A stretch of 59,931 nucleotides of DNA, counting the filler. It is 7 parts of 7 records of this genome, joined end to end, with 100 filler letters (N's around TTAATTAATTAA, not from the genome) between each part and the next. Parts side by side here need not be neighbours in the genome. Positions count along the whole stretch, not along the records: positions 11,179 to 19,605 come from SRR31156797_23943; 6 more parts are not named here. One strand, written 5' to 3'. Below the pieces are notes generated by a model. The model had not been told where the DNA came from and did not search any database. It saw nothing but the letters and a program-made list of their open reading frames with translations. How positions within the stretch are numbered: position 1 is the first letter of the stretch; each line of letters begins with the position of its first letter. Position numbers and translations under genes: made by a program. Below, in pieces: positions 1-59,931 of the stretch.

Positions 1-151
1 CTGACGGATAAACCGCAGATGTTTATGATTTCAGTAATCGCACCCAAATGGTTAACTCGGATCTAAAAAATGGAAATATTTTGATGGTAAAAAAACAACC
101 TGTTTGACGAATTATTTTATTAGGTTTTCATAAAAACAATTCTGGAGTTTT

Positions 152-3100
152 ATGGTACAGGTAACGTCATATAAGGCAGGCTTGGATATCGGTTCCACAA
201 CTGCAAAGATTGCCCTGTTGGATTCCAGTGATACCCTTGTTTTTTCAAGCTACAAACGTCACCATGTGAAAATATACGCCACCATTAAATCCTTTTTACG
301 AGATCTGCTGGATCAAAAAGGCGATTGCCGTCTTACAATGAAGCTGACCGGATCAGCCGGTTTGGGGGTTTCAAAAAAACTCAACATTGCCTTTATACAG
401 GAAGTAATCGCCACCCATGAGTTCATAAAAAAAAAGTATGCAGACGTCAGAACTGCCATGGATATTGGCGGTGAAGATTCCAAAATTATTTTTTTGAACC
501 AGGATAAACCACCGGATATCCGCATGAACGGAAGCTGTGCCGGCGGGACAGGCAGTTTCATCGATCAGATGGCCGCTTTATTCAATATTACCCCGCTTGA
601 GTTGAATGATCTGGCAGAATTCTACGATCATATATATCCTGTGGCATCCAGGTGCGGTGTCTTTGCCAAAACAGATGTCCAGAACATGTTCAGCAGGAAC
701 ATTCCCCACAAAGATATTGCCGCCTCCATTTTTCATGCCGTTGCGGTTCAATGCGTCAATACCCTTGCCCGGGGAAAGGAGATAAAATCAAAGATATTGT
801 TGTGCGGGGGAGTATTAACCTTTCTGCCCCAACTTGTGAAAATGCTTTTAAAGGTATTGAACCTCTCTGATACCGATATCGTTATGCCTGAAAAATCTGA
901 ATTGATTCCGGCAATGGGAACTGCCCTGTTTGAAAAATCTCCGACCACGCCCATATCGGCCCTGCAGCTCATGGAACGGATCGATAAAGCGCTTGTGAAA
1001 ACAGAGTCTGCAAAGGATAGACTGGCTCCTTTGTTCAGGAGTCCCCGGCATTTTAGAGACTGGCAGAAAAAAGGGCGTACCATACCCATTAAAACAACGG
1101 CCATTGAGGCCTATAAAGGAAAAGATTGTTTTCTGGGGATTGATTCAGGTTCAACCACCACAAAAATAGTTATTGTCGGGAAACAAAAACAGGTCCTGTA
1201 TTCCTGGTATAAGGATAACAACGGGAATCCCGTCAAAACGGTAATTCAAGGATTGAGCGGGTTTAGAACAGAGTTGGAAAAATTCAATCCGGAACTGAGA
1301 ATTGTTCACAGTGCCGTGGCAGGATATGGTGAGGATCTCATCAAGGCTGCATTTAGTATCAACCAGGGTATTGTTGAAACCGTTGCCCATTATACTGCGG
1401 CTCGATTCATCGATCCCAAGGTCTCCTTTATCCTGGATATCGGCGGCCAGGATATGAAAGCCATTTTCATCGACCACGGGGTCATCAGCCGGGTTGAGCT
1501 TAATGAAGCCTGTTCTTCAGGGTGCGGTTCTTTTCTTTCCACACTTGCCAGTTCTCTAAGTTATAGTATTGAGGACTTTGCACACCTTGCCTGTCATTCA
1601 ACAGCGCCCTGTGATCTGGGTACCCGGTGCACCGTATTCATGAATTCAAAGATAAAGCAGGCTTTCCGGGAGAATGCATCTGTGGAAAATATCAGTGCGG
1701 GATTGTCCTGGTCTGTCATCAAAAATTGTCTTTTTAAAGTGCTCAAACTTCATACCATGTCTCAAATAGGGGACCATGTTGTATTACAGGGCGGTGCCTT
1801 TAAAAATGCGTCCATTGTCCGGGCCCTGGAACTGATGACAAAAAAATCTGTGAAATTATCCCAGGCCCCGGAACTCATGGGGGCATTTGGGGCAGCACTT
1901 TTTTCCCGGCAGACCCACAGGAAGGGTTCCGGGCATGGCACCGGTTTTTTCGAACTTGGGGATATAGAGACGGTTGAAAATTATGAAACAGACCAGGTTG
2001 CCTGTAACGGGTGTGAAAATACCTGCAGGGTCACCCGGTATCTGTTTCCCGGGGGAGGTCTCTTTTATTCAGGCAACAAGTGTGAAAAATATTTTTCAGC
2101 AAAAGGAGAGAGCAAACACAAGGCCTTTGATTTTATCACCTATAAAAATGATCTTATGTTCAATGGGAACTTCTCTCCCCATGATGATCCGGTCATGACC
2201 CTGGGGATACCCAGAGGCCTTAATTTTTATGAGAATTTTGTTTTCTGGCAGACCCTGTTTAACGGTTGCAGGATCAATGTCCGGCTCTCATCCCCCTCCA
2301 CTGTCAGCCTGGGAGAAAAGGGTATGGGAACCGTGATGGCGGATAATATCTGCTTTCCTGCCAAGCTGATGCACGGCCATATTTTTGACCTGGCTGAAAA
2401 AGGGGTGGACAGGATTTTTTATCCCATGGTGGTATATGAAAAAAAAGAGTTTGAACAAGCGTTGAACGCATACAACTGCCCCATTGTCACCGGATATCCA
2501 GATGTGATCGAAAGTGCTGTAAATCCGGGAAATCGGTTTGGTATCCCCCTGGACAAGCCCACGGTTACCTTTAATGATGAAGCCCTGTTGAGAAAAGCCT
2601 GTGTGGTCTACCTGAGTCGGTTTAATATCAGCAAGGCCACCATAAATAAAGCTTTTCATAATGCCCTTGCGGCACAGGCAAAGGTAAGGCACCAGATCCG
2701 GTCCATGGCATCAAGGATAATTAGTCAAGCCCAAAAAAACAATTCACTTCTTATTGTGCTGGCCGGAAGACCTTATCATACAGACGGTTTGATCAATCAC
2801 AAGATCCATGAAATTCTGTCAGGGCTTGGTGCCGAAATGATCACCGAGGATGCGCTTATACCTGAACAAGACGCCTTGGAGGATGTCCAGGTGGTGACCC
2901 AGTGGTCCTATCCCAACAGAATGTACGCCGCAGCAAAATGGGTGGCACGAAAACCAGAGAATTTTCAAATGGTCCAGTTGAATTCCTTTGGCTGCGGTCC
3001 GGATGCCGTGGTCATCGACGAGGTAAGACAAATTTTAAAGACAGGGCATAAGAACCATACCCTGATAAAAGTGGATGAGATCTCAAGTCCCGGGTCCGTA

Positions 3101-4399
3101 CGCTTAAGATTACGTTCAATGATAGGATCCCTGAAGGGGCAAAAAAGGATTTCAGACGCCGGGCATGTATCAAGGAAGCCCTTTGTACCTTTTTTAAAAC
3201 ACGATAAAAAAAGAACCATCTGGGCGCCATTTTTTTCACAGGACTATTCTGCGTATCTGCCGGCAATATTCAAAAATGCAGGATATGAGTTTGTTATCCT
3301 CCCAAAACCGGACCGGCAATCCGTCGATCTTGGGCTTCAATATACCAGCAATGATATCTGTTACCCAGGGACAATCCTCATTGGGGATATCATAAAAGCA
3401 CTTCAGAAAAAACAGTATCGTGCCGGGGATATCGCCATCGGGATTACCCAGACCTGGGGGCAGTGCCGCTCATCCAATTATCTCTCCCTGATCAGAAAGG
3501 CGATGGCTGGAGCGGGATTTGACGATATTCCCATCATTTCCGTTACTTCTTCCCAACGGGGACTGAATCAGCCCGGGTTTCACATCAATTGGTTGAGGAA
3601 AGTCCGGATATTGCTGGTAACTACCCTATTTGCCGACTGTATTGCAAAAATGTACTACGCAACCCTTCCCCGGGAAAAAACAAAGGGCCTGAGCCAGAGG
3701 GTAAGACAGCACTATATGAAAAGGGTAGGCAGCTATATTGTTTCAAATAATTATTCCGGGATTTTCAGGCTGCTGGATAAAGCAATCAATGAGTTTAACC
3801 AAATACCGGTACACAAAAGGGACCTGCCGAGAATGGGAATTGTGGGAGAGATCTATGTGAAATACAACTACTTTTCAAATCAGCATCTGGTTCACTGGCT
3901 GGCCAGCCAGGGTATTGAACCTGTGCTGCCCCCCATTGTGGACTATTTTATTCAGGATCTTGTTAATTATAAAATAAATATCAAGGCAAATATACGGCAC
4001 AGGAAATTAACGGATATCATCGGCATTGGCCTTGAGCGCCTTGTCATGACAACCCATACCAAATTCAACACATTATTTTCAAAATTCAGATATGGCCTGC
4101 CCTTTGAGGATATCAATGCGGTGGCGCAGCAAGCCTCTAAGATCCTTAGTCTGACCCATCAATTCGGAGAAGGGTGGCTTGTTCCGGGGGAAATTGCCAT
4201 GTTTGCAGGGCATGGCATCCGCCATGTCATCAGCCTGCAGCCCTTTGGCTGTATTGCCAATCATGTTATTTCCAAAGGAGTGGAAAACAAAATTGCGGCG
4301 CTGTATCCTGAAATAAATCTCTATTCCCTGGATTTTGATGCGGGCACGAGTGAGGCCAATCTGCGAAACCGGCTGCATTTTATGATTGATCCTTTATAA
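152..4399 (+). CDS. Acyl-CoA dehydratase activase-related multidomain protein (two BadF/BcrAD ASKHA ATPase domains + DUF2229/dehydratase-like C-terminal domains)
   Basis: 1415-aa ORF. Two activase modules (GLDIGSTTAK..DIGGED..CAGGTG..SRCGVFAK and GIDSGSTTTK..DIGGQD..CSSGCGS..TRCTVF), a CxGCxNxC cluster, then ICFPAK, NCP, SFGCGPD, CYP, GQCR, PFGC motifs. Confidence 0.9.
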   Translation: MVQVTSYKAGLDIGSTTAKIALLDSSDTLVFSSYKRHHVKIYATIKSFLRDLLDQKGDCRLTMKLTGSAGLGVSKKLNIAFIQEVIATHEFIKKKYADVRTAMDIGGEDSKIIFLNQDKPPDIRMNGSCAGGTGSFIDQMAALFNITPLELNDLAEFYDHIYPVASRCGVFAKTDVQNMFSRNIPHKDIAASIFHAVAVQCVNTLARGKEIKSKILLCGGVLTFLPQLVKMLLKVLNLSDTDIVMPEKSELIPAMGTALFEKSPTTPISALQLMERIDKALVKTESAKDRLAPLFRSPRHFRDWQKKGRTIPIKTTAIEAYKGKDCFLGIDSGSTTTKIVIVGKQKQVLYSWYKDNNGNPVKTVIQGLSGFRTELEKFNPELRIVHSAVAGYGEDLIKAAFSINQGIVETVAHYTAARFIDPKVSFILDIGGQDMKAIFIDHGVISRVELNEACSSGCGSFLSTLASSLSYSIEDFAHLACHSTAPCDLGTRCTVFMNSKIKQAFRENASVENISAGLSWSVIKNCLFKVLKLHTMSQIGDHVVLQGGAFKNASIVRALELMTKKSVKLSQAPELMGAFGAALFSRQTHRKGSGHGTGFFELGDIETVENYETDQVACNGCENTCRVTRYLFPGGGLFYSGNKCEKYFSAKGESKHKAFDFITYKNDLMFNGNFSPHDDPVMTLGIPRGLNFYENFVFWQTLFNGCRINVRLSSPSTVSLGEKGMGTVMADNICFPAKLMHGHIFDLAEKGVDRIFYPMVVYEKKEFEQALNAYNCPIVTGYPDVIESAVNPGNRFGIPLDKPTVTFNDEALLRKACVVYLSRFNISKATINKAFHNALAAQAKVRHQIRSMASRIISQAQKNNSLLIVLAGRPYHTDGLINHKIHEILSGLGAEMITEDALIPEQDALEDVQVVTQWSYPNRMYAAAKWVARKPENFQMVQLNSFGCGPDAVVIDEVRQILKTGHKNHTLIKVDEISSPGSVRLRLRSMIGSLKGQKRISDAGHVSRKPFVPFLKHDKKRTIWAPFFSQDYSAYLPAIFKNAGYEFVILPKPDRQSVDLGLQYTSNDICYPGTILIGDIIKALQKKQYRAGDIAIGITQTWGQCRSSNYLSLIRKAMAGAGFDDIPIISVTSSQRGLNQPGFHINWLRKVRILLVTTLFADCIAKMYYATLPREKTKGLSQRVRQHYMKRVGSYIVSNNYSGIFRLLDKAINEFNQIPVHKRDLPRMGIVGEIYVKYNYFSNQHLVHWLASQGIEPVLPPIVDYFIQDLVNYKINIKANIRHRKLTDIIGIGLERLVMTTHTKFNTLFSKFRYGLPFEDINAVAQQASKILSLTHQFGEGWLVPGEIAMFAGHGIRHVISLQPFGCIANHVISKGVENKIAALYPEINLYSLDFDAGTSEANLRNRLHFMIDPL

Positions 4400-4417
4400 G
4401 GTTTGGATCATTGCCAT

Positions 4418-4441
4418 TGCGCTGGACCCCAGTGTCAAGAC
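4418..4441. mobile_element. Possible solo IS3-family terminal inverted repeat remnant
   Basis: TGCGCTGGACCCCAGTGTCAAGAC starts with TG and resembles, from memory, IS3-type ends (reverse complement GTCTTGACACTGGGGTCCAGCGCA). No transposase or partner end is visible. Confidence 0.25.
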
Positions 4442-4684
4442 GGTTTTTCATTCAATTTAAGCGTCATCGTTTAAATTTTCCCGGACAACCAGCGGAAGTG
4501 AAAACCAGGCCCTGAGAATGGGCACCTCAAACACTGCCCGTCGGAAGGGGGTGGGCCCCGGGGTCTGCGGCAGGGAATTAGCATACGGTTTTCCTAACCC
4601 TTCCCCATCGTCTTTTGTTCTGTTATATTAACCATATAGCTCATAACCACCTGTTCTTTTAATATAAACCTATGGAGCGGGGCA

Positions 4685-5401
4685 ATGGGAAAGCACACGG
4701 TTATTTTCCTGTCTTTAATTTTTGCATGGTGTTTATCTGCGCCTGTGTCTGCAAAAACGGAACAAGACTATGCCCGGTTGCGCCGCACCATGGTTGCCCT
4801 TCAGATCAAAGACCGGGGAATTAAAAACGAGGCTGTATTGGCCGCAATGGAAGCCGTCCCCCGGCATGCCTTCGTTCCCCGGGATATGACAGCTTATGCA
4901 TACCGGGACAGACCGCTTTCCATCGGGTTCGGCCAGACCATTTCCCAACCCTATATTGTTGCCCTGATGACGGAGCTTCTACGCCTTAATAAAGATGCAA
5001 AAGTCCTGGAGGTCGGAACCGGTTCCGGGTATCAGGCAGCGGTTCTGGCCGAAATCGTTCAGGCCGTTTATTCCGTTGAAATCGTCCAGCCCCTTCACCA
5101 GCGTTCAACCAAAACCCATAAGGCCCTCGGATATGAGAATATTTTTACCGAATATGCCGACGGTTACCATGGGTGGAAGGAATACGGTCCCTATGATGCA
5201 ATCATTGTTACCTGTGCATCTGAATTCATCCCTCCCCCCCTGATCGACCAGCTTAAGCCGGGGGGAAGAATGTGCATCCCTGTGGGCCCCCCGTTCAAGG
5301 TGCAGCATCTGGTTCTCATTGAAAAAGGCAGAGATAAAAAACTGAGAACACGGATCGTCGGCTCGGTACGCTTCGTCCCCCTGGTCAGGGGTGAAAACTA
5401 A
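4685..5401 (+). CDS. pcm: Protein-L-isoaspartate(D-aspartate) O-methyltransferase with N-terminal signal-peptide-like sequence
   Basis: VPRHAFV, GQTISQPYIVALM, VLEVGTGSGYQAA, GPYDAIIVT, QLKPGGRM, VRFVPL motifs. GGAG RBS upstream. Confidence 0.95.
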   Translation: MGKHTVIFLSLIFAWCLSAPVSAKTEQDYARLRRTMVALQIKDRGIKNEAVLAAMEAVPRHAFVPRDMTAYAYRDRPLSIGFGQTISQPYIVALMTELLRLNKDAKVLEVGTGSGYQAAVLAEIVQAVYSVEIVQPLHQRSTKTHKALGYENIFTEYADGYHGWKEYGPYDAIIVTCASEFIPPPLIDQLKPGGRMCIPVGPPFKVQHLVLIEKGRDKKLRTRIVGSVRFVPLVRGEN

Positions 5402-5403
5402 AG

Positions 5404-7815
5404 GTGTGGCCGCCAGTATCCATTCCCCTTGTTGTCTTTTTTACCTCCTTTTCCATCCTGGCCTATGAAATAAACTTTATCCGGGTATTTGCCTTTTCCC
5501 AGTGGCACAATCTCTCAGCGCTTATCATCACCATGGCCCTTCTGGGGTTCGGAACCAGCGGTGCTGCCATCGCTGTCATCAGAAAAAAAATTGATGCAGC
5601 CCCCTTAAAATACTTCCAGGCGGCCGTCCTGTTTTTCCCGATACTCCTGTGCATTGGGTTCATTATCTCTGCACAGCTTGATTTCAACCCCTATGAAATG
5701 AATTTTGATCTTAAACAGGCCGTGTATATGTTTGCCTATTTCGCCCTCATGGGGGCGGGTTTTTTCCTGGGGGCAGGCATTATCTGCCTGGCATTGATGA
5801 CAAACACTATTGCCACGACCTATTTTATAAACCTGATCGGTTCTGCCTCTGGTGTTATTTTTGTGCTCGTCATCTCGTTTTTCCTGCATCCCTACGATGC
5901 CATGGCCGCAGTCATCCTGATTTCCCTTATTCCCGCCTGTATACTTTGCCGGGGCGGAAGCCTTAAATTCAAGTATAGGGCAGGCATCACCCTGGTTTTG
6001 ACGATCACTGCAGTGGCCCTGTCTTTCAGGTTTTTAGGTTTAAAACAGGTATCCCCGTACAAACCCGTCTCCACCGCCCTTACCCTTCCCGATGCCGGAA
6101 TAATTCATGAAGCATACTCCCCCCTGGGCGTTGTTCAAGTCGTTCAGGCAAAAGGACTCCGCTCCACTTCAGGCTTAAGCCTTGTCTCCCCATTCCAGGT
6201 GCCGGTCCAGAAGGTTATTTTTTTTAACGGGGAAGGGGGCAGTCCCATCACTCCGTACCGGGGCCGCACAGGGGATATCGGCTACCTGCAGTTCCTGACA
6301 TCCTATCTGCCCTTTCATCTGTCCGATACCGGGTCAACCGCCCTGATCATCGGTTCCGGCGGCGGAGAATCCGTCCTCAAGGCTGTTTTATCGAACTTTA
6401 AGCGTATTGATGCACTGGAGGCCAACCCCAATGTAATTGATCTGATGAAAAACCAATTTGCATTGTTTTCAGGCGGGCTCTACACCCTTGACAGGGTGAC
6501 CCCCGTCAACCGTGAAGCCAGAAACTTTATCCGGTCCACCCGGAACCGTTATGACCTGATCGAATTATCACTGGTTGACGCCTATAACGCAGCAGCATCG
6601 GGCGTGTACGGACTCAATGAGAGCTACCTTTATACGGTTGAATCCATAAAGGATTATATCCGCTGCCTGACAAAAGAGGGGATGCTCGCGCTGACCCGGT
6701 GGATGGTCACCCCTGCCAGGGATAACCTGAAGCTGTTCAATATCGTCATTACGGCCTTAAAAGAGATGGGAGTTGAGACCCCTGGAAACCACCTCATTGC
6801 AATTAGATCTCTCCAGACCCTGACCCTTGTCGTGATGAAACAAGAGATCTCTGCCGATGTGGTGGACCGTACCCTGGACTTTGCCGAAAAAAGGCTATTT
6901 GATATTGTCTACCATCCGGGAATGAGCGGGGCACAGGCAAACCGGCATATCCAGCTTAAAACACCTGTTTATTATAACGGCATACAAACCCTTCTGGGCC
7001 GGGATGCCCGGTCTTTTATCAAAGGCTGTGAATTCGACATCCGGACCGCCACGGACAACCGGCCTTATTTTTATAATTTTTTCAAACCCGGGGTTATTCG
7101 CCTCATCCGTGTCTTTGGACCATCCCAGGTTCCGGTGACAGAGTGGGGCTATCTGCTGCTGATTATCATTCTGATTCCAGTCCTGCTCATCAGTTTCCTG
7201 TGTATTCTCCTGCCCCTTTTTATCTTTAAACGCCGACCCGGTAAAAAGGATGCCGACCTGTTTCTGTATTTTTCCTTGATCGGGGCAGGCTTTTTCTTCG
7301 TTGAAATGCCTCTGATTCAAAAGATGACCCTGTTCCTGGGGCAGCCCATCTTTGCCGTATCGGCAATTATAGCAGCACTGCTCGTATTCAGCGGTCTGGG
7401 CAGTTATCTTTCCGGCACCATTTTTCCTCAACGGACAAGAATACTCACCGCAACTGTGCTTACCGCAATCCTCACCTGGACTTATGCCCTGTTCATGGAC
7501 CAGATCTTCCGGGAATGTATCGGACTTGAATTCAGCCGCCGGCTCTTGCTTACATTCCTGATGACAGCCCCCTTAGGCTTTTTCATGGGCATTCCTTTCC
7601 CTGCAGGTCTTGGGCTTCTGAAAAATCAAAAATCCTTTTTGGTTCCCTGGGCTTGGGGAATAAACGGCTTTTTTTCCGTGATCAGTATTCTCCTTGCCAC
7701 ACTCATGGCCGTAATCTTCGGCTTTACGTCCGTTTTAACGGCGGCCGGCCTTTTTTATCTTTCAGCCGGTATTATTTCACTGAACCTGGGGAAACAGAGC
7801 GCTGTGTTTATGTAA
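5404..7815 (+). CDS. Polytopic membrane protein with central spermidine-synthase-like SAM-binding domain
   Basis: GTG start 2 nt after the pcm stop. Hydrophobic N- and C-terminal blocks, central LIIGSGGG...LEAN...EARNF...YDLI class I methyltransferase motifs, TDNRPYF, GFFMGIPFP, WAWGING. Confidence 0.8.
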   Translation: MWPPVSIPLVVFFTSFSILAYEINFIRVFAFSQWHNLSALIITMALLGFGTSGAAIAVIRKKIDAAPLKYFQAAVLFFPILLCIGFIISAQLDFNPYEMNFDLKQAVYMFAYFALMGAGFFLGAGIICLALMTNTIATTYFINLIGSASGVIFVLVISFFLHPYDAMAAVILISLIPACILCRGGSLKFKYRAGITLVLTITAVALSFRFLGLKQVSPYKPVSTALTLPDAGIIHEAYSPLGVVQVVQAKGLRSTSGLSLVSPFQVPVQKVIFFNGEGGSPITPYRGRTGDIGYLQFLTSYLPFHLSDTGSTALIIGSGGGESVLKAVLSNFKRIDALEANPNVIDLMKNQFALFSGGLYTLDRVTPVNREARNFIRSTRNRYDLIELSLVDAYNAAASGVYGLNESYLYTVESIKDYIRCLTKEGMLALTRWMVTPARDNLKLFNIVITALKEMGVETPGNHLIAIRSLQTLTLVVMKQEISADVVDRTLDFAEKRLFDIVYHPGMSGAQANRHIQLKTPVYYNGIQTLLGRDARSFIKGCEFDIRTATDNRPYFYNFFKPGVIRLIRVFGPSQVPVTEWGYLLLIIILIPVLLISFLCILLPLFIFKRRPGKKDADLFLYFSLIGAGFFFVEMPLIQKMTLFLGQPIFAVSAIIAALLVFSGLGSYLSGTIFPQRTRILTATVLTAILTWTYALFMDQIFRECIGLEFSRRLLLTFLMTAPLGFFMGIPFPAGLGLLKNQKSFLVPWAWGINGFFSVISILLATLMAVIFGFTSVLTAAGLFYLSAGIISLNLGKQSAVFM

Positions 7816-7823
7816 ATCTCCTG

Positions 7824-10559
7824 TTATCCCTTCCTCCTCGTCCCGATGGCGGCATGGGCCGCAGCCAGTCGCGCAATGGGTACCCTGAACGGTGAACAGG
7901 ATACATATGTCAGATTCAATTCATGGCAGAGGTGGATGGAATTGGGCTCACCGCCATGTTCGCCGCAGATACCGCATTCAAGGTCGGGTTTTACTGAACG
8001 GCCTTTTTTTACGGCCATATCCACCAGACTGCCGACACCCTCCCTGTCCAGGATTTCAAATGGATTTTCCGGAAGAATCCCGGACTCCATATAGGCAACA
8101 AGAAACCCGGCCTCGGCATCGTCCCTGGAGATCCCGTATGTCGTCTGTGTCAAATCGTTGGTCCCAAAGGAAAAGAACTGGGCATGGGCTGCAATCCTGT
8201 CGGCGGTCAGGGCTGCCCTGGGAAGCTCTATCATCGTGCCGAAGGAGTAATTCACCTGAATCCCCTGCTCTTCCATGACCTGTCGAGCCTCTTTCTCAAG
8301 GTGAGTTCTCTGCCGTTTCAATTCATTTTCATGGCTGGTAAGGGGGATCATGATTTTGGGTTTAACAGATTTCCCCTCCCCGGCCACCATACAGGCAGCC
8401 TCAAATATCGCCCTGACCTGCATGGTCGTCAGCTCCGGAATATATATGCCAAGCCGGACCCCGCGAAGCCCCAGCATGGGGTTTGACTCTTTCAGAGCCT
8501 CTACCCGTTTGCACAGTTTCTCCTTTGCCCGGATCTCTTTGAGCAGTTCATCCAGCGCCGTTAATCCTGATGCCTCCCTGAGCTTGAGTTTGAGGTCGGA
8601 CAGGTCTTTTAGCAATTGGATGTGATCGGGTAAAAATTCATGGAGGGGCGGATCTATCAACCTGATGACAACGGACTTTCCCTCCATTACCCTGAAAAGC
8701 CCTGCAAAGTCTTCACGCTGAAAGGGAAGAAGGGCATCCAGGGATTCCCGGCGTTCAAGTGGGAAATCCGTCATGATCATTTTTCTGAAATGGGGAAGCC
8801 TCTCGGTTTCGAAAAACATATGTTCGGACCGGCAGAGCCCGATCCCTTCGGCGCCGTACTCCAATGCCCTCCGGGCATCCTCTGGGTAATCCGCGTTGGC
8901 CCACACGCCGAGCTGTCTGTAATTGTCTGCCCAGGAGAGCAGCCTGATCAGCCATGGATCCCTGATATCGGGCACCATTGTTTCCACCTTTCCAAGATAA
9001 ATTTTTCCGGAGCTGCCGTCTACGGACACCCAGTCTCCTTCATCAATCCCGACCCCGTTGACTTCCATGCTGCGGCAGCTCATATCTATCTGCAGTTGAG
9101 ACACCCCCACCACAGCCGGTTTTCCGAACTGGCGTGCCACAAGAGCGGCATGGCTTGTCCTCCCCCCCCTGCTCGTAAGGATGCCTTCTGATGCCAGCAT
9201 CCCGTGGACGTCCTCCGGCTTGGTTTCGGGCCTTACCATGATGACACGCTTTTCTTCATTTATTGCCCAGGCCTCTGCCATATCCGCATCAAAGGCGACC
9301 TGCCCTACGGCGGCACCGGGTGAGACATTCAATCCGGACGCCAATAATCTGCCTGCCTGCTCCGCCTGTTTCAAGGCAGCCGAATCAAACTGGGGGTGGA
9401 GAAAAAAATCAACCTGTTCCGGAGTCACCCGCATCACGGCCTCCTCCATGGTGATCATCTCTTCGTCAGCCATTTCAACCGCGATGCGGACAGCCGCCTG
9501 GGCCGTCCGTTTTCCGTCCCGGGTCTGGAGCATCCACAGCTTGCCCTTTTCTATGGTAAATTCAACATCCTGCATCTCCCTGTAGTGATTTTCCAGAATT
9601 TTAGTGATCCGTTCAAACTCGGCATAGGCCTCGGGCATCTCTTTGGCCAGATGTCTCAGATCCTTTGTCAGACGGATACCTGCCACCACATCTTCCCCCT
9701 GGGCATTGATCAGGTAGTCCCCTTCGATCTGCCGTTCACCAGTGGTGCCGTTCCGTGTCAGGGCAACGCCGGTGGCTGAATTTTCCCCGATATTCCCAAA
9801 GACCATGGCCTGAACATTTACTGCCGTGCCCATATTATGGGGTATCCCTGCTGCGTTGCGGTAATCAACCGCCCTTTTTCCGTTCCAGCTTTTAAATACG
9901 GCTTCAACTGCCATTTTAAGCTGTTCAAGGGGATCTTGAGGGAAATGCTGCCGGGCCTGCCTGCTGAATACCTGTTTAAATTTTTCACAGACACCTTTCC
10001 AGTGATCTGCCGCCAAATCAGTATCTTTTGCAACGCCTGCAGCGTCACAGCTCTTTGCAATAATCTCTTCAAACAGATGGCTGTTAATTCCTGAGACCAC
10101 GCTTCCGTACATCTGTATGAGCCTTCTGTACGCATCATAGACAAATCGCTCATCCCCGGTGTCAACAGCCAGTTGTTCAACAATTCGATCATTGAGACCG
10201 ATGTTCAGGACGGTATCCATCATCCCCGGCATGGAAAATTTGCCGCCGGACCTGCAGGAGACAAGAAGGGGAGCGTTAATGGCCCCCAGTTTTTTATTGA
10301 TCCGCTCTTCCATTCGGGTCAACCCTTTCTCCACCTGCTCCCACATCAGGTCCGGAAAAACACCTCCGGAATCAAGATAGGCAATGCACGCCCCGGTGGT
10401 TATGGTGAAGCCCGGTGGTACGGGGATGTCCAGACGGGTCATCTCCCCCAGATTGGCCCCCTTCCCGCCAAGAAGTTCCCGGACCTCTTCCCGGCTGCCG
10501 CCGGCATCTTTTCTGGCTTGATCAATCTCATCAAATAGATACACCCATTGATTGGACAT
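7824..10559 (-). CDS. ppdK: Pyruvate, phosphate dikinase
   Basis: LGGKGANL, SMPGMMDT, GEDVVAG, GGRTSHAA (phospho-His), SFGTNDLTQ, GICGEHGG. Start placed at MSNQW, behind GGAGGG. Confidence 0.97.
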   Translation of the reverse strand: MSNQWVYLFDEIDQARKDAGGSREEVRELLGGKGANLGEMTRLDIPVPPGFTITTGACIAYLDSGGVFPDLMWEQVEKGLTRMEERINKKLGAINAPLLVSCRSGGKFSMPGMMDTVLNIGLNDRIVEQLAVDTGDERFVYDAYRRLIQMYGSVVSGINSHLFEEIIAKSCDAAGVAKDTDLAADHWKGVCEKFKQVFSRQARQHFPQDPLEQLKMAVEAVFKSWNGKRAVDYRNAAGIPHNMGTAVNVQAMVFGNIGENSATGVALTRNGTTGERQIEGDYLINAQGEDVVAGIRLTKDLRHLAKEMPEAYAEFERITKILENHYREMQDVEFTIEKGKLWMLQTRDGKRTAQAAVRIAVEMADEEMITMEEAVMRVTPEQVDFFLHPQFDSAALKQAEQAGRLLASGLNVSPGAAVGQVAFDADMAEAWAINEEKRVIMVRPETKPEDVHGMLASEGILTSRGGRTSHAALVARQFGKPAVVGVSQLQIDMSCRSMEVNGVGIDEGDWVSVDGSSGKIYLGKVETMVPDIRDPWLIRLLSWADNYRQLGVWANADYPEDARRALEYGAEGIGLCRSEHMFFETERLPHFRKMIMTDFPLERRESLDALLPFQREDFAGLFRVMEGKSVVIRLIDPPLHEFLPDHIQLLKDLSDLKLKLREASGLTALDELLKEIRAKEKLCKRVEALKESNPMLGLRGVRLGIYIPELTTMQVRAIFEAACMVAGEGKSVKPKIMIPLTSHENELKRQRTHLEKEARQVMEEQGIQVNYSFGTMIELPRAALTADRIAAHAQFFSFGTNDLTQTTYGISRDDAEAGFLVAYMESGILPENPFEILDREGVGSLVDMAVKKGRSVKPDLECGICGEHGGEPNSIHLCHELNLTYVSCSPFRVPIARLAAAHAAIGTRRKG

Positions 10560-11078
10560 AATTGGCCCTCCATACAAAAGGTTAAAATTGAATCCGCACT
10601 GGAAAATATGAAGAGTGACAATTTAAAAGTGAATGAATTTTCAGGACAAAGCTATTCAAAACGAGTAACACAGATATCATGGTCGGGCAAATGATTTTAA
10701 CGCAAAAGATTCTATTGCACCGGGAAGAGTTGACCGTCCAGTACCAGATAAAATTTTTTTCCTCTGCACCCTTTTCCAGGGCCCTGTGGATAAAAAGATC
10801 CAGGTCCGTCTCAAGGAAATCACCAAAGCTGAGGGCAACAAAAGCAACTCTCCAGGAAATGCCGGTTTCTGCGGCAGAGCATACCTGATCCTCCCTCGAT
10901 ATTCTAGACTCTCAGTTCCGCCGCTATAATACGAATGACGGAGAAAAAAACATGGGCTCAACACCCAGAAGAAATATGAGCGAGATATATTAAAAAAAGC
11001 AATGACAAGGCCGGTAGCCCAATGAGAACAGCGGATCTGCATGATGCTCCCCACTCCCCGGGCCGTTGAACAAACCAA

Positions 11079-11178
11079 NNNNNNNNNNNNNNNNNNNNNN
11101 NNNNNNNNNNNNNNNNNNNNNNTTAATTAATTAANNNNNNNNNNNNNNNNNNNNNNNNNNNNNNNNNNNNNNNNNNNN
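11079..11178. other. Artificial contig spacer
   Basis: N-run + TTAATTAATTAA (stops in all six frames) + N-run, 100 nt. Confidence 0.97.
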
Positions 11179-12325
11179 TTGTAAATATAACGAGTGCTAT
11201 TGGAAATGTCACATACTGTTCCAGTGTCATTACCGGATAGATCAGTTCTGTGATGGAAACACTTACGAACTCTGTACCTGTATAGTCAATTCCGTAGTGA
11301 GAAAAGATACCTGAAAGTATCAGTGAAGTGATAATTCCAAGCACAGTTGCAGAAAGCGCAAGAACTCCTGATTCAAAAACGACCAAAAGCCCCATCTTAA
11401 ATGGCTTTACACCGATCGCACGCATAACACCGAATTCAAACATTCTTTCATAAATTGACATAAAAAGAGTGTTGACAATAACGCCAGCGACAAGAAGAAA
11501 CAGAATAAATCCAATGAGATACTTTGAAAAAGCAGTCATGGAAAGCATTGCTTCCATTTCAGGCATTAACTTCTTCCAATTCTTAAACGTGTTACCATCT
11601 TTTGTATATTTTTTCCAGATGGGAAGATTCTTATCCCATGATTTCTTATGATCTTTGAAGTTAACAGCTATCTCATGCACCTGACCAGGTAGTCCTAGCA
11701 TTGTGGCGGCTCTTTTAATCGGAATAAAGGCAATACCTCTATCCATTTCACGGATTCCAAGTTTAAAAATACCTTTAAGCCTCATCATCTCCTGAGACAT
11801 TTCACCTGTCGTTGCCTGAGCAACAGTTAACACCAGCCTATCCCCTACTTCAACTTCAAGGATCTCAGCAAGTCTACTTCCGATCATCACACCTCTTTCC
11901 TCTCTATCCTTAAGATATTCACCATCGATCATGGCCTCATCCATCTTAGAAAGCGCTTTTTCCCTTTCCGGATCAATTCCCATAAGCATTAAAGACTGAA
12001 CATTTCCAGGACTTGTGATCATGCCGAGAGTCTTTATTCTCGGAGCAAAATCTTTAACAAGAGCCTCTTTTGAAAGCTCATCAATTATATGACCTGAATT
12101 CTTGACCGTCCTTTCAACTTCAAGTGCGTTGGTAAATCCTTCATTATGTATCTGAGACTCTCCCATAAATGAAGATGTGGCACTTTTAACCATATTGATG
12201 ATCATTCCTTCCTGCAGCGCATCAACAAAGATCAGAGCTGTAAGACCCAAGCTGATAGCTGCCGCCGCAATAAATGACCGCCTTTTGTTTCTGAAAATGT
12301 TTCGCCACGCCATTTTTAAAAGCAT
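11179..12325 (-). CDS. ABC transporter permease, FtsX/LolE-like (3' end truncated by contig end)
   Basis: MAWRNIFRNKRRS start, MacB-type periplasmic domain, NTLFMSIYERMFEFGVMRAIG. Confidence 0.9.
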
Positions 12326-12334
12326 AATATCCTC

Positions 12335-13570
12335 CTAATAACTTCTCATAGATTTAACTGGATCAGCTGAAGCAGCCTTGTAAGCCGGATAGATAGCGGC
12401 AAAAAAAGCGGAGACAGCAATAACAACTGCAGGCATATAAAATGCTCTGGGTATGAACTCTGAATTCAACGTTTTTATAAAGATCCCGCCAATTGAAACA
12501 GGTTCAGGATAGGTAATTCCGTAAACCACAAGCGGCCAGGTTGCCAAAAGACTCAATAAAAATGCAACGATGCTTGAGAAAACTGCAAGAACCAGGGTTT
12601 CAAGCACAATGGAATTGAAAATGAACATTGGAGTCGTTCCCATTGCTTTCATAACACCATATTCGCGCATTCTATCAAGAATTGACATTAAAACTGTATT
12701 GAGAACTCCAATTGCAACAATTAAAGCAACTATGAAGACCATGATTGAGTTACCCTCTTTTTTTGCCATCATTCCACTATAGAACTGCTCTTCAATAATT
12801 TCCCAAGGTTCACAGCTTAGATCCTTAATGCCGTTACTATGAATTGCTTTTGCGATCTTTGTTGAACCGGAAAACGATTTTTTGTAACTATCTAGGATAA
12901 CTGCGATCTCATGAACTTTTCCATCAAGAGAAAGAAATGATTGTGAATCTTTTAGCGACATAAAAACTGTTCTGCCTTCTAATGAATCAGACTCTTTAGA
13001 AAGAATGCCTACAACTTTAAAAATATCATTTGCAATACTTCCGTCTGCTCCCTGAGATATAAGAACTATATCACTTCCAACATCGGCATTCAGACTTTCA
13101 GCAAGAGTGTTCGTTATTACAGCTTCAAAAACATCATTTTCATTCTTTTGTGAAAGATATCTTCCCCTCTCAACTTTGTCATCAAGTTTGGTTAAAGCAG
13201 CTTCAAGTTCAGGCTTGATCCCTTTGATCTGGGTTGCTGTGGTTTTTTTATCAATAAATGCAAGTGAGCCACTTACCAGTCTTGGAGAGTAACTTTTCAC
13301 TTCCTCAATTTGAGAGATAGTGTTTTCCATATTCCCATCGAATTTGAAATTCTTGTATAGACCAGGATTCTCAAGATATCCCTTTCTATGGATCTGAACA
13401 TGGCCTGTTTGAGCTCCGGTAAATGCTTTGATCATGTTTCCAAAGCCACCTTCCATCATTCCCATTGAAAGGGAACACATAACATAACCAAGTATCATTG
13501 AGACAGCTGTAAAGACCGATCGTCTTTTCTGTTTGAGCAGATTTCTCATAGCCATCTTAAAAATAATCAT
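12335..13570 (-). CDS. ABC transporter permease, FtsX/LolE-like
   Basis: MAMRNLLKQKRRS, NTVLMSILDRMREYGVMKAMG, YPAYKAASADPV. Confidence 0.9.
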   Translation of the reverse strand: MIIFKMAMRNLLKQKRRSVFTAVSMILGYVMCSLSMGMMEGGFGNMIKAFTGAQTGHVQIHRKGYLENPGLYKNFKFDGNMENTISQIEEVKSYSPRLVSGSLAFIDKKTTATQIKGIKPELEAALTKLDDKVERGRYLSQKNENDVFEAVITNTLAESLNADVGSDIVLISQGADGSIANDIFKVVGILSKESDSLEGRTVFMSLKDSQSFLSLDGKVHEIAVILDSYKKSFSGSTKIAKAIHSNGIKDLSCEPWEIIEEQFYSGMMAKKEGNSIMVFIVALIVAIGVLNTVLMSILDRMREYGVMKAMGTTPMFIFNSIVLETLVLAVFSSIVAFLLSLLATWPLVVYGITYPEPVSIGGIFIKTLNSEFIPRAFYMPAVVIAVSAFFAAIYPAYKAASADPVKSMRSY

Positions 13571-13572
13571 AA

Positions 13573-14328
13573 CTACCTCATTTTCTGAAGATTTCTTAAA
13601 GAGAATGTACTCTTTTTAAGTTTGATATTAAACTCACCTTTAAGATACGTTATCTTTGTCAGGTGACCTTTTTTATTTAAAGGAATTATTTCCATAACTG
13701 CCGGGATCAATCTTCCACCCATTTTTTTATATCCGGAAAACTTGATGATCCTGACCTTTCGCCCTTTTTCATCGTAATATTCCTGAGATAAAGGCATGGA
13801 GTCACTCTTTCTGACCTTAGCTATTATCTTTCCCCATACAGATGCGGCACTTTCTTTTGGTACAAGTTTTATAATGATGACATTCTTATCATCTGACTTG
13901 AGAAGTTCTGCAGTATGATCATCTCTAAAAGTTGTCTCCTTAACAAGATCATCGTTGGTAAAGTCACTTCCCATCCAGCTTCCCATCATCATGCTAGGCG
14001 GAACCTTCATGACTTTGTTAACTTTCGGGAAAAAATTCCACATGTCCTGATCGACCTTGAGTGTGCCGATCCCCTTGTCTTTTCTAGGCGAAAGGATGGT
14101 GATAAAAGTCTTGTCCATTCCCTCGCTCCAAGCTTTCATCTTCATCTTTCTTTTCCAGTTTGGAGTGACAATTTCCATTTCCATCTCAAATTTTGAACTG
14201 TCAGCTCTGTAAACCTTATCCATCTTGTCAAGGATCTTGTTTACTTCTGCATTCTCAATTGCAGTCAAACCAAAGACTACGAACATTAAAGAAAACACAA
14301 CAAATAGTTTTTTCATTTTTTTCTCCAT
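13573..14328 (-). CDS. Outer membrane lipoprotein-sorting protein (LolA-like)
   Basis: Signal peptide, P-R-x-KG-x-G-x-L, SWMGSDFTNDDL, EYYDEKG, FSLRNL terminus. Embedded among the permease genes. Confidence 0.85.
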   Translation of the reverse strand: MEKKMKKLFVVFSLMFVVFGLTAIENAEVNKILDKMDKVYRADSSKFEMEMEIVTPNWKRKMKMKAWSEGMDKTFITILSPRKDKGIGTLKVDQDMWNFFPKVNKVMKVPPSMMMGSWMGSDFTNDDLVKETTFRDDHTAELLKSDDKNVIIIKLVPKESAASVWGKIIAKVRKSDSMPLSQEYYDEKGRKVRIIKFSGYKKMGGRLIPAVMEIIPLNKKGHLTKITYLKGEFNIKLKKSTFSLRNLQKMR

Positions 14329-14337
14329 ATTGTAAAA

Positions 14338-15573
14338 CTAATAACTTCTCATCGACTTTACCGGATCTGCAACGGAGGCTTTGTAGGCTGGAATTATACT
14401 TGCAAACACCGAAGCAATAATAATTATAATTACAGGAATATAAAAAGCTTCTGCTACAAATTCTGAATTCATTTTATCTATAAATATCCCACCGACAGAA
14501 ACGGGTTCAGGATAGGTAATTCCAATTACCTTTAAAGGCCATGTTGCAAGAAGAGAAAGTAAAAAACCTGCAACAGATGAAAAAATTGAGAGAAAGAAGG
14601 TTTCAATAACGATAGAAGAAAAAATAAACGATGGAGAAGTTCCCATTGCCTTCATAACTCCATATTCTCTCATTCTCTCAAGAATAGACATCAAAACTGT
14701 ATTAAGAACACCAACTCCGACAATTAGCATGATAATGAATATTACAATAAAATTTCCTTCTTTGTCTGCTGTCATACTTGTATAGAACTGTTCTTCAACC
14801 ACTTCCCAGGGTTCACTGCTAAGATCTTTTATTCCTGCAGCAAAGAGAGTTTTGTTAATATTGTTAGCTTCAGTCACAGATTTTCTATAGTCTTTTATCA
14901 TTATTGCCGTTTCATGAACTTTATTCCCGATAGAAAGAAATTCCTGAGCAGTTTCAAGAGGAATGAAGACCGCTCTATTTTCTAATGAATCCAAACTCTT
15001 AGGAAGAATTCCAATTACCTTGAACTTATCGTTTGCAATACTTCCGTCAGCACCTTGAGATATAAGAATTAAATCGCCACCGACATTAGTTTTTAAAGCT
15101 TCTGCCAGAGAATTTGTAATAACAGCTTCATATTTAGGTTCACCTGTATTTCTTGAAAAGTAAGTTCCTTTTTCTACCTTTTTATCAAGATCTGTCATTG
15201 CAGCTTCAGCTTTAACATCAATTCCTTTGACCATTGCAGCTGTAGTTTTCTTATCTACAAATGCCAGAGCTCCGCTAAAAAGCCTCGGAGCGACCTTTTC
15301 AACGGAATCAACAGATTTAATGGTTTTAGCTAGATCTTCGTTCCAGACAAAATTCTTATAAAGACCCGGTTTATCAAGATATTCCTTTTGATGGATCTGA
15401 ATATGACCAGTCTTAGCTTTAGTGAACGATTTGATAACATTTCCATAACCACCCTCAGCAAGACCAAGTGAAATTGAAAGAAGAACAAACCCTATGATCA
15501 TTGAAATAGAAGTGAAAAATGAACGTCTTTTCTGTTTCAACAAGTTTCGCATTGCCATTTTAAAGAGTATCAT
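14338..15573 (-). CDS. ABC transporter permease, FtsX/LolE-like (close paralogue of 12335-13570)
   Basis: Same length (411 aa) and near-identical termini and motifs as 12335-13570. Confidence 0.9.
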   Translation of the reverse strand: MILFKMAMRNLLKQKRRSFFTSISMIIGFVLLSISLGLAEGGYGNVIKSFTKAKTGHIQIHQKEYLDKPGLYKNFVWNEDLAKTIKSVDSVEKVAPRLFSGALAFVDKKTTAAMVKGIDVKAEAAMTDLDKKVEKGTYFSRNTGEPKYEAVITNSLAEALKTNVGGDLILISQGADGSIANDKFKVIGILPKSLDSLENRAVFIPLETAQEFLSIGNKVHETAIMIKDYRKSVTEANNINKTLFAAGIKDLSSEPWEVVEEQFYTSMTADKEGNFIVIFIIMLIVGVGVLNTVLMSILERMREYGVMKAMGTSPSFIFSSIVIETFFLSIFSSVAGFLLSLLATWPLKVIGITYPEPVSVGGIFIDKMNSEFVAEAFYIPVIIIIIASVFASIIPAYKASVADPVKSMRSY

Positions 15574-15576
15574 TAT

Positions 15577-16179
15577 TTAATCCCTCCATTTGCGTTCATC
15601 AGTAAAACTTGCCAGTCTGTGAGCTTGCTTTTCCCATAATTTCTTTATTGATTCAAGATCATCTTCGTAGTAAAGCATTGTCTTAAACCCTGCGATAACA
15701 ATGTTTACAGTCTTTGCGATCTCACTTGCAACTTCATCTGAAACTTCATGTTCAGCTAGCTCCATTATCTTTCCTTTTGTCAGCTCATACCATTTTTGAT
15801 GAATGATCTTTGTCGCCTTATGCATATCGCTGTTGTTAATAAGCTCATCCATAAGAGAAGTTGTTTTAAGTCCCTTTTCTTTTTGTTTTTCAACAGAATC
15901 GATCGCCATAAGCCCAATTGTCTTAAAAAAATGTTCGACAGAATCAAACGACATCGCTTTAAAACCATCCATCATCTTATAGGAAAGGATCTCAAGACTC
16001 TGAATGATGATATCATCCATGTTATCAAAATGATGATAGAGCGTTCCTTTGGCAATGCCTGCTTTCTCACATAGTTTGCGTGTAGTCAGCCCCTTCATTC
16101 CTTCTGATGCAACTATCTCGAAAACGGCTGACACAACCTTTTCTTTTGTTACTTCAGCCTTTGTTCTTTCTTCAACCAT
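15577..16179 (-). CDS. TetR/AcrR family transcriptional regulator
   Basis: N-terminal HTH GMKGLTTRKLCEKAGIAKGTLYHHF. GGAGG RBS. First gene of the operon. Confidence 0.93.
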   Translation of the reverse strand: MVEERTKAEVTKEKVVSAVFEIVASEGMKGLTTRKLCEKAGIAKGTLYHHFDNMDDIIIQSLEILSYKMMDGFKAMSFDSVEHFFKTIGLMAIDSVEKQKEKGLKTTSLMDELINNSDMHKATKIIHQKWYELTKGKIMELAEHEVSDEVASEIAKTVNIVIAGFKTMLYYEDDLESIKKLWEKQAHRLASFTDERKWRD

Positions 16180-16198
16180 CTTTCACCTCCAAAGTTTA

Positions 16199-16252
16199 GA
16201 CCGACCGCTCGGTCCACAATCAACATATAGCATAGACCGAGCGGTCGGTCAA
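16199..16252 (-). promoter_or_regulatory. Twin TetR operators overlapping the operon promoter
   Basis: GACCGACCGCTCGGTC (16199-16214) and its exact reverse complement GACCGAGCGGTCGGTC (16235-16250). Each is itself near-palindromic. Minus-strand TTGACC-17 nt-TATATG overlaps the upstream copy. Confidence 0.8.
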
Positions 16253-16353
16253 GAAAAAAAAAGAAAAAACTTTTATTTTGTTTCTTTGTGAATTTCGCTG
16301 TTAAATCAAGTCTCTAATTAAGTTTTAATTCTTTATAAGAATGAGTGGAATTA

Positions 16354-18051
16354 TTATTTCTTCCTATACTTTGGTTTTGGAAGTATCGGTCCGCGAGATT
16401 TTCTCTGAGTCTTTTTCTGGATCTCAATGTTTGAAAGAAGTACTGAAGGACTTATTGTTGAAACAGGGACCATTCCGCTTTCAGCTCCGCAAAATCCGTT
16501 GAAAACTTCATAATCCTTTCCTGTTGCTATGATATTGTCGATTGCGGCAAGCGGTGTTCCAATAATTTCGGCTCCTCTTACAAGCTCTTCCTTTCCATCA
16601 GGATAAACCTTATAAACCAACTTGGCTGCTCCCCTAAAAGATTGCTCTCCATAAGAAGAAGTGTTTGTTGATCCACCTGAAGAACCTTTAATAATTAGGC
16701 CATATTCTTTTTTTAGTCTCTTCACTTCTTCAAGCAACATCTTTTTAAGTTCTTTATAGCTGAACTCCTTATGTGATTTAACTATCGTTACACCCATTCT
16801 CGCCACTGGATTTCTTGTTCCCTGCGCTCTTCCATGCCCATTCGACTTTGTAAACCCATTAACAGGGGTTCTTGAAAGCAGATAGTTTTTCAGGATTCCC
16901 TTTTCTACCAGAGAGACTTTTTGAGCCAAAACTCCTTCCTGATCATATTTGTAGTTGCCGACAAGTGTTTTCTTGTTAAAAACCTTCCTGGTGGGATCAT
17001 CCATCATTGAAATAAATAAAGGCATTATCTTTTTACCAACCTTTCCTTTGAATGTCTGCCCTGATCTTCTGCTGAACTGTCTTTCACCTTCGAGCCTGTG
17101 CCCTATCGCTTCGTGAAAAAGAATCGAGGCCGGTTCAGGCATAAGAAGTGCAGGACACGAAACAGGATCTATAACAGGAGCTTTTTTAAGCTTGTCAATT
17201 GTATCAAGAATACCCTTTATCTCCTTTTTTAAACCGGAAGTGCTTGGCAAATTCGAAAAAGAATTAACATTAAAACTTCTGTAATCCTCAACCCTTTTGC
17301 CATCATCAGCAAGAGCCGAGGCATAGATGTAGAGAGAAATATAGTTTCTATTCTGAATAACTCTGGTTCCTTCTGTATTTATAAAATATTCTGCATAGTT
17401 TGTAACTCCCACAGAAACACTGGAATCCATAATATGTCCATGTTTGTTAAACTGCCTGGAAAGTTCTTTGATTTTCTTTTCCCACTTCTTTGCATCAATC
17501 TTTATAAGGTTTTCCTTTTCATAATAGATAACTTTTTTTTCTTTAGTAAAAGCATCTCTGTTCTTTTCATCTTCATCGACCTTTTCGTAAACATTCTTTG
17601 TTTTCTTGTTATGAAACTCAGTTAAAGCTTTTTTATAGGCTGAATCCGTAGCAGTCCAGAATGCGCTGCGGAAGGCAAACTCATTGATCTTTTTTTCAAA
17701 AGGAAGCGTTGCATAACTTGTACTTCGACCGTATCTCCAGTTGGAACTACCTTTGGTTTGATCATCCTTATAACTTCCAATCCTAATCTCAACATTAGCT
17801 GAAGCTCTGTTGTAATCGCTTGATTCTATAATGCTGCCATCTTTGCCGGAGATCTTATAGCCTGTGTTTTCTACCAGTCTATACGAAATGAAATAAGGTT
17901 TTTCGTAATCATCAACTTTTAGTTTCTTAGCTGAACGCTGTAACTCTTTATTCATTGAATTCATTATATCCGTCTGTCTTTTGTTGAGCTTTGCAGCAAA
18001 AGCACCGAATGCAAATGTTACGATAAGAAGAAATGCTAGAATCTTTCTCAT
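16354..18051 (-). CDS. TldD/PmbA family metallopeptidase with signal peptide
   Basis: FHEAIGHRLEG zinc motif, DQEGV, SNGHGR, ELVRG, GFCGAESG..VPVS. Start placed at MRKILAFLLIVTFAFGAFA (signal peptide). Confidence 0.88.
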   Translation of the reverse strand: MRKILAFLLIVTFAFGAFAAKLNKRQTDIMNSMNKELQRSAKKLKVDDYEKPYFISYRLVENTGYKISGKDGSIIESSDYNRASANVEIRIGSYKDDQTKGSSNWRYGRSTSYATLPFEKKINEFAFRSAFWTATDSAYKKALTEFHNKKTKNVYEKVDEDEKNRDAFTKEKKVIYYEKENLIKIDAKKWEKKIKELSRQFNKHGHIMDSSVSVGVTNYAEYFINTEGTRVIQNRNYISLYIYASALADDGKRVEDYRSFNVNSFSNLPSTSGLKKEIKGILDTIDKLKKAPVIDPVSCPALLMPEPASILFHEAIGHRLEGERQFSRRSGQTFKGKVGKKIMPLFISMMDDPTRKVFNKKTLVGNYKYDQEGVLAQKVSLVEKGILKNYLLSRTPVNGFTKSNGHGRAQGTRNPVARMGVTIVKSHKEFSYKELKKMLLEEVKRLKKEYGLIIKGSSGGSTNTSSYGEQSFRGAAKLVYKVYPDGKEELVRGAEIIGTPLAAIDNIIATGKDYEVFNGFCGAESGMVPVSTISPSVLLSNIEIQKKTQRKSRGPILPKPKYRKK

Positions 18052-18106
18052 TTTATAGACCCCCAAAAGTTTAAACAAAGCGCTGATCATTAAAATTTAA
18101 TAGAAG

Positions 18107-18135
18107 ATTTTAACATGTCGTTAATGGCATAGCAA
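18107..18135 (-). promoter_or_regulatory. Sigma70-type promoter for the TldD-like gene
   Basis: Minus strand TTGCTA-17 nt-TAAAAT with extended -10 TG. Confidence 0.6.
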
Positions 18136-18360
18136 AAAAAAAGAAAGAAAGCGCCCTTCCTGTAAAGATTTTGGAACCAGATATGGAGTGAAAAATTAGG
18201 GAACAAGGTGGCAGATACACAGGAAGAAAAAGGACTTGTAAAGTATGGTGTAGGTGTTAATCTCAAAACCAGTATCAGGTGTGTAACTGTCTCAGTAAAT
18301 CAGTCAGGAGATTAGAAATTCGCTAAGTCCAAGAGCAGGGCGCCAAACGCCACCTTGTAT
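18134..18360 (-). ncRNA. Candidate structured non-coding RNA (~225 nt), class not recognised
   Basis: Starts at the expected TSS of a TTGACA-17-TATATT promoter, has at least six complementary helices including crossing ones, ends in a U-rich tract, and has no sizeable ORF. Confidence 0.65.
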
Positions 18361-18365
18361 AACTT

Positions 18366-18394
18366 AATATAATGCACCCGCTTTCGTTTGTCAA
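18366..18394 (-). promoter_or_regulatory. Near-consensus sigma70 promoter for the candidate ncRNA
   Basis: Minus strand TTGACA (18394-18389), 17-nt spacer, TATATT (18371-18366). Confidence 0.75.
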
Positions 18395-18564
18395 GGGCAA
18401 AAGTCTAAAAATATCAATAAAATTAATCACTTGTAGTCTTTTTGCTTCATTCCGTATCATTTTATAAACAGCACAAGTTTGAAACAACCCTTTATTGGCA
18501 AGGGTTTAGAGCATCTGTGTTTTATCTAGAGAATTATTTAAGTTTTTTTGAAATTTTTCTAATA

Positions 18565-19551
18565 CTACTCAACACCGACGATAGCTTTGATATACTGCTG
18601 CCTTTCCCAAGCTTGTGGATCATCCACGTTCTTATGATTAAGCTTGCCTTTAAACTCATCAATTGAGTTAAAGCCCTTCTCTTCCATCCACTCCATGATC
18701 TCAAGGTTCATCTTTGCAATATATTCAATTCCTTCTTTGTAAACTGAGCTGACAACCTGAACTGAATCGGCACCTGCAAGAAGCATCTTTACAACATCAG
18801 AACCTGTCTTTACACCTCTGGATGCAGAAAGAGAGAGTTTTGTCTGACCTGAAAGAAGTGATATCCATCTAATAGTTTCAGTAATATCCTTTCTTGATGA
18901 TCTGATATAACCGGGAATGAGTTCCATTTTATCAATATCAATGTCAACCTGATAGAATCTATTAAACAGCACAACACCTTGTGCACCGTAATTTTCAAGA
19001 AGTTTGACCATTCTGCTGATATTTGTGAAGTTCTGCCCCATTTTTACTGAAACAGGAATGTTAAGTGCTTCTTTAATAGCTTTGAATGTATTTATATACT
19101 CCTGCGTGATCTGATCGTCATTCTTTTCCATGTCATGAGTTACATGAGAAATATTAACCTCAAGAGCATCAGCTCCGGCGTTTTCGATCTTCTTTGCAAA
19201 TTCAACCCAATACTCAGTTGAAATACAGTTAACACTTGCGATCACAGGGATCTTGAGCTCTGCTTTTGCATCTTTAATAAGTTTAATGTATTTATCAGGA
19301 CCGAAATTCATGCTTACCTGAGAAATGTATTCAAGAGCTTCCGAATGAAAAGAAGCATACATTCCCTGTGCTGCACTTTTAATTCTTTCTTCAATTATCT
19401 GCTCTTCAAAAAGTGATTTAAGAACAACTGCACCTGCACCTGCCTTTTCGATCATTCTGAGATTTTCAATTGAATTTGTTAGTCCGCATGAACCGACAAC
19501 TACAGGACTGTCAATCTCGAGTCCGAGATACTTAGTTTTAATGTTACTCAT
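18565..19551 (-). CDS. Dihydroorotate dehydrogenase-like flavoprotein
   Basis: TKYLGL, GAGAVVLKSLFEEQI, IPVIASVN, GADALEVN, PVSVK, VLFNRFYQ, LLAGADSVQ. Start placed at MSNIK. Confidence 0.88.
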   Translation of the reverse strand: MSNIKTKYLGLEIDSPVVVGSCGLTNSIENLRMIEKAGAGAVVLKSLFEEQIIEERIKSAAQGMYASFHSEALEYISQVSMNFGPDKYIKLIKDAKAELKIPVIASVNCISTEYWVEFAKKIENAGADALEVNISHVTHDMEKNDDQITQEYINTFKAIKEALNIPVSVKMGQNFTNISRMVKLLENYGAQGVVLFNRFYQVDIDIDKMELIPGYIRSSRKDITETIRWISLLSGQTKLSLSASRGVKTGSDVVKMLLAGADSVQVVSSVYKEGIEYIAKMNLEIMEWMEEKGFNSIDEFKGKLNHKNVDDPQAWERQQYIKAIVGVE

Positions 19552-19605
19552 TGTTCTCTCCATAAACTGATAATATTTCAATACCTTTTCTTATTCTATT
19601 CAATG

Positions 19606-19705
19606 NNNNNNNNNNNNNNNNNNNNNNNNNNNNNNNNNNNNNNNNNNNNTTAATTAATTAANNNNNNNNNNNNNNNNNNNNNNNNNNNNNNNNNNNNNNN
19701 NNNNN
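19606..19705. other. Artificial contig spacer
   Basis: N-run + TTAATTAATTAA + N-run. Confidence 0.97.
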
Positions 19706-19757
19706 AAGCTACACTGTAGATGTAGCTCAGCTACTATCTGGCAAAGGTGATTTAATC

Positions 19758-21089
19758 ATGATTACGCCGGCCTATTGGAATCCATACCTGGAAACCATGC
19801 CCTTGGAACGATTGCGTGATCTGCAACTGAAGAAATTCAAGCGGGTTCTGACTTGGGCTTATAACAATTCCCCCTTCTACCGCGATCTTTACCAGTCTGC
19901 GAATTTTAAACCGGACGACATTGGCGCCTGGCACGATATACGCCGGGCGCCTCAAACCGACAAGGCCCGGCTCCAGGAAGCCCAAAAAATGGAGCCGTTT
20001 CCTTACGGAGGACGCCTTTGCGTCCCGCTGTCCGGGGTGGCCGAGTTCCGGCAGACGTCCGGCACAACGGGAACTCCCGTATACCAGGCCGACACCTGGC
20101 AGGATTGGGAATGGTGGTCGGAAGCCTGGTGCTATATCCTGTGGGCGCAGGGGTATCGGTCGAGCGACAGGGTTTTCATCCCCTTCGGTTATAATATTTT
20201 CGTGGCTTTCTGGGCCGGGCACTATGCGGCCGAAAAGTTGGGTTGCGAAGTTGTTCCCGGAGGCGTGCTGGATACGGCGGCCCGAATTCTCAAGATCCAG
20301 GAACTCAAAGCCACCGCCCTGATGGGCACTCCGACCTATATCCTGAATATGGCCGACGTGGCGGTCAACAGGTTGAACATTGATCCTTCAACCCTTCCGG
20401 TCGAACGCATCACATGCGCGGGCGAGCCTGGCGCGTCCATTCCCAGCACTAAAAAAAGGATGCAGGATGCCTGGGGGGCCATGGTTTTCGACCATGCCGG
20501 GGCCACGGAGATCGGCGCCTGGGGTTATGAATGCCTCGAACAGCCCGGAGGCATGCACATCAACGAAGGCATGTTTCTTGTTGAAATAGAAGATGTCATA
20601 ACCGGCGAACCAATCGAAGAGCCGGGGCAGCCGGGTAAAATGATCATCACGGCCCTGGACCGGCAGGCCCAGCCTTGTATTAGATTCGATTCCAAGGACA
20701 TTATTGAATGGGCCCCGGATCCATGCTCATGCGGCCGTTCGTTTCGTTTAATTAAGGGCGGGGTCAAAGGCCGTGTGGACGACATCACCAAGGTCAAGGG
20801 CGTGCTGCTGTCGCCCACGGCCATTGAAGATGTAGTGCGGAGTTTTCCGCAGTTGGGCGACGAATACGAAGTAGTGGTGGACCGCGTCGGCGACGTGGAC
20901 TCAATTGTCATAAAAATAGAATTAAATCCGGAAACGAGCAGCGACCAGGAAGAAGTGACGGCCAGGCTGAAAAATGAACTGCGCCTGAAGACGAATCTCG
21001 GGTACAAGGTGGAAGTGCATCCATTTGGCAGCCTGCCCCGGTACGAGGGCAAGGCCCGCCGTTTTAAGGATCTGCGCGGCGGACATTAA
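19758..21089 (+). CDS. Phenylacetate-CoA ligase (PaaK) family aryl-CoA ligase
   Basis: QTSGTTGTP P-loop, AGEPG, DHAGATE, GRVDD..KVKG, GKARR terminus. Confidence 0.9.
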   Translation: MITPAYWNPYLETMPLERLRDLQLKKFKRVLTWAYNNSPFYRDLYQSANFKPDDIGAWHDIRRAPQTDKARLQEAQKMEPFPYGGRLCVPLSGVAEFRQTSGTTGTPVYQADTWQDWEWWSEAWCYILWAQGYRSSDRVFIPFGYNIFVAFWAGHYAAEKLGCEVVPGGVLDTAARILKIQELKATALMGTPTYILNMADVAVNRLNIDPSTLPVERITCAGEPGASIPSTKKRMQDAWGAMVFDHAGATEIGAWGYECLEQPGGMHINEGMFLVEIEDVITGEPIEEPGQPGKMIITALDRQAQPCIRFDSKDIIEWAPDPCSCGRSFRLIKGGVKGRVDDITKVKGVLLSPTAIEDVVRSFPQLGDEYEVVVDRVGDVDSIVIKIELNPETSSDQEEVTARLKNELRLKTNLGYKVEVHPFGSLPRYEGKARRFKDLRGGH

Positions 21090-21115
21090 TAGGCAACCAC
21101 TCGAGGAAGGCAGAC

Positions 21116-21289
21116 ATGAGCGAACCTGATGTCGATAAAATCAAGGAACTCCTAACGGAGCTTTTAGCCGGAGTTGACATGCTTGAAAATGAGGCGGTTG
21201 ATTTTCCCGCCGTGGCTGCAAATGCAGCGCGAGTCCGGGCTGCGTTGAATATGATCCTCCTCAATCTTGGCGATTCCGTATTTGAATAG
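21116..21289 (+). CDS. Small helical hypothetical protein (57 aa), not in the ORF track
   Basis: ATG with GAGGAAGG RBS, 26 nt after the ligase stop. MSEPDVDKIKELLTELLAGVDMLENEAVDFPAVAANAARVRAALNMILLNLGDSVFE. Confidence 0.75.
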   Translation: MSEPDVDKIKELLTELLAGVDMLENEAVDFPAVAANAARVRAALNMILLNLGDSVFE

Positions 21290-21939
21290 ACGAATCTTTG
21301 TCACGGTTCCTTTTTTGGGAATTCCTGTCCAAATTTGAGGATAATGGCCTCATAGGCGCGCGCGGTTTATTTTTCTATGAGCGGAGTCTGTGATAGTCCA
21401 GCCAAAGGTTGATTGCATATTTGACTGTCGTTTCATACGTCCTTGTTTAGATTGCGCCTACATGCAAGTCTATGTAAAACCTTCATTTATACGGGGAGTT
21501 GATGTAGTTGTCCGGATGGCGACTTAGCAAGTTTATGCACTCGGGGCGGTTCGGACTTTTTAGCAGGAAAGATTAGGCTTTCTAAACCACGATCAGGAAT
21601 ATAGATTTGGTGGGTGACACAAAATATGGGATGGTGGTAACGGCAGCCAATTGTGAACGTCGAAGATGCTATGTGATACTATCGCTGTTTAAGCCTCTTA
21701 TTAAAGTGTATCACGCAAATCATAGCCTGTGGGAGTAAACTCTTATAACTCATTTTTATACTGAAAAATTAATTCGTGCTTGATGAATTGCTTTGATCTA
21801 ATTCCGGACCGGGTTTTTATAAATGTTAAAGTGAACCGGCCAGGATGCATGCTTATCTTTTTTTTGACACCGACCTAATTCATCAGTGGATTTTGAGTAA
21901 CTGACGAGGTCGGTCTGGATCACGGTAGTTGATGAAATC

Positions 21940-23805
21940 CTACCTTGGCCGGTTCAACTCTCTCCACAGGGTAGTGCGGCTTATGCCCAATTTCTGGGCA
22001 GCCAGTGTTTTATTATTACCGCATTGCTCCAATACATTAAGAATATGGCTTGTCTTTTGGCATTCAAGTTTCTCAGAATATTGTCGTTCGTTTAAATCGA
22101 TTTCATATAAGATTTCAGCAACCATCTTTTCCTCGATGACTCGATTGCAAGTTACGCATATCCTTTCAACAATATTTTGAAGTTCTCTAATATTACCTGG
22201 CCAGTGGTAATCTTTCAAGGCGTTCATGGCCCCTTTGGTGATGGAAATATTCTTGCTCAATTTTGCGGCATGAAAGCTCAAAAAATGCCGGGATAGCGGC
22301 GCAATATCCTCTTTTCTCGACTTTAACGGCGGAATGAGAAGCCTCAGTATATTAAGCCGATAGTACAAATCACTTCTAAACACTCCCAACTCAACCTGTT
22401 CTTTCAATGTTTTATTGGTTGCGACAATAATCCGGATATCTATAGGGATCACCTTGTCTGAACCGATGGGCCTGACTTCCATTTCCTGTATGACCCGGAG
22501 CAATGTGGTCTGAAAATTGAGCGAGGTTTCGCTGATTTCGTCAAGAAAGATCGTTCCGGTGTGCGCCAGGGTGAACAGTCCATCCTTGCCTCCCTGGCGA
22601 GCCCCTGTGAAAGCGCCTTCCCGGTATCCCATCAGTTCGCTTTCCAGCAAGTCCTCGTGAAGGGCTCCACAGTTCAAGGCGATGAATGGTCCACTTCGAC
22701 GGATGCCGGCATTATGTATAGCTTGGGCGAAAACCTCCTTTCCGGAGCCGCTTTCTCCCTCGATCAGAACAGTGCTGTCCACGGTTGCGTATTTTGCGGC
22801 CAATGCCGTGGTTTTTTTAATTATGGGGCTGCCGCCTAAAACATCATCAAATGTGAAATGCGCCACGTGGCCCTTCTCGGTCATTTTAAGCCTGATAATA
22901 TTTTCATATTCCCGTATTTTGGTTACATCTTCAAGGGTTTGCACCGCACCCGCGATTTCCGGGCCGACTTTTACCGGAGCCATGTTAGAAAGCGTCATGG
23001 TGCGGCCAATTTCCAGCAATCTGCCAAACTGCGGGCGGCCCGTATTGATTACTTTTTGAATGGAATTTTGAGGCAGGACTTCCGAAAGTTTTTTCCCCTG
23101 CGCGATCAATGGCGACACGCCCGTGATTTTGCCTGCGGCCTTATTGAATGTGGTTATGACTTCTTTCTGATCCACCGCGATAACGCCGTGGTTAATGTTA
23201 TCCAAAATGGCCCTGAACTGCTCGGTCTTGCGGGCCTCCCGGCGACGAACCTCCAGAAGCTTTGAGGCTTCTTCAATCGCTTTTTCAATATCATCCCTGC
23301 CCGTTTCCAAAAATAGAGTGGGTATTCCGTATTCCTTGGCCAGGGATTCAGCCATAGCTCCTCCAAGCAGCACTTTGATCGGGCGCTCGGACATCATACG
23401 AACACGCACATATTCCTCGGCATCCAATTTATTTTCAAGTTCATGGATTTCAAGATCAACATCCAGGATGCCGCCCAATTTTTCCACTCCGCGAATAATG
23501 CGGATCGAGCCAAGAACCGTAACGGTTTTACTATAGTTTTTAGCCGTATGGATAGTGTTAATGACGTTGTAGGGAGATACGGCGATATCCACCACGGGAA
23601 TGTTAAGTCCCGATTTTTCCAGCAGGTTGGTTGTGCCGCCCCGGGAGACGATAACCTGAGCGCCTTTAGCTTCAGCGTCCCTGGCGATGGGGATGGCGTC
23701 TTCAAGAAGTCCGAAGACCAATTTAATGCTGTCGTTTTTTTCAATGGTCTGAGCGGCGACTTCGTAGATTTTCATATGCGGGGCGATAATGAGGATTGGT
23801 TCCAT
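21940..23805 (-). CDS. PrpR-like sigma54-dependent activator (PrpR_N + PAS + AAA+ + Fis HTH)
   Basis: VIVSRGGT (PrpR_N), PAS, GESGSGKE, GAFTGA, FLDEI, WPGNIREL, LGISRTTLWR. Confidence 0.92.
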   Translation of the reverse strand: MEPILIIAPHMKIYEVAAQTIEKNDSIKLVFGLLEDAIPIARDAEAKGAQVIVSRGGTTNLLEKSGLNIPVVDIAVSPYNVINTIHTAKNYSKTVTVLGSIRIIRGVEKLGGILDVDLEIHELENKLDAEEYVRVRMMSERPIKVLLGGAMAESLAKEYGIPTLFLETGRDDIEKAIEEASKLLEVRRREARKTEQFRAILDNINHGVIAVDQKEVITTFNKAAGKITGVSPLIAQGKKLSEVLPQNSIQKVINTGRPQFGRLLEIGRTMTLSNMAPVKVGPEIAGAVQTLEDVTKIREYENIIRLKMTEKGHVAHFTFDDVLGGSPIIKKTTALAAKYATVDSTVLIEGESGSGKEVFAQAIHNAGIRRSGPFIALNCGALHEDLLESELMGYREGAFTGARQGGKDGLFTLAHTGTIFLDEISETSLNFQTTLLRVIQEMEVRPIGSDKVIPIDIRIIVATNKTLKEQVELGVFRSDLYYRLNILRLLIPPLKSRKEDIAPLSRHFLSFHAAKLSKNISITKGAMNALKDYHWPGNIRELQNIVERICVTCNRVIEEKMVAEILYEIDLNERQYSEKLECQKTSHILNVLEQCGNNKTLAAQKLGISRTTLWRELNRPR

Positions 23806-23842
23806 ACGGCCTCCGGCAATTTGTTCAATGTTGAATCATATT

Positions 23843-23859
23843 TGTTTCAAAATTAAACA
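23843..23859. promoter_or_regulatory. Probable enhancer (UAS) for the PrpR-like activator
   Basis: Near-perfect palindrome TGTTTCAAAATTAAACA about 90-100 nt upstream of the sigma54 site. Confidence 0.55.
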
Positions 23860-23914
23860 GTATAGTCAAGCAGAATTCGGACGCCAACAAGTTAATGCCC
23901 ATGAAACTAATCAA

Positions 23915-23927
23915 TATCAAGAGGTTA
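23915..23927 (+). promoter_or_regulatory. IHF site
   Basis: TATCAAGAGGTTA matches WATCAA-N4-TTR and lies between the UAS and the -24/-12 element. Confidence 0.6.
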
Positions 23928-23944
23928 AAGGTGTTGATCAGGTT

Positions 23945-23960
23945 TGGTATAAGACTTGCT
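23945..23960 (+). promoter_or_regulatory. Sigma54 -24/-12 promoter of tctC
   Basis: TGGTATAAGACTTGCT, with exact GG-N10-GC spacing. Confidence 0.85.
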
Positions 23961-24041
23961 ATATTTATAAAAATGTTTACGCTGCCGGTTAAAGACTAGG
24001 CCGGCCATTCAAAAACCCAAAAATCTTTCATAAGGAGGAGG

Positions 24042-25004
24042 ATGATGAAGTTGTCCATTAGGTTAATTGCGGCGGTTGCCTTGGCGACCCTGGTATTGTT
24101 CCCCTCTTTCGCCCTGGCGGAATACCCCGAAAAGCCAATCACCTATACCATCCCGTTTAATCCCGGTGGGGAATCCGATGTTACTGCCCGCCTTCAGGAA
24201 CCGAACTTGGAAAAAGAGCTGGGCGTGACCGTCAATGTCACCCACAAACCCGGCGGCGGGGGCGCCGTGGCCTGGAGTGAGTTCCAGCGGACGGCCAAGC
24301 CCGACGGCTACAGCATCATCGGCTGTAATATACCTCACATTATCGGTCAGCCCCTGCTGCGCGAGGACGCCGGTTACAAGACCGATGGTTTTAAGGTCGT
24401 TATGTGGTTCCACTTTACGCCCAACGTGCTTGTGGTCCCCAAAACAAGCAAAATTAAGACTCTCGCGGATTTTATAGAATACGCCAAAAAGAATCCAGGC
24501 GCGGCCACGGTCGGCGGCAGCGGGACCTACAGCGCCAATCATCTCGAAACCCTGCGGTTTGAAAAGGCGGCGGGCATTAAGTTGACCTATGTCCCTCACA
24601 CCGGAACAGGCCCCATTATCCCGGCGCTAATGGGCGGGCACCTGACCGCCGCCATGAGCTACTCCATGGTCGGCGTGAGCTACAAGGACAAGTTCAATAC
24701 TCTGGCCGTGGCGGCCGAGGAGCGTGTACCTGCGTTGCCGGATGTTCCCACCTTCAAGGAGCTGGGCTATGACATCGTCGGCGGGGCTTTCCGAGGTGTG
24801 GCCGCTCCCCTTGGCACGCCCCAGCCCATTGTGGATCGCTTGGCCGAAGCTTTCTCCAATACCAATAAAATAATTGCCAAAAAACAGTTGGATTTGGGCT
24901 TCGTCATGACTTACGCCTCCGGTGACGAGGCGATGGTCTTGATCGAAAAGATGAGGGAGGCTTACAGCGACGTTCTGGCAACCATTAAAGATAAGAAAAA
25001 ATAG
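24042..25004 (+). CDS. tctC: Tripartite tricarboxylate transporter substrate-binding protein (TctC/Bug)
   Basis: Signal peptide, YPEKPI..PFNPGGESD, KPGGGG, PDGY, LPDVPTFKELG. AGGAGG RBS. Confidence 0.92.
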   Translation: MMKLSIRLIAAVALATLVLFPSFALAEYPEKPITYTIPFNPGGESDVTARLQEPNLEKELGVTVNVTHKPGGGGAVAWSEFQRTAKPDGYSIIGCNIPHIIGQPLLREDAGYKTDGFKVVMWFHFTPNVLVVPKTSKIKTLADFIEYAKKNPGAATVGGSGTYSANHLETLRFEKAAGIKLTYVPHTGTGPIIPALMGGHLTAAMSYSMVGVSYKDKFNTLAVAAEERVPALPDVPTFKELGYDIVGGAFRGVAAPLGTPQPIVDRLAEAFSNTNKIIAKKQLDLGFVMTYASGDEAMVLIEKMREAYSDVLATIKDKKK

Positions 25005-25087
25005 CGTAACGGGCGACCGGGCTTTGGTTCGAGGCGGCAAGGGGCGATTATCCTTCACTCCTCGCCGCGGCCAAAAAGCCGTAATTA

Positions 25088-25888
25088 ATGGGTGAAAGGC
25101 CTCTTTTAATCATGTTGTTGGAGACTTTACTGATACTATTGGATCCGGTGATCATTTTCACGGTTTTCGCCGGGGTGTCGTCTGGATTGTTTGTGGGGGC
25201 CATGCCCGGTCTGACGGCTACTATGGCTTTGGCTGTTCTGTTGCCGTTTACTTTCAGTCTGCCGCCATTACATGGGCTTGTCGCCCTGGGGGCGGTTTAC
25301 ATGGGCGCTATTTACGGCGGCTCATTTGCGGCGATTTTAGTCAATACGCCAGGTACTCCTTCCTCCATCGCCACCGCCTTTGAAGGTTACCCCCTGGCTA
25401 AAAAGGGGCGGGCCTTGGAGGCGATTAGTGTGGCAACGGTCTCGTCCGCCATCGGCGGCTTGGCCGGTGTTTTGTTTCTTTTACTGCTTTCCCCGCCCTT
25501 GGCCAAGCTGTCATTGAAGTTCGGCCCGGCCGAATATTTCTGGGTGGCCATGCTGGGATTGACTCTCATTGCAAGTTTGTCGGAAGGATCCATCGTCAAG
25601 GGCTTGATGGGCGGATCGCTGGGCGTGTTGATAGGAACGATGGGCGTGGCCCCGATCGGCGGGGAGACCAGATTCACTTACGGCATGCCCGTTCTGCAAG
25701 GCGGCGTGGCCATGATCGTGGCCTTGATCGGGCTGTTCGTCCTGCCTGAATTATACAGCATGGCGGCAAGGGGCAGATCGGCCCTGGGCGCCGTGGCTGT
25801 TGAGGCCCAGGCCGACAGCACTTTCTGGAAAGTCGTCAGGAGAGTGCTGTCCAGGCCCGGCAACTTGATAAGATCCTGCATCATCGGC
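25088..25888 (+). CDS. tctA: Tripartite tricarboxylate transporter large permease TctA (truncated by contig end)
   Basis: GAMPGL, GAIYGGSFAAILVNTPGTP, FGPAEYF, RFTYG. Confidence 0.92.
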
Positions 25889-25988
25889 NNNNNNNNNNNN
25901 NNNNNNNNNNNNNNNNNNNNNNNNNNNNNNNNTTAATTAATTAANNNNNNNNNNNNNNNNNNNNNNNNNNNNNNNNNNNNNNNNNNNN
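25889..25988. other. Artificial contig spacer
   Basis: N-run + TTAATTAATTAA + N-run. Confidence 0.97.
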
Positions 25989-26037
25989 CAAAGTTTTACT
26001 TTTGAGACGGCCTCTTTTCTTGTACCTCAATCAATTT

Positions 26038-27315
26038 TTATTTAAGTTTTACAGGAACTTTGGTAGAAGTTGAAACTGCATTTTCAAATCCATTTTTAAA
26101 TACAGATTTTCCTTCTCCGGTTAAAATTTCAAAGTCGTCAATGTACATTGCAAATGCATCATATGATACACAACCAATGGATACTTTTACGTTTTTGCCT
26201 GCCCATGCAGAAAGGTCATATGAAAAGTTTGTCCAATCTGTAGGAACTTCCTGATAAGGATCTGGAGTTAAAATAGTTTCACTATCATCTGCATTATCAA
26301 TTACCTTCACAATTAGTCTTTCTAATCCATATGAATCAGTTCTTGATCTTGCGTATAATGAAAGCTCATATCCATCTTCAATATCAAAATTGTCAGATGT
26401 CATCCAGTCATCGTTACCGGTAGCATCAGGAACAGCAGCCATACAGAATGCAAATTTATCACCACTATTTGGTTCCCATCCTTCAGGGTCTCCACCTTCA
26501 TCTAAAATATATTGATAATCAAAGATCATAAATGATGCAGGATTACCTGCTCCAGGATAATCAAATGCACTTACAGTATAATTTGAATTTCCATCATTAT
26601 CCTCCAATGTCCAGGGAGCAAAATCTGTTGACCATGAATCATATTCTTCAAAATCCCATGCACGCTTCACAATCACATACAATACATGAGATGTTTCAAG
26701 TGTTCCATTAGCATTTGAGAATGTCCAAGTATACGTTAAGGTATCATTTAGCATTGCGTTTGTAAGAGCAACAGGAATTGAATCATTTGTTAAATTAAAT
26801 GGACCTGCAAGCTCAACTGCTGCTTCTGAGTTACGTTGCTCAGTAATCACAAGTGATGTTGGAGCAGTACAATCGTCAGCAATCGAATACTTAATGTATA
26901 AAGTAGTATCTTCTGCTGGATAGAAATCAGAAGGACCATCAACAGTTAAAGGATCCTCAACTTTAATAGTTACAAACTTAGCTGAAGGACCTCCATCACC
27001 AGAAGTTGCGAATTTTACCTCAACACTTTCCCCGGTTAAAGGAGTACCTAAATCAGCCTGGGTAAAGGTATAGTTTGCTACATCGCCATCAGCAGTTAAT
27101 GTAGTAAAAACAACTCCATCAATGCTTACTTCGTAAACACGATTAGGAAGCGATGCTTCAATAGTTCCACTCACGCCAGGATCAAGAATATAATAGTCGG
27201 TATCACTTACATATATAGCTACACCGGTATAAAAATCATCTTCTTCTTCCTCACATGCGACAAATAGCACTGCGAGAGCGAATAAGCTTATTAATATTGC
27301 GAGTATTTTTTTCAT
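26038..27315 (-). CDS. Surface lipoprotein with C-terminal cleaved-adhesin (choice-of-anchor J-like) domain
   Basis: Lipobox FVAC followed by acidic EEEEDD (Bacteroidota surface-export signal). C-terminal WTLEDNDG..NDDWMTS..WTNFSYDLSAWAGKNV..IDD. Confidence 0.75.
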   Translation of the reverse strand: MKKILAILISLFALAVLFVACEEEEDDFYTGVAIYVSDTDYYILDPGVSGTIEASLPNRVYEVSIDGVVFTTLTADGDVANYTFTQADLGTPLTGESVEVKFATSGDGGPSAKFVTIKVEDPLTVDGPSDFYPAEDTTLYIKYSIADDCTAPTSLVITEQRNSEAAVELAGPFNLTNDSIPVALTNAMLNDTLTYTWTFSNANGTLETSHVLYVIVKRAWDFEEYDSWSTDFAPWTLEDNDGNSNYTVSAFDYPGAGNPASFMIFDYQYILDEGGDPEGWEPNSGDKFAFCMAAVPDATGNDDWMTSDNFDIEDGYELSLYARSRTDSYGLERLIVKVIDNADDSETILTPDPYQEVPTDWTNFSYDLSAWAGKNVKVSIGCVSYDAFAMYIDDFEILTGEGKSVFKNGFENAVSTSTKVPVKLK

Positions 27316-27330
27316 TTTTTATAAGATTTT

Positions 27331-28755
27331 TTAGTTTACACCAGTTCTTGTATCCCACCACATTTGTGCTCCCCAAAACTTATCAACAACCACACTACTA
27401 AAAGGCTCTAGATTAGCGGAGTTTAGCTGTGTTTCAAGTGAAGGATATGCGAAACGGAATGGAGGACGGTTGTGATCCGGGAATCTTGCTCCTGGAGCAA
27501 CACCCATCACAGGCACATCAGTTCTGCGGCATTCTGCCCAAGCCTCATGACCTTGCTTAAATAAAGCCACCCATTTTTGATAATAAAGGTCATCAGTACT
27601 TACTGAGAAACCGGAAGCAAATGTAGCACCATCTGCAGCATCCAGACCATTCTCTTCGAACGATGCCACAATAGCAGCTTCAAATGCCGCTTGATTACTA
27701 TTAGCTTCAGCTTCGATAAACTTCACTTCAGCATAACGCATAAATGGTGTATGACCTTCTACATTATTTCTATAAAATTCTCCAATTCTACTATATTGTC
27801 CAATTGTACCTAAGTTTTCATCATCAACACCAGGAACAACACCTCTATATGCACCATCACTGGCAGCAGGCTCAGCATAAACTGCAATACGAGGATCAGC
27901 AGTAGACAACATGTAATCCACTAAATAACTACCTACAGCATGATCATCACGTGTTTCAGCATCTTCTGCCCAAGGCTCTTTATAAGGGGCAGCTCCAGGC
28001 CAGTATAAGAATGCATTATCATCGTTACTTGTCATCACAGGATAAGTAGCAGGATCAGCTAATATCTCTGTTCTAACGGTTGCAGCATCAGTACTTACAG
28101 CTGCAGCACGGTTAGCCATTCTAAGACGAACAGAATTAGCAAATTTTTGCCATTTTGTAGCATCTCCATTAAATAGAATATCTCCATCACCTAATGCAGT
28201 AAGTTCTCCAAGTGCAAATAGATTATTAGCTTTATCCAAACTATCCATTAAAGCAAGATATATAGTTTCCTGCTCATCATAACCAGGACTTGTATTTCCT
28301 GATAAACCTTTTATGGCTTCTGTAAAAGGCATGGCTCCCCAACTATCTGTTCCTATATGGAATACAAATGATTGGAAAGTTAATGCTGCTGCCTCAAGGT
28401 TTTTATTACCTTCTGATCTGGCAAACATCTTAGCCATTTCAAGATCTAATGCAACTCTATATAAATCGCGCCAGTTATCATCAATCACAGACTCTCTTTC
28501 ATAATAGCGAGCTTCGTCAATGTACTGAATTTTACCAAGGTGACCAGCATAAGTAGACACATTATTCATATTGAACCATGCATCATAATACGCATCACCA
28601 AAGTAGCGGATCGACTGCGCCAACAAGTTTGTGGCTGGTACAACTGTCGGGTTGTTAGGATCGGTATTCAACTCCTCCCAATCATCCGTACATGCGGTTG
28701 TCAAGAGTAATCCGACAATTGTTATACTTAGTATGTTTTGAAATATCTTTTTCAT
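27331..28755 (-). CDS. SusD/RagB family lipoprotein
   Basis: Lipobox TTAC, NTDPNNP, GDILFNGD..KWQKFANS.RLR, DPR, QKWVAL, EAWAE.RR. Directly follows the SusC gene. Confidence 0.92.
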   Translation of the reverse strand: MKKIFQNILSITIVGLLLTTACTDDWEELNTDPNNPTVVPATNLLAQSIRYFGDAYYDAWFNMNNVSTYAGHLGKIQYIDEARYYERESVIDDNWRDLYRVALDLEMAKMFARSEGNKNLEAAALTFQSFVFHIGTDSWGAMPFTEAIKGLSGNTSPGYDEQETIYLALMDSLDKANNLFALGELTALGDGDILFNGDATKWQKFANSVRLRMANRAAAVSTDAATVRTEILADPATYPVMTSNDDNAFLYWPGAAPYKEPWAEDAETRDDHAVGSYLVDYMLSTADPRIAVYAEPAASDGAYRGVVPGVDDENLGTIGQYSRIGEFYRNNVEGHTPFMRYAEVKFIEAEANSNQAAFEAAIVASFEENGLDAADGATFASGFSVSTDDLYYQKWVALFKQGHEAWAECRRTDVPVMGVAPGARFPDHNRPPFRFAYPSLETQLNSANLEPFSSVVVDKFWGAQMWWDTRTGVN

Positions 28756-28773
28756 ATTAAAAAATATTAATTT

Positions 28774-31700
28774 TTAGAAATTAAGATTAATCCTGAATCC
28801 GAGGGTTCTGGAAGTTGGCAATTGAAACTGCTCCAACCCAAGACCATTAAGGTTAGCACCAAAACCAGTTTCAGGGTCAATCCCGATATCATTACTAGAA
28901 TGAGTGTATAGCATAGCCAGATTACGACCTACGAAAGAAATTGAAGCACCTTCAATAAAACCTAGCTTTTGAAGATATTTTGAAGGAACATGATAACTAA
29001 TTACAATCTCACGTAATTTAATGTAAGATCCATCAATTATTGAGTTAGCTTCACGACCCCAATATCCGCCATAATATTTATCAGCAGAAATAACCTGTTG
29101 GTTAGGAGTTCCATCTTCCAATACACCTTCAACAACTAAACCATGTTCGCGAATACCATCTTCGGCTGTTTCTTCAGATACACCTGCATAGGCTCCAAAC
29201 CAATCAGATACACTAAAGATATCACCACCATGGCGACCGTCAATCAAAATGCTCATTGAAACAGTTTTGTACTTGAATGTGTTACGAATACCACCTGTCC
29301 AATCAGGTGTAATATTGCCAACTGCAACAGGAGCATCTGAAGCTAATGGTAATCCGTCAGAACCGATAATCTTATTTCCATTTTCATCATACTGGAAACC
29401 GTTGGCGTAAATTACACCAAATGCCTGTCCAGGACGAGCCTGAATAGATACACCGTTCCACGAACTTGTAATTTGATAAGATTCTAAATCACCATATAGT
29501 TTATTTACTTTGTTCCAGTTTTTAGCCCAATTTACATCCGTGCGCCAGCTGAAATCTTTTGTTTTTATCCACTCAGCGCCAATTTGAATCTCAACCCCTT
29601 TATTTTGAATTTCACCAGCATTGATTAACTGTTTATCATAACCAGAAGCTTGTGAAATATCTATCTGAAGAATTTGGTTCTTAGTTACCTGATTATAGTA
29701 GGTAAAGTCTAAGCTAAATCTATTCTTATAGAAACGCATATCTAAACCAAATTCAGTACTGTTAACTTGCTCAGGTTTTAAACCTACTGGTGGTAAAAGA
29801 CGATATTCTTCAATAGGATCAAATGCAGTAGTAAAAGGGGTAACATTTCCAAATGGATCCTGACCTGCATATGTTAATGATAACTGATATGGATCTGTAG
29901 TATTACCTACTTGTGCCCATCCACCACGCAATTTTGCGAAACTAACTAATTCTTCATCAATATCGATAAGTTCAGTCAAAATTACACTACCTGTAAATGA
30001 TGGATAAAAATAACTCCACTCATCTGAAGGTAATGTAGAGCTCCAGTCGTTACGAGCAGTAATATCAACATATACTGTTCTTTTCCAACCCACAGAAGCC
30101 TGTCCATAAATACTGTATGTTTCCATTTCTTCATCATACATTTCAGTAACAGGATTTCCCTTCACATTGGAAATGGTAAACAAGTTCGGTACAGTTAACT
30201 CTAAAGCCTCTATATACATTGAGCTATATTTATTTTTTCGAAAGTTAGTACCTACAATACCACTTAATGAGAAATCACCAATTTCATGATTTAATGTAGC
30301 AAACAAGTCAGTGTTCATTTCCATATCTCTTCTACCTTGTTGCCAAAATGCACCAAGAGGCGTTTCATTTGAGAGTGCATAGTCTACATGCTTGCGTTGC
30401 TCACTGCTAAAATCAAGACCAATTCGACCTGTAACTTTGATCCAATCAAATATTTCAGCATCTACACTGGCTTTACCAAATACGCGATCTCTTTCGCGAC
30501 TTGTTGTATTATAAAATACATTCCAATATGGGTTATTATGGTAGTTTGTGTTCCAGTTATAAGGATTACCAAAAATATTAAACGTTTGATAATTCGCTTC
30601 AAGGTCTTCCATATTTACCTGGCGACCAAACCAGCCACCAAGAGATTGCATTACATTGTTTGAGCTATATCCTTGTACAGGTAAATTATCACTTTTGTTT
30701 TTCACATAATTTACCATCACATTGGTTTTTAACCAATCTGTCATATTTTGTGTTCCATTGAATGAAACTGAAGTTCTGGTTAAATCAGTATTAGGAATTG
30801 TACCTTCCTGATCAAACTGACTCATTGAGAATCTCATAGCACCTGCATCACCACTATTTGTAATGGTTACGCTATTATCATATGTAACACCTGTTTGGAA
30901 GAAGTTTCTCACATTATCTTCGCGAGATACCCAAGGTGTTGCAATTCTTGTATTTGGATCATTAGGATCAGCTAATGGACTATTAAACTGAGGAATCATT
31001 AATCCGATATCTAATCTTGGTCCCCAACTTTCATCCACACCATCATTCACACCACCATTATTACCATCATAATAATTGAAACCAAAACCCGGGTTAAATG
31101 TACCATCTGCAAATTCCTGATAAGAGTATCCGTCAAAGTTTGCTCCTTGTAATCGATAGTAATATTCACTACCGGCAACACCCTGACCATAAGAGTTCTG
31201 ATAATTTGCAAAATTGTAAGCCTGATCAAAAGTAACAGCTGAACTAACAGTTATACCAATACCTTTTTGTTTAGACTCACCTGTTTTAGTTTTAATAAGG
31301 ATAACTCCGTTTGCTGCACGAGAACCATAAAGTGCAGCTGCGTTGGCTCCTTTCAGAACAGAAATTGATTCAATATTTGCAGGATCAATATCCATTGCTG
31401 CATTACCAAAGTCAGTAGCTCCCCATTGATCAACATCTGTAGAGCTATTACTAATTGGTACACCATCTACAACCCATAAAGGTTGGTTGTTGGTGAAAGA
31501 AGCATTACCACGAATGGTAATCCTTGCTGAAGAACCTACGGCTCCACTGGCATTAGTAATTTGGGTACCTGCAACACGACCCGAAAGAGAATTAATAATG
31601 TTAGCTTCTTTTGCTTCAGCTAACTCTTCTCCTCCAACTTCCTGTACAGAATAACCAAGAGCTTTTTTCTCCCTGGAAATACCCAAAGCGGTAACAACAA

Positions 31701-32010
31701 GTTCATCTAACTGCGTAACAATAGGCTTTAGCTGAACATTAATAACGGTCTGGTTACCAATCGCTTGATTAACTGTTTCCATTCCAATAAATGAAAAGAT
31801 AAGCGTATCGGCTCCAGCCTTTACGTCGATGGAATACGCTCCATCTGCTCCCGTAATTGTACCTTTCTGAGTTCCTTTAACGATAACCGTTACGCCTGGT
31901 AGCTTAGAGCCGTCATTGGCGTCGGTAACAGTCCCTGTAACTGTTTTTTGCGCATACAACTGCATCCCGAGAAAGCACAGGAATGCAATCGCCAATAAAA
32001 ATTTTCTCAT
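28774..32010 (-). CDS. SusC/RagA family TonB-dependent outer membrane transporter
   Basis: N-terminal CarboxypepD_reg-like domain, VVTALGI, IESISVLKGANAAALYGSRAANGVILIKTK, C-terminal Phe. Confidence 0.96.
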   Translation of the reverse strand: MRKFLLAIAFLCFLGMQLYAQKTVTGTVTDANDGSKLPGVTVIVKGTQKGTITGADGAYSIDVKAGADTLIFSFIGMETVNQAIGNQTVINVQLKPIVTQLDELVVTALGISREKKALGYSVQEVGGEELAEAKEANIINSLSGRVAGTQITNASGAVGSSARITIRGNASFTNNQPLWVVDGVPISNSSTDVDQWGATDFGNAAMDIDPANIESISVLKGANAAALYGSRAANGVILIKTKTGESKQKGIGITVSSAVTFDQAYNFANYQNSYGQGVAGSEYYYRLQGANFDGYSYQEFADGTFNPGFGFNYYDGNNGGVNDGVDESWGPRLDIGLMIPQFNSPLADPNDPNTRIATPWVSREDNVRNFFQTGVTYDNSVTITNSGDAGAMRFSMSQFDQEGTIPNTDLTRTSVSFNGTQNMTDWLKTNVMVNYVKNKSDNLPVQGYSSNNVMQSLGGWFGRQVNMEDLEANYQTFNIFGNPYNWNTNYHNNPYWNVFYNTTSRERDRVFGKASVDAEIFDWIKVTGRIGLDFSSEQRKHVDYALSNETPLGAFWQQGRRDMEMNTDLFATLNHEIGDFSLSGIVGTNFRKNKYSSMYIEALELTVPNLFTISNVKGNPVTEMYDEEMETYSIYGQASVGWKRTVYVDITARNDWSSTLPSDEWSYFYPSFTGSVILTELIDIDEELVSFAKLRGGWAQVGNTTDPYQLSLTYAGQDPFGNVTPFTTAFDPIEEYRLLPPVGLKPEQVNSTEFGLDMRFYKNRFSLDFTYYNQVTKNQILQIDISQASGYDKQLINAGEIQNKGVEIQIGAEWIKTKDFSWRTDVNWAKNWNKVNKLYGDLESYQITSSWNGVSIQARPGQAFGVIYANGFQYDENGNKIIGSDGLPLASDAPVAVGNITPDWTGGIRNTFKYKTVSMSILIDGRHGGDIFSVSDWFGAYAGVSEETAEDGIREHGLVVEGVLEDGTPNQQVISADKYYGGYWGREANSIIDGSYIKLREIVISYHVPSKYLQKLGFIEGASISFVGRNLAMLYTHSSNDIGIDPETGFGANLNGLGLEQFQLPTSRTLGFRINLNF

Positions 32011-32282
32011 AATACAATAACTTATTTTAGTGTCCTGCTAATTTATCAGATTATATTTTAAAAAGCAATGTTTTTTTAACATTATTTTAACCTCCCCTTA
32101 ACTATTTTTTATGAAATGACTAGATTACAAATTCTTACATCTCTTATTTTAAATAAATTCTACATCCTATTTAGAATCAATATACCATAGGTAACTAATT
32201 AATAACCATATTATCATTTTAAATACAACTAATAAAATAGTATCTTCGCAAAACATGTTTAGCCAATGTAAATTCCAAAATT

Positions 32283-33551
32283 ATGAATGTATTGATATTA
32301 GGCTCAGGTGGCCGTGAGCATACGATAGCGTGGAAATTAAGTCAAAGCAATAAAGTAAAAAATTTAATTATTGCACCCGGAAACGGAGGTACTGAAAGCT
32401 GCGGTGAAAATATTACTATTGATATTTCTGATTTCGATGCCATTAAAGAACTGGCATTAGAAAAAGATATAAATATAGTGATCGTAGGACCTGAAGCTCC
32501 ACTAGTAGAGGGCATCGCAGACTTTTTCAAAAATGAAGAAGCATTAAATCATGTTAGCGTAGTTGGGCCAACTCGTGCAGGAGCTGAGCTCGAAGGCAGT
32601 AAAGACTTTGCCAAAAGATTTATGATGGACTTTAACATACCCACTGCAAAGTATCAATCATTCACAAAATACACCCTTACTGACGGCTATAAATTTCTTG
32701 AATCATTGCAAAGTCCTTATGTTTTGAAAGCTGATGGACTAGCCGCAGGAAAAGGTGTGTTAATTATTGAAGATTTGGAAGAAGCACAAATAGAGCTTCA
32801 GAATATGCTTGAGGGAAAATTTGGAGAAGCAAGCTCGGTGGTAGTCATCGAAGAGTTTTTACAAGGTATTGAAGTTTCATGCTTCTGCTACACCAATGGC
32901 AATGACTACGTGATGCTTCCCGAAGCCAAAGACTATAAACGTATTGGAGAGGGTGATACTGGGCTAAACACAGGCGGAATGGGTTCTATCTCACCTGTTC
33001 CTTTTGCTGACGAGACTTTTAAAAAGAAAGTAAAGGAAAGAATCGTAGAGCCCACCATTCGCGGACTACAGCAACGTGGAATTGATTATCATGGATTTAT
33101 CTTTTTTGGATTAATGAGTGTAAACAACGAGCCGTATGTAATTGAATACAACGTGCGACTTGGGGACCCGGAAACAGAGTCCATTCTTCCCCGAATCAAC
33201 AATGACCTTATGGATATGTTTGAAGCGGGCATTAACGATACACTTGGTAAATTTAAGCTAGATATTAATCCGCAAACAGCTGCTGCTGTAATGCTGGTAT
33301 CCGGAGGATATCCAGGCAGCTACGAAAAAGGCAAAGAAATAACCAACATACCTAAAAACTCTAATAGTATTATTTTACATGCAGGAACAAAAAAAGATGA
33401 AGGTAAAATACTTACAAATGGTGGACGGGTAATGGCCATAACCAGTCTCAAAAATAACATGCAAGAAGCACTGGAAGCTTCAATGCAATTAGCAGAAAGT
33501 ATAGCATTCGATAAGAAATACTATCGCAAAGATTTAGGTTTCGATTTGTAA
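32283..33551 (+). CDS. purD: Phosphoribosylamine--glycine ligase
   Basis: LGSGGREH, VGPEAPL, LEGSKDFAK, KADGLAAGKGV, NTGGMG, EYNVRLGDPE. Confidence 0.97.
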   Translation: MNVLILGSGGREHTIAWKLSQSNKVKNLIIAPGNGGTESCGENITIDISDFDAIKELALEKDINIVIVGPEAPLVEGIADFFKNEEALNHVSVVGPTRAGAELEGSKDFAKRFMMDFNIPTAKYQSFTKYTLTDGYKFLESLQSPYVLKADGLAAGKGVLIIEDLEEAQIELQNMLEGKFGEASSVVVIEEFLQGIEVSCFCYTNGNDYVMLPEAKDYKRIGEGDTGLNTGGMGSISPVPFADETFKKKVKERIVEPTIRGLQQRGIDYHGFIFFGLMSVNNEPYVIEYNVRLGDPETESILPRINNDLMDMFEAGINDTLGKFKLDINPQTAAAVMLVSGGYPGSYEKGKEITNIPKNSNSIILHAGTKKDEGKILTNGGRVMAITSLKNNMQEALEASMQLAESIAFDKKYYRKDLGFDL

Positions 33552-33571
33552 AATTTAATTTTGTTTAAATC

Positions 33572-34543
33572 ATGTTTGTTCGTTTACTGAAAGGACCTCA
33601 ACCCTCAAATATTCTTTTAATTGTTTTATTCAGTATTTTATTATGGCTAAAGCTATTTTGGACGCATGATTTTGCTTCTCAAAAGTATTTTGCTCCTTTT
33701 TTAAATGTAGACTTTCTACATTTTGAAAGGCACACTTTTATAAGTTCTTTCATTTTATTTGCACTTATCATATTTGAGGCATTTTATATGGTAAGACTCA
33801 ATTTCAAGTACATTTTTATTGACAGAAGAACTTATTTTCCGGCCATTGTTTATGTAATGTGGATGACTTTAATGGTTGGAAGTAGTTATTTCAATGCCGC
33901 AGTAATTGCTAATTTCTTAATTATAGTTGCATTTGAAGATATACTCCAAACAGATATTGGCAAGCTTAATATTAAAGCATTATTCAAAACAGGTATTCTT
34001 ATAGGATTGGCTTCCTTCTTCTATTGGCCAGTGGTACTTGTAATATTTCCATTTTGGTTTATCACCCTTATTTTGCATGGATTAAACTGGAGGGGTATGG
34101 CAATACAAATTATTGGTACAATAGTTCCGTGGATGTTTGTAGCAGTGTTTTATTTCTTAACAGACCAAAATGAAATATGGATGTCTTTATGGCAAAAATT
34201 ATCTGCAAACCATGAGCTACCTCTTGGAAAGGATATGACATCCATTAGGCTATACATTTTGATCTTTTTATTAATAAGTGCCATGTTTTACCATTTCACG
34301 CATTTAATTGATAAAAAAATCATCATCAGAAAGTATTATACAGGGTTGTTCTGGTTTTTACTTACTATAACCACTATGGTTTTAGTGATACCCGCAGCAG
34401 GTCAGGCTGGTGTTACATTGGCTGCAATACCAGCTACTATTTTCTTATCGAACCAATACCTGGTAACGAAAAATAAGTTTTTCCCGGAAGTAAATTTTAG
34501 TCTATTATCAGCAGCGGCAATAATTTGGGTTATTTTGTATTAA
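33572..34543 (+). CDS. Polytopic membrane protein (DUF6427-like)
   Basis: 323 aa with multiple hydrophobic segments, directly after purD, as recalled for Bacteroidota. Confidence 0.6.
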   Translation: MFVRLLKGPQPSNILLIVLFSILLWLKLFWTHDFASQKYFAPFLNVDFLHFERHTFISSFILFALIIFEAFYMVRLNFKYIFIDRRTYFPAIVYVMWMTLMVGSSYFNAAVIANFLIIVAFEDILQTDIGKLNIKALFKTGILIGLASFFYWPVVLVIFPFWFITLILHGLNWRGMAIQIIGTIVPWMFVAVFYFLTDQNEIWMSLWQKLSANHELPLGKDMTSIRLYILIFLLISAMFYHFTHLIDKKIIIRKYYTGLFWFLLTITTMVLVIPAAGQAGVTLAAIPATIFLSNQYLVTKNKFFPEVNFSLLSAAAIIWVILY

Positions 34544-34794
34544 TCCAGCTTTTGAGTTTCAATGCGCTTGCCTCCTGCCGGATCTTTAGGAGGGTTTTCA
34601 AGGAGATTATTTAAATCTGTCACAAACTGCTCAATATCAGCATCTCCAAATCCCTTTTCTTTTGCAGCTTCTTCCAATGTACCCCAAATTGGTTCACCGC
34701 AGGCAATACATTTTATTCCCTGATCCATCATATATTTTACAGATCCAGGTACCGTATCGACTAAATCTTCAATTGATATATTTTTTGTAACCAT
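34540..34794 (-). CDS. DUF1858-like small protein
   Basis: GIKCIACGEPIWGTLEEAAKEKG motif. Confidence 0.75.
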   Translation of the reverse strand: MVTKNISIEDLVDTVPGSVKYMMDQGIKCIACGEPIWGTLEEAAKEKGFGDADIEQFVTDLNNLLENPPKDPAGGKRIETQKLD

Positions 34795-34907
34795 AATATC
34801 TATATATTTTTATGTTTAAATATACAAGAAATATTCCAAAGAAATGCTTCAACCTTCCAAATTGTAACTTTCAAACCTGAAATGCCGAAAAATAAAAAAT
34901 CTATGAT

Positions 34908-35007
34908 NNNNNNNNNNNNNNNNNNNNNNNNNNNNNNNNNNNNNNNNNNNNTTAATTAATTAANNNNNNNNNNNNNNNNNNNNNNNNNNNNNNNNNNNNN
35001 NNNNNNN
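34908..35007. other. Artificial contig spacer
   Basis: N-run + TTAATTAATTAA + N-run. Confidence 0.97.
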
Positions 35008-37607
35008 CTGCCTTGGAAACGGAAACTGTTGCACAAGCGGTTAATAGATGCCTGACGCCAGCTGATGCTGGATTATCTCTAAAAAAGATCGACGCTACAG
35101 GAGAAGTTGAAGTTTCAACTGAACGTGTCTTTATGGAGGAGAAGATCTCGAAGACACTAAAAAAACTTCCGGGCGCAACTCCAATCCTAACCTATTTTGT
35201 TAATGCGATTGAGAAGACCGGGGCTAATAACCAGAAGCTGGAAACTCAGAATACTAATAACCAATTTTCAACTGTACCTTATTCCTTTGTTTCATCGTTA
35301 AGCCTTCCGCAACTTAAAGTAAATGAAATAATCCTCAACAGTTGGGCAGCCAACGATTTAAATGTGATAGTTGGAGAGAAGGTTGTGTTGAAATATTTCG
35401 AAATCGGTCCTTTGCGTAAGTTAGTGAACCGAGAAGCCGGGTTTGTTGTAAAAGAAATAATTTCAATGGATACGGAGTTGGCAGATCCTACAAGAGTTCC
35501 TCATTTACCGGGACTTTCAGATGCCGGACATTGCCGGGAATGGGAAGCCGGTGTGCCGATAGATTTAGATGCTATTCGGGAAAAAGACGAAAAATACTGG
35601 GACGATTACAAAGGAACGCCCAAGGCTTTCATTTCAACTGAGAAAGCATTGGAGCTTTGGTCGAACCGCTTTGGGGATTACACTGCAGTACGTTATCCAC
35701 TTGCTTCGTTTGAAGAAAAAGAATACAACGAAATATTTGCACGAGAGATTTCTCCGGCAGATCTGGGGATGGTAGTTGAACCTATTCGTGAACAAGGTAT
35801 TCATGCTGCACAAAGCGGTACCGATTTTAGTGGCCTTTTTATTGGGTTGAGTTTCTTTATCTTGGCTGCTTCTATCATTTTAACAGCTTTGTTGTTTCGG
35901 TTTAATCTTGAAAATAGGTCAATTCAGGTTGGTTTGCTTTCGGCGTTGGGATTTCAGCCCAAACAGGTTCGTAATTTTTATCTTTCAGAAGGATTTGTAG
36001 TAGCCCTGTTTGGAGGAATAGTTGGATTGGTTTGTTCCATTTTTTATACGCAACTGGTTTTTAAAATCCTCAATTCGCTTTGGTTTGATATTGTAAGGAC
36101 AAATGTGCTGGAAATAAAAATCTTGCCGTTAACATTGTTGTTGGGACTTGCCATTGGGGTGTTGGTGTCGCTTGGCGCAATTTATATATCTGTTTTTCGA
36201 TTTCAGAATCGAAAAACGGCGGAGCTGCAAAAACAATCTGTGGTAAAATCGGACTCGGCAAAAAATGTAGCATTCTGGGTAATTATGTTTCTTTCATTGG
36301 GAATTGCAGCCGGAGTGTTTATTTCTGAAATGATCTCAGAACAGTTAAATCCTGCGATGTTTTTTTTAGCAGGAGGATTAATGTTAATAGGTTTGCTGCT
36401 GTTTTTCAGAAGAATTGTTATTCAGCAAGAATTGAAAAGTAAACCACTTCAGTTTACACGTCTTGCACAAATTAACCTATCACGAAATATAAACCGTTCT
36501 TTAACCGTAGTTATTTTATTTTCACTTGGTACTTTCCTGGTGGTGTCAACCGGTTCCAATAAGCTCGATTTGTTTGCCGATGCTCAGGAAAAATCAAGTG
36601 GGACGGGAGGTTTTCTGTATTTTGCTGAAACAACTATGCCAGTACTATTTGATGTGAACGATGAGGAAAAGAGGGCTGAAGAAGGAATTTATGAAGATTT
36701 TTCACTCGTTCAATTCCGAAAAGCAGATGGTGATGATGCCAGTTGTTTGAACCTTAACCGGATTGCCCAACCTGCTATTTTAGGTGTTAAGCCGGAGGAG
36801 TTAACTGAACGATTCGCTTTTGCCACTAAATTGAAAGGTATAGAAGAGGAACCCTGGCAAATTTTGGATAATGATTTTGAAGATGGGACCATACCCGCAA
36901 TTGCTGATCAAACAGTAATTCAATGGGGGCTTGGAATGAAGGTGGGAGATGTTTTGTTGTATCAGAATGAATTAGGTGATACGTTACGCTTAAAGCTAAT
37001 AGCCGGAACAACTCCTTCTATTTTTCAGGGATATGTAATTATTTCGAACAAACAATTTCTGAAAAATTACCCAAGCAACAGTGGTTCTAATTTGTTTTTA
37101 GTTGATGGTTTAAAAGATAAGGAAAATGAGATTGCTGGTGAACTTCAATCTGTATTTCGCGATTATGGTTGGGAAATGGAGAGCACAGCAAAACGACTGG
37201 TTGAATTTTACTCCGTAACAAATACCTATCTTTCTATATTTTTAGCATTGGGAGCTCTGGGATTGATACTTGGAACCATTGGTCTGGCAGTAATCCTTGC
37301 ACGAACCATCCTGGAGCGTCGTCGCGAAATTGCCTTAATGCAAGCTGTAGGATTTTCAGATAAATCAATTTTTAGTACCCTGGTGAACGAATACCTTATA
37401 CTGCTTTTTGTCGGTGTTTTAATTGGTTTTATAAGCGCCGCAGTTGCCACGCTTCCGGCATTTTTGTCAACCAATACCAATGCTTCAATTGCAACAGTGG
37501 GGATTGTGGTTGTACTCATCTTGTTTAATGGCCTGATTTGGATTGCTGGATTAAGCTGGGTTTCGTTACGGAAAAAGATATTGGTAATGGGGCTAAGGGT
37601 TGAATAG
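35008..37607 (+). CDS. Large FtsX-like ABC permease (5' end truncated by contig start)
   Basis: Two permease repeats (ENRSIQVGLLSALGF; ERRREIALMQAVGF). The frame appears open from the contig edge. Confidence 0.85.
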
Positions 37608-37679
37608 GGGGTGAGTAGCGCAGTTTTTCATTCGCAATTAAAACTGTAACTTTAGCATTGTAATTTTAAAAATATAGCA

Positions 37680-38153
37680 GTGAACAATCATAAAAAATTC
37701 ATGCAGGTCGCCATTGACTTAGCTCAAAGTGGGATGGAGGAAAATTCAGGAGGCCCATTCGGGGCAATTGTGGTAAAAGACAATGAAATAATTGCTAAGG
37801 GATTTAACCGGGTAACATCAACCAATGATCCAACAGCACATGCCGAGATTGTTGCAATTCGCGAGGCTTGCCGGGTTTTAAATACTTTTCAGCTTGACGA
37901 TTGTATTATTTATACTTCGTGTGAACCTTGCCCAATGTGTTTGGGAGCCATCTATTGGGCACGTCCAAAGAAAGTGTTTTTTGGGGCAACAAAAGAGGAT
38001 GCTGCTTCCATTCATTTTGACGATCATTTTATTTATGATGAAATAGATCTGGACTTTGATAAGCGCCAGATAGGTTTTGAGAATATGATGCGCGATGAGG
38101 CCAGAATGGTATTTAAGGCCTGGGAAAGAAAAACAGATAAAACCGAATATTGA
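37680..38153 (+). CDS. Nucleoside/guanine deaminase (CDA fold)
   Basis: GGPFGA, NDPTAHAE, SCEPCPMC. Confidence 0.92.
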   Translation: MNNHKKFMQVAIDLAQSGMEENSGGPFGAIVVKDNEIIAKGFNRVTSTNDPTAHAEIVAIREACRVLNTFQLDDCIIYTSCEPCPMCLGAIYWARPKKVFFGATKEDAASIHFDDHFIYDEIDLDFDKRQIGFENMMRDEARMVFKAWERKTDKTEY

Positions 38154-38175
38154 TCGGATTTTCTATTTTTAAGGT

Positions 38176-39162
38176 ATGTCAACAAAGGAAGACCATCAAA
38201 AAAAGCAAATTCAGGAACTTGAAACGCAATTGTCGAGATTAAAAATTGAGCTGGAGAATGTAAAGTTTCAGGAGGAAAGGGAGCGGCAACAGCGGGAATA
38301 CTTCCAGTTGATAGCCGATTTTGCTTTTGCATGGGAGTTGTGGTTCGAGCCGAATGGAAGTATAAAATACTGCTCCCCTTCGTGCTATGATTTGAGCGGA
38401 TTCTCTTCAAATCAAATAATCGCCTCAACGGGTATATGCGATTTGCTTGTTTACGAAATAGATAAAGAAAAATATACAACATTTTTACAGGAAGCACTCG
38501 ATCAAACCCTTGTTAATCAGTCTCTGGAGTTTCGTGTTTTAACCCGTACCAAGCAACTGCGCTGGTGTTTAATGAGTGTGCGCGGTGTGTACAACAAGCA
38601 GGGGAAATACCTTGGGATACGTGCATCCGTTCAGGATATTACAAGATTAAAACATGCAATGGGGCATATTTCAGAGCTCGAAAAAAGTAAAGAATATGAT
38701 CTGCGAAATAAACAACGATTGCAAACTGCCCTGGAATTAAAAGACCGGGAACTGGTGTCCTTTCTTTTGCAATTATCACAGAAGAACGAGTTGCTAAGTA
38801 AAGCTTCTAACCTGCTGCAAAACTCATCTGCTTCTAATGTAGAAGAGGCGCTGAACGTTCTGGGAAAATTGAAAAATATACTCGGTGCAAATATTTCACA
38901 ACCTATAGACTGGGCCATGGTTGAAAACCAGGTTGAAAAAATACATCCCGGATTTTTAGATCGGCTTCAGAAACGTCATCCGAATATCACTGTAAACGAT
39001 AAAAAGCTATGCTCTTATATTCGCCTGGGATTGGCAAGTAAGGAAGTTGCCGGTCTTTTAAATATAACACCCAAAAGTGTTGAGATTTCCCGTGTAAGAC
39101 TACGAAAAAAGATGAAACTTGATTCCAAAGTGCGTCTTTTAAACTACTTGTCCCGATTGTGA
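38176..39162 (+). CDS. PAS-domain / LuxR-type HTH transcriptional regulator
   Basis: N-terminal coiled coil, PAS/PAC (YCSPS..GIRASVQDIT), C-terminal SKEVAGLLNITPKSVEISRVRLRKK. Confidence 0.85.
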   Translation: MSTKEDHQKKQIQELETQLSRLKIELENVKFQEERERQQREYFQLIADFAFAWELWFEPNGSIKYCSPSCYDLSGFSSNQIIASTGICDLLVYEIDKEKYTTFLQEALDQTLVNQSLEFRVLTRTKQLRWCLMSVRGVYNKQGKYLGIRASVQDITRLKHAMGHISELEKSKEYDLRNKQRLQTALELKDRELVSFLLQLSQKNELLSKASNLLQNSSASNVEEALNVLGKLKNILGANISQPIDWAMVENQVEKIHPGFLDRLQKRHPNITVNDKKLCSYIRLGLASKEVAGLLNITPKSVEISRVRLRKKMKLDSKVRLLNYLSRL

Positions 39163-39319
39163 TATTAAGTATTTAGTCTGGTGGAGTGATTTTGTGTTAG
39201 GTATTTGTGGTGTGTAAAAAGCAGTAGTACAGATTTGTATGTAAAATATGATGTGTTTGAGCATGTTTGGTGAGTGGAGATGTTAGGTTTTTGATTTGGA
39301 TGTTAGAAGTGTTTTGTCA

Positions 39320-39327
39320 TAAATTTG
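39320..39327 (+). promoter_or_regulatory. Bacteroidota sigmaA -7 element for the DUF4954-glmS genes
   Basis: TAAATTTG matches TAnnTTTG, with TTTG (-33) elements upstream. Confidence 0.55.
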
Positions 39328-39346
39328 AAGTTAAAAATACTCAGAT

Positions 39347-41362
39347 ATGGCTTATAGCACTGAAAGCATTTATCGCAATCTGCTTGACGAAGAAATTGGT
39401 CAGTTGGTTCACCAGGGATGTTCTTCAACCGATTGGAGTTTAGTAAAAGTGGCCCCCGATTTTATTCCCGACAGGATATCAAACAGTAAATTTACAGGAA
39501 ACATCAGACTGAATAGTTTTACCGGATCGGTAAAGCTTGTTGGTGGCATAACTTTTAAAACAGGTATTTACAATGCCTGGTTGCACAATTGTGAGGTGGG
39601 AAAAAACGCACTTATTCACAATGTCAGAAGCTATATTGCCAATTATAAAATTGAAGCGAATGTTATCATTCACAATATAACCACGCTCGCGGTTGATGGT
39701 GAAAGCTCATTTGGTAACGGCGTAATTGTTGAAGCTATAAACGAAGGTGGAGGTCGTGAAATACCTATATACGATTACCTGTCAACACATGTAGCTTACA
39801 TGATGTCGTTATACCGTCACAGGCCAAAACTGGTAAGCTCACTTAAGAAAATGGTATCGGATTATGCCGGCTATGTAACCAATACCACAGGAGTTATTGG
39901 AGCAGATTCTAAAATAGTAAACTGCAATACCATTTTAAATGTAAGAACTGGTCCGGCAACCACCATCGATGGTGCAAAAAAGCTTAAAAACGGAAGTGTC
40001 AATAGTAATTCTGAAGCTCCGGTGCTTATTGGTGAAGGTGTTATTATGGATGATTTTATCGTAAGCTCGGGCACAACAATCACTGATGCTACGCTGGTTT
40101 CGAAATGTTTTATCGGGCAAGGTTGTAAGCTGGACAAACATTATTCAGCCGAAAATTCATTGTTTTTTGCTAACTGCCAGGGAATTCATGGTGAAGCCTG
40201 CTCAATATTTGCCGGGCCTTACACGGTAACACACCATAAGTCGACCTTGTTAATTGCAGGTATGTTTTCGTTTATGAATGCCGGTAGCGGATCAAATCAA
40301 AGTAATCACCTATACAAACTGGGGCCAATTCACCAGGGGATTCTGGAACGTGGTTCAAAAACTACCAGCGATTCCTATTTACTTTGGCCATCTCGGATAG
40401 GTGCTTTTTCCTTGGTAATGGGACGACATTATAAACATTGCGATACAACCGATTTTCCATTTTCATATTTGATTGAAAGTAAAGATGAGAGCGTATTGGT
40501 GCCCGCAATTAACCTAAAAAGTATAGGAACCATACGCGATACTCAAAAATGGCCGCAACGCGATAAACGGACTGATTCAAATTTATTGGATATTATCAAT
40601 TTCAATTTACTAAGCCCATATACTATTCATAAAATGGTAACCGGACGTGAAAAGCTGCTGGCACTACAAAGATCATCGGGCGAGAATGCTGTTGTTTACA
40701 GCTACGATAAAATGAAAATTGAAAACCGGGCTTTGAACAGGGGAATTAAATTGTATGAAATGGCCATTTGGAAATTTCTAGGAAACTCGGTGATTACACG
40801 TTTGCAGGGGGGGATCTACGATACTGATGCTGATATTCAAAAAGCACTTCAGCCCGATACCAAATTTGGTAAAGGATATTGGGTGGATTTATCCGGATTG
40901 ATATGTCCGTTTGAATCTCTGGATCAATTGCTCCAATCGGTAGAAAATGGAACTGTTCAATCCCTTGAAGAGGTAAACTCTGCTTTGGCAATGATGCATA
41001 AAAATTACTACAATTTTGAATGGACCTGGGCAGTAGATGTGTTGGAGAAGTTTTATGGAAAATCAATAGATGAAATGAGCGCCGATGATATTGTTACAAT
41101 CGTTGAAAAATGGCGCGAAAGTGTTTTGGGAATCGATCAGTTTTTATACGAAGATGCGAAAAAAGAATTCTCGTTGACAAAAATGACGGGTTTTGGTGTT
41201 GATGGACAGAATGGTGCCCGCGAACTCGATTTTGCCGAAGTTAGAGGCGAATTTGAAAGCAATGCCACTGTGCAAGCTATAAAAGAGCACATGGAAAAGA
41301 AAGCAAATCTGGGCCGGGAAATGATTAACTTAATGAAAAGTCGGGTAACAGTGCAACTATAA
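39347..41362 (+). CDS. DUF4954-like protein (left-handed beta-helix-like central region)
   Basis: INEGGGRE, GEACSIFAGPYTVTHHKSTLLIAG, NAGSGSNQSNH.YKLGP.HQG..ERG, as recalled for DUF4954. Confidence 0.8.
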   Translation: MAYSTESIYRNLLDEEIGQLVHQGCSSTDWSLVKVAPDFIPDRISNSKFTGNIRLNSFTGSVKLVGGITFKTGIYNAWLHNCEVGKNALIHNVRSYIANYKIEANVIIHNITTLAVDGESSFGNGVIVEAINEGGGREIPIYDYLSTHVAYMMSLYRHRPKLVSSLKKMVSDYAGYVTNTTGVIGADSKIVNCNTILNVRTGPATTIDGAKKLKNGSVNSNSEAPVLIGEGVIMDDFIVSSGTTITDATLVSKCFIGQGCKLDKHYSAENSLFFANCQGIHGEACSIFAGPYTVTHHKSTLLIAGMFSFMNAGSGSNQSNHLYKLGPIHQGILERGSKTTSDSYLLWPSRIGAFSLVMGRHYKHCDTTDFPFSYLIESKDESVLVPAINLKSIGTIRDTQKWPQRDKRTDSNLLDIINFNLLSPYTIHKMVTGREKLLALQRSSGENAVVYSYDKMKIENRALNRGIKLYEMAIWKFLGNSVITRLQGGIYDTDADIQKALQPDTKFGKGYWVDLSGLICPFESLDQLLQSVENGTVQSLEEVNSALAMMHKNYYNFEWTWAVDVLEKFYGKSIDEMSADDIVTIVEKWRESVLGIDQFLYEDAKKEFSLTKMTGFGVDGQNGARELDFAEVRGEFESNATVQAIKEHMEKKANLGREMINLMKSRVTVQL

Positions 41363-41419
41363 GAGCAGGGTAACCTGTTAATATTTTGATTCTAATACTT
41401 TAACTCTGAACTTAAAGAT

Positions 41420-43258
41420 ATGTGTGGAATAGTAGGATATATCGGAGACAAACAAGCTTTCCCGATTTTGATCGGCGGGCTTAAACGCTTAGAATACCGT
41501 GGGTACGATTCGGCAGGAGTAGCCCTGTTTAACGGTTCGCTTGAAAGCTTTAAAAAGAAGGGCAAAGTCTCAGATCTGGAAGAGTTTATTTCAGATAAAA
41601 ACAATTCGGGTACAACGGGGATTGGTCATACGCGTTGGGCAACACATGGCGAGCCCAGCGATAATAATGCGCATCCGCATAGCTCGATGAACGGTACTTT
41701 TTCAATCGTTCATAACGGAATTATTGAAAATTATGCCCAATTAAAGCTGGATCTTGTCGGGCATGGTTATACTTTTTTAAGCGATACCGATACCGAAGTT
41801 CTGGCTAACCTTATCGAGTTCTTTTATAACCAGGATGATAAAATGACATCGGAAGCTGCAGTTCAGCTGGCTTTGTCAAAGGTTATTGGGGCATACGGAA
41901 TTGCTGTGTTGTGTAAAAAAGAGAACAACAAAATTGTTGTGGCCCGTAAAGGAAGTCCACTGGTTGTTGGTTTGGGCGACGGTGAGTATTTTATTGCCAG
42001 CGATGCATCACCTATTGCAGAATATACCAGCCAGGTTATTTACCTGAACGATGAGGATATTGCCATTCTTCAAAAAGATGGATTTACGCTTAAAAATGTT
42101 CAGAATAATCCGGTTTCACTAAAAATCAGTAATCTCGATTTAGAGATCGGTGCTTTAGATAAAGGGGATTACGAGTATTTTATGCTCAAGGAAATTTATG
42201 AGCAACCTAAAACCATTGAGGAAACATTCAGGGGACGACTTCGTGAAGATTATTCAGAGATTGTTTTAGGAGGTTTAATCGATGTATTCCCAAAAATTGA
42301 GGAAGCTGAGCGAATTATTATTATTGGCTGTGGTACCTCGTGGCATGCCGCACTTATTGCAGAATATATGCTGGAGGAGTATGCCCAAATACCTGTAGAA
42401 GTGGAATATGCGTCGGAGTTCCGTTACCGTAAACCCATTATAAACTCAAAAGATGTGGTGATTTTAATCAGCCAAAGTGGAGAAACTGCCGATACCCTTG
42501 CAGCATTGCATTTGGCAAAAGCAAAGGGGGCATCAGTTTTGGGAGTTTGTAACGTGGTTGGCTCAACCCTGGCGCGCGAAACAGATGCAGGAGTTTATAC
42601 CCATGCCGGTGTTGAAATTGGTGTTGCGTCAACAAAAGCATTCACAGCCCAGGTAACAGTGCTTACCATGATTGCCCTAAAACTGGCAAAAAACAGAGGA
42701 ACCATCGATCAGAAAGAATATGAAATACTGGTAAAGGAGTTATCGATGATTCCGGAAAAGGGTCGTTTGATTTTAGAAAACAATAGCCATATAAAAAAAA
42801 TTGCCGAGAAATACCAGGAGGCTATCAATGCCCTCTATCTTGGCCGTGGATACCTGTTCCCGGTAGCATTAGAAGGTGCTTTAAAGTTAAAAGAGATATC
42901 TTATATTCATGCCGAAGGGTATGCTGCGGGCGAAATGAAACACGGCCCTATTGCTTTGGTCGATAGTAATTTACCCGTTATTGTTGTGGCTCCGCAAGAC
43001 GATTATTATGAAAAAGTTGTAAGCAATATTCAGGAGGTAAAAGCACGAAAAGGAAATGTAATTGCTGTAGTTACCGAAGGAGATACCGGGCTAAAAGAAA
43101 TGGCTAACGATGTAATTGAAATTCCGAAATCGCATCCGGCTTTGGCTCCCCTTTTATCGGTCATCCCGCTTCAGCTCTTGGCTTATCATATTGCCCTGTT
43201 AAAAGGTTGCAATGTCGATCAGCCCCGAAATTTGGCTAAGTCAGTTACCGTGGAGTAG
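41420..43258 (+). CDS. glmS: Glutamine--fructose-6-phosphate transaminase (isomerizing)
   Basis: MCGIVG, LEYRGYDSAG, GHTRWATHG, SQSGETADT, PRNLAKSVTVE. Confidence 0.98.
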   Translation: MCGIVGYIGDKQAFPILIGGLKRLEYRGYDSAGVALFNGSLESFKKKGKVSDLEEFISDKNNSGTTGIGHTRWATHGEPSDNNAHPHSSMNGTFSIVHNGIIENYAQLKLDLVGHGYTFLSDTDTEVLANLIEFFYNQDDKMTSEAAVQLALSKVIGAYGIAVLCKKENNKIVVARKGSPLVVGLGDGEYFIASDASPIAEYTSQVIYLNDEDIAILQKDGFTLKNVQNNPVSLKISNLDLEIGALDKGDYEYFMLKEIYEQPKTIEETFRGRLREDYSEIVLGGLIDVFPKIEEAERIIIIGCGTSWHAALIAEYMLEEYAQIPVEVEYASEFRYRKPIINSKDVVILISQSGETADTLAALHLAKAKGASVLGVCNVVGSTLARETDAGVYTHAGVEIGVASTKAFTAQVTVLTMIALKLAKNRGTIDQKEYEILVKELSMIPEKGRLILENNSHIKKIAEKYQEAINALYLGRGYLFPVALEGALKLKEISYIHAEGYAAGEMKHGPIALVDSNLPVIVVAPQDDYYEKVVSNIQEVKARKGNVIAVVTEGDTGLKEMANDVIEIPKSHPALAPLLSVIPLQLLAYHIALLKGCNVDQPRNLAKSVTVE

Positions 43259-43406
43259 ATGGAATCTTTTTTGGGACTGGCGGTTGGGCTTTACGGCAAT
43301 ATTAATACCATTACGTTTATAGCGATTATCGAACAAAAAATAACGTTTACAGAATAAACTGGTAAATCTGGTTTGAAGGAATTATCTTCAAAATCAAAAA
43401 TCGAAA

Positions 43407-43931
43407 GTGAACGGCAAAATAGCAATACCAAAAAAGTTTTATTTTATCCTGCTTGCTTCTGTAATTGCTATTTGCCTTTTTTCGTTTACCATTGGACGTG
43501 AATTATATGCCGGGAAAACGGAAAGTATTTTTTCTTTCGGTCTGATTCATTTCTCAGGGTATTTGTTTTTTCTGTTAATGCCAGTGGAGGTAGCTTTTGT
43601 GTATTACCTTCCGTTCTACTCAAAAATACAGTTAATATTAGTTGCATTGGCAACTGCTGTAATTGCACAGTGTGTCGATTATTTTATAGGTAAATTAATA
43701 CGCCCCAAAAGAATATTTGAGCTGATGGGGAGAAAAAGAATTGTAAAAGCCGAAAGGCAAATTGAACGCTATGGCTTGCTTACAATCTTTGTATTTAATC
43801 TTTTTCCGTTATCTTCTCCCATTATTGCTTTAGCTGCCGGAATGTTAAAATTTGACTTTAAACGATTTATTATGGTCAGCAGTTTTGGATTGTTTTTGAA
43901 ATACGTGGTTATTGCTTTATGCTTTGCTTAA
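43407..43931 (+). CDS. VTT/DedA (SNARE-associated)-like membrane protein
   Basis: Hydrophobic, with DYFIG..ERYG..FNLFPLSSP..LAAG pattern. Confidence 0.7.
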   Translation: MNGKIAIPKKFYFILLASVIAICLFSFTIGRELYAGKTESIFSFGLIHFSGYLFFLLMPVEVAFVYYLPFYSKIQLILVALATAVIAQCVDYFIGKLIRPKRIFELMGRKRIVKAERQIERYGLLTIFVFNLFPLSSPIIALAAGMLKFDFKRFIMVSSFGLFLKYVVIALCFA

Positions 43932-44066
43932 TTCTCGACTCATTCAACCCGATATTCGATATTTTAACCCAAAGTTCTTATTAATTATTTTACAAAATCA
44001 CAGGAATAAATACAGCTTGGTGTTTTTAATTTAACTTTGCGCGCAGATTTTAAAAATTCAAAAATT

Positions 44067-44954
44067 ATGAAGGCATTTGTTTTTCCTGGTCAGGGAGCGC
44101 AATTCCCGGGAATGGGAAAGGATTTATACGAAAATTCTGCTGAAGCAAAAGCATTATTCGAAAAAGCAAACGATATTTTAGGTTTTAATATTACTGACAT
44201 TATGTTTGAAGGTGAAGTAGAAGACCTGAAACAAACTAAAGTTACTCAACCAGCAATTTTCCTGCATTCTGTTTTGTTGGCAAAAACGCTAAAAGATTTT
44301 GCGCCAGATATGGTTGCCGGTCACTCTTTGGGCGAGTTCTCAGCACTTGTTGCTAACGGAACATTAAACTTTGAGGATGGTTTAAAACTGGTAGCTCAAC
44401 GTGCAAGGGCCATGCAAAAGGCATGTGAAATTGAGCCATCAACCATGGCTGCCATTGTTGGTCTGGAAGATGCAGTAGTTGAAGAGGTTTGTACAGAAAT
44501 TGAGGATGTAGTAGTTCCGGCAAATTACAATTGCCCTGGACAGTTGGTTATTTCCGGATCGGAAGCAGGAATTGATAAAGCTTGCGAAATATTAACTGAA
44601 AAAGGAGCAAAACGTGCCATTAAATTGGTGGTTGGAGGAGCTTTTCATTCGCCATTTATGGAGCCTGCGCGCGAAGAGTTGGCAGCCGCAATTGAATCTA
44701 CAACTTTTAATACTCCTACGTGTCCGGTTTATCAGAACGTAAATGCTGAACCTGTTTCAGATCCGGCTTTAATTAAAGAAAACCTGATTGCACAGCTGAC
44801 CGCACCGGTAAAATGGACTCAAATTGTTAAAAATATGATTGCTGGTGGTGCAACTTCATTTACTGAGGTTGGCCCAGGTAAGGTATTGCAGGGATTGGTG
44901 AAAAAAGTGGACCGCAAAATGGAAACAGCGGGAGTAAACAGCTACGAAGGATAA
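44067..44954 (+). CDS. fabD: Malonyl CoA-ACP transacylase
   Basis: FPGQGAQ, TQPA, GHSLGE, GAFHS, EVGPG. Start placed at MKAFVF, downstream of a TAACTTTG -7 element. Confidence 0.97.
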   Translation: MKAFVFPGQGAQFPGMGKDLYENSAEAKALFEKANDILGFNITDIMFEGEVEDLKQTKVTQPAIFLHSVLLAKTLKDFAPDMVAGHSLGEFSALVANGTLNFEDGLKLVAQRARAMQKACEIEPSTMAAIVGLEDAVVEEVCTEIEDVVVPANYNCPGQLVISGSEAGIDKACEILTEKGAKRAIKLVVGGAFHSPFMEPAREELAAAIESTTFNTPTCPVYQNVNAEPVSDPALIKENLIAQLTAPVKWTQIVKNMIAGGATSFTEVGPGKVLQGLVKKVDRKMETAGVNSYEG

Positions 44955-44975
44955 TATTAATTCCATTATAAAAAG

Positions 44976-45005
44976 AAAACCCGGATTGTCAAATCCGGGT
45001 TTTTT
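44976..45005. terminator. Bidirectional intrinsic terminator
   Basis: AAAACCCGGATT-GTCA-AATCCGGGTTTT between convergent genes. Confidence 0.85.
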
Positions 45006-45022
45006 ATGTTGGAATGAATCGA

Positions 45023-46381
45023 TTAATTCATGTGTTTTTGAAGCATCCGATAAATAGTTGATTTGCCGATTCCTAATTTCGAAGCTACCAAACGAACATT
45101 TTGATTGTATTTATTTAAAAAGAATTTTACAATTTCGTTATTGTATTCTTCCAGCGTTTTCTCCTGTGCCAGTAAGTTTTGAACACTCTCGTCGACATTC
45201 ATGTTCAGGTGGTTGGGTTTAATAACATCGCGGCTGCACATAACACACGATAATTCCATTATAGCCTTTAATTCTCTAATATTTCCGGGGTAATGATAAT
45301 TGGAAAGCATTTGTTTAGCCTCTGATGATATGGTTTTGGGGTCCATATCGTTTTCCTGGCAGAATTCATCCACAAAAAACTTTGCAAGTAATATTTTATC
45401 ATTGCCACGCTGACGGAGAGGTGGAATCTCAATAGGTAAACCAAGCAGACGGTAATAAAGGTCTTGCCTGAACTGATCGTCAGAAGAAAGGGCAGCCAGA
45501 TTCTTATGAGTTGCTGTAATGATTCTGACATCCAGCGGGATTGTATCATTCCCTCCAAGCCGAACCAGTTCTTTCTCTTGAAGAACACGTAGTAGTTTTG
45601 CTTGTAAATTAAGATTAAGGTCTGCAATTTCATCCAGGAAAAGTGTTCCGCCGTTGGCCAGCTCAAATTTGCCTATCTTTTGGAAATCGGCTCCGGTAAA
45701 AGCTCCTTTCTCGTGCCCGAATAATTCACTTTCAATTAATCCGTCAGGAATGGCCGAAACATTAACGGCAACAAACGGTTTGGCACTTCGTTTCGAGTTA
45801 AAGTGAATACCTTTGGCCACCAATTCTTTTCCTGTTCCGGTTTCGCCCGAAATTGAGACAGAAATATTGGTTTGGGTTGCCTTGTTCATTAACTCAAAAA
45901 TATGCTCAATCTCGCGACTGTTCCCTTTAATCAGGCTTTTGAAATTGTATTTCTCCTTTACTGCCTCTTTAAGGTTGGTGTTTTCAGTTTGAAGTTGATC
46001 TGTTTTGTAAATGTTCTTTATAACATTACTTAACTTCTCTCTTGTGTCCGGTGCTTTCATGATATAATCGTAAGCACCGTTTTTCATCAGCTCAATAGCG
46101 GTGGAGATATTGTCTTGTGCTGAAATTACAATTACATGCGTATCAGGTATTTTTTCCTGGATTTTATCCAATACCTCTTTTCCTGTCATATCGGGAAGCG
46201 TGTAATCTAGCGTAACAACATCAGGTTTCTCAGCCATAGCACTAATAAAGTCTGTCCCGTTATGGAAAACTTTAACCTGTAGCTGGTCTTCAAGAAGTTG
46301 TTTTTTTAATACCCGTGCATAAAGCACATTGTCCTCTACAATGTATACTTTGTACTGATTCTTGATCTTCTGGTTGGCCAT
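45023..46381 (-). CDS. NtrC-like sigma54-dependent response regulator
   Basis: Receiver domain (VEDN, LDY.LPD), GETGTGKE, GAFTGA, C-terminal HTH. Confidence 0.93.
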   Translation of the reverse strand: MANQKIKNQYKVYIVEDNVLYARVLKKQLLEDQLQVKVFHNGTDFISAMAEKPDVVTLDYTLPDMTGKEVLDKIQEKIPDTHVIVISAQDNISTAIELMKNGAYDYIMKAPDTREKLSNVIKNIYKTDQLQTENTNLKEAVKEKYNFKSLIKGNSREIEHIFELMNKATQTNISVSISGETGTGKELVAKGIHFNSKRSAKPFVAVNVSAIPDGLIESELFGHEKGAFTGADFQKIGKFELANGGTLFLDEIADLNLNLQAKLLRVLQEKELVRLGGNDTIPLDVRIITATHKNLAALSSDDQFRQDLYYRLLGLPIEIPPLRQRGNDKILLAKFFVDEFCQENDMDPKTISSEAKQMLSNYHYPGNIRELKAIMELSCVMCSRDVIKPNHLNMNVDESVQNLLAQEKTLEEYNNEIVKFFLNKYNQNVRLVASKLGIGKSTIYRMLQKHMN

Positions 46382-46508
46382 TTATTAGCTTTTAGTGCTA
46401 TTAAAAATAACCAAAAAACAATGAAAATCAAATTATTTGTCCAAATATTGGAAAACTCTCAATGCCGCTTCCCATTGTTGGAATATTTATTGAAAATGTT
46501 CGATAATT

Positions 46509-46693
46509 CTAAAATCGATATGCTGCCTTCTGAAGATCCTTTAGGGACCTGAAAGGTTTTTCCGGTTTTAAAACTTTGGCCAAGTGCAGGTGAACCTTTA
46601 AGCGTATTTCTTTGCCAATCTTGGTATCCATGCGATCAAATGAGTGGCCTCCCGGTAAAGCTTCAAATATGGTGTAGTCAAAAGCTTTTCCTT
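46509..46693 (-). CDS. C-terminal fragment of a probable S9 (prolyl oligopeptidase-like) hydrolase, not in the ORF track
   Basis: Frame open from the contig edge: GKAFDYTIFEALPGGHSFDRMDTKIGKEIRLKV...AAYRF*. GH-x-F catalytic-His context. Confidence 0.6.
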
Positions 46694-46793
46694 NNNNNNN
46701 NNNNNNNNNNNNNNNNNNNNNNNNNNNNNNNNNNNNNTTAATTAATTAANNNNNNNNNNNNNNNNNNNNNNNNNNNNNNNNNNNNNNNNNNNN
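46694..46793. other. Artificial contig spacer
   Basis: N-run + TTAATTAATTAA + N-run. Confidence 0.97.
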
Positions 46794-47003
46794 ATATTCG
46801 GCTCCGCCGAAAATGACTCGAATTATGTTGTCTTATGTGAAATGCCCTGTTTCGCGATCCGGCCTCGGGGTTTTGCAGCATGAAAATGTCATGCGTTTAT
46901 GTTACTCCTTCCTGCTTCTTTGTAAAACAAAATTCTTCTTTACAAAGAGTTATGACCGATGTTTTTAATGAAGAATTAATCATAAATTCACATCGGACGG
47001 GTT

Positions 47004-47046
47004 AAAAAACAAAATCCGGGCGCCTTTTCAGGTTCGCCCGGATTTT
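47004..47046 (-). terminator. Intrinsic terminator after leuA
   Basis: AAAATCCGGGCG...CGCCCGGATTTT stem followed by a T-tract on the minus strand. Confidence 0.8.
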
Positions 47047-47080
47047 GCAATGGTCCTTAAGTAGAGCTTTTTATCTACAA

Positions 47081-48616
47081 TCAATAAAAAGAACGATAAG
47101 GATTCTGTCGCATTGAATCCAGGCGGTTCAGGCCGTTAACATAAGCCTTGGCGCTGGCCATGATAATATCCGGGTCGGACCCCTGCCCGAGAACGACCAT
47201 GCCGTCTTCTTCGAGCTTGACGGTAACTTCGCCCTGGGCGTCAGTGCCGCCGGTGATGCTGCTGATGCCGAAATGAAGGAGCTTGCTCCTGGTGCCGGTC
47301 ATATCGGCGATAGTGTTAAAGCAGGCGTCTATCGGCCCTGTGCCGAAACCGGCTTTAACCACCTGGGTGTCGCTGCCTATTTCCACGGCCACGGTGGCGG
47401 TCGGGCGAACAGTGCTGCCCGCGCTTACATTGAGGTACACCAGGCGGTATTTTTCAGGCACCCTGATTAATTCGTCGGCGACAATGGCGTCCAGGTCTTC
47501 GTCGAATATTTCCTTCTTTTTGTCGGCCACTTCCTTGAATCTTTCGAAAAGGCGGTTGATTTCGTCATCGCCCAAATCGTAGCCCAGGCTGCTGAGCTTA
47601 TCTCTGAAAGCATGGCGGCCGGAATGCTTGCCCAAAACAAGGTCGGTCTTTTTGATGCCCACGTCCTGGGGCCTCATTATTTCGTAAGTGCTGGCTTCCT
47701 TCAGGATGCCGTCCTGGTGAATTCCCGATTCATGGGCAAAGGCGTTGTCTCCGACAATGGGCTTGTTGGGCGGCACATGCAGCCCGGTGATAGTGCTTAT
47801 GAGACGGCTGGCCGGATATATTTCCTGGTTGGCGATCCGGGTCTCAAATTCGTAATAATCCGCCCTGGTCCTCAAGAGCATGGCCAGTTCTTCAAGGGAA
47901 GTGTTGCCGGCCCTCTCTCCGATTCCATTTATGGTGACTTCAACCTGGCGGGCGCCGTTGTTTATGGCGGCCAGGGAATTGGCCACGGCGAGTCCGAGGT
48001 CGTTGTGACAATGAACGCTGACCAGGGCTTTATCTATATTGGAGACATTGTCAAAAAGGTATTTTATCAGAGCGCCGAATTCGGTAGGAACGGCGTATCC
48101 CACGGTATCAGGAATATTAATGACTTTTGCGCCCGCGTTAATCGCGGCTTCGACCACCTGGGCCAGGTATGCGGGTTCGGTTCTGGAGGCGTCCATAGCG
48201 GAAAATTCAACATTGGAAGTATGGCCGCAAGCCTGTTTGACTCCGGCGATGGCCATTTCCAGCACTTCCTCGCGGCTTTTTTTCAACTGATGATGAAGGT
48301 GTATGTCGGATGTGGAAATAAAAATGTGAAGGCGGGGATCGGCTGCCTCGGCAATGGCCTCCCAGGCCACATCAATATCTTTTTCGTGAATGCGCGCCAG
48401 TCCTGCGATCTGACAGTCCCTTATTTCCCTGGACACAAGACGAACCGCTTCAAAATCGCCCTGTGAAGCGACAGGAAAGCCGGCTTCTATGACGTCGACC
48501 TTGAGCTTGGACAGGGCGCGGGCCACGCGCATTTTCTGACTCACGTTCATGGAAGCGCCCGGAGACTGCTCGCCGTCTCTTAAGGTAGTGTCGAAGATGT
48601 AAATCTGTTCGGCCAT
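47081..48616 (-). CDS. leuA: 2-isopropylmalate synthase
   Basis: FDTTLRDGEQ, HCHNDLG, GIGERAGN, HESGIHQDG, LGKHSGRHA, C-terminal regulatory domain. Confidence 0.97.
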   Translation of the reverse strand: MAEQIYIFDTTLRDGEQSPGASMNVSQKMRVARALSKLKVDVIEAGFPVASQGDFEAVRLVSREIRDCQIAGLARIHEKDIDVAWEAIAEAADPRLHIFISTSDIHLHHQLKKSREEVLEMAIAGVKQACGHTSNVEFSAMDASRTEPAYLAQVVEAAINAGAKVINIPDTVGYAVPTEFGALIKYLFDNVSNIDKALVSVHCHNDLGLAVANSLAAINNGARQVEVTINGIGERAGNTSLEELAMLLRTRADYYEFETRIANQEIYPASRLISTITGLHVPPNKPIVGDNAFAHESGIHQDGILKEASTYEIMRPQDVGIKKTDLVLGKHSGRHAFRDKLSSLGYDLGDDEINRLFERFKEVADKKKEIFDEDLDAIVADELIRVPEKYRLVYLNVSAGSTVRPTATVAVEIGSDTQVVKAGFGTGPIDACFNTIADMTGTRSKLLHFGISSITGGTDAQGEVTVKLEEDGMVVLGQGSDPDIIMASAKAYVNGLNRLDSMRQNPYRSFY

Positions 48617-48650
48617 TTCTTCCTCCTGATAATTTGATACTATGTAATAA

Positions 48651-48687
48651 AAATAAAAAAGCCCCGCCGAATCCTGGCGGGGCTTTT
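48651..48687 (-). terminator. Attenuator terminator of the leuA leader
   Basis: Minus strand AAAAGCCCCGCC-AGGATTC-GGCGGGGCTTTTTTATTT, between the leader peptide and leuA. Confidence 0.88.
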
Positions 48688-48711
48688 GAGTCGTCTACGC
48701 TTTATATGCGT

Positions 48712-48786
48712 CTACAAACCTCCCCGCCTCTGGGGCAAAAGCAGGCCCAGCAGAAGAGTAAGGGAAGTGTGCAGATCTTTTCTCAT
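48712..48786 (-). CDS. Leucine-rich leader peptide (LeuL-like), not in the ORF track
   Basis: MRKDLHTSLTLLLGLLLPQRRGGL*, 9 Leu in 24 codons, AAGGA RBS upstream. Confidence 0.88.
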   Translation of the reverse strand: MRKDLHTSLTLLLGLLLPQRRGGL

Positions 48787-48808
48787 ATTTATAATCCTTA
48801 AAATGGGG

Positions 48809-48838
48809 CTTATATCACGGCCAATGAAATCATGTCAA
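48809..48838 (-). promoter_or_regulatory. Sigma70-type promoter of the leu leader
   Basis: TTGACA-18 nt-TATAAG with extended -10 TG. Confidence 0.55.
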
Positions 48839-48904
48839 GCTAAAGTTCTTACAAGCAGCAATATTAAAGCTTTTTAGCGCCTGTCGTCGGTATTTTTCCC
48901 CGCT

Positions 48905-49681
48905 TCAAAGAGTTATGGTTTCATTGAATTCCATGACCCGAATTTCAGTATCCGGGCATTCCCGCCTGACCCCGTCCAGGAACGGCCCTATGTTCACCAT
49001 CTGGGAAACCGGAGGATAAAAATCGTCCTGGTGGTGGGGAATGACCATATCCGGTTTCATTTTCTTTACGTAATTAAGGGCGATTTCGCAGATATGAGTG
49101 TGTCCCTGCAGGGGAACGAACAGAATATCGGTGTGCTGTTGCGCCAGGCGATCCAGTTCCTCTTCCGGCGATCCTCCGCTGCCGAAGTGGTGCAATGTTT
49201 TGCCTTCCACCGTGAAACGCCAGCTAAGCACCTGCCCCTTGGGGTATTCTTTCATGAGAGGCGCCAAGCCGAAAAATTTAACGTTGGCCCTTAATAGAGT
49301 TTTTAAAATAAGCATTTTATCAAAAACAACGTGGCTGCTGTAAAACGCCTGGGCCTGGTACGCACCGAAATCATATGAAAGGCCGTCCGATAAAACAGGG
49401 CGCACCTGCTCCGGAGGCGCCCCATTTCGTTTGACCGTATCGCCGGCAACGGGACAGCAATACACTTCCGCCCCGGTCCGGGCCGCGATCGTCCCTACAT
49501 CCTCCACGTGATCGAAATGCCCGTGGGTAATAAATATGCGGGCGCCTTCCGTTACGTCTTCCGGCGACAGGGGCTGAACCGGAAGAGCCGCTTCGTTACG
49601 TGTCAAATACGGATCGATCAGGAATACTTCATCTCCGGTTTTGACCTGGAATCCGGCCGTTCCCCACCATGTTAGCTCCAT
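48905..49681 (-). CDS. Metallo-beta-lactamase-fold hydrolase (UlaG/UPF0173-like)
   Basis: LIDPYL, ITHGHFDH, VIPHH. Confidence 0.9.
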   Translation of the reverse strand: MELTWWGTAGFQVKTGDEVFLIDPYLTRNEAALPVQPLSPEDVTEGARIFITHGHFDHVEDVGTIAARTGAEVYCCPVAGDTVKRNGAPPEQVRPVLSDGLSYDFGAYQAQAFYSSHVVFDKMLILKTLLRANVKFFGLAPLMKEYPKGQVLSWRFTVEGKTLHHFGSGGSPEEELDRLAQQHTDILFVPLQGHTHICEIALNYVKKMKPDMVIPHHQDDFYPPVSQMVNIGPFLDGVRRECPDTEIRVMEFNETITL

Positions 49682-49707
49682 GTTCGCCTCCTTGTTTTAG
49701 TAAATAA

Positions 49708-50982
49708 TTACGGCTTAACCATAGATGGAATAATAAGCGGCGCCGGCTCTTTGCCCGTCCCGTACAATTCCTTATTAAAATTAAAGCCGACCCATCTTCC
49801 CCTGGGCGCCGGATGTGCGTCCACTGCCACCCAAAAGTCCAGAGTATCCGCTCTGAAAATCGCCGAATGCAGGTTTTTCATTTTTGGGTATTTTTTAAAA
49901 CAAATCTCATCGCCCCGATTAAGATCAATTAATTTTTTAACATCCATCTTTCCTTTATTCCGTGATAAATACGCCTCGGCTTCCTGGTAACGATCATGGC
50001 TGCTCTTGCTCATCCCGCCGATATTCAGCATCCGGGTGTGATTCGTCAAGATGAGATGGTCATCCTTCATTTCCTTAAATGCAATTTCTTCAATATCAAA
50101 TTCATAGATGCCGGCTGTTTTAGCATCCGCGACCAGCCACATCTTTGAATCGCTGCGACTGGTCTTTTTTAAATATTGGCCTACTTCCTTTACCGAGCCC
50201 GCATATTGGGCCGCTTCCCTGCGCATTATGAAATCCGGCTTGCCTCGAACATACTCGCCTGATTTTCGGCTTATATCATGGGCGCCTATGCTCAACCCTT
50301 TTTCATTAAAAGCGGTTCTTGAGCCGATGAATCCAGGTAGGTGAGAAATGGATACAAAAGCATGACCGTTTGCGGGCTTATAAAAATAAAGCCCGGCCGG
50401 ATACATCGGCGTATAAAATAAATCCAGGTTGCGGCTTCGCAAAAGGCCGGCGTCGGAAGTTCGAACCACCACCGATGTGCAGGCAATGTCAATTGCTATC
50501 GTCCCCAAAACATTCAATACGAGCAGCACATCATAATCAGCGCCGGATCCATCTGAAATCCCCTTTAATTCCTCCAGATATTCCGCCGGAATAAATCGTT
50601 CGATTTCCTTTGCCCTTTTATATAAAAGGTCTTCATCAAATGAAGTTTCCAAAGACCTTTTCTTAAGATTTTTTTGGAAATCCTCAACCCAGGCCTTAAT
50701 CTCATCTTTCAAGAGGGCGCCTCTGGCAAAACCAATCTCGTAAGGCTCCCCTCTCAATATAACGATCAGGATTCCATGCTTATGGTGCTTTTTACTTTTT
50801 CCAAACCAGGTTGCGTCACCCTTTTGCTCCAGTAAAGAGGGTTGGTTCTTCGCCGGCCTTGATGGCGGAGGCGTCTGGTCGCTTGCTTTCCCATTACCGG
50901 CGCATCCCAATAAAAGAATAATTAAAAACACTATGAAAAAGTAAAAGTGAGAATATTTTTTATTACAAAAACGGCAATCCAT
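49708..50982 (-). CDS. C45 family (AAT, Ntn-hydrolase) autoproteolytic acyltransferase/hydrolase, lipoprotein
   Basis: Lipobox LLGC, GEPYEIGF, EELKGI..G, A-CTS cleavage/nucleophile site, RNLD, NEKGL, TNH, S..RY. Confidence 0.85.
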   Translation of the reverse strand: MDCRFCNKKYSHFYFFIVFLIILLLGCAGNGKASDQTPPPSRPAKNQPSLLEQKGDATWFGKSKKHHKHGILIVILRGEPYEIGFARGALLKDEIKAWVEDFQKNLKKRSLETSFDEDLLYKRAKEIERFIPAEYLEELKGISDGSGADYDVLLVLNVLGTIAIDIACTSVVVRTSDAGLLRSRNLDLFYTPMYPAGLYFYKPANGHAFVSISHLPGFIGSRTAFNEKGLSIGAHDISRKSGEYVRGKPDFIMRREAAQYAGSVKEVGQYLKKTSRSDSKMWLVADAKTAGIYEFDIEEIAFKEMKDDHLILTNHTRMLNIGGMSKSSHDRYQEAEAYLSRNKGKMDVKKLIDLNRGDEICFKKYPKMKNLHSAIFRADTLDFWVAVDAHPAPRGRWVGFNFNKELYGTGKEPAPLIIPSMVKP

Positions 50983-51082
50983 TTCGTTCGCCTCAATTGT
51001 GCGGGAACTCTATAAAGCCGAATAGGCAGAAAGAATAAAGTACAGTCCGCTAGATGCTACTTATTACTATTCCAAGCAAAAA

Positions 51083-52102
51083 TTACTTCAAGGAATTCGT
51101 CCTTTTTGAAGGACCCTCCTGCTCAGCGGGCAGCAATGAAAGAAAACAACCGCCGCCCCCGCTTCCGCCGGATGCAGACACAAAACGGGCTGAAATGTTT
51201 TTCGGTTCAAATGTTGTTATGGTGCATGGGTCGGCGCCTGAACAGTCGCCGGACCAGCCGATAAAATATGAATTTGCCTGTTGGTTGGCGGTAAGTGTGT
51301 ATTCCGCAATAATTGCAAGACATTCCTCGCAATCGCCGGTGCAGTTGATGCCGGCGGGATTGCTGGTCACAGTTCCGCCCCCGGTCCCGGTGACAGAGAC
51401 CGTGACCTTGCTTGTACCGAAATGGCCGATTTCGTCATCACCCGGAGTGTAGGTTAAAGTAAGAGGATTTGTATCCAGAGCGACTTCCAGCTTGCTTATG
51501 ACAATAAATGATGTCAGGTCCGCCCAGATTGCATGAGATTCGTTATCAGTGATTACAACGCCCGCGTCTGATGGATCCAGGCCGACTCTTAAATAGGGCC
51601 ATTGAGTGTGATCCACTGGATATCCTGCTGTCGGAAGGTTGCCGTCCACGGCCGTTATGATCACTTCAAAATATTGGTTGCCTAACGTTCCAGTGACATA
51701 AGCCGTCAAATCGGCATCCATTCCGCCTTCATAATCCGATACCTCAACACCGACCTCTTCCAGGTCCACAACATCCTGGTACGCACCAGCCGGGGTTGCA
51801 AAGTTCAGATCATTGGCCGGATCGCCGATGATGCCCACAGCCAGTTTCGGCGGCGAACCGGGTTTGATATCCACGCCCGACAAGGTGAACCTCAACAAAG
51901 CCCATTCATTGCCGGCTGTAAACCAATTCTTTAAAACGATAATATCCGCTGCTGAAAAGTAGATATACAGGCTGCCGGCCCTATTTGGATCTTGCCCGTT
52001 ACACATCGATTCCGAATTGGGTCCCAGAATAATCGCCGCGGCAGAAGAATTGAAGAAGCATACAAAAGTTAAGGCTAAAAGAACAATTACCGGTTTGCGC
52101 AT
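51083..52102 (-). CDS. Secreted protein with InlB-B-repeat-like domain and GGGGCF C-terminal motif
   Basis: Signal peptide from MRKPV (RBS GGGAGGGG), VSVTGTGGGTVTSNPAGINC..F.GWSGDCSG..C repeat, tail SGGSGGGGCFLSLL. Confidence 0.75.
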   Translation of the reverse strand: MRKPVIVLLALTFVCFFNSSAAAIILGPNSESMCNGQDPNRAGSLYIYFSAADIIVLKNWFTAGNEWALLRFTLSGVDIKPGSPPKLAVGIIGDPANDLNFATPAGAYQDVVDLEEVGVEVSDYEGGMDADLTAYVTGTLGNQYFEVIITAVDGNLPTAGYPVDHTQWPYLRVGLDPSDAGVVITDNESHAIWADLTSFIVISKLEVALDTNPLTLTYTPGDDEIGHFGTSKVTVSVTGTGGGTVTSNPAGINCTGDCEECLAIIAEYTLTANQQANSYFIGWSGDCSGADPCTITTFEPKNISARFVSASGGSGGGGCFLSLLPAEQEGPSKRTNSLK

Positions 52103-52544
52103 TTCCCCCTCCCTTGCGAACCTCAAAATCAATACGTCTTAGAGTTAAAGAACCGAACCATTTTGTCTATGGAGATTTCCCTTTGAAACAAGAATAATAA
52201 CTTCAAATATCTTGTGTTTCATGCATGTTAATACTAAACTTGGCGGTCGTCAAACAAATTAGCCGCGGCAAACATTTTCCAGAAATGGCGAGGCAAAGGT
52301 TTATATTATGCGTTTTTTACCCGGCGCTCCTTAATGGACGATGTCCTAACCCCCCATTTCCCGGTTGCCCTCAATCCTATTACTTGGTAAAAAGAAAGCA
52401 TCCATTTTAAGCGAATTCCAGACGAATCCGAAATCCCGGCGGCATTGCCGGCCGGGATTCGCGTTCGCCAATTTAAAATCCAACCGTTGGGGCGGGCAGT
52501 GTCGCTTTAATTATTAATCGTCCCGACATCAAGGAGGGCGCCTC

Positions 52545-54425
52545 ATGGGAAATATAGAGATCGCGACAAAAGCTGATGTGGAATTATTTGAAAAAGTTCC
52601 TATCAATGAACGCATGGAATGGTTCAACACCTACGACATGCTTTGCGCCGGCGCCGCGATCAATCCGGATGCAACCGCCATAAGCTTCCTGTTATCCGGG
52701 GACTCTTACGATCAGCCCATGGAGGTTGCTTACAGGGATTTGCTGGCCAATATTCACCGCACGGCCAATCTTTTGCACGACCTGGGCGTGGGTAAGACCG
52801 ATGCGGTCACGTACCTGCTGCCCAATCTGCCGCACACTCATTATGCCTTGTGGGGAGCGGAATTGGCCGGGATCGCCAATCCCATAAACCCGCTGCTGGA
52901 ACCGCATACCATGGCTGAAATTTGTCGGGCCGTGAAAACAAAGGTCATTATTGCCCTGGGCGAGTTTCCGGGCTCGGATATCTGGCAGAAAGTGGAAGCG
53001 ATCCGCGGCGATCTTCCCGATTTGAAGGCGATCATTAGGGTCATGGGGCCGAGCGACGAAAAAAACGGCATTTACGGATTTGACGAGGTTATAGGAAAAT
53101 ACAATGAAGAAAAGCTGGATTCCGGCCGGGTAATCGAACCGGATGACATTGCCTCGTACTATCATACCGGCGGGACCACGGGAACGCCCAAAATTGCGCC
53201 CCGAACCCACTATAACGAGGCTGTCATGAGTTTCATAATGGACCTGGCCGCCAATGTGGAACAGAAAGACGTCATGCTGTGCGGTCTGCCTCTTTTTCAC
53301 GCCAATGGCACGACTGTTACCGGCTCGGTTCCCTTTTCCAAAGGGGCTCATGTCGTGCTCCTGTCGCCGCGAGGCTATCGGGATCCATCCATAATGACGA
53401 ATTTTTTCAACATTGTGGATAAATACAAGGCTTCCACATTTTCATGCGTGCCCACAGTTCTTTCCGTGCTTTTGGAAACGCCGGTCGGGGATGTGGATAT
53501 CAGTTCGCTGCGTTTTGCCATTTGCGGCGCCGCGCCGTTGTCGGTTGAACTTTTTACCCGATTTGAAGAGCATTCCGGCATGAAAATCCTGGAAGGATAC
53601 GGATTGACGGAAGGCGCCTGCGCTTCGTCGGTTAATCCTCAATACGGGGAAAGAAAAGTGGGCTCCATCGGGCTGCGCCTGCCGTACCAGGAAATGGATA
53701 TAATGATAACGGACGAGGCGGGGCGTTTTGTCCGCCAGGCGGAAACAGACGAGATTGGAGTTGTGTGTATTAAAGGCCCCAACATTTTTAATGGATACCT
53801 GGATGCCGCGCATAACGAGGGACTGTGGCCCCAAGGCAGGGAAGCCGGCTGGATGAACACGGGAGATCTGGGGCGCCGGGATGCGGATGAATTTTTCTGG
53901 CTGACCGGACGTCGTAAGGAATTGATTATTCGCGGCGGACACAATATCGACCCGGCCCTGGTAGAGGAGCCGTTGTATCGATTGAGCGGGGTGCACACGG
54001 CCGCGGCGGTCGGCAAGCCGGACCCGCATGCAGGGGAAATCCCCACGGCTTACGTTCAGCTTCAGGAAGGAGCGAATTTGACTGAGGTTGAAATTCTGGA
54101 ATACCTGAAAAAGGAAATCGGTGAGAGGGCCGCCATACCAAAGGAAGTTCATATTATCGATGAGATTCCATTGACTCCGGTCGGCAAGATATTCAAACCG
54201 GCCTTGCGTTGGGATGCCATTCGCCGGGTGTACGAACAGGCCCTGACTGAAATGAGCGATCTGATCGAGTCAATCCAGGTATCGGTCGGAGAGCACAAGG
54301 TTCATGGCTCCCTGGCTGAAATTACCATCAAGCCTGCTGCCGGCGTGGACCGGGACCGGATAAATCAAAAGGTCGGCGATATTCTGACCCGGCACACGGT
54401 TCGGTGGGAATTGAAAATTATATAG
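52545..54425 (+). CDS. Acyl-CoA synthetase (AMP-forming)
   Basis: YHTGGTTGTPK, LPLFH, EGYGLTE, TGDLG, IRGGHNI, VGK. AAGGAGG RBS. Confidence 0.93.
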   Translation: MGNIEIATKADVELFEKVPINERMEWFNTYDMLCAGAAINPDATAISFLLSGDSYDQPMEVAYRDLLANIHRTANLLHDLGVGKTDAVTYLLPNLPHTHYALWGAELAGIANPINPLLEPHTMAEICRAVKTKVIIALGEFPGSDIWQKVEAIRGDLPDLKAIIRVMGPSDEKNGIYGFDEVIGKYNEEKLDSGRVIEPDDIASYYHTGGTTGTPKIAPRTHYNEAVMSFIMDLAANVEQKDVMLCGLPLFHANGTTVTGSVPFSKGAHVVLLSPRGYRDPSIMTNFFNIVDKYKASTFSCVPTVLSVLLETPVGDVDISSLRFAICGAAPLSVELFTRFEEHSGMKILEGYGLTEGACASSVNPQYGERKVGSIGLRLPYQEMDIMITDEAGRFVRQAETDEIGVVCIKGPNIFNGYLDAAHNEGLWPQGREAGWMNTGDLGRRDADEFFWLTGRRKELIIRGGHNIDPALVEEPLYRLSGVHTAAAVGKPDPHAGEIPTAYVQLQEGANLTEVEILEYLKKEIGERAAIPKEVHIIDEIPLTPVGKIFKPALRWDAIRRVYEQALTEMSDLIESIQVSVGEHKVHGSLAEITIKPAAGVDRDRINQKVGDILTRHTVRWELKII

Positions 54426-54497
54426 ATTGTAAGCGGTTCACCGGTGGATGCCCCGGTAATTTTTGAAAGGGCAAATGACGGCAACCTCTATTCTTCT

Positions 54498-54523
54498 CGT
54501 TCCCGGGCTCCTGCCCGGGAACG
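54498..54523. repeat. REP-like palindrome at the contig end
   Basis: CGTTCCCGGGC-TCCT-GCCCGGGAACG, a perfect 11-bp stem. The contig breaks exactly at its end. Confidence 0.55.
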
Positions 54524-54623
54524 NNNNNNNNNNNNNNNNNNNNNNNNNNNNNNNNNNNNNNNNNNNNTTAATTAATTAANNNNNNNNNNNNNNNNNNNNN
54601 NNNNNNNNNNNNNNNNNNNNNNN
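54524..54623. other. Artificial contig spacer
   Basis: N-run + TTAATTAATTAA + N-run. Confidence 0.97.
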
Positions 54624-56039
54624 TAAATGTACCCAATCGGCAGTCATTCCATCGGTAGATGACACCGCTCTTAGTGCTACAACACGCTCATAAGTACGCT
54701 CATCTCCCATTACGCCAACTGATTGAACCGGAAGTAGAATAGCTCCAGCCTGCCATACATCATCATATAATTCATGATCCTTAAGCCCTTGAATAAAGAT
54801 ATGATCCACTTCCTGTAAGATATCCACTTTTTCTTGTGTAATATCTCCAAGAATTCGAATAGCTAAACCTGGTCCCGGGAAAGGGTGACGACCCAATAAA
54901 GCAGGAGAAATTCCCATTGCTTTACCTACTCTTCTAACTTCATCCTTGAATAATAAATTCAATGGTTCAACTACCTTTAAATTCATTTTTTCAGGAAGTC
55001 CGCCTACATTATGGTGCGACTTAATGGTTGCTGATGGTCCATTTACAGAAACAGACTCAATTACATCTGGATAAATTGTTCCCTGTGCTAACCATTTAAC
55101 GTCTTGTATTTTATGTGCTTCTTTATCAAATATCTCGATAAACACACGACCTATAATCTTTCTTTTTGTTTCAGGATCAGATACACCTGCCAACTCATCT
55201 AAAAATTCTTTGCGCGCATCAACACCAATTACGTTTAATCCCATATGCTGGTAGGAGTCCAACACATTTTGGTATTCGTTTTTACGTAATAACCCGTTGT
55301 CAACGAAAATACATGTCAGATTTTTACCAATCGCTTTATTTAAAAGCACACCTGCTACTGTAGAATCAACACCGCCAGAAAGACCTAAAACAACTTTATC
55401 ATTTCCTAATTTTTGCTTTAATGATTCAACTGTTGAATCCACAAATGAATCCGGCGTCCAATTTTGAGAACATCCACAGATTGAAACAACAAAGTTATAT
55501 AGAATCGTTTTTCCATCTGTAGAGTGATATACCTCAGGATGGAATTGTAATCCCCATGTAGATTCTCCTTTTACCTCGTATGCTGCTACTTTAACATCTC
55601 CTGTACTGGCAATAATAGAATAATTATCCGGTAAGTTTACGATGGTATCTCCATGTGACATCCAAACTTGAGACTGTTCAGGAACACCAGTCATTAAATC
55701 ATTGTTACGATCGATAAAACCTAAATTAGCACGACCATATTCTCTGGTGTTAGATGGTTTTACCTCACCACCAAAATATTGCGACAGAAACTGAGCTCCA
55801 TAACAAACACCTAACAAAGGAAACTTACCTTTAATATTTGTTAAGTCAGGAACTGGTGCCTTTTCGTCTCTCACACTAAAAGGGCTACCTGATAAAATAA
55901 CACCTTTCACACCTTCATCAAACTCAGGTACTGAGTGATACGGATGAATTTCACAATAAACATTTAACTCTCTCACCCTTCTGGCGATCAGCTGGGTATA
56001 TTGAGACCCAAAATCAAGAATAATTATCTTTTCTTGCAT
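54624..56039 (-). CDS. guaA: GMP synthase (glutamine-hydrolysing), 3' end truncated
   Basis: [47 protein letters not shown]. Confidence 0.97.
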
Positions 56040-56174
56040 TAAACAGAGGCTTAATGGATTCTACATCAAAAATTTTGCGCAAATATAGTTATTAAAATCC
56101 ACAAAACTTAAGGAAAGAAGAACTACACTGATTATTTAAGAAGTATTAACCGAAAATAAAAGTGAAAAATAAAG

Positions 56175-56558
56175 CTATATTTTCTTTAATATTAAAACAG
56201 CAAGCATTGCCCAACCTATGATAAGCAAAAGACCTCCAAGAGGTGTAACCGGACCTAACCATTTTATAGAAACATCCCACAATCTTGATAAACTCAAAAA
56301 ATATATACTAAAAGAGAACAATAGAGTTCCAACAATTAGTGACCATGCCATTAGATTTTCCAATTGAGAATTGAAACTCAACCAAATTCCCAAAATTAGT
56401 AATAATAAAGCATGATACATTTGGTATTTAACTCCTGTATTAAAGCTTTCTAAGGCTTCAGGTAAGAGTTTTTTCTTTAGCAAATGAGCTCCAAAGGCAC
56501 CAAAAACAACAGACAATCCTCCTAAAACAGCACCGCTTAGCAAAACAATTTTTTTCAT
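56175..56558 (-). CDS. DUF423 (YgdD/TMEM256) membrane protein
   Basis: GAFGAH, YQMYH, FSFSIY, GPVTPLGG. Confidence 0.88.
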   Translation of the reverse strand: MKKIVLLSGAVLGGLSVVFGAFGAHLLKKKLLPEALESFNTGVKYQMYHALLLLILGIWLSFNSQLENLMAWSLIVGTLLFSFSIYFLSLSRLWDVSIKWLGPVTPLGGLLLIIGWAMLAVLILKKI

Positions 56559-56603
56559 ATAATAATGGTTTGCAGAAACAGGGAATATCTTCTTATCTAA
56601 GCT

Positions 56604-56828
56604 TTATGAATCTTGTGTAGTTGTTTTATACTTTTCAATCAGTTTTTCAGCTTTTTCAAAGTCATCTTCATCTACAAATAAATCTGCATTTCCCGGTAAA
56701 CCGGAACCAAAACCTGCCTGAGCAGCCTCTTCAAATTCATTCTTAACAAAACTCTCAATCCCTGCCTCTTTCAGTAAATCTTTATACAATGCTATATCAA
56801 CAATGTGAGCATAAATAAGTTTTTTCAT
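56604..56828 (-). CDS. DUF2007-like putative signal-transducing protein
   Basis: LLKEAGIESFVKNE...LFVDEDDFEKAEKLI. Confidence 0.75.
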   Translation of the reverse strand: MKKLIYAHIVDIALYKDLLKEAGIESFVKNEFEEAAQAGFGSGLPGNADLFVDEDDFEKAEKLIEKYKTTTQDS

Positions 56829-56950
56829 GGGTGAAATATTTTAATTGTTAGTTAAAATAAAACAATTAAGCCAGACTAGCAAAAAGCAATATCCACTCTT
56901 CACTTTTTATAAAAGCTTATTAGTTTTGCAGACAGAAATTGTACAAAATA

Positions 56951-58642
56951 ATGAACGATTATAGCATTAATCAATGTTTTACCTCCTTTGAAAAGGATAT
57001 CAGTCATATTGAATTGCCTCATAAATTTACGTATCCATTTTATTACGAACCGCACCCCTTGTGTGTTTTAGCAAGTGAACAATTACAAAACCATTTATTA
57101 ACACAAAAAACATGGCATCATGATTTTGGAATAGATCATCACGTACAGGGAAGTAATATTGGTAAAATGTTTGGTGTATTAATCGTTCAAAAAACAAACG
57201 GTGAAATTGGTTTTCTGTCCGCCTTTAGTGGTAAAATTGGTGAAACAAATCACCTTCCGGGATTTGTTCCTCCTATTTATGATTTATTAAACAAAGATGG
57301 TTTCTTTAAAAAAGAAGAAAACAACATTAGTGAGATCAACCATAAAATAAAAGAACTGGAGAATGCGCCAGACTTCATTAATTGCCAGCAAAACTTAATT
57401 CAACAAAAGCAGCTTTCTGAAAAAGAATTAAGTGCGTATCGACAATTTATGAAGAGTAGAAAAAATGAGCGAAAAGTTAAACGCAATAATGCTGAAGGTA
57501 CTCTGTCTAATAGTGATTTTTTAGAACTCGTTGAATCTCTAAAACAAGAAAGCTTAAAACATCAATACGATTTCAAACAATTGAAGAAAAAATGGGAAGG
57601 CCATCTTCATACCCTCGAAAAAGAACTTGAAAATTTTCACCAGAAAATCAACTGCCTTAAAGAAGAAAGAAAAAGGAGATCAGCAGCATTGCAACAAAAA
57701 TTGTTTGATCAATATCAATTCCTTAATGTAAATGGTGAATCATTAGGTGTTGATAAAGTTTTTGCCCAAACGGCACAAAAAGTTCCTCCAGCAGGAGCCG
57801 GAGATTGTGCTGCACCCAAATTATTACAATTTGCCTTTCAGCATCAATTAAACCCCATTGCTATGGCTGAATTTTGGTGGGGACAATCTCCTTCATCAGA
57901 AATTCGCAAGCATAAATATTTTTACCCTTCGTGCCGAGGAAAATGTGAACCAATTTTAGGTTATATGCTAAAAGGAATTCCCGTAGATGACAATCCTATT
58001 AAAACACCGTTTATCCATAATGAAGAGCTTAAGATAATCTATGAGGATGATGTAATTGTTGTTGTAGATAAGCCTGCAGAATTTCTTTCAGTACCAGGGA
58101 AAGAATGTGAAGATTCTGTTTTATTAAGAATACAACAAATGTATCCGGAAGCAACGGGTCCGCTTTTAGTACATCGTCTGGATATGTCCACTTCAGGATT
58201 AATTTTGGTGGCAAAAAATAAAGATGTACATAAAGAACTGCAGAAGCAATTTTTAGAGAGAACTGTTCAAAAGCGATATGTAGCCCTACTTGATGGAAAT
58301 ATCCATTCTGACGAAGGTTTTATTGAATTGCCACTTCGCGTGGATTTAGATGACAGACCTCGTCAATTAGTTTGTTATGAGCATGGAAAACATGCTAAAA
58401 CAAAATACAAAGTGATAGAGCGGAAAAGCGAAACTACCAAGGTATACTTTTTTCCTATTACAGGCAGAACTCATCAATTAAGGGTTCATGCAGCCCATCC
58501 TCTAGGTTTAAATGCTCCCATTATTGGTGATGATTTATACGGTCAGAAATCTACTAGACTGCATCTTCATGCGGAATATTTAGAATATACACATCCTGTA
58601 ACAGGAAAAAGGCTTAAAGTGAAAAGTAAAGCTCCTTTTTAA
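56951..58642 (+). CDS. RluA family pseudouridine synthase (long form with N-terminal coiled coil)
   Basis: GKMFGVL, PPAGAGDCAAPKLL, KP..LSVPG, HRLDMSTSG, TGRTHQLRVH. Start placed at MNDYS. Confidence 0.92.
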   Translation: MNDYSINQCFTSFEKDISHIELPHKFTYPFYYEPHPLCVLASEQLQNHLLTQKTWHHDFGIDHHVQGSNIGKMFGVLIVQKTNGEIGFLSAFSGKIGETNHLPGFVPPIYDLLNKDGFFKKEENNISEINHKIKELENAPDFINCQQNLIQQKQLSEKELSAYRQFMKSRKNERKVKRNNAEGTLSNSDFLELVESLKQESLKHQYDFKQLKKKWEGHLHTLEKELENFHQKINCLKEERKRRSAALQQKLFDQYQFLNVNGESLGVDKVFAQTAQKVPPAGAGDCAAPKLLQFAFQHQLNPIAMAEFWWGQSPSSEIRKHKYFYPSCRGKCEPILGYMLKGIPVDDNPIKTPFIHNEELKIIYEDDVIVVVDKPAEFLSVPGKECEDSVLLRIQQMYPEATGPLLVHRLDMSTSGLILVAKNKDVHKELQKQFLERTVQKRYVALLDGNIHSDEGFIELPLRVDLDDRPRQLVCYEHGKHAKTKYKVIERKSETTKVYFFPITGRTHQLRVHAAHPLGLNAPIIGDDLYGQKSTRLHLHAEYLEYTHPVTGKRLKVKSKAPF

Positions 58643-59370
58643 TTATACTCCTTTATGGGTTGAATTAAAGCCTCTTTTGTCACTTCCATTAATTTGCGCG
58701 TTTCACCTTTGTACATTTTCGTATCTATACATGGATTAATCGTCAAACTAACTTTTCCAGGACGTACATTAAAAGTTCCTCCACCATAAATTTTATGGGT
58801 ATCTTTTAAAGTTACAGGTAAAATCGGCAAATCTAAATCTTCCGCAATTTTAAAGGCACCACTTTTAAACCTCTTCACAGTGTTACTTCCACTTCTTGTT
58901 CCTTCCGGAAAGATGACTACAGATGTTCCATTCACTAACTTTCCTTTGGCTTCCTTAATACTCTCTAAAGCAGCCTTAGGAGAAGATCTATCAATAAATA
59001 TATGTCCAACTTTTGCACTCGCCGGACCTATTCCAAATGCATGACGTAACTCTTTTTTCATCACCCATCTAAAATCGATACCTAAAAAACCATATAATGC
59101 AAAAATATCGTAAGCACTCTGATGATTAGCAACAATGACATAGGACTGTCCCTTTTTTACATTTTCTCTTCCATATACTTTTACTCGCATTGGTGTAAAC
59201 CAAGCCACTGTTTTAGCCCACATTACACCACTCATACTTCCTGCCCTGGGTGAAATAAGCATTGCAAGCAAAGCTGCACCAATTGAAAAAACAATACTAG
59301 CAATTGCAAATACAGGAACAAAAATGATCCATTTATAAATTTGATACAGAAAGTTACCTATTACTCTCAT
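58639..59370 (-). CDS. plsC: 1-acyl-sn-glycerol-3-phosphate acyltransferase (PlsC family)
   Basis: NHQSAYD, FIDR, FPEGTRS. Confidence 0.88.
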   Translation of the reverse strand: MRVIGNFLYQIYKWIIFVPVFAIASIVFSIGAALLAMLISPRAGSMSGVMWAKTVAWFTPMRVKVYGRENVKKGQSYVIVANHQSAYDIFALYGFLGIDFRWVMKKELRHAFGIGPASAKVGHIFIDRSSPKAALESIKEAKGKLVNGTSVVIFPEGTRSGSNTVKRFKSGAFKIAEDLDLPILPVTLKDTHKIYGGGTFNVRPGKVSLTINPCIDTKMYKGETRKLMEVTKEALIQPIKEYN

Positions 59371-59394
59371 TTTGCTATTCGTTAAAATATAATA

Positions 59395-59643
59395 TTAATG
59401 ATTCCCCTCTAATGCATTTAAAATGTGCATTGCCTCTTCTCTCGATTCTCCACAAAAATCTTTCTCCGCCTTAAATCCTCCACATACTTCTGGCCTTTCC
59501 TTTTTACCAAATAATTCACATTTATAATCATCCGTTAAATGTGCACAAGCTACGCCTGCCGGCTTTCCATTTGGCATTTTAGGCATTGATGAAGAAATTG
59601 ATGGTGCAATGCAACACGCTGCACATCCTACTCTACATTCCAT
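59395..59643 (-). CDS. YkgJ family cysteine-cluster protein
   Basis: MECRVGCAACCIAPSISS, GKPAGV.C, C.LF...RP.VC. Confidence 0.85.
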   Translation of the reverse strand: MECRVGCAACCIAPSISSSMPKMPNGKPAGVACAHLTDDYKCELFGKKERPEVCGGFKAEKDFCGESREEAMHILNALEGNH

Positions 59644-59730
59644 TTTTATTGGCAAAAATATGTAAAACTTTGACTTATTTAAAAACACTTAAGCATACTT
59701 TTGCCTTTTATTACGAAACATACATATTTT

Positions 59731-59931
59731 ATGCACTTTGATTCAAAACTTATAAAAGGTAAACTTATTAAACGTTATAAAAGATTTTTAACTGATATAG
59801 AATTAGAAGATGGTAGCATTGTAATAGCACATTGTACCAATTCAGGCAGTATGAAAACCTGCATAGAAGAAGGTGCTCCTGTATATCTTTCTCCGGCACA
59901 AGATCCCAAAAGAAAAACAAAATTCACCTGG
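59731..59931 (+). CDS. sfsA: Sugar fermentation stimulation protein SfsA (partial, runs off the window), not in the ORF track
   Basis: [44 protein letters not shown]...KRKTKFTW. Confidence 0.9.

Follow-up and report, generated by a model that had tools for sequence, protein, structure and literature searches.

The DNA analysed here, a stretch of 59,931 nucleotides referred to below as the window, carries on its minus strand, upstream of a gene for a TldD-like protease, an intergenic element that is predicted from its sequence to be a folded RNA gene of ~220 nt, very probably transcribed separately. A sequence-only reading had already placed a promoter, several helices, a 3' tail and a U-tract in this element, and all of these coordinates proved exact when read back on the minus strand. 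Its features, in the direction of predicted transcription, are as follows.

18453..18486, minus strand: conserved upstream block at a fixed distance from the -35 box, a possible regulator-binding site; its parts are TGTTT (18486-18482), TGTTT (18470-18466) and ATACG (18457-18453)
18366..18394, minus strand: sigma-70-type promoter TTGACA-17-TATATT, 11/12 consensus matches, with -35 box TTGACA (18394-18389, read from the sequence) and -10 box TATATT (18371-18366) separated by a 17-nt spacer
18349..18360, minus strand: predicted 5' end (~18360, a start inferred from the promoter) and P1 5' strand ACAAGGUGGC (18358-18349)
18338..18343, minus strand: PK1 5' strand GCGCCC, complementary to GGGCGC (18156-18151)
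18325..18330, minus strand: P2 5' strand GGACUU, at an equivalent place in 9/11 sequences
18238..18324, minus strand: hypervariable interior of the P2 domain, ~90 nt with indels, containing the inner helices and five UGA triplets
18314-18308 with 18264-18258, minus strand: inner helix UAAUCUC/GAGAUUA, in the RNAfold structure
18306-18301 with 18289-18284, minus strand: inner helix UGACUG/CAGUUA, in the RNAfold structure
18232..18237, minus strand: P2 3' strand AAGUCC, pairing with 18330-18325
18219..18226, minus strand: PK2 5' strand CUUCCUGU, pairing with the tail's ACAGGAAG
18203..18212, minus strand: P1 3' strand GCCACCUUGU, pairing with 18358-18349
18164..18202, minus strand: C/U-rich linker, probably single-stranded, with conserved motifs UUCYYU and GUUCC..AUCU (18177-18166)
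18151..18163, minus strand: 3' tail ACAGGAAGGGCGC, in which ACAGGAAG is the PK2 3' strand and GGGCGC the PK1 3' strand
18134..18150, minus strand: U-rich tract, a probable intrinsic termination site, following GGGCGC in 11/11 sequences

The element and its homologues

Taken as a single sequence, the pattern is weakly above chance. The RNAfold minimum-energy structure includes all four nested helices, and its energy of -41.2 kcal/mol (z = -0.37) is equalled or bettered by 65 of 200 shuffles, while the opposite strand reaches -47.3 kcal/mol (z = -0.78); a perfect helix of at least 10 bp arose in 3/300 dinucleotide shuffles. Because shuffled sequence folds just as stably and the helix is weakly above chance, the reality of the element rests on its homologues.

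The TldD-like neighbour led to a related record, L001, which corresponds to G001, an uncultured Spirochaetales MAG, and relatives were chosen around that genome. In G001 the element sits at a contig end, on a different contig from the TldD-like neighbour, and is 75% identical to the window copy over 487 nt, and 80% identical over the element itself; conservation between the two is blocky, being concentrated in the promoter hexamers, the 5' segment, a central block, the P1 return strand and the tail. BLAST across 101 genomes related to G001 matched eight, among them G081, which was set aside as a match of 22 nt to the U-run only. A motif pattern searched for in the 23 genomes of G001's family occurred at nine places in eight of them and contributed G005. 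The same kind of scan over metagenomes gave 19 loci, five of them true homologues and the remaining 14 chance matches in GC-rich coding DNA. Over the 330 nt printed, no difference is apparent between G007 and either L035 or L039, or between G009 and L037; L041 is a new sequence, and L045 is the full form of a truncated G004 copy. Altogether there are ten distinct homologues, eight from the genomes of seven relatives, one of which (G004) has two copies, and two from metagenome contigs alone; five metagenome contigs also carry the element. The comparison set therefore comprises 11 distinct sequences of 215-255 nt, including the window copy.

A covariance model built from these 11 sequences (R1) scored 133-214 bits in 8 of 39 genomes of the phylum. 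Elsewhere among those 39, and among 36 genomes of the order (the same 36 as for the class), R1 gave weak matches only (E 0.003-0.1), and the three of them with alignments shown cover just the U-rich 3' third of the model. Within the genomes searched, the RNA is found in one narrow clade of uncultured spirochaete-like bacteria. It also occurs on activated-sludge and other metagenome contigs; collections of phages and plasmids contained no match to the element. In 8/11 copies a same-strand dihydroorotate-dehydrogenase-like gene (NCBIfam NF005741, 406 bits) has its end ~150-215 nt upstream; this gene is present in the same eight genomes plus G021, in which no RNA element follows it. The clade is so shallow that this linkage may reflect inheritance only.

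The sequence-only reading had credited the element with a consensus promoter of its own, and the homologues bear this out, the promoter being kept in 11/11 copies. TTGACA serves as the -35 box in every sequence; the -10 box is TATATT in nine, TATAGT in G005 and TATTAT in G006, each matching TATAAT at five of six positions. The spacer measures 16-17 nt and varies in sequence among the 11 copies, and the gap between the -10 box and ATACAAGG is exactly 5 nt throughout. Further upstream, positions relative to the -35 box are similarly constrained: TGTWT occurs at -89 to -92 (11/11 copies), a second TGTWT at -74/-76 (9/11) and ATACR at -61/-63 (11/11), the latter two forming an imperfect inverted repeat, TGTWT-N8-ATACR. 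This block is retained in three copies that have a different upstream gene; hence it belongs to the RNA gene and looks like a regulator-binding site, which is probably what the TGTWT-N8-ATACR block represents.

Conserved and variable parts of the fold

The outermost helix, P1, consists of 10 bp, and all nine of its aligned pairs are paired in 11/11 sequences. In G009 it reads ACAAGGCGGC/GCCGCCUUGU, a double change from U-A to C-G. The printed sequence of L037 has the same double change. Identity across homologues is 75-94% for the P1 3' strand plus the following 6 nt. When the 3' strands of the partners were shifted by 1-3 columns, pairing over three helices fell from 90.5% to 39-47%.

P2 was tabulated separately by script, in register, because both the MAFFT and the model-based (Infernal) alignments put the 3' strand of the window copy's lineage in the wrong columns. 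The helix (GGAC/GUCC) occurs in 9/11 sequences, being absent at the equivalent place in G006 and G010, and has compensatory changes at three positions, C-G/U-A twice and U-A/A-U once: position 29 is C-G in six sequences and U-A in two, position 34 likewise C-G in six and U-A in two, and position 35 U-A in three and A-U in one. Position 30 is a U-G wobble in five sequences, compatible with the minus strand only; on the opposite strand these pairs become A-C, in agreement with the original contention that the G-U pairs work on one strand alone. In 8/11 sequences nt 24-38 pair most favourably with a segment immediately 5' of the P1 return strand; in L041 that segment comes second by 0.1 kcal/mol.

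The third helix considered here, PK1, would join GCGCCC to GGGCGC across P1. Both hexamers are invariant in 11/11 sequences and 97% of cells are paired. The 11-sequence alignment contains no covariation in PK1, because with both strands invariant there is none to count; conservation and position are what argue for this putative pairing. Covariation, proposed from the outset as the check on all helices, thus gives a divided result: compensatory changes are present in P1 and P2, but there are none in PK1, and the overall score on the MAFFT alignment was reached by 269 of 500 column shuffles, from which it is indistinct because most columns never vary.

The interior of the P2 domain evolves far faster than its surroundings. 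It is 49-52% identical to other lineages and 69-70% identical inside the window copy's own, as against 74-94% for the conserved blocks; the neighbouring dihydroorotate-dehydrogenase-like gene has a DNA identity of 70-82%. With identity of ~50% between lineages, the two inner helices are not conserved family-wide. Of the nested helices first described, all four are in the predicted fold of the window copy, P1 is kept in 11/11 sequences and P2 in 9/11, but the two inner ones are unconserved. By eye, similarly placed helices of differing sequence can be sketched in the three closest sequences.

Much the same division applies to the tail, which in the window copy is complementary both to GCGCCCU (18343-18337) and to CUUCCUGU (18226-18219), and had been described as pairing with both sides of the large internal loop. 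The first of these pairings contains the invariant hexamers, whose complementarity is kept in 11/11 sequences; the second is of restricted occurrence, since it or its analogue is the tail's best partner in only 4/11 sequences. PK2 (CUUCCUGU/ACAGGAAG, -9.6 kcal/mol) is preferred in the window copy, G001 and L041, and an analogous but different pair, CCCCG..UUAG with CUAA..CGGGG (-13.1 kcal/mol), in G006; in the remaining seven sequences PK2 does not rank first. The purine stretch that precedes GGGCGC differs between lineages. In G009 and G004 this tail (AAGGGGUGG) is similar to the 5' strand of P1 and finds its best partner in the P1 3' strand (-10.4 and -10.8 kcal/mol), in G007 and G002 it prefers CCCUUU within the variable domain, and in G005 and G010 it shows no clear preference. 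Duplexes between tail and variable domain beat those of shuffled tails in 4/11 sequences (at most 5 of 200 shuffles as good); for the other seven, 10 to 170 of 200 shuffles were equal, and no conserved helix emerged. PK2 would accordingly appear real for the lineage of the window copy, and not family-wide.

Within the linker, a motif resembling GUUCC(G/A)AUCU occurs once or twice in most homologues. A conserved partner for the linker motifs was searched for among the homologues and none was found.

Known RNA classes and coding sequence

The sequence-only reading reported no match to known RNAs, and Rfam 15 concurs. The whole window had no match at the gathering score; a permissive scan of 17950-18650 returned five rows with E 1.2-9.3, all far below threshold, and the corresponding loci of six relatives gave two matches (E 0.65 and 0.66), both outside the RNA. 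A divergent 6S RNA had been held in reserve as an identity, and this must be given up: RF00013 has no match in the element at E up to 10, the element's minimum-energy fold is not a rod closed by its 5' and 3' ends, and full-length RF00013 matches (positions 1-187) lie at other loci in all five relatives tested (G001, G002, G005, G006 and G009), at 33.5-45.3 bits against a cut-off of 46.4. Similarly, the SRP RNA, tmRNA and RNase P models (RF00169, RF00023 and RF00010) match above their cut-offs elsewhere in G005, G001 and G009 (3/3 each). ARAGORN called neither tRNA nor tmRNA in the whole window, and a tRNA-like reading of GGUUCC..AUC was rejected because there is neither a T-stem nor an ARAGORN call.

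Coding sequence was likewise rejected. No reading frame is common to all 11 sequences; a short GUG-started frame (MA[IFL][SG]AL...) recurs in several and is lost in G009. Between close pairs, substitutions are distributed over codon positions as 8/6/6, 6/2/3, 12/11/11 and 10/11/14, without a period of three, and indels of 1-2 nt separate close relatives. Across the phased UGA array, G004 and G009 show an apparent frame of alternating Asp and Glu; stops break it up, and it is not maintained.

The RNA family is therefore apparently uncatalogued and of narrow range. In what a literature search returned, there was no relevant paper, and no regulatory RNA was found described for this lineage (uncultured Spirochaetales, by its NCBI label). 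The original suggestion of a possibly undescribed class of non-coding RNA is upheld as far as Rfam 15 is concerned, but 'class' is a generous label for something whose strong model matches are limited to 8/39 genomes, one small phylum-level group.

Architecture and possible action

The comparisons support well a predicted RNA, driven by a near-consensus sigma-70 promoter with the upstream inverted repeat that probably binds a regulator, whose 5' end pairs with nt 149-158 to form P1 (10 bp) while P2 closes the fast-evolving insert of ~90 nt. We propose that the G-rich 3' tail would then fold back on GCGCCC at nt 18-23 (PK1) and, in the window copy's lineage, additionally pair with CUUCCUGU (PK2). 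Such a strand order (P1a, PK1a, P2 hairpin, (PK2a), P1b, linker, (PK2b) PK1b) would constitute a pseudoknot, and both ends of the RNA would be locked in its core; the same arrangement may alternatively be viewed as a three-way junction of PK1, P2 and PK2, with P1 tying the 5' end into the PK2 loop. As a long-range GC stem directly before the U-tract, PK1 may itself be the intrinsic terminator. A U-rich run follows GGGCGC in 11/11 homologous sequences without any local hairpin before it, and the sole conserved partner of GGGCGC is the 5' GCGCCC, so that long-range PK1 is the only candidate for the terminator stem. The partner strand lies ~190 nt upstream, and a simple terminator scan makes no call at GGGCGC and its U-run. 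The C/U-rich stretch between P1 and the tail would be left unpaired and, as it has no conserved partner, is the likeliest functional surface, acting in trans perhaps by base pairing with purine-rich, Shine-Dalgarno-like segments of mRNA, or else by protein binding. In each genome the GUUCCGAUCU motif has 30-56 complementary sites (at most 3 mismatches) and the reversed control 16-27, an excess of ~1.5-2.5x that is uninterpretable.

A trans-acting regulator, working through base pairing or protein binding, would be the most likely function. As the best explanation, taken as a whole, we consider it reasonably probable that the element is a stand-alone sRNA gene of ~210-225 nt, on the minus strand from ~18360 to ~18140, with the putative pseudoknot and trans action included. 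Could it instead be a 5' leader or attenuator acting in cis on the downstream gene, which in the window is the TldD-like protease? The terminator-like 3' end could serve such an attenuator, and where the next gene is readable (10 copies) it lies on the same strand within 61-157 nt in six. These six, however, have four unrelated kinds of gene in that place: the TldD-like protease in the window copy, a lipoprotein of ~500 aa in G001 and L041, an unrelated protein of at least 467 aa in G007 and G002, and a 208-aa protein in G006. The other four (G005, G009 and the two G004 copies) face a convergent gene at a distance of 10-27 nt. The TldD-like gene of the window, to which the sequence-only reading gave a separate promoter, has, moreover, a promoter-like site of its own (TTGCTA-17-TAAAAT, 18135-18107), although at 9/12 matches the site is weak. 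With the element's promoter kept in all 11 copies and the downstream genes so different, the preference already expressed for a stand-alone RNA over a leader is vindicated, and we regard a leader as very improbable. An equally slender chance attaches to the view that there is no functional RNA, the conserved blocks being DNA signals (promoter, operator, the neighbours' terminator) and the helices incidental. It draws on a fold stability that does not exceed that of shuffles, and on paired positions that are mostly invariant and uninformative either way; yet the compensatory changes in P1 and P2 and the U-G pairs fit only an RNA from the minus strand, conserved blocks persist 150-210 nt downstream of the promoter, and a strong promoter directed into ~220 nt that end in a GC stem and U-tract has no other obvious purpose.

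Two further readings accept the RNA and differ as to what it does. It may be a two-state switch, in which a P1 state (5' end on nt 149-158) and a tail state (tail on GCGCCC and the pyrimidine strand), their balance set by ligand, protein or temperature, would control termination or the exposure of the C/U-rich segment. The nested states containing P1 or PK1 and the tail differ by just 1.0-6.5 kcal/mol in 11/11 sequences, a difference compatible with a simultaneous pseudoknot as well as with a switch, and the preference of the G009 and G004 tails for the P1 3' strand points the same way. Against this, P1 and PK1 share no nucleotides and the loops (4, ~125 and ~45-60 nt) would permit both at once; moreover, no conserved internal loop of the ligand-binding type was recognised, and Rfam gave no riboswitch match. 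A switch is in our estimation unlikely. The same may be said of a protein-binding decoy or scaffold resembling CsrB or 6S RNA, in which the conserved core would present the variable domain and UGA or GUUCC..AUCU repeats would bind several copies of a protein. UGA occurs 2-9 times in the variable domain where 1.2-2.1 are expected, with seven at an exact 6-nt spacing in G004b and six on the same 6-nt grid in G009, and GUUCC..AUCU is doubled in G007, G002 and G005. The phased array is nevertheless lineage-specific (G007 and G002 have two UGAs each, and the five of the window copy are irregularly spaced) and could be a product of replication slippage, and no candidate protein partner was identified. 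A more particular form of the idea, with a slightly smaller chance again, is a self-terminating pseudoknotted RNA whose UGA insert would be a multivalent pad for a ring-shaped or multimeric protein, that is, a Csr- or TRAP-like decoy built on a new motif and scaffold.

If transcribed as predicted, the stand-alone sRNA favoured here would add an uncatalogued structured RNA family with two unusual elements of architecture, namely a 10-bp helix joining the 5' end to a downstream loop and a terminator stem drawn from the RNA's own 5' region across ~190 nt. The conserved inverted repeat upstream hints at a regulator. It would also be a natural system in which to ask whether intrinsic termination can be driven by long-range helices. 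The narrow range and small number of sequences limit its immediate importance.

Among known systems, stand-alone bacterial sRNAs resemble the element in their conserved sigma-70 promoter and upstream regulatory block, a putative 3' end of GC stem and U-tract, a conserved C/U-rich segment that is probably unpaired, a restricted phylogenetic distribution and neighbouring genes that vary. The element is longer than most of them; it differs also in a putative terminator stem that would span ~190 nt in place of a local hairpin, in the 10-bp helix at its 5' end that crosses this stem, and in its hypervariable insert of ~90 nt. It shares a similar size, a strong promoter and possible protein binding with 6S RNA (RF00013), but is not a rod with a central bubble. 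Sponges of the CsrB/RsmZ type combine a repeated short motif and a variable-length domain in a stand-alone gene with a terminator, as the element putatively does; their motif, however, is GGA, whereas that of the element is UGA and is phased in some lineages only. Type I toxin mRNAs (hok, aapA1) are alike in their long-distance 5'-3' pairing, and the element too would sequester a Shine-Dalgarno-like AAGGUGG in a helix, but it is without a conserved open reading frame.

There is also a topological likeness with HDV-like ribozymes, which form a nested double pseudoknot. In HDV the strands follow one another as the 5' strand of the first helix, a strand of the second, a hairpin, the first return, a linker and, at the 3' end, the second return, and the element has the same order. 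An HDV-like ribozyme was nonetheless rejected: P1 is 10 bp in the element, whereas in HDV it has 7 and starts at the cleavage site; the element lacks a G-U pair at such a site and has no identifiable catalytic C, which in HDV lies in J4/2; a domain of ~100 nt occupies the place of the small P3/L3, with its P3 of 3 bp; the 5' end is set by the promoter and not by cleavage; and the HDV-family models gave no match up to E = 10. The only ribozyme row in the Rfam scan was a RAGATH-1 hammerhead on the other strand (E = 4.5).

Flanking sequence upstream of the RNA promoter

Upstream of the promoter of the predicted minus-strand RNA, between it and the dihydroorotate-dehydrogenase-like gene, two short features can be recognised:

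Window 18453-18486, minus strand: conserved upstream block, consisting of TGTWT, about 15 nt, TGTWT-N8-ATACR, and then ATGA.
Window 18486-18506, minus strand: hairpin AACCCUU-GCCAAUA-AAGGGUU, 3' of the dihydroorotate-dehydrogenase-like gene.

At a constant distance from the -35 box of the RNA, the conserved block recurs at the corresponding position of each of the 10 homologous loci. It is retained also in those loci where the upstream gene is a different one, and is therefore probably a regulator-binding site. The hairpin is kept in G001, a related genome, and may be the terminator of the dihydroorotate-dehydrogenase-like gene; a simple terminator scan made no call on it. Elsewhere in the window there are 528 N, arranged as 12 runs of equal length that occur in pairs at several intergenic places, and none of these runs falls within the RNA element.

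A phased UGA array in the variable domain

In three loci (L023, the G004b copy; L022, from G009; and L045, the G004a copy), the fast-evolving interior of the RNA carries UGA triplets that repeat with a period of exactly 6 nt, (NNUGAN)7:

RNA nt 38-74, in L023 (G004b) and in L022 (G009): phased UGA array.

There are seven consecutive phased UGAs in G004b, while G009 has six on the same 6-nt grid, the vacant seventh slot being AGA. Five UGAs, spaced 6-7 nt apart, are present in the metagenome contig L041, and the phasing is absent from the remaining lineages among the homologues compared.

Genomes and loci carrying the RNA

G001 is labelled Spirochaetales, but in the genome collection searched its order and its class are one and the same set of 36 genomes, and its phylum numbers 39, so the RNA is carried by members of a small, deep lineage and not by mainstream spirochaetes. 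In this lineage 6S RNA seems to be under-called by the Rfam model, with probable 6S genes scoring 33.5-45.3 bits over the full model, slightly below the gathering cut-off of 46.4:

G001:C14, G002:C39, G005:C1, G006:C195 and G009:C216 (L028-L032): probable 6S RNA genes, full-model matches.

The G004 bin contains two diverged copies of the RNA, 20 substitutions apart, on contigs C3 and C210 (L023 and L027; full form L045). Next to each stands its own dihydroorotate-dehydrogenase-like gene, one of the two at a contig end, and the pair looks like two strains in one bin rather than true paralogues. In G001, the assembly breaks within the 3' tail of the RNA, at the end of contig C188 and the start of contig C56 (L002 and L001), whose ends have about 50 nt in common as an overlap. 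In G001 the RNA is separated from the TldD-like gene by a lipoprotein gene (about 500 aa) that the window lacks, and the same lipoprotein gene is found immediately 3' of the RNA in L041.
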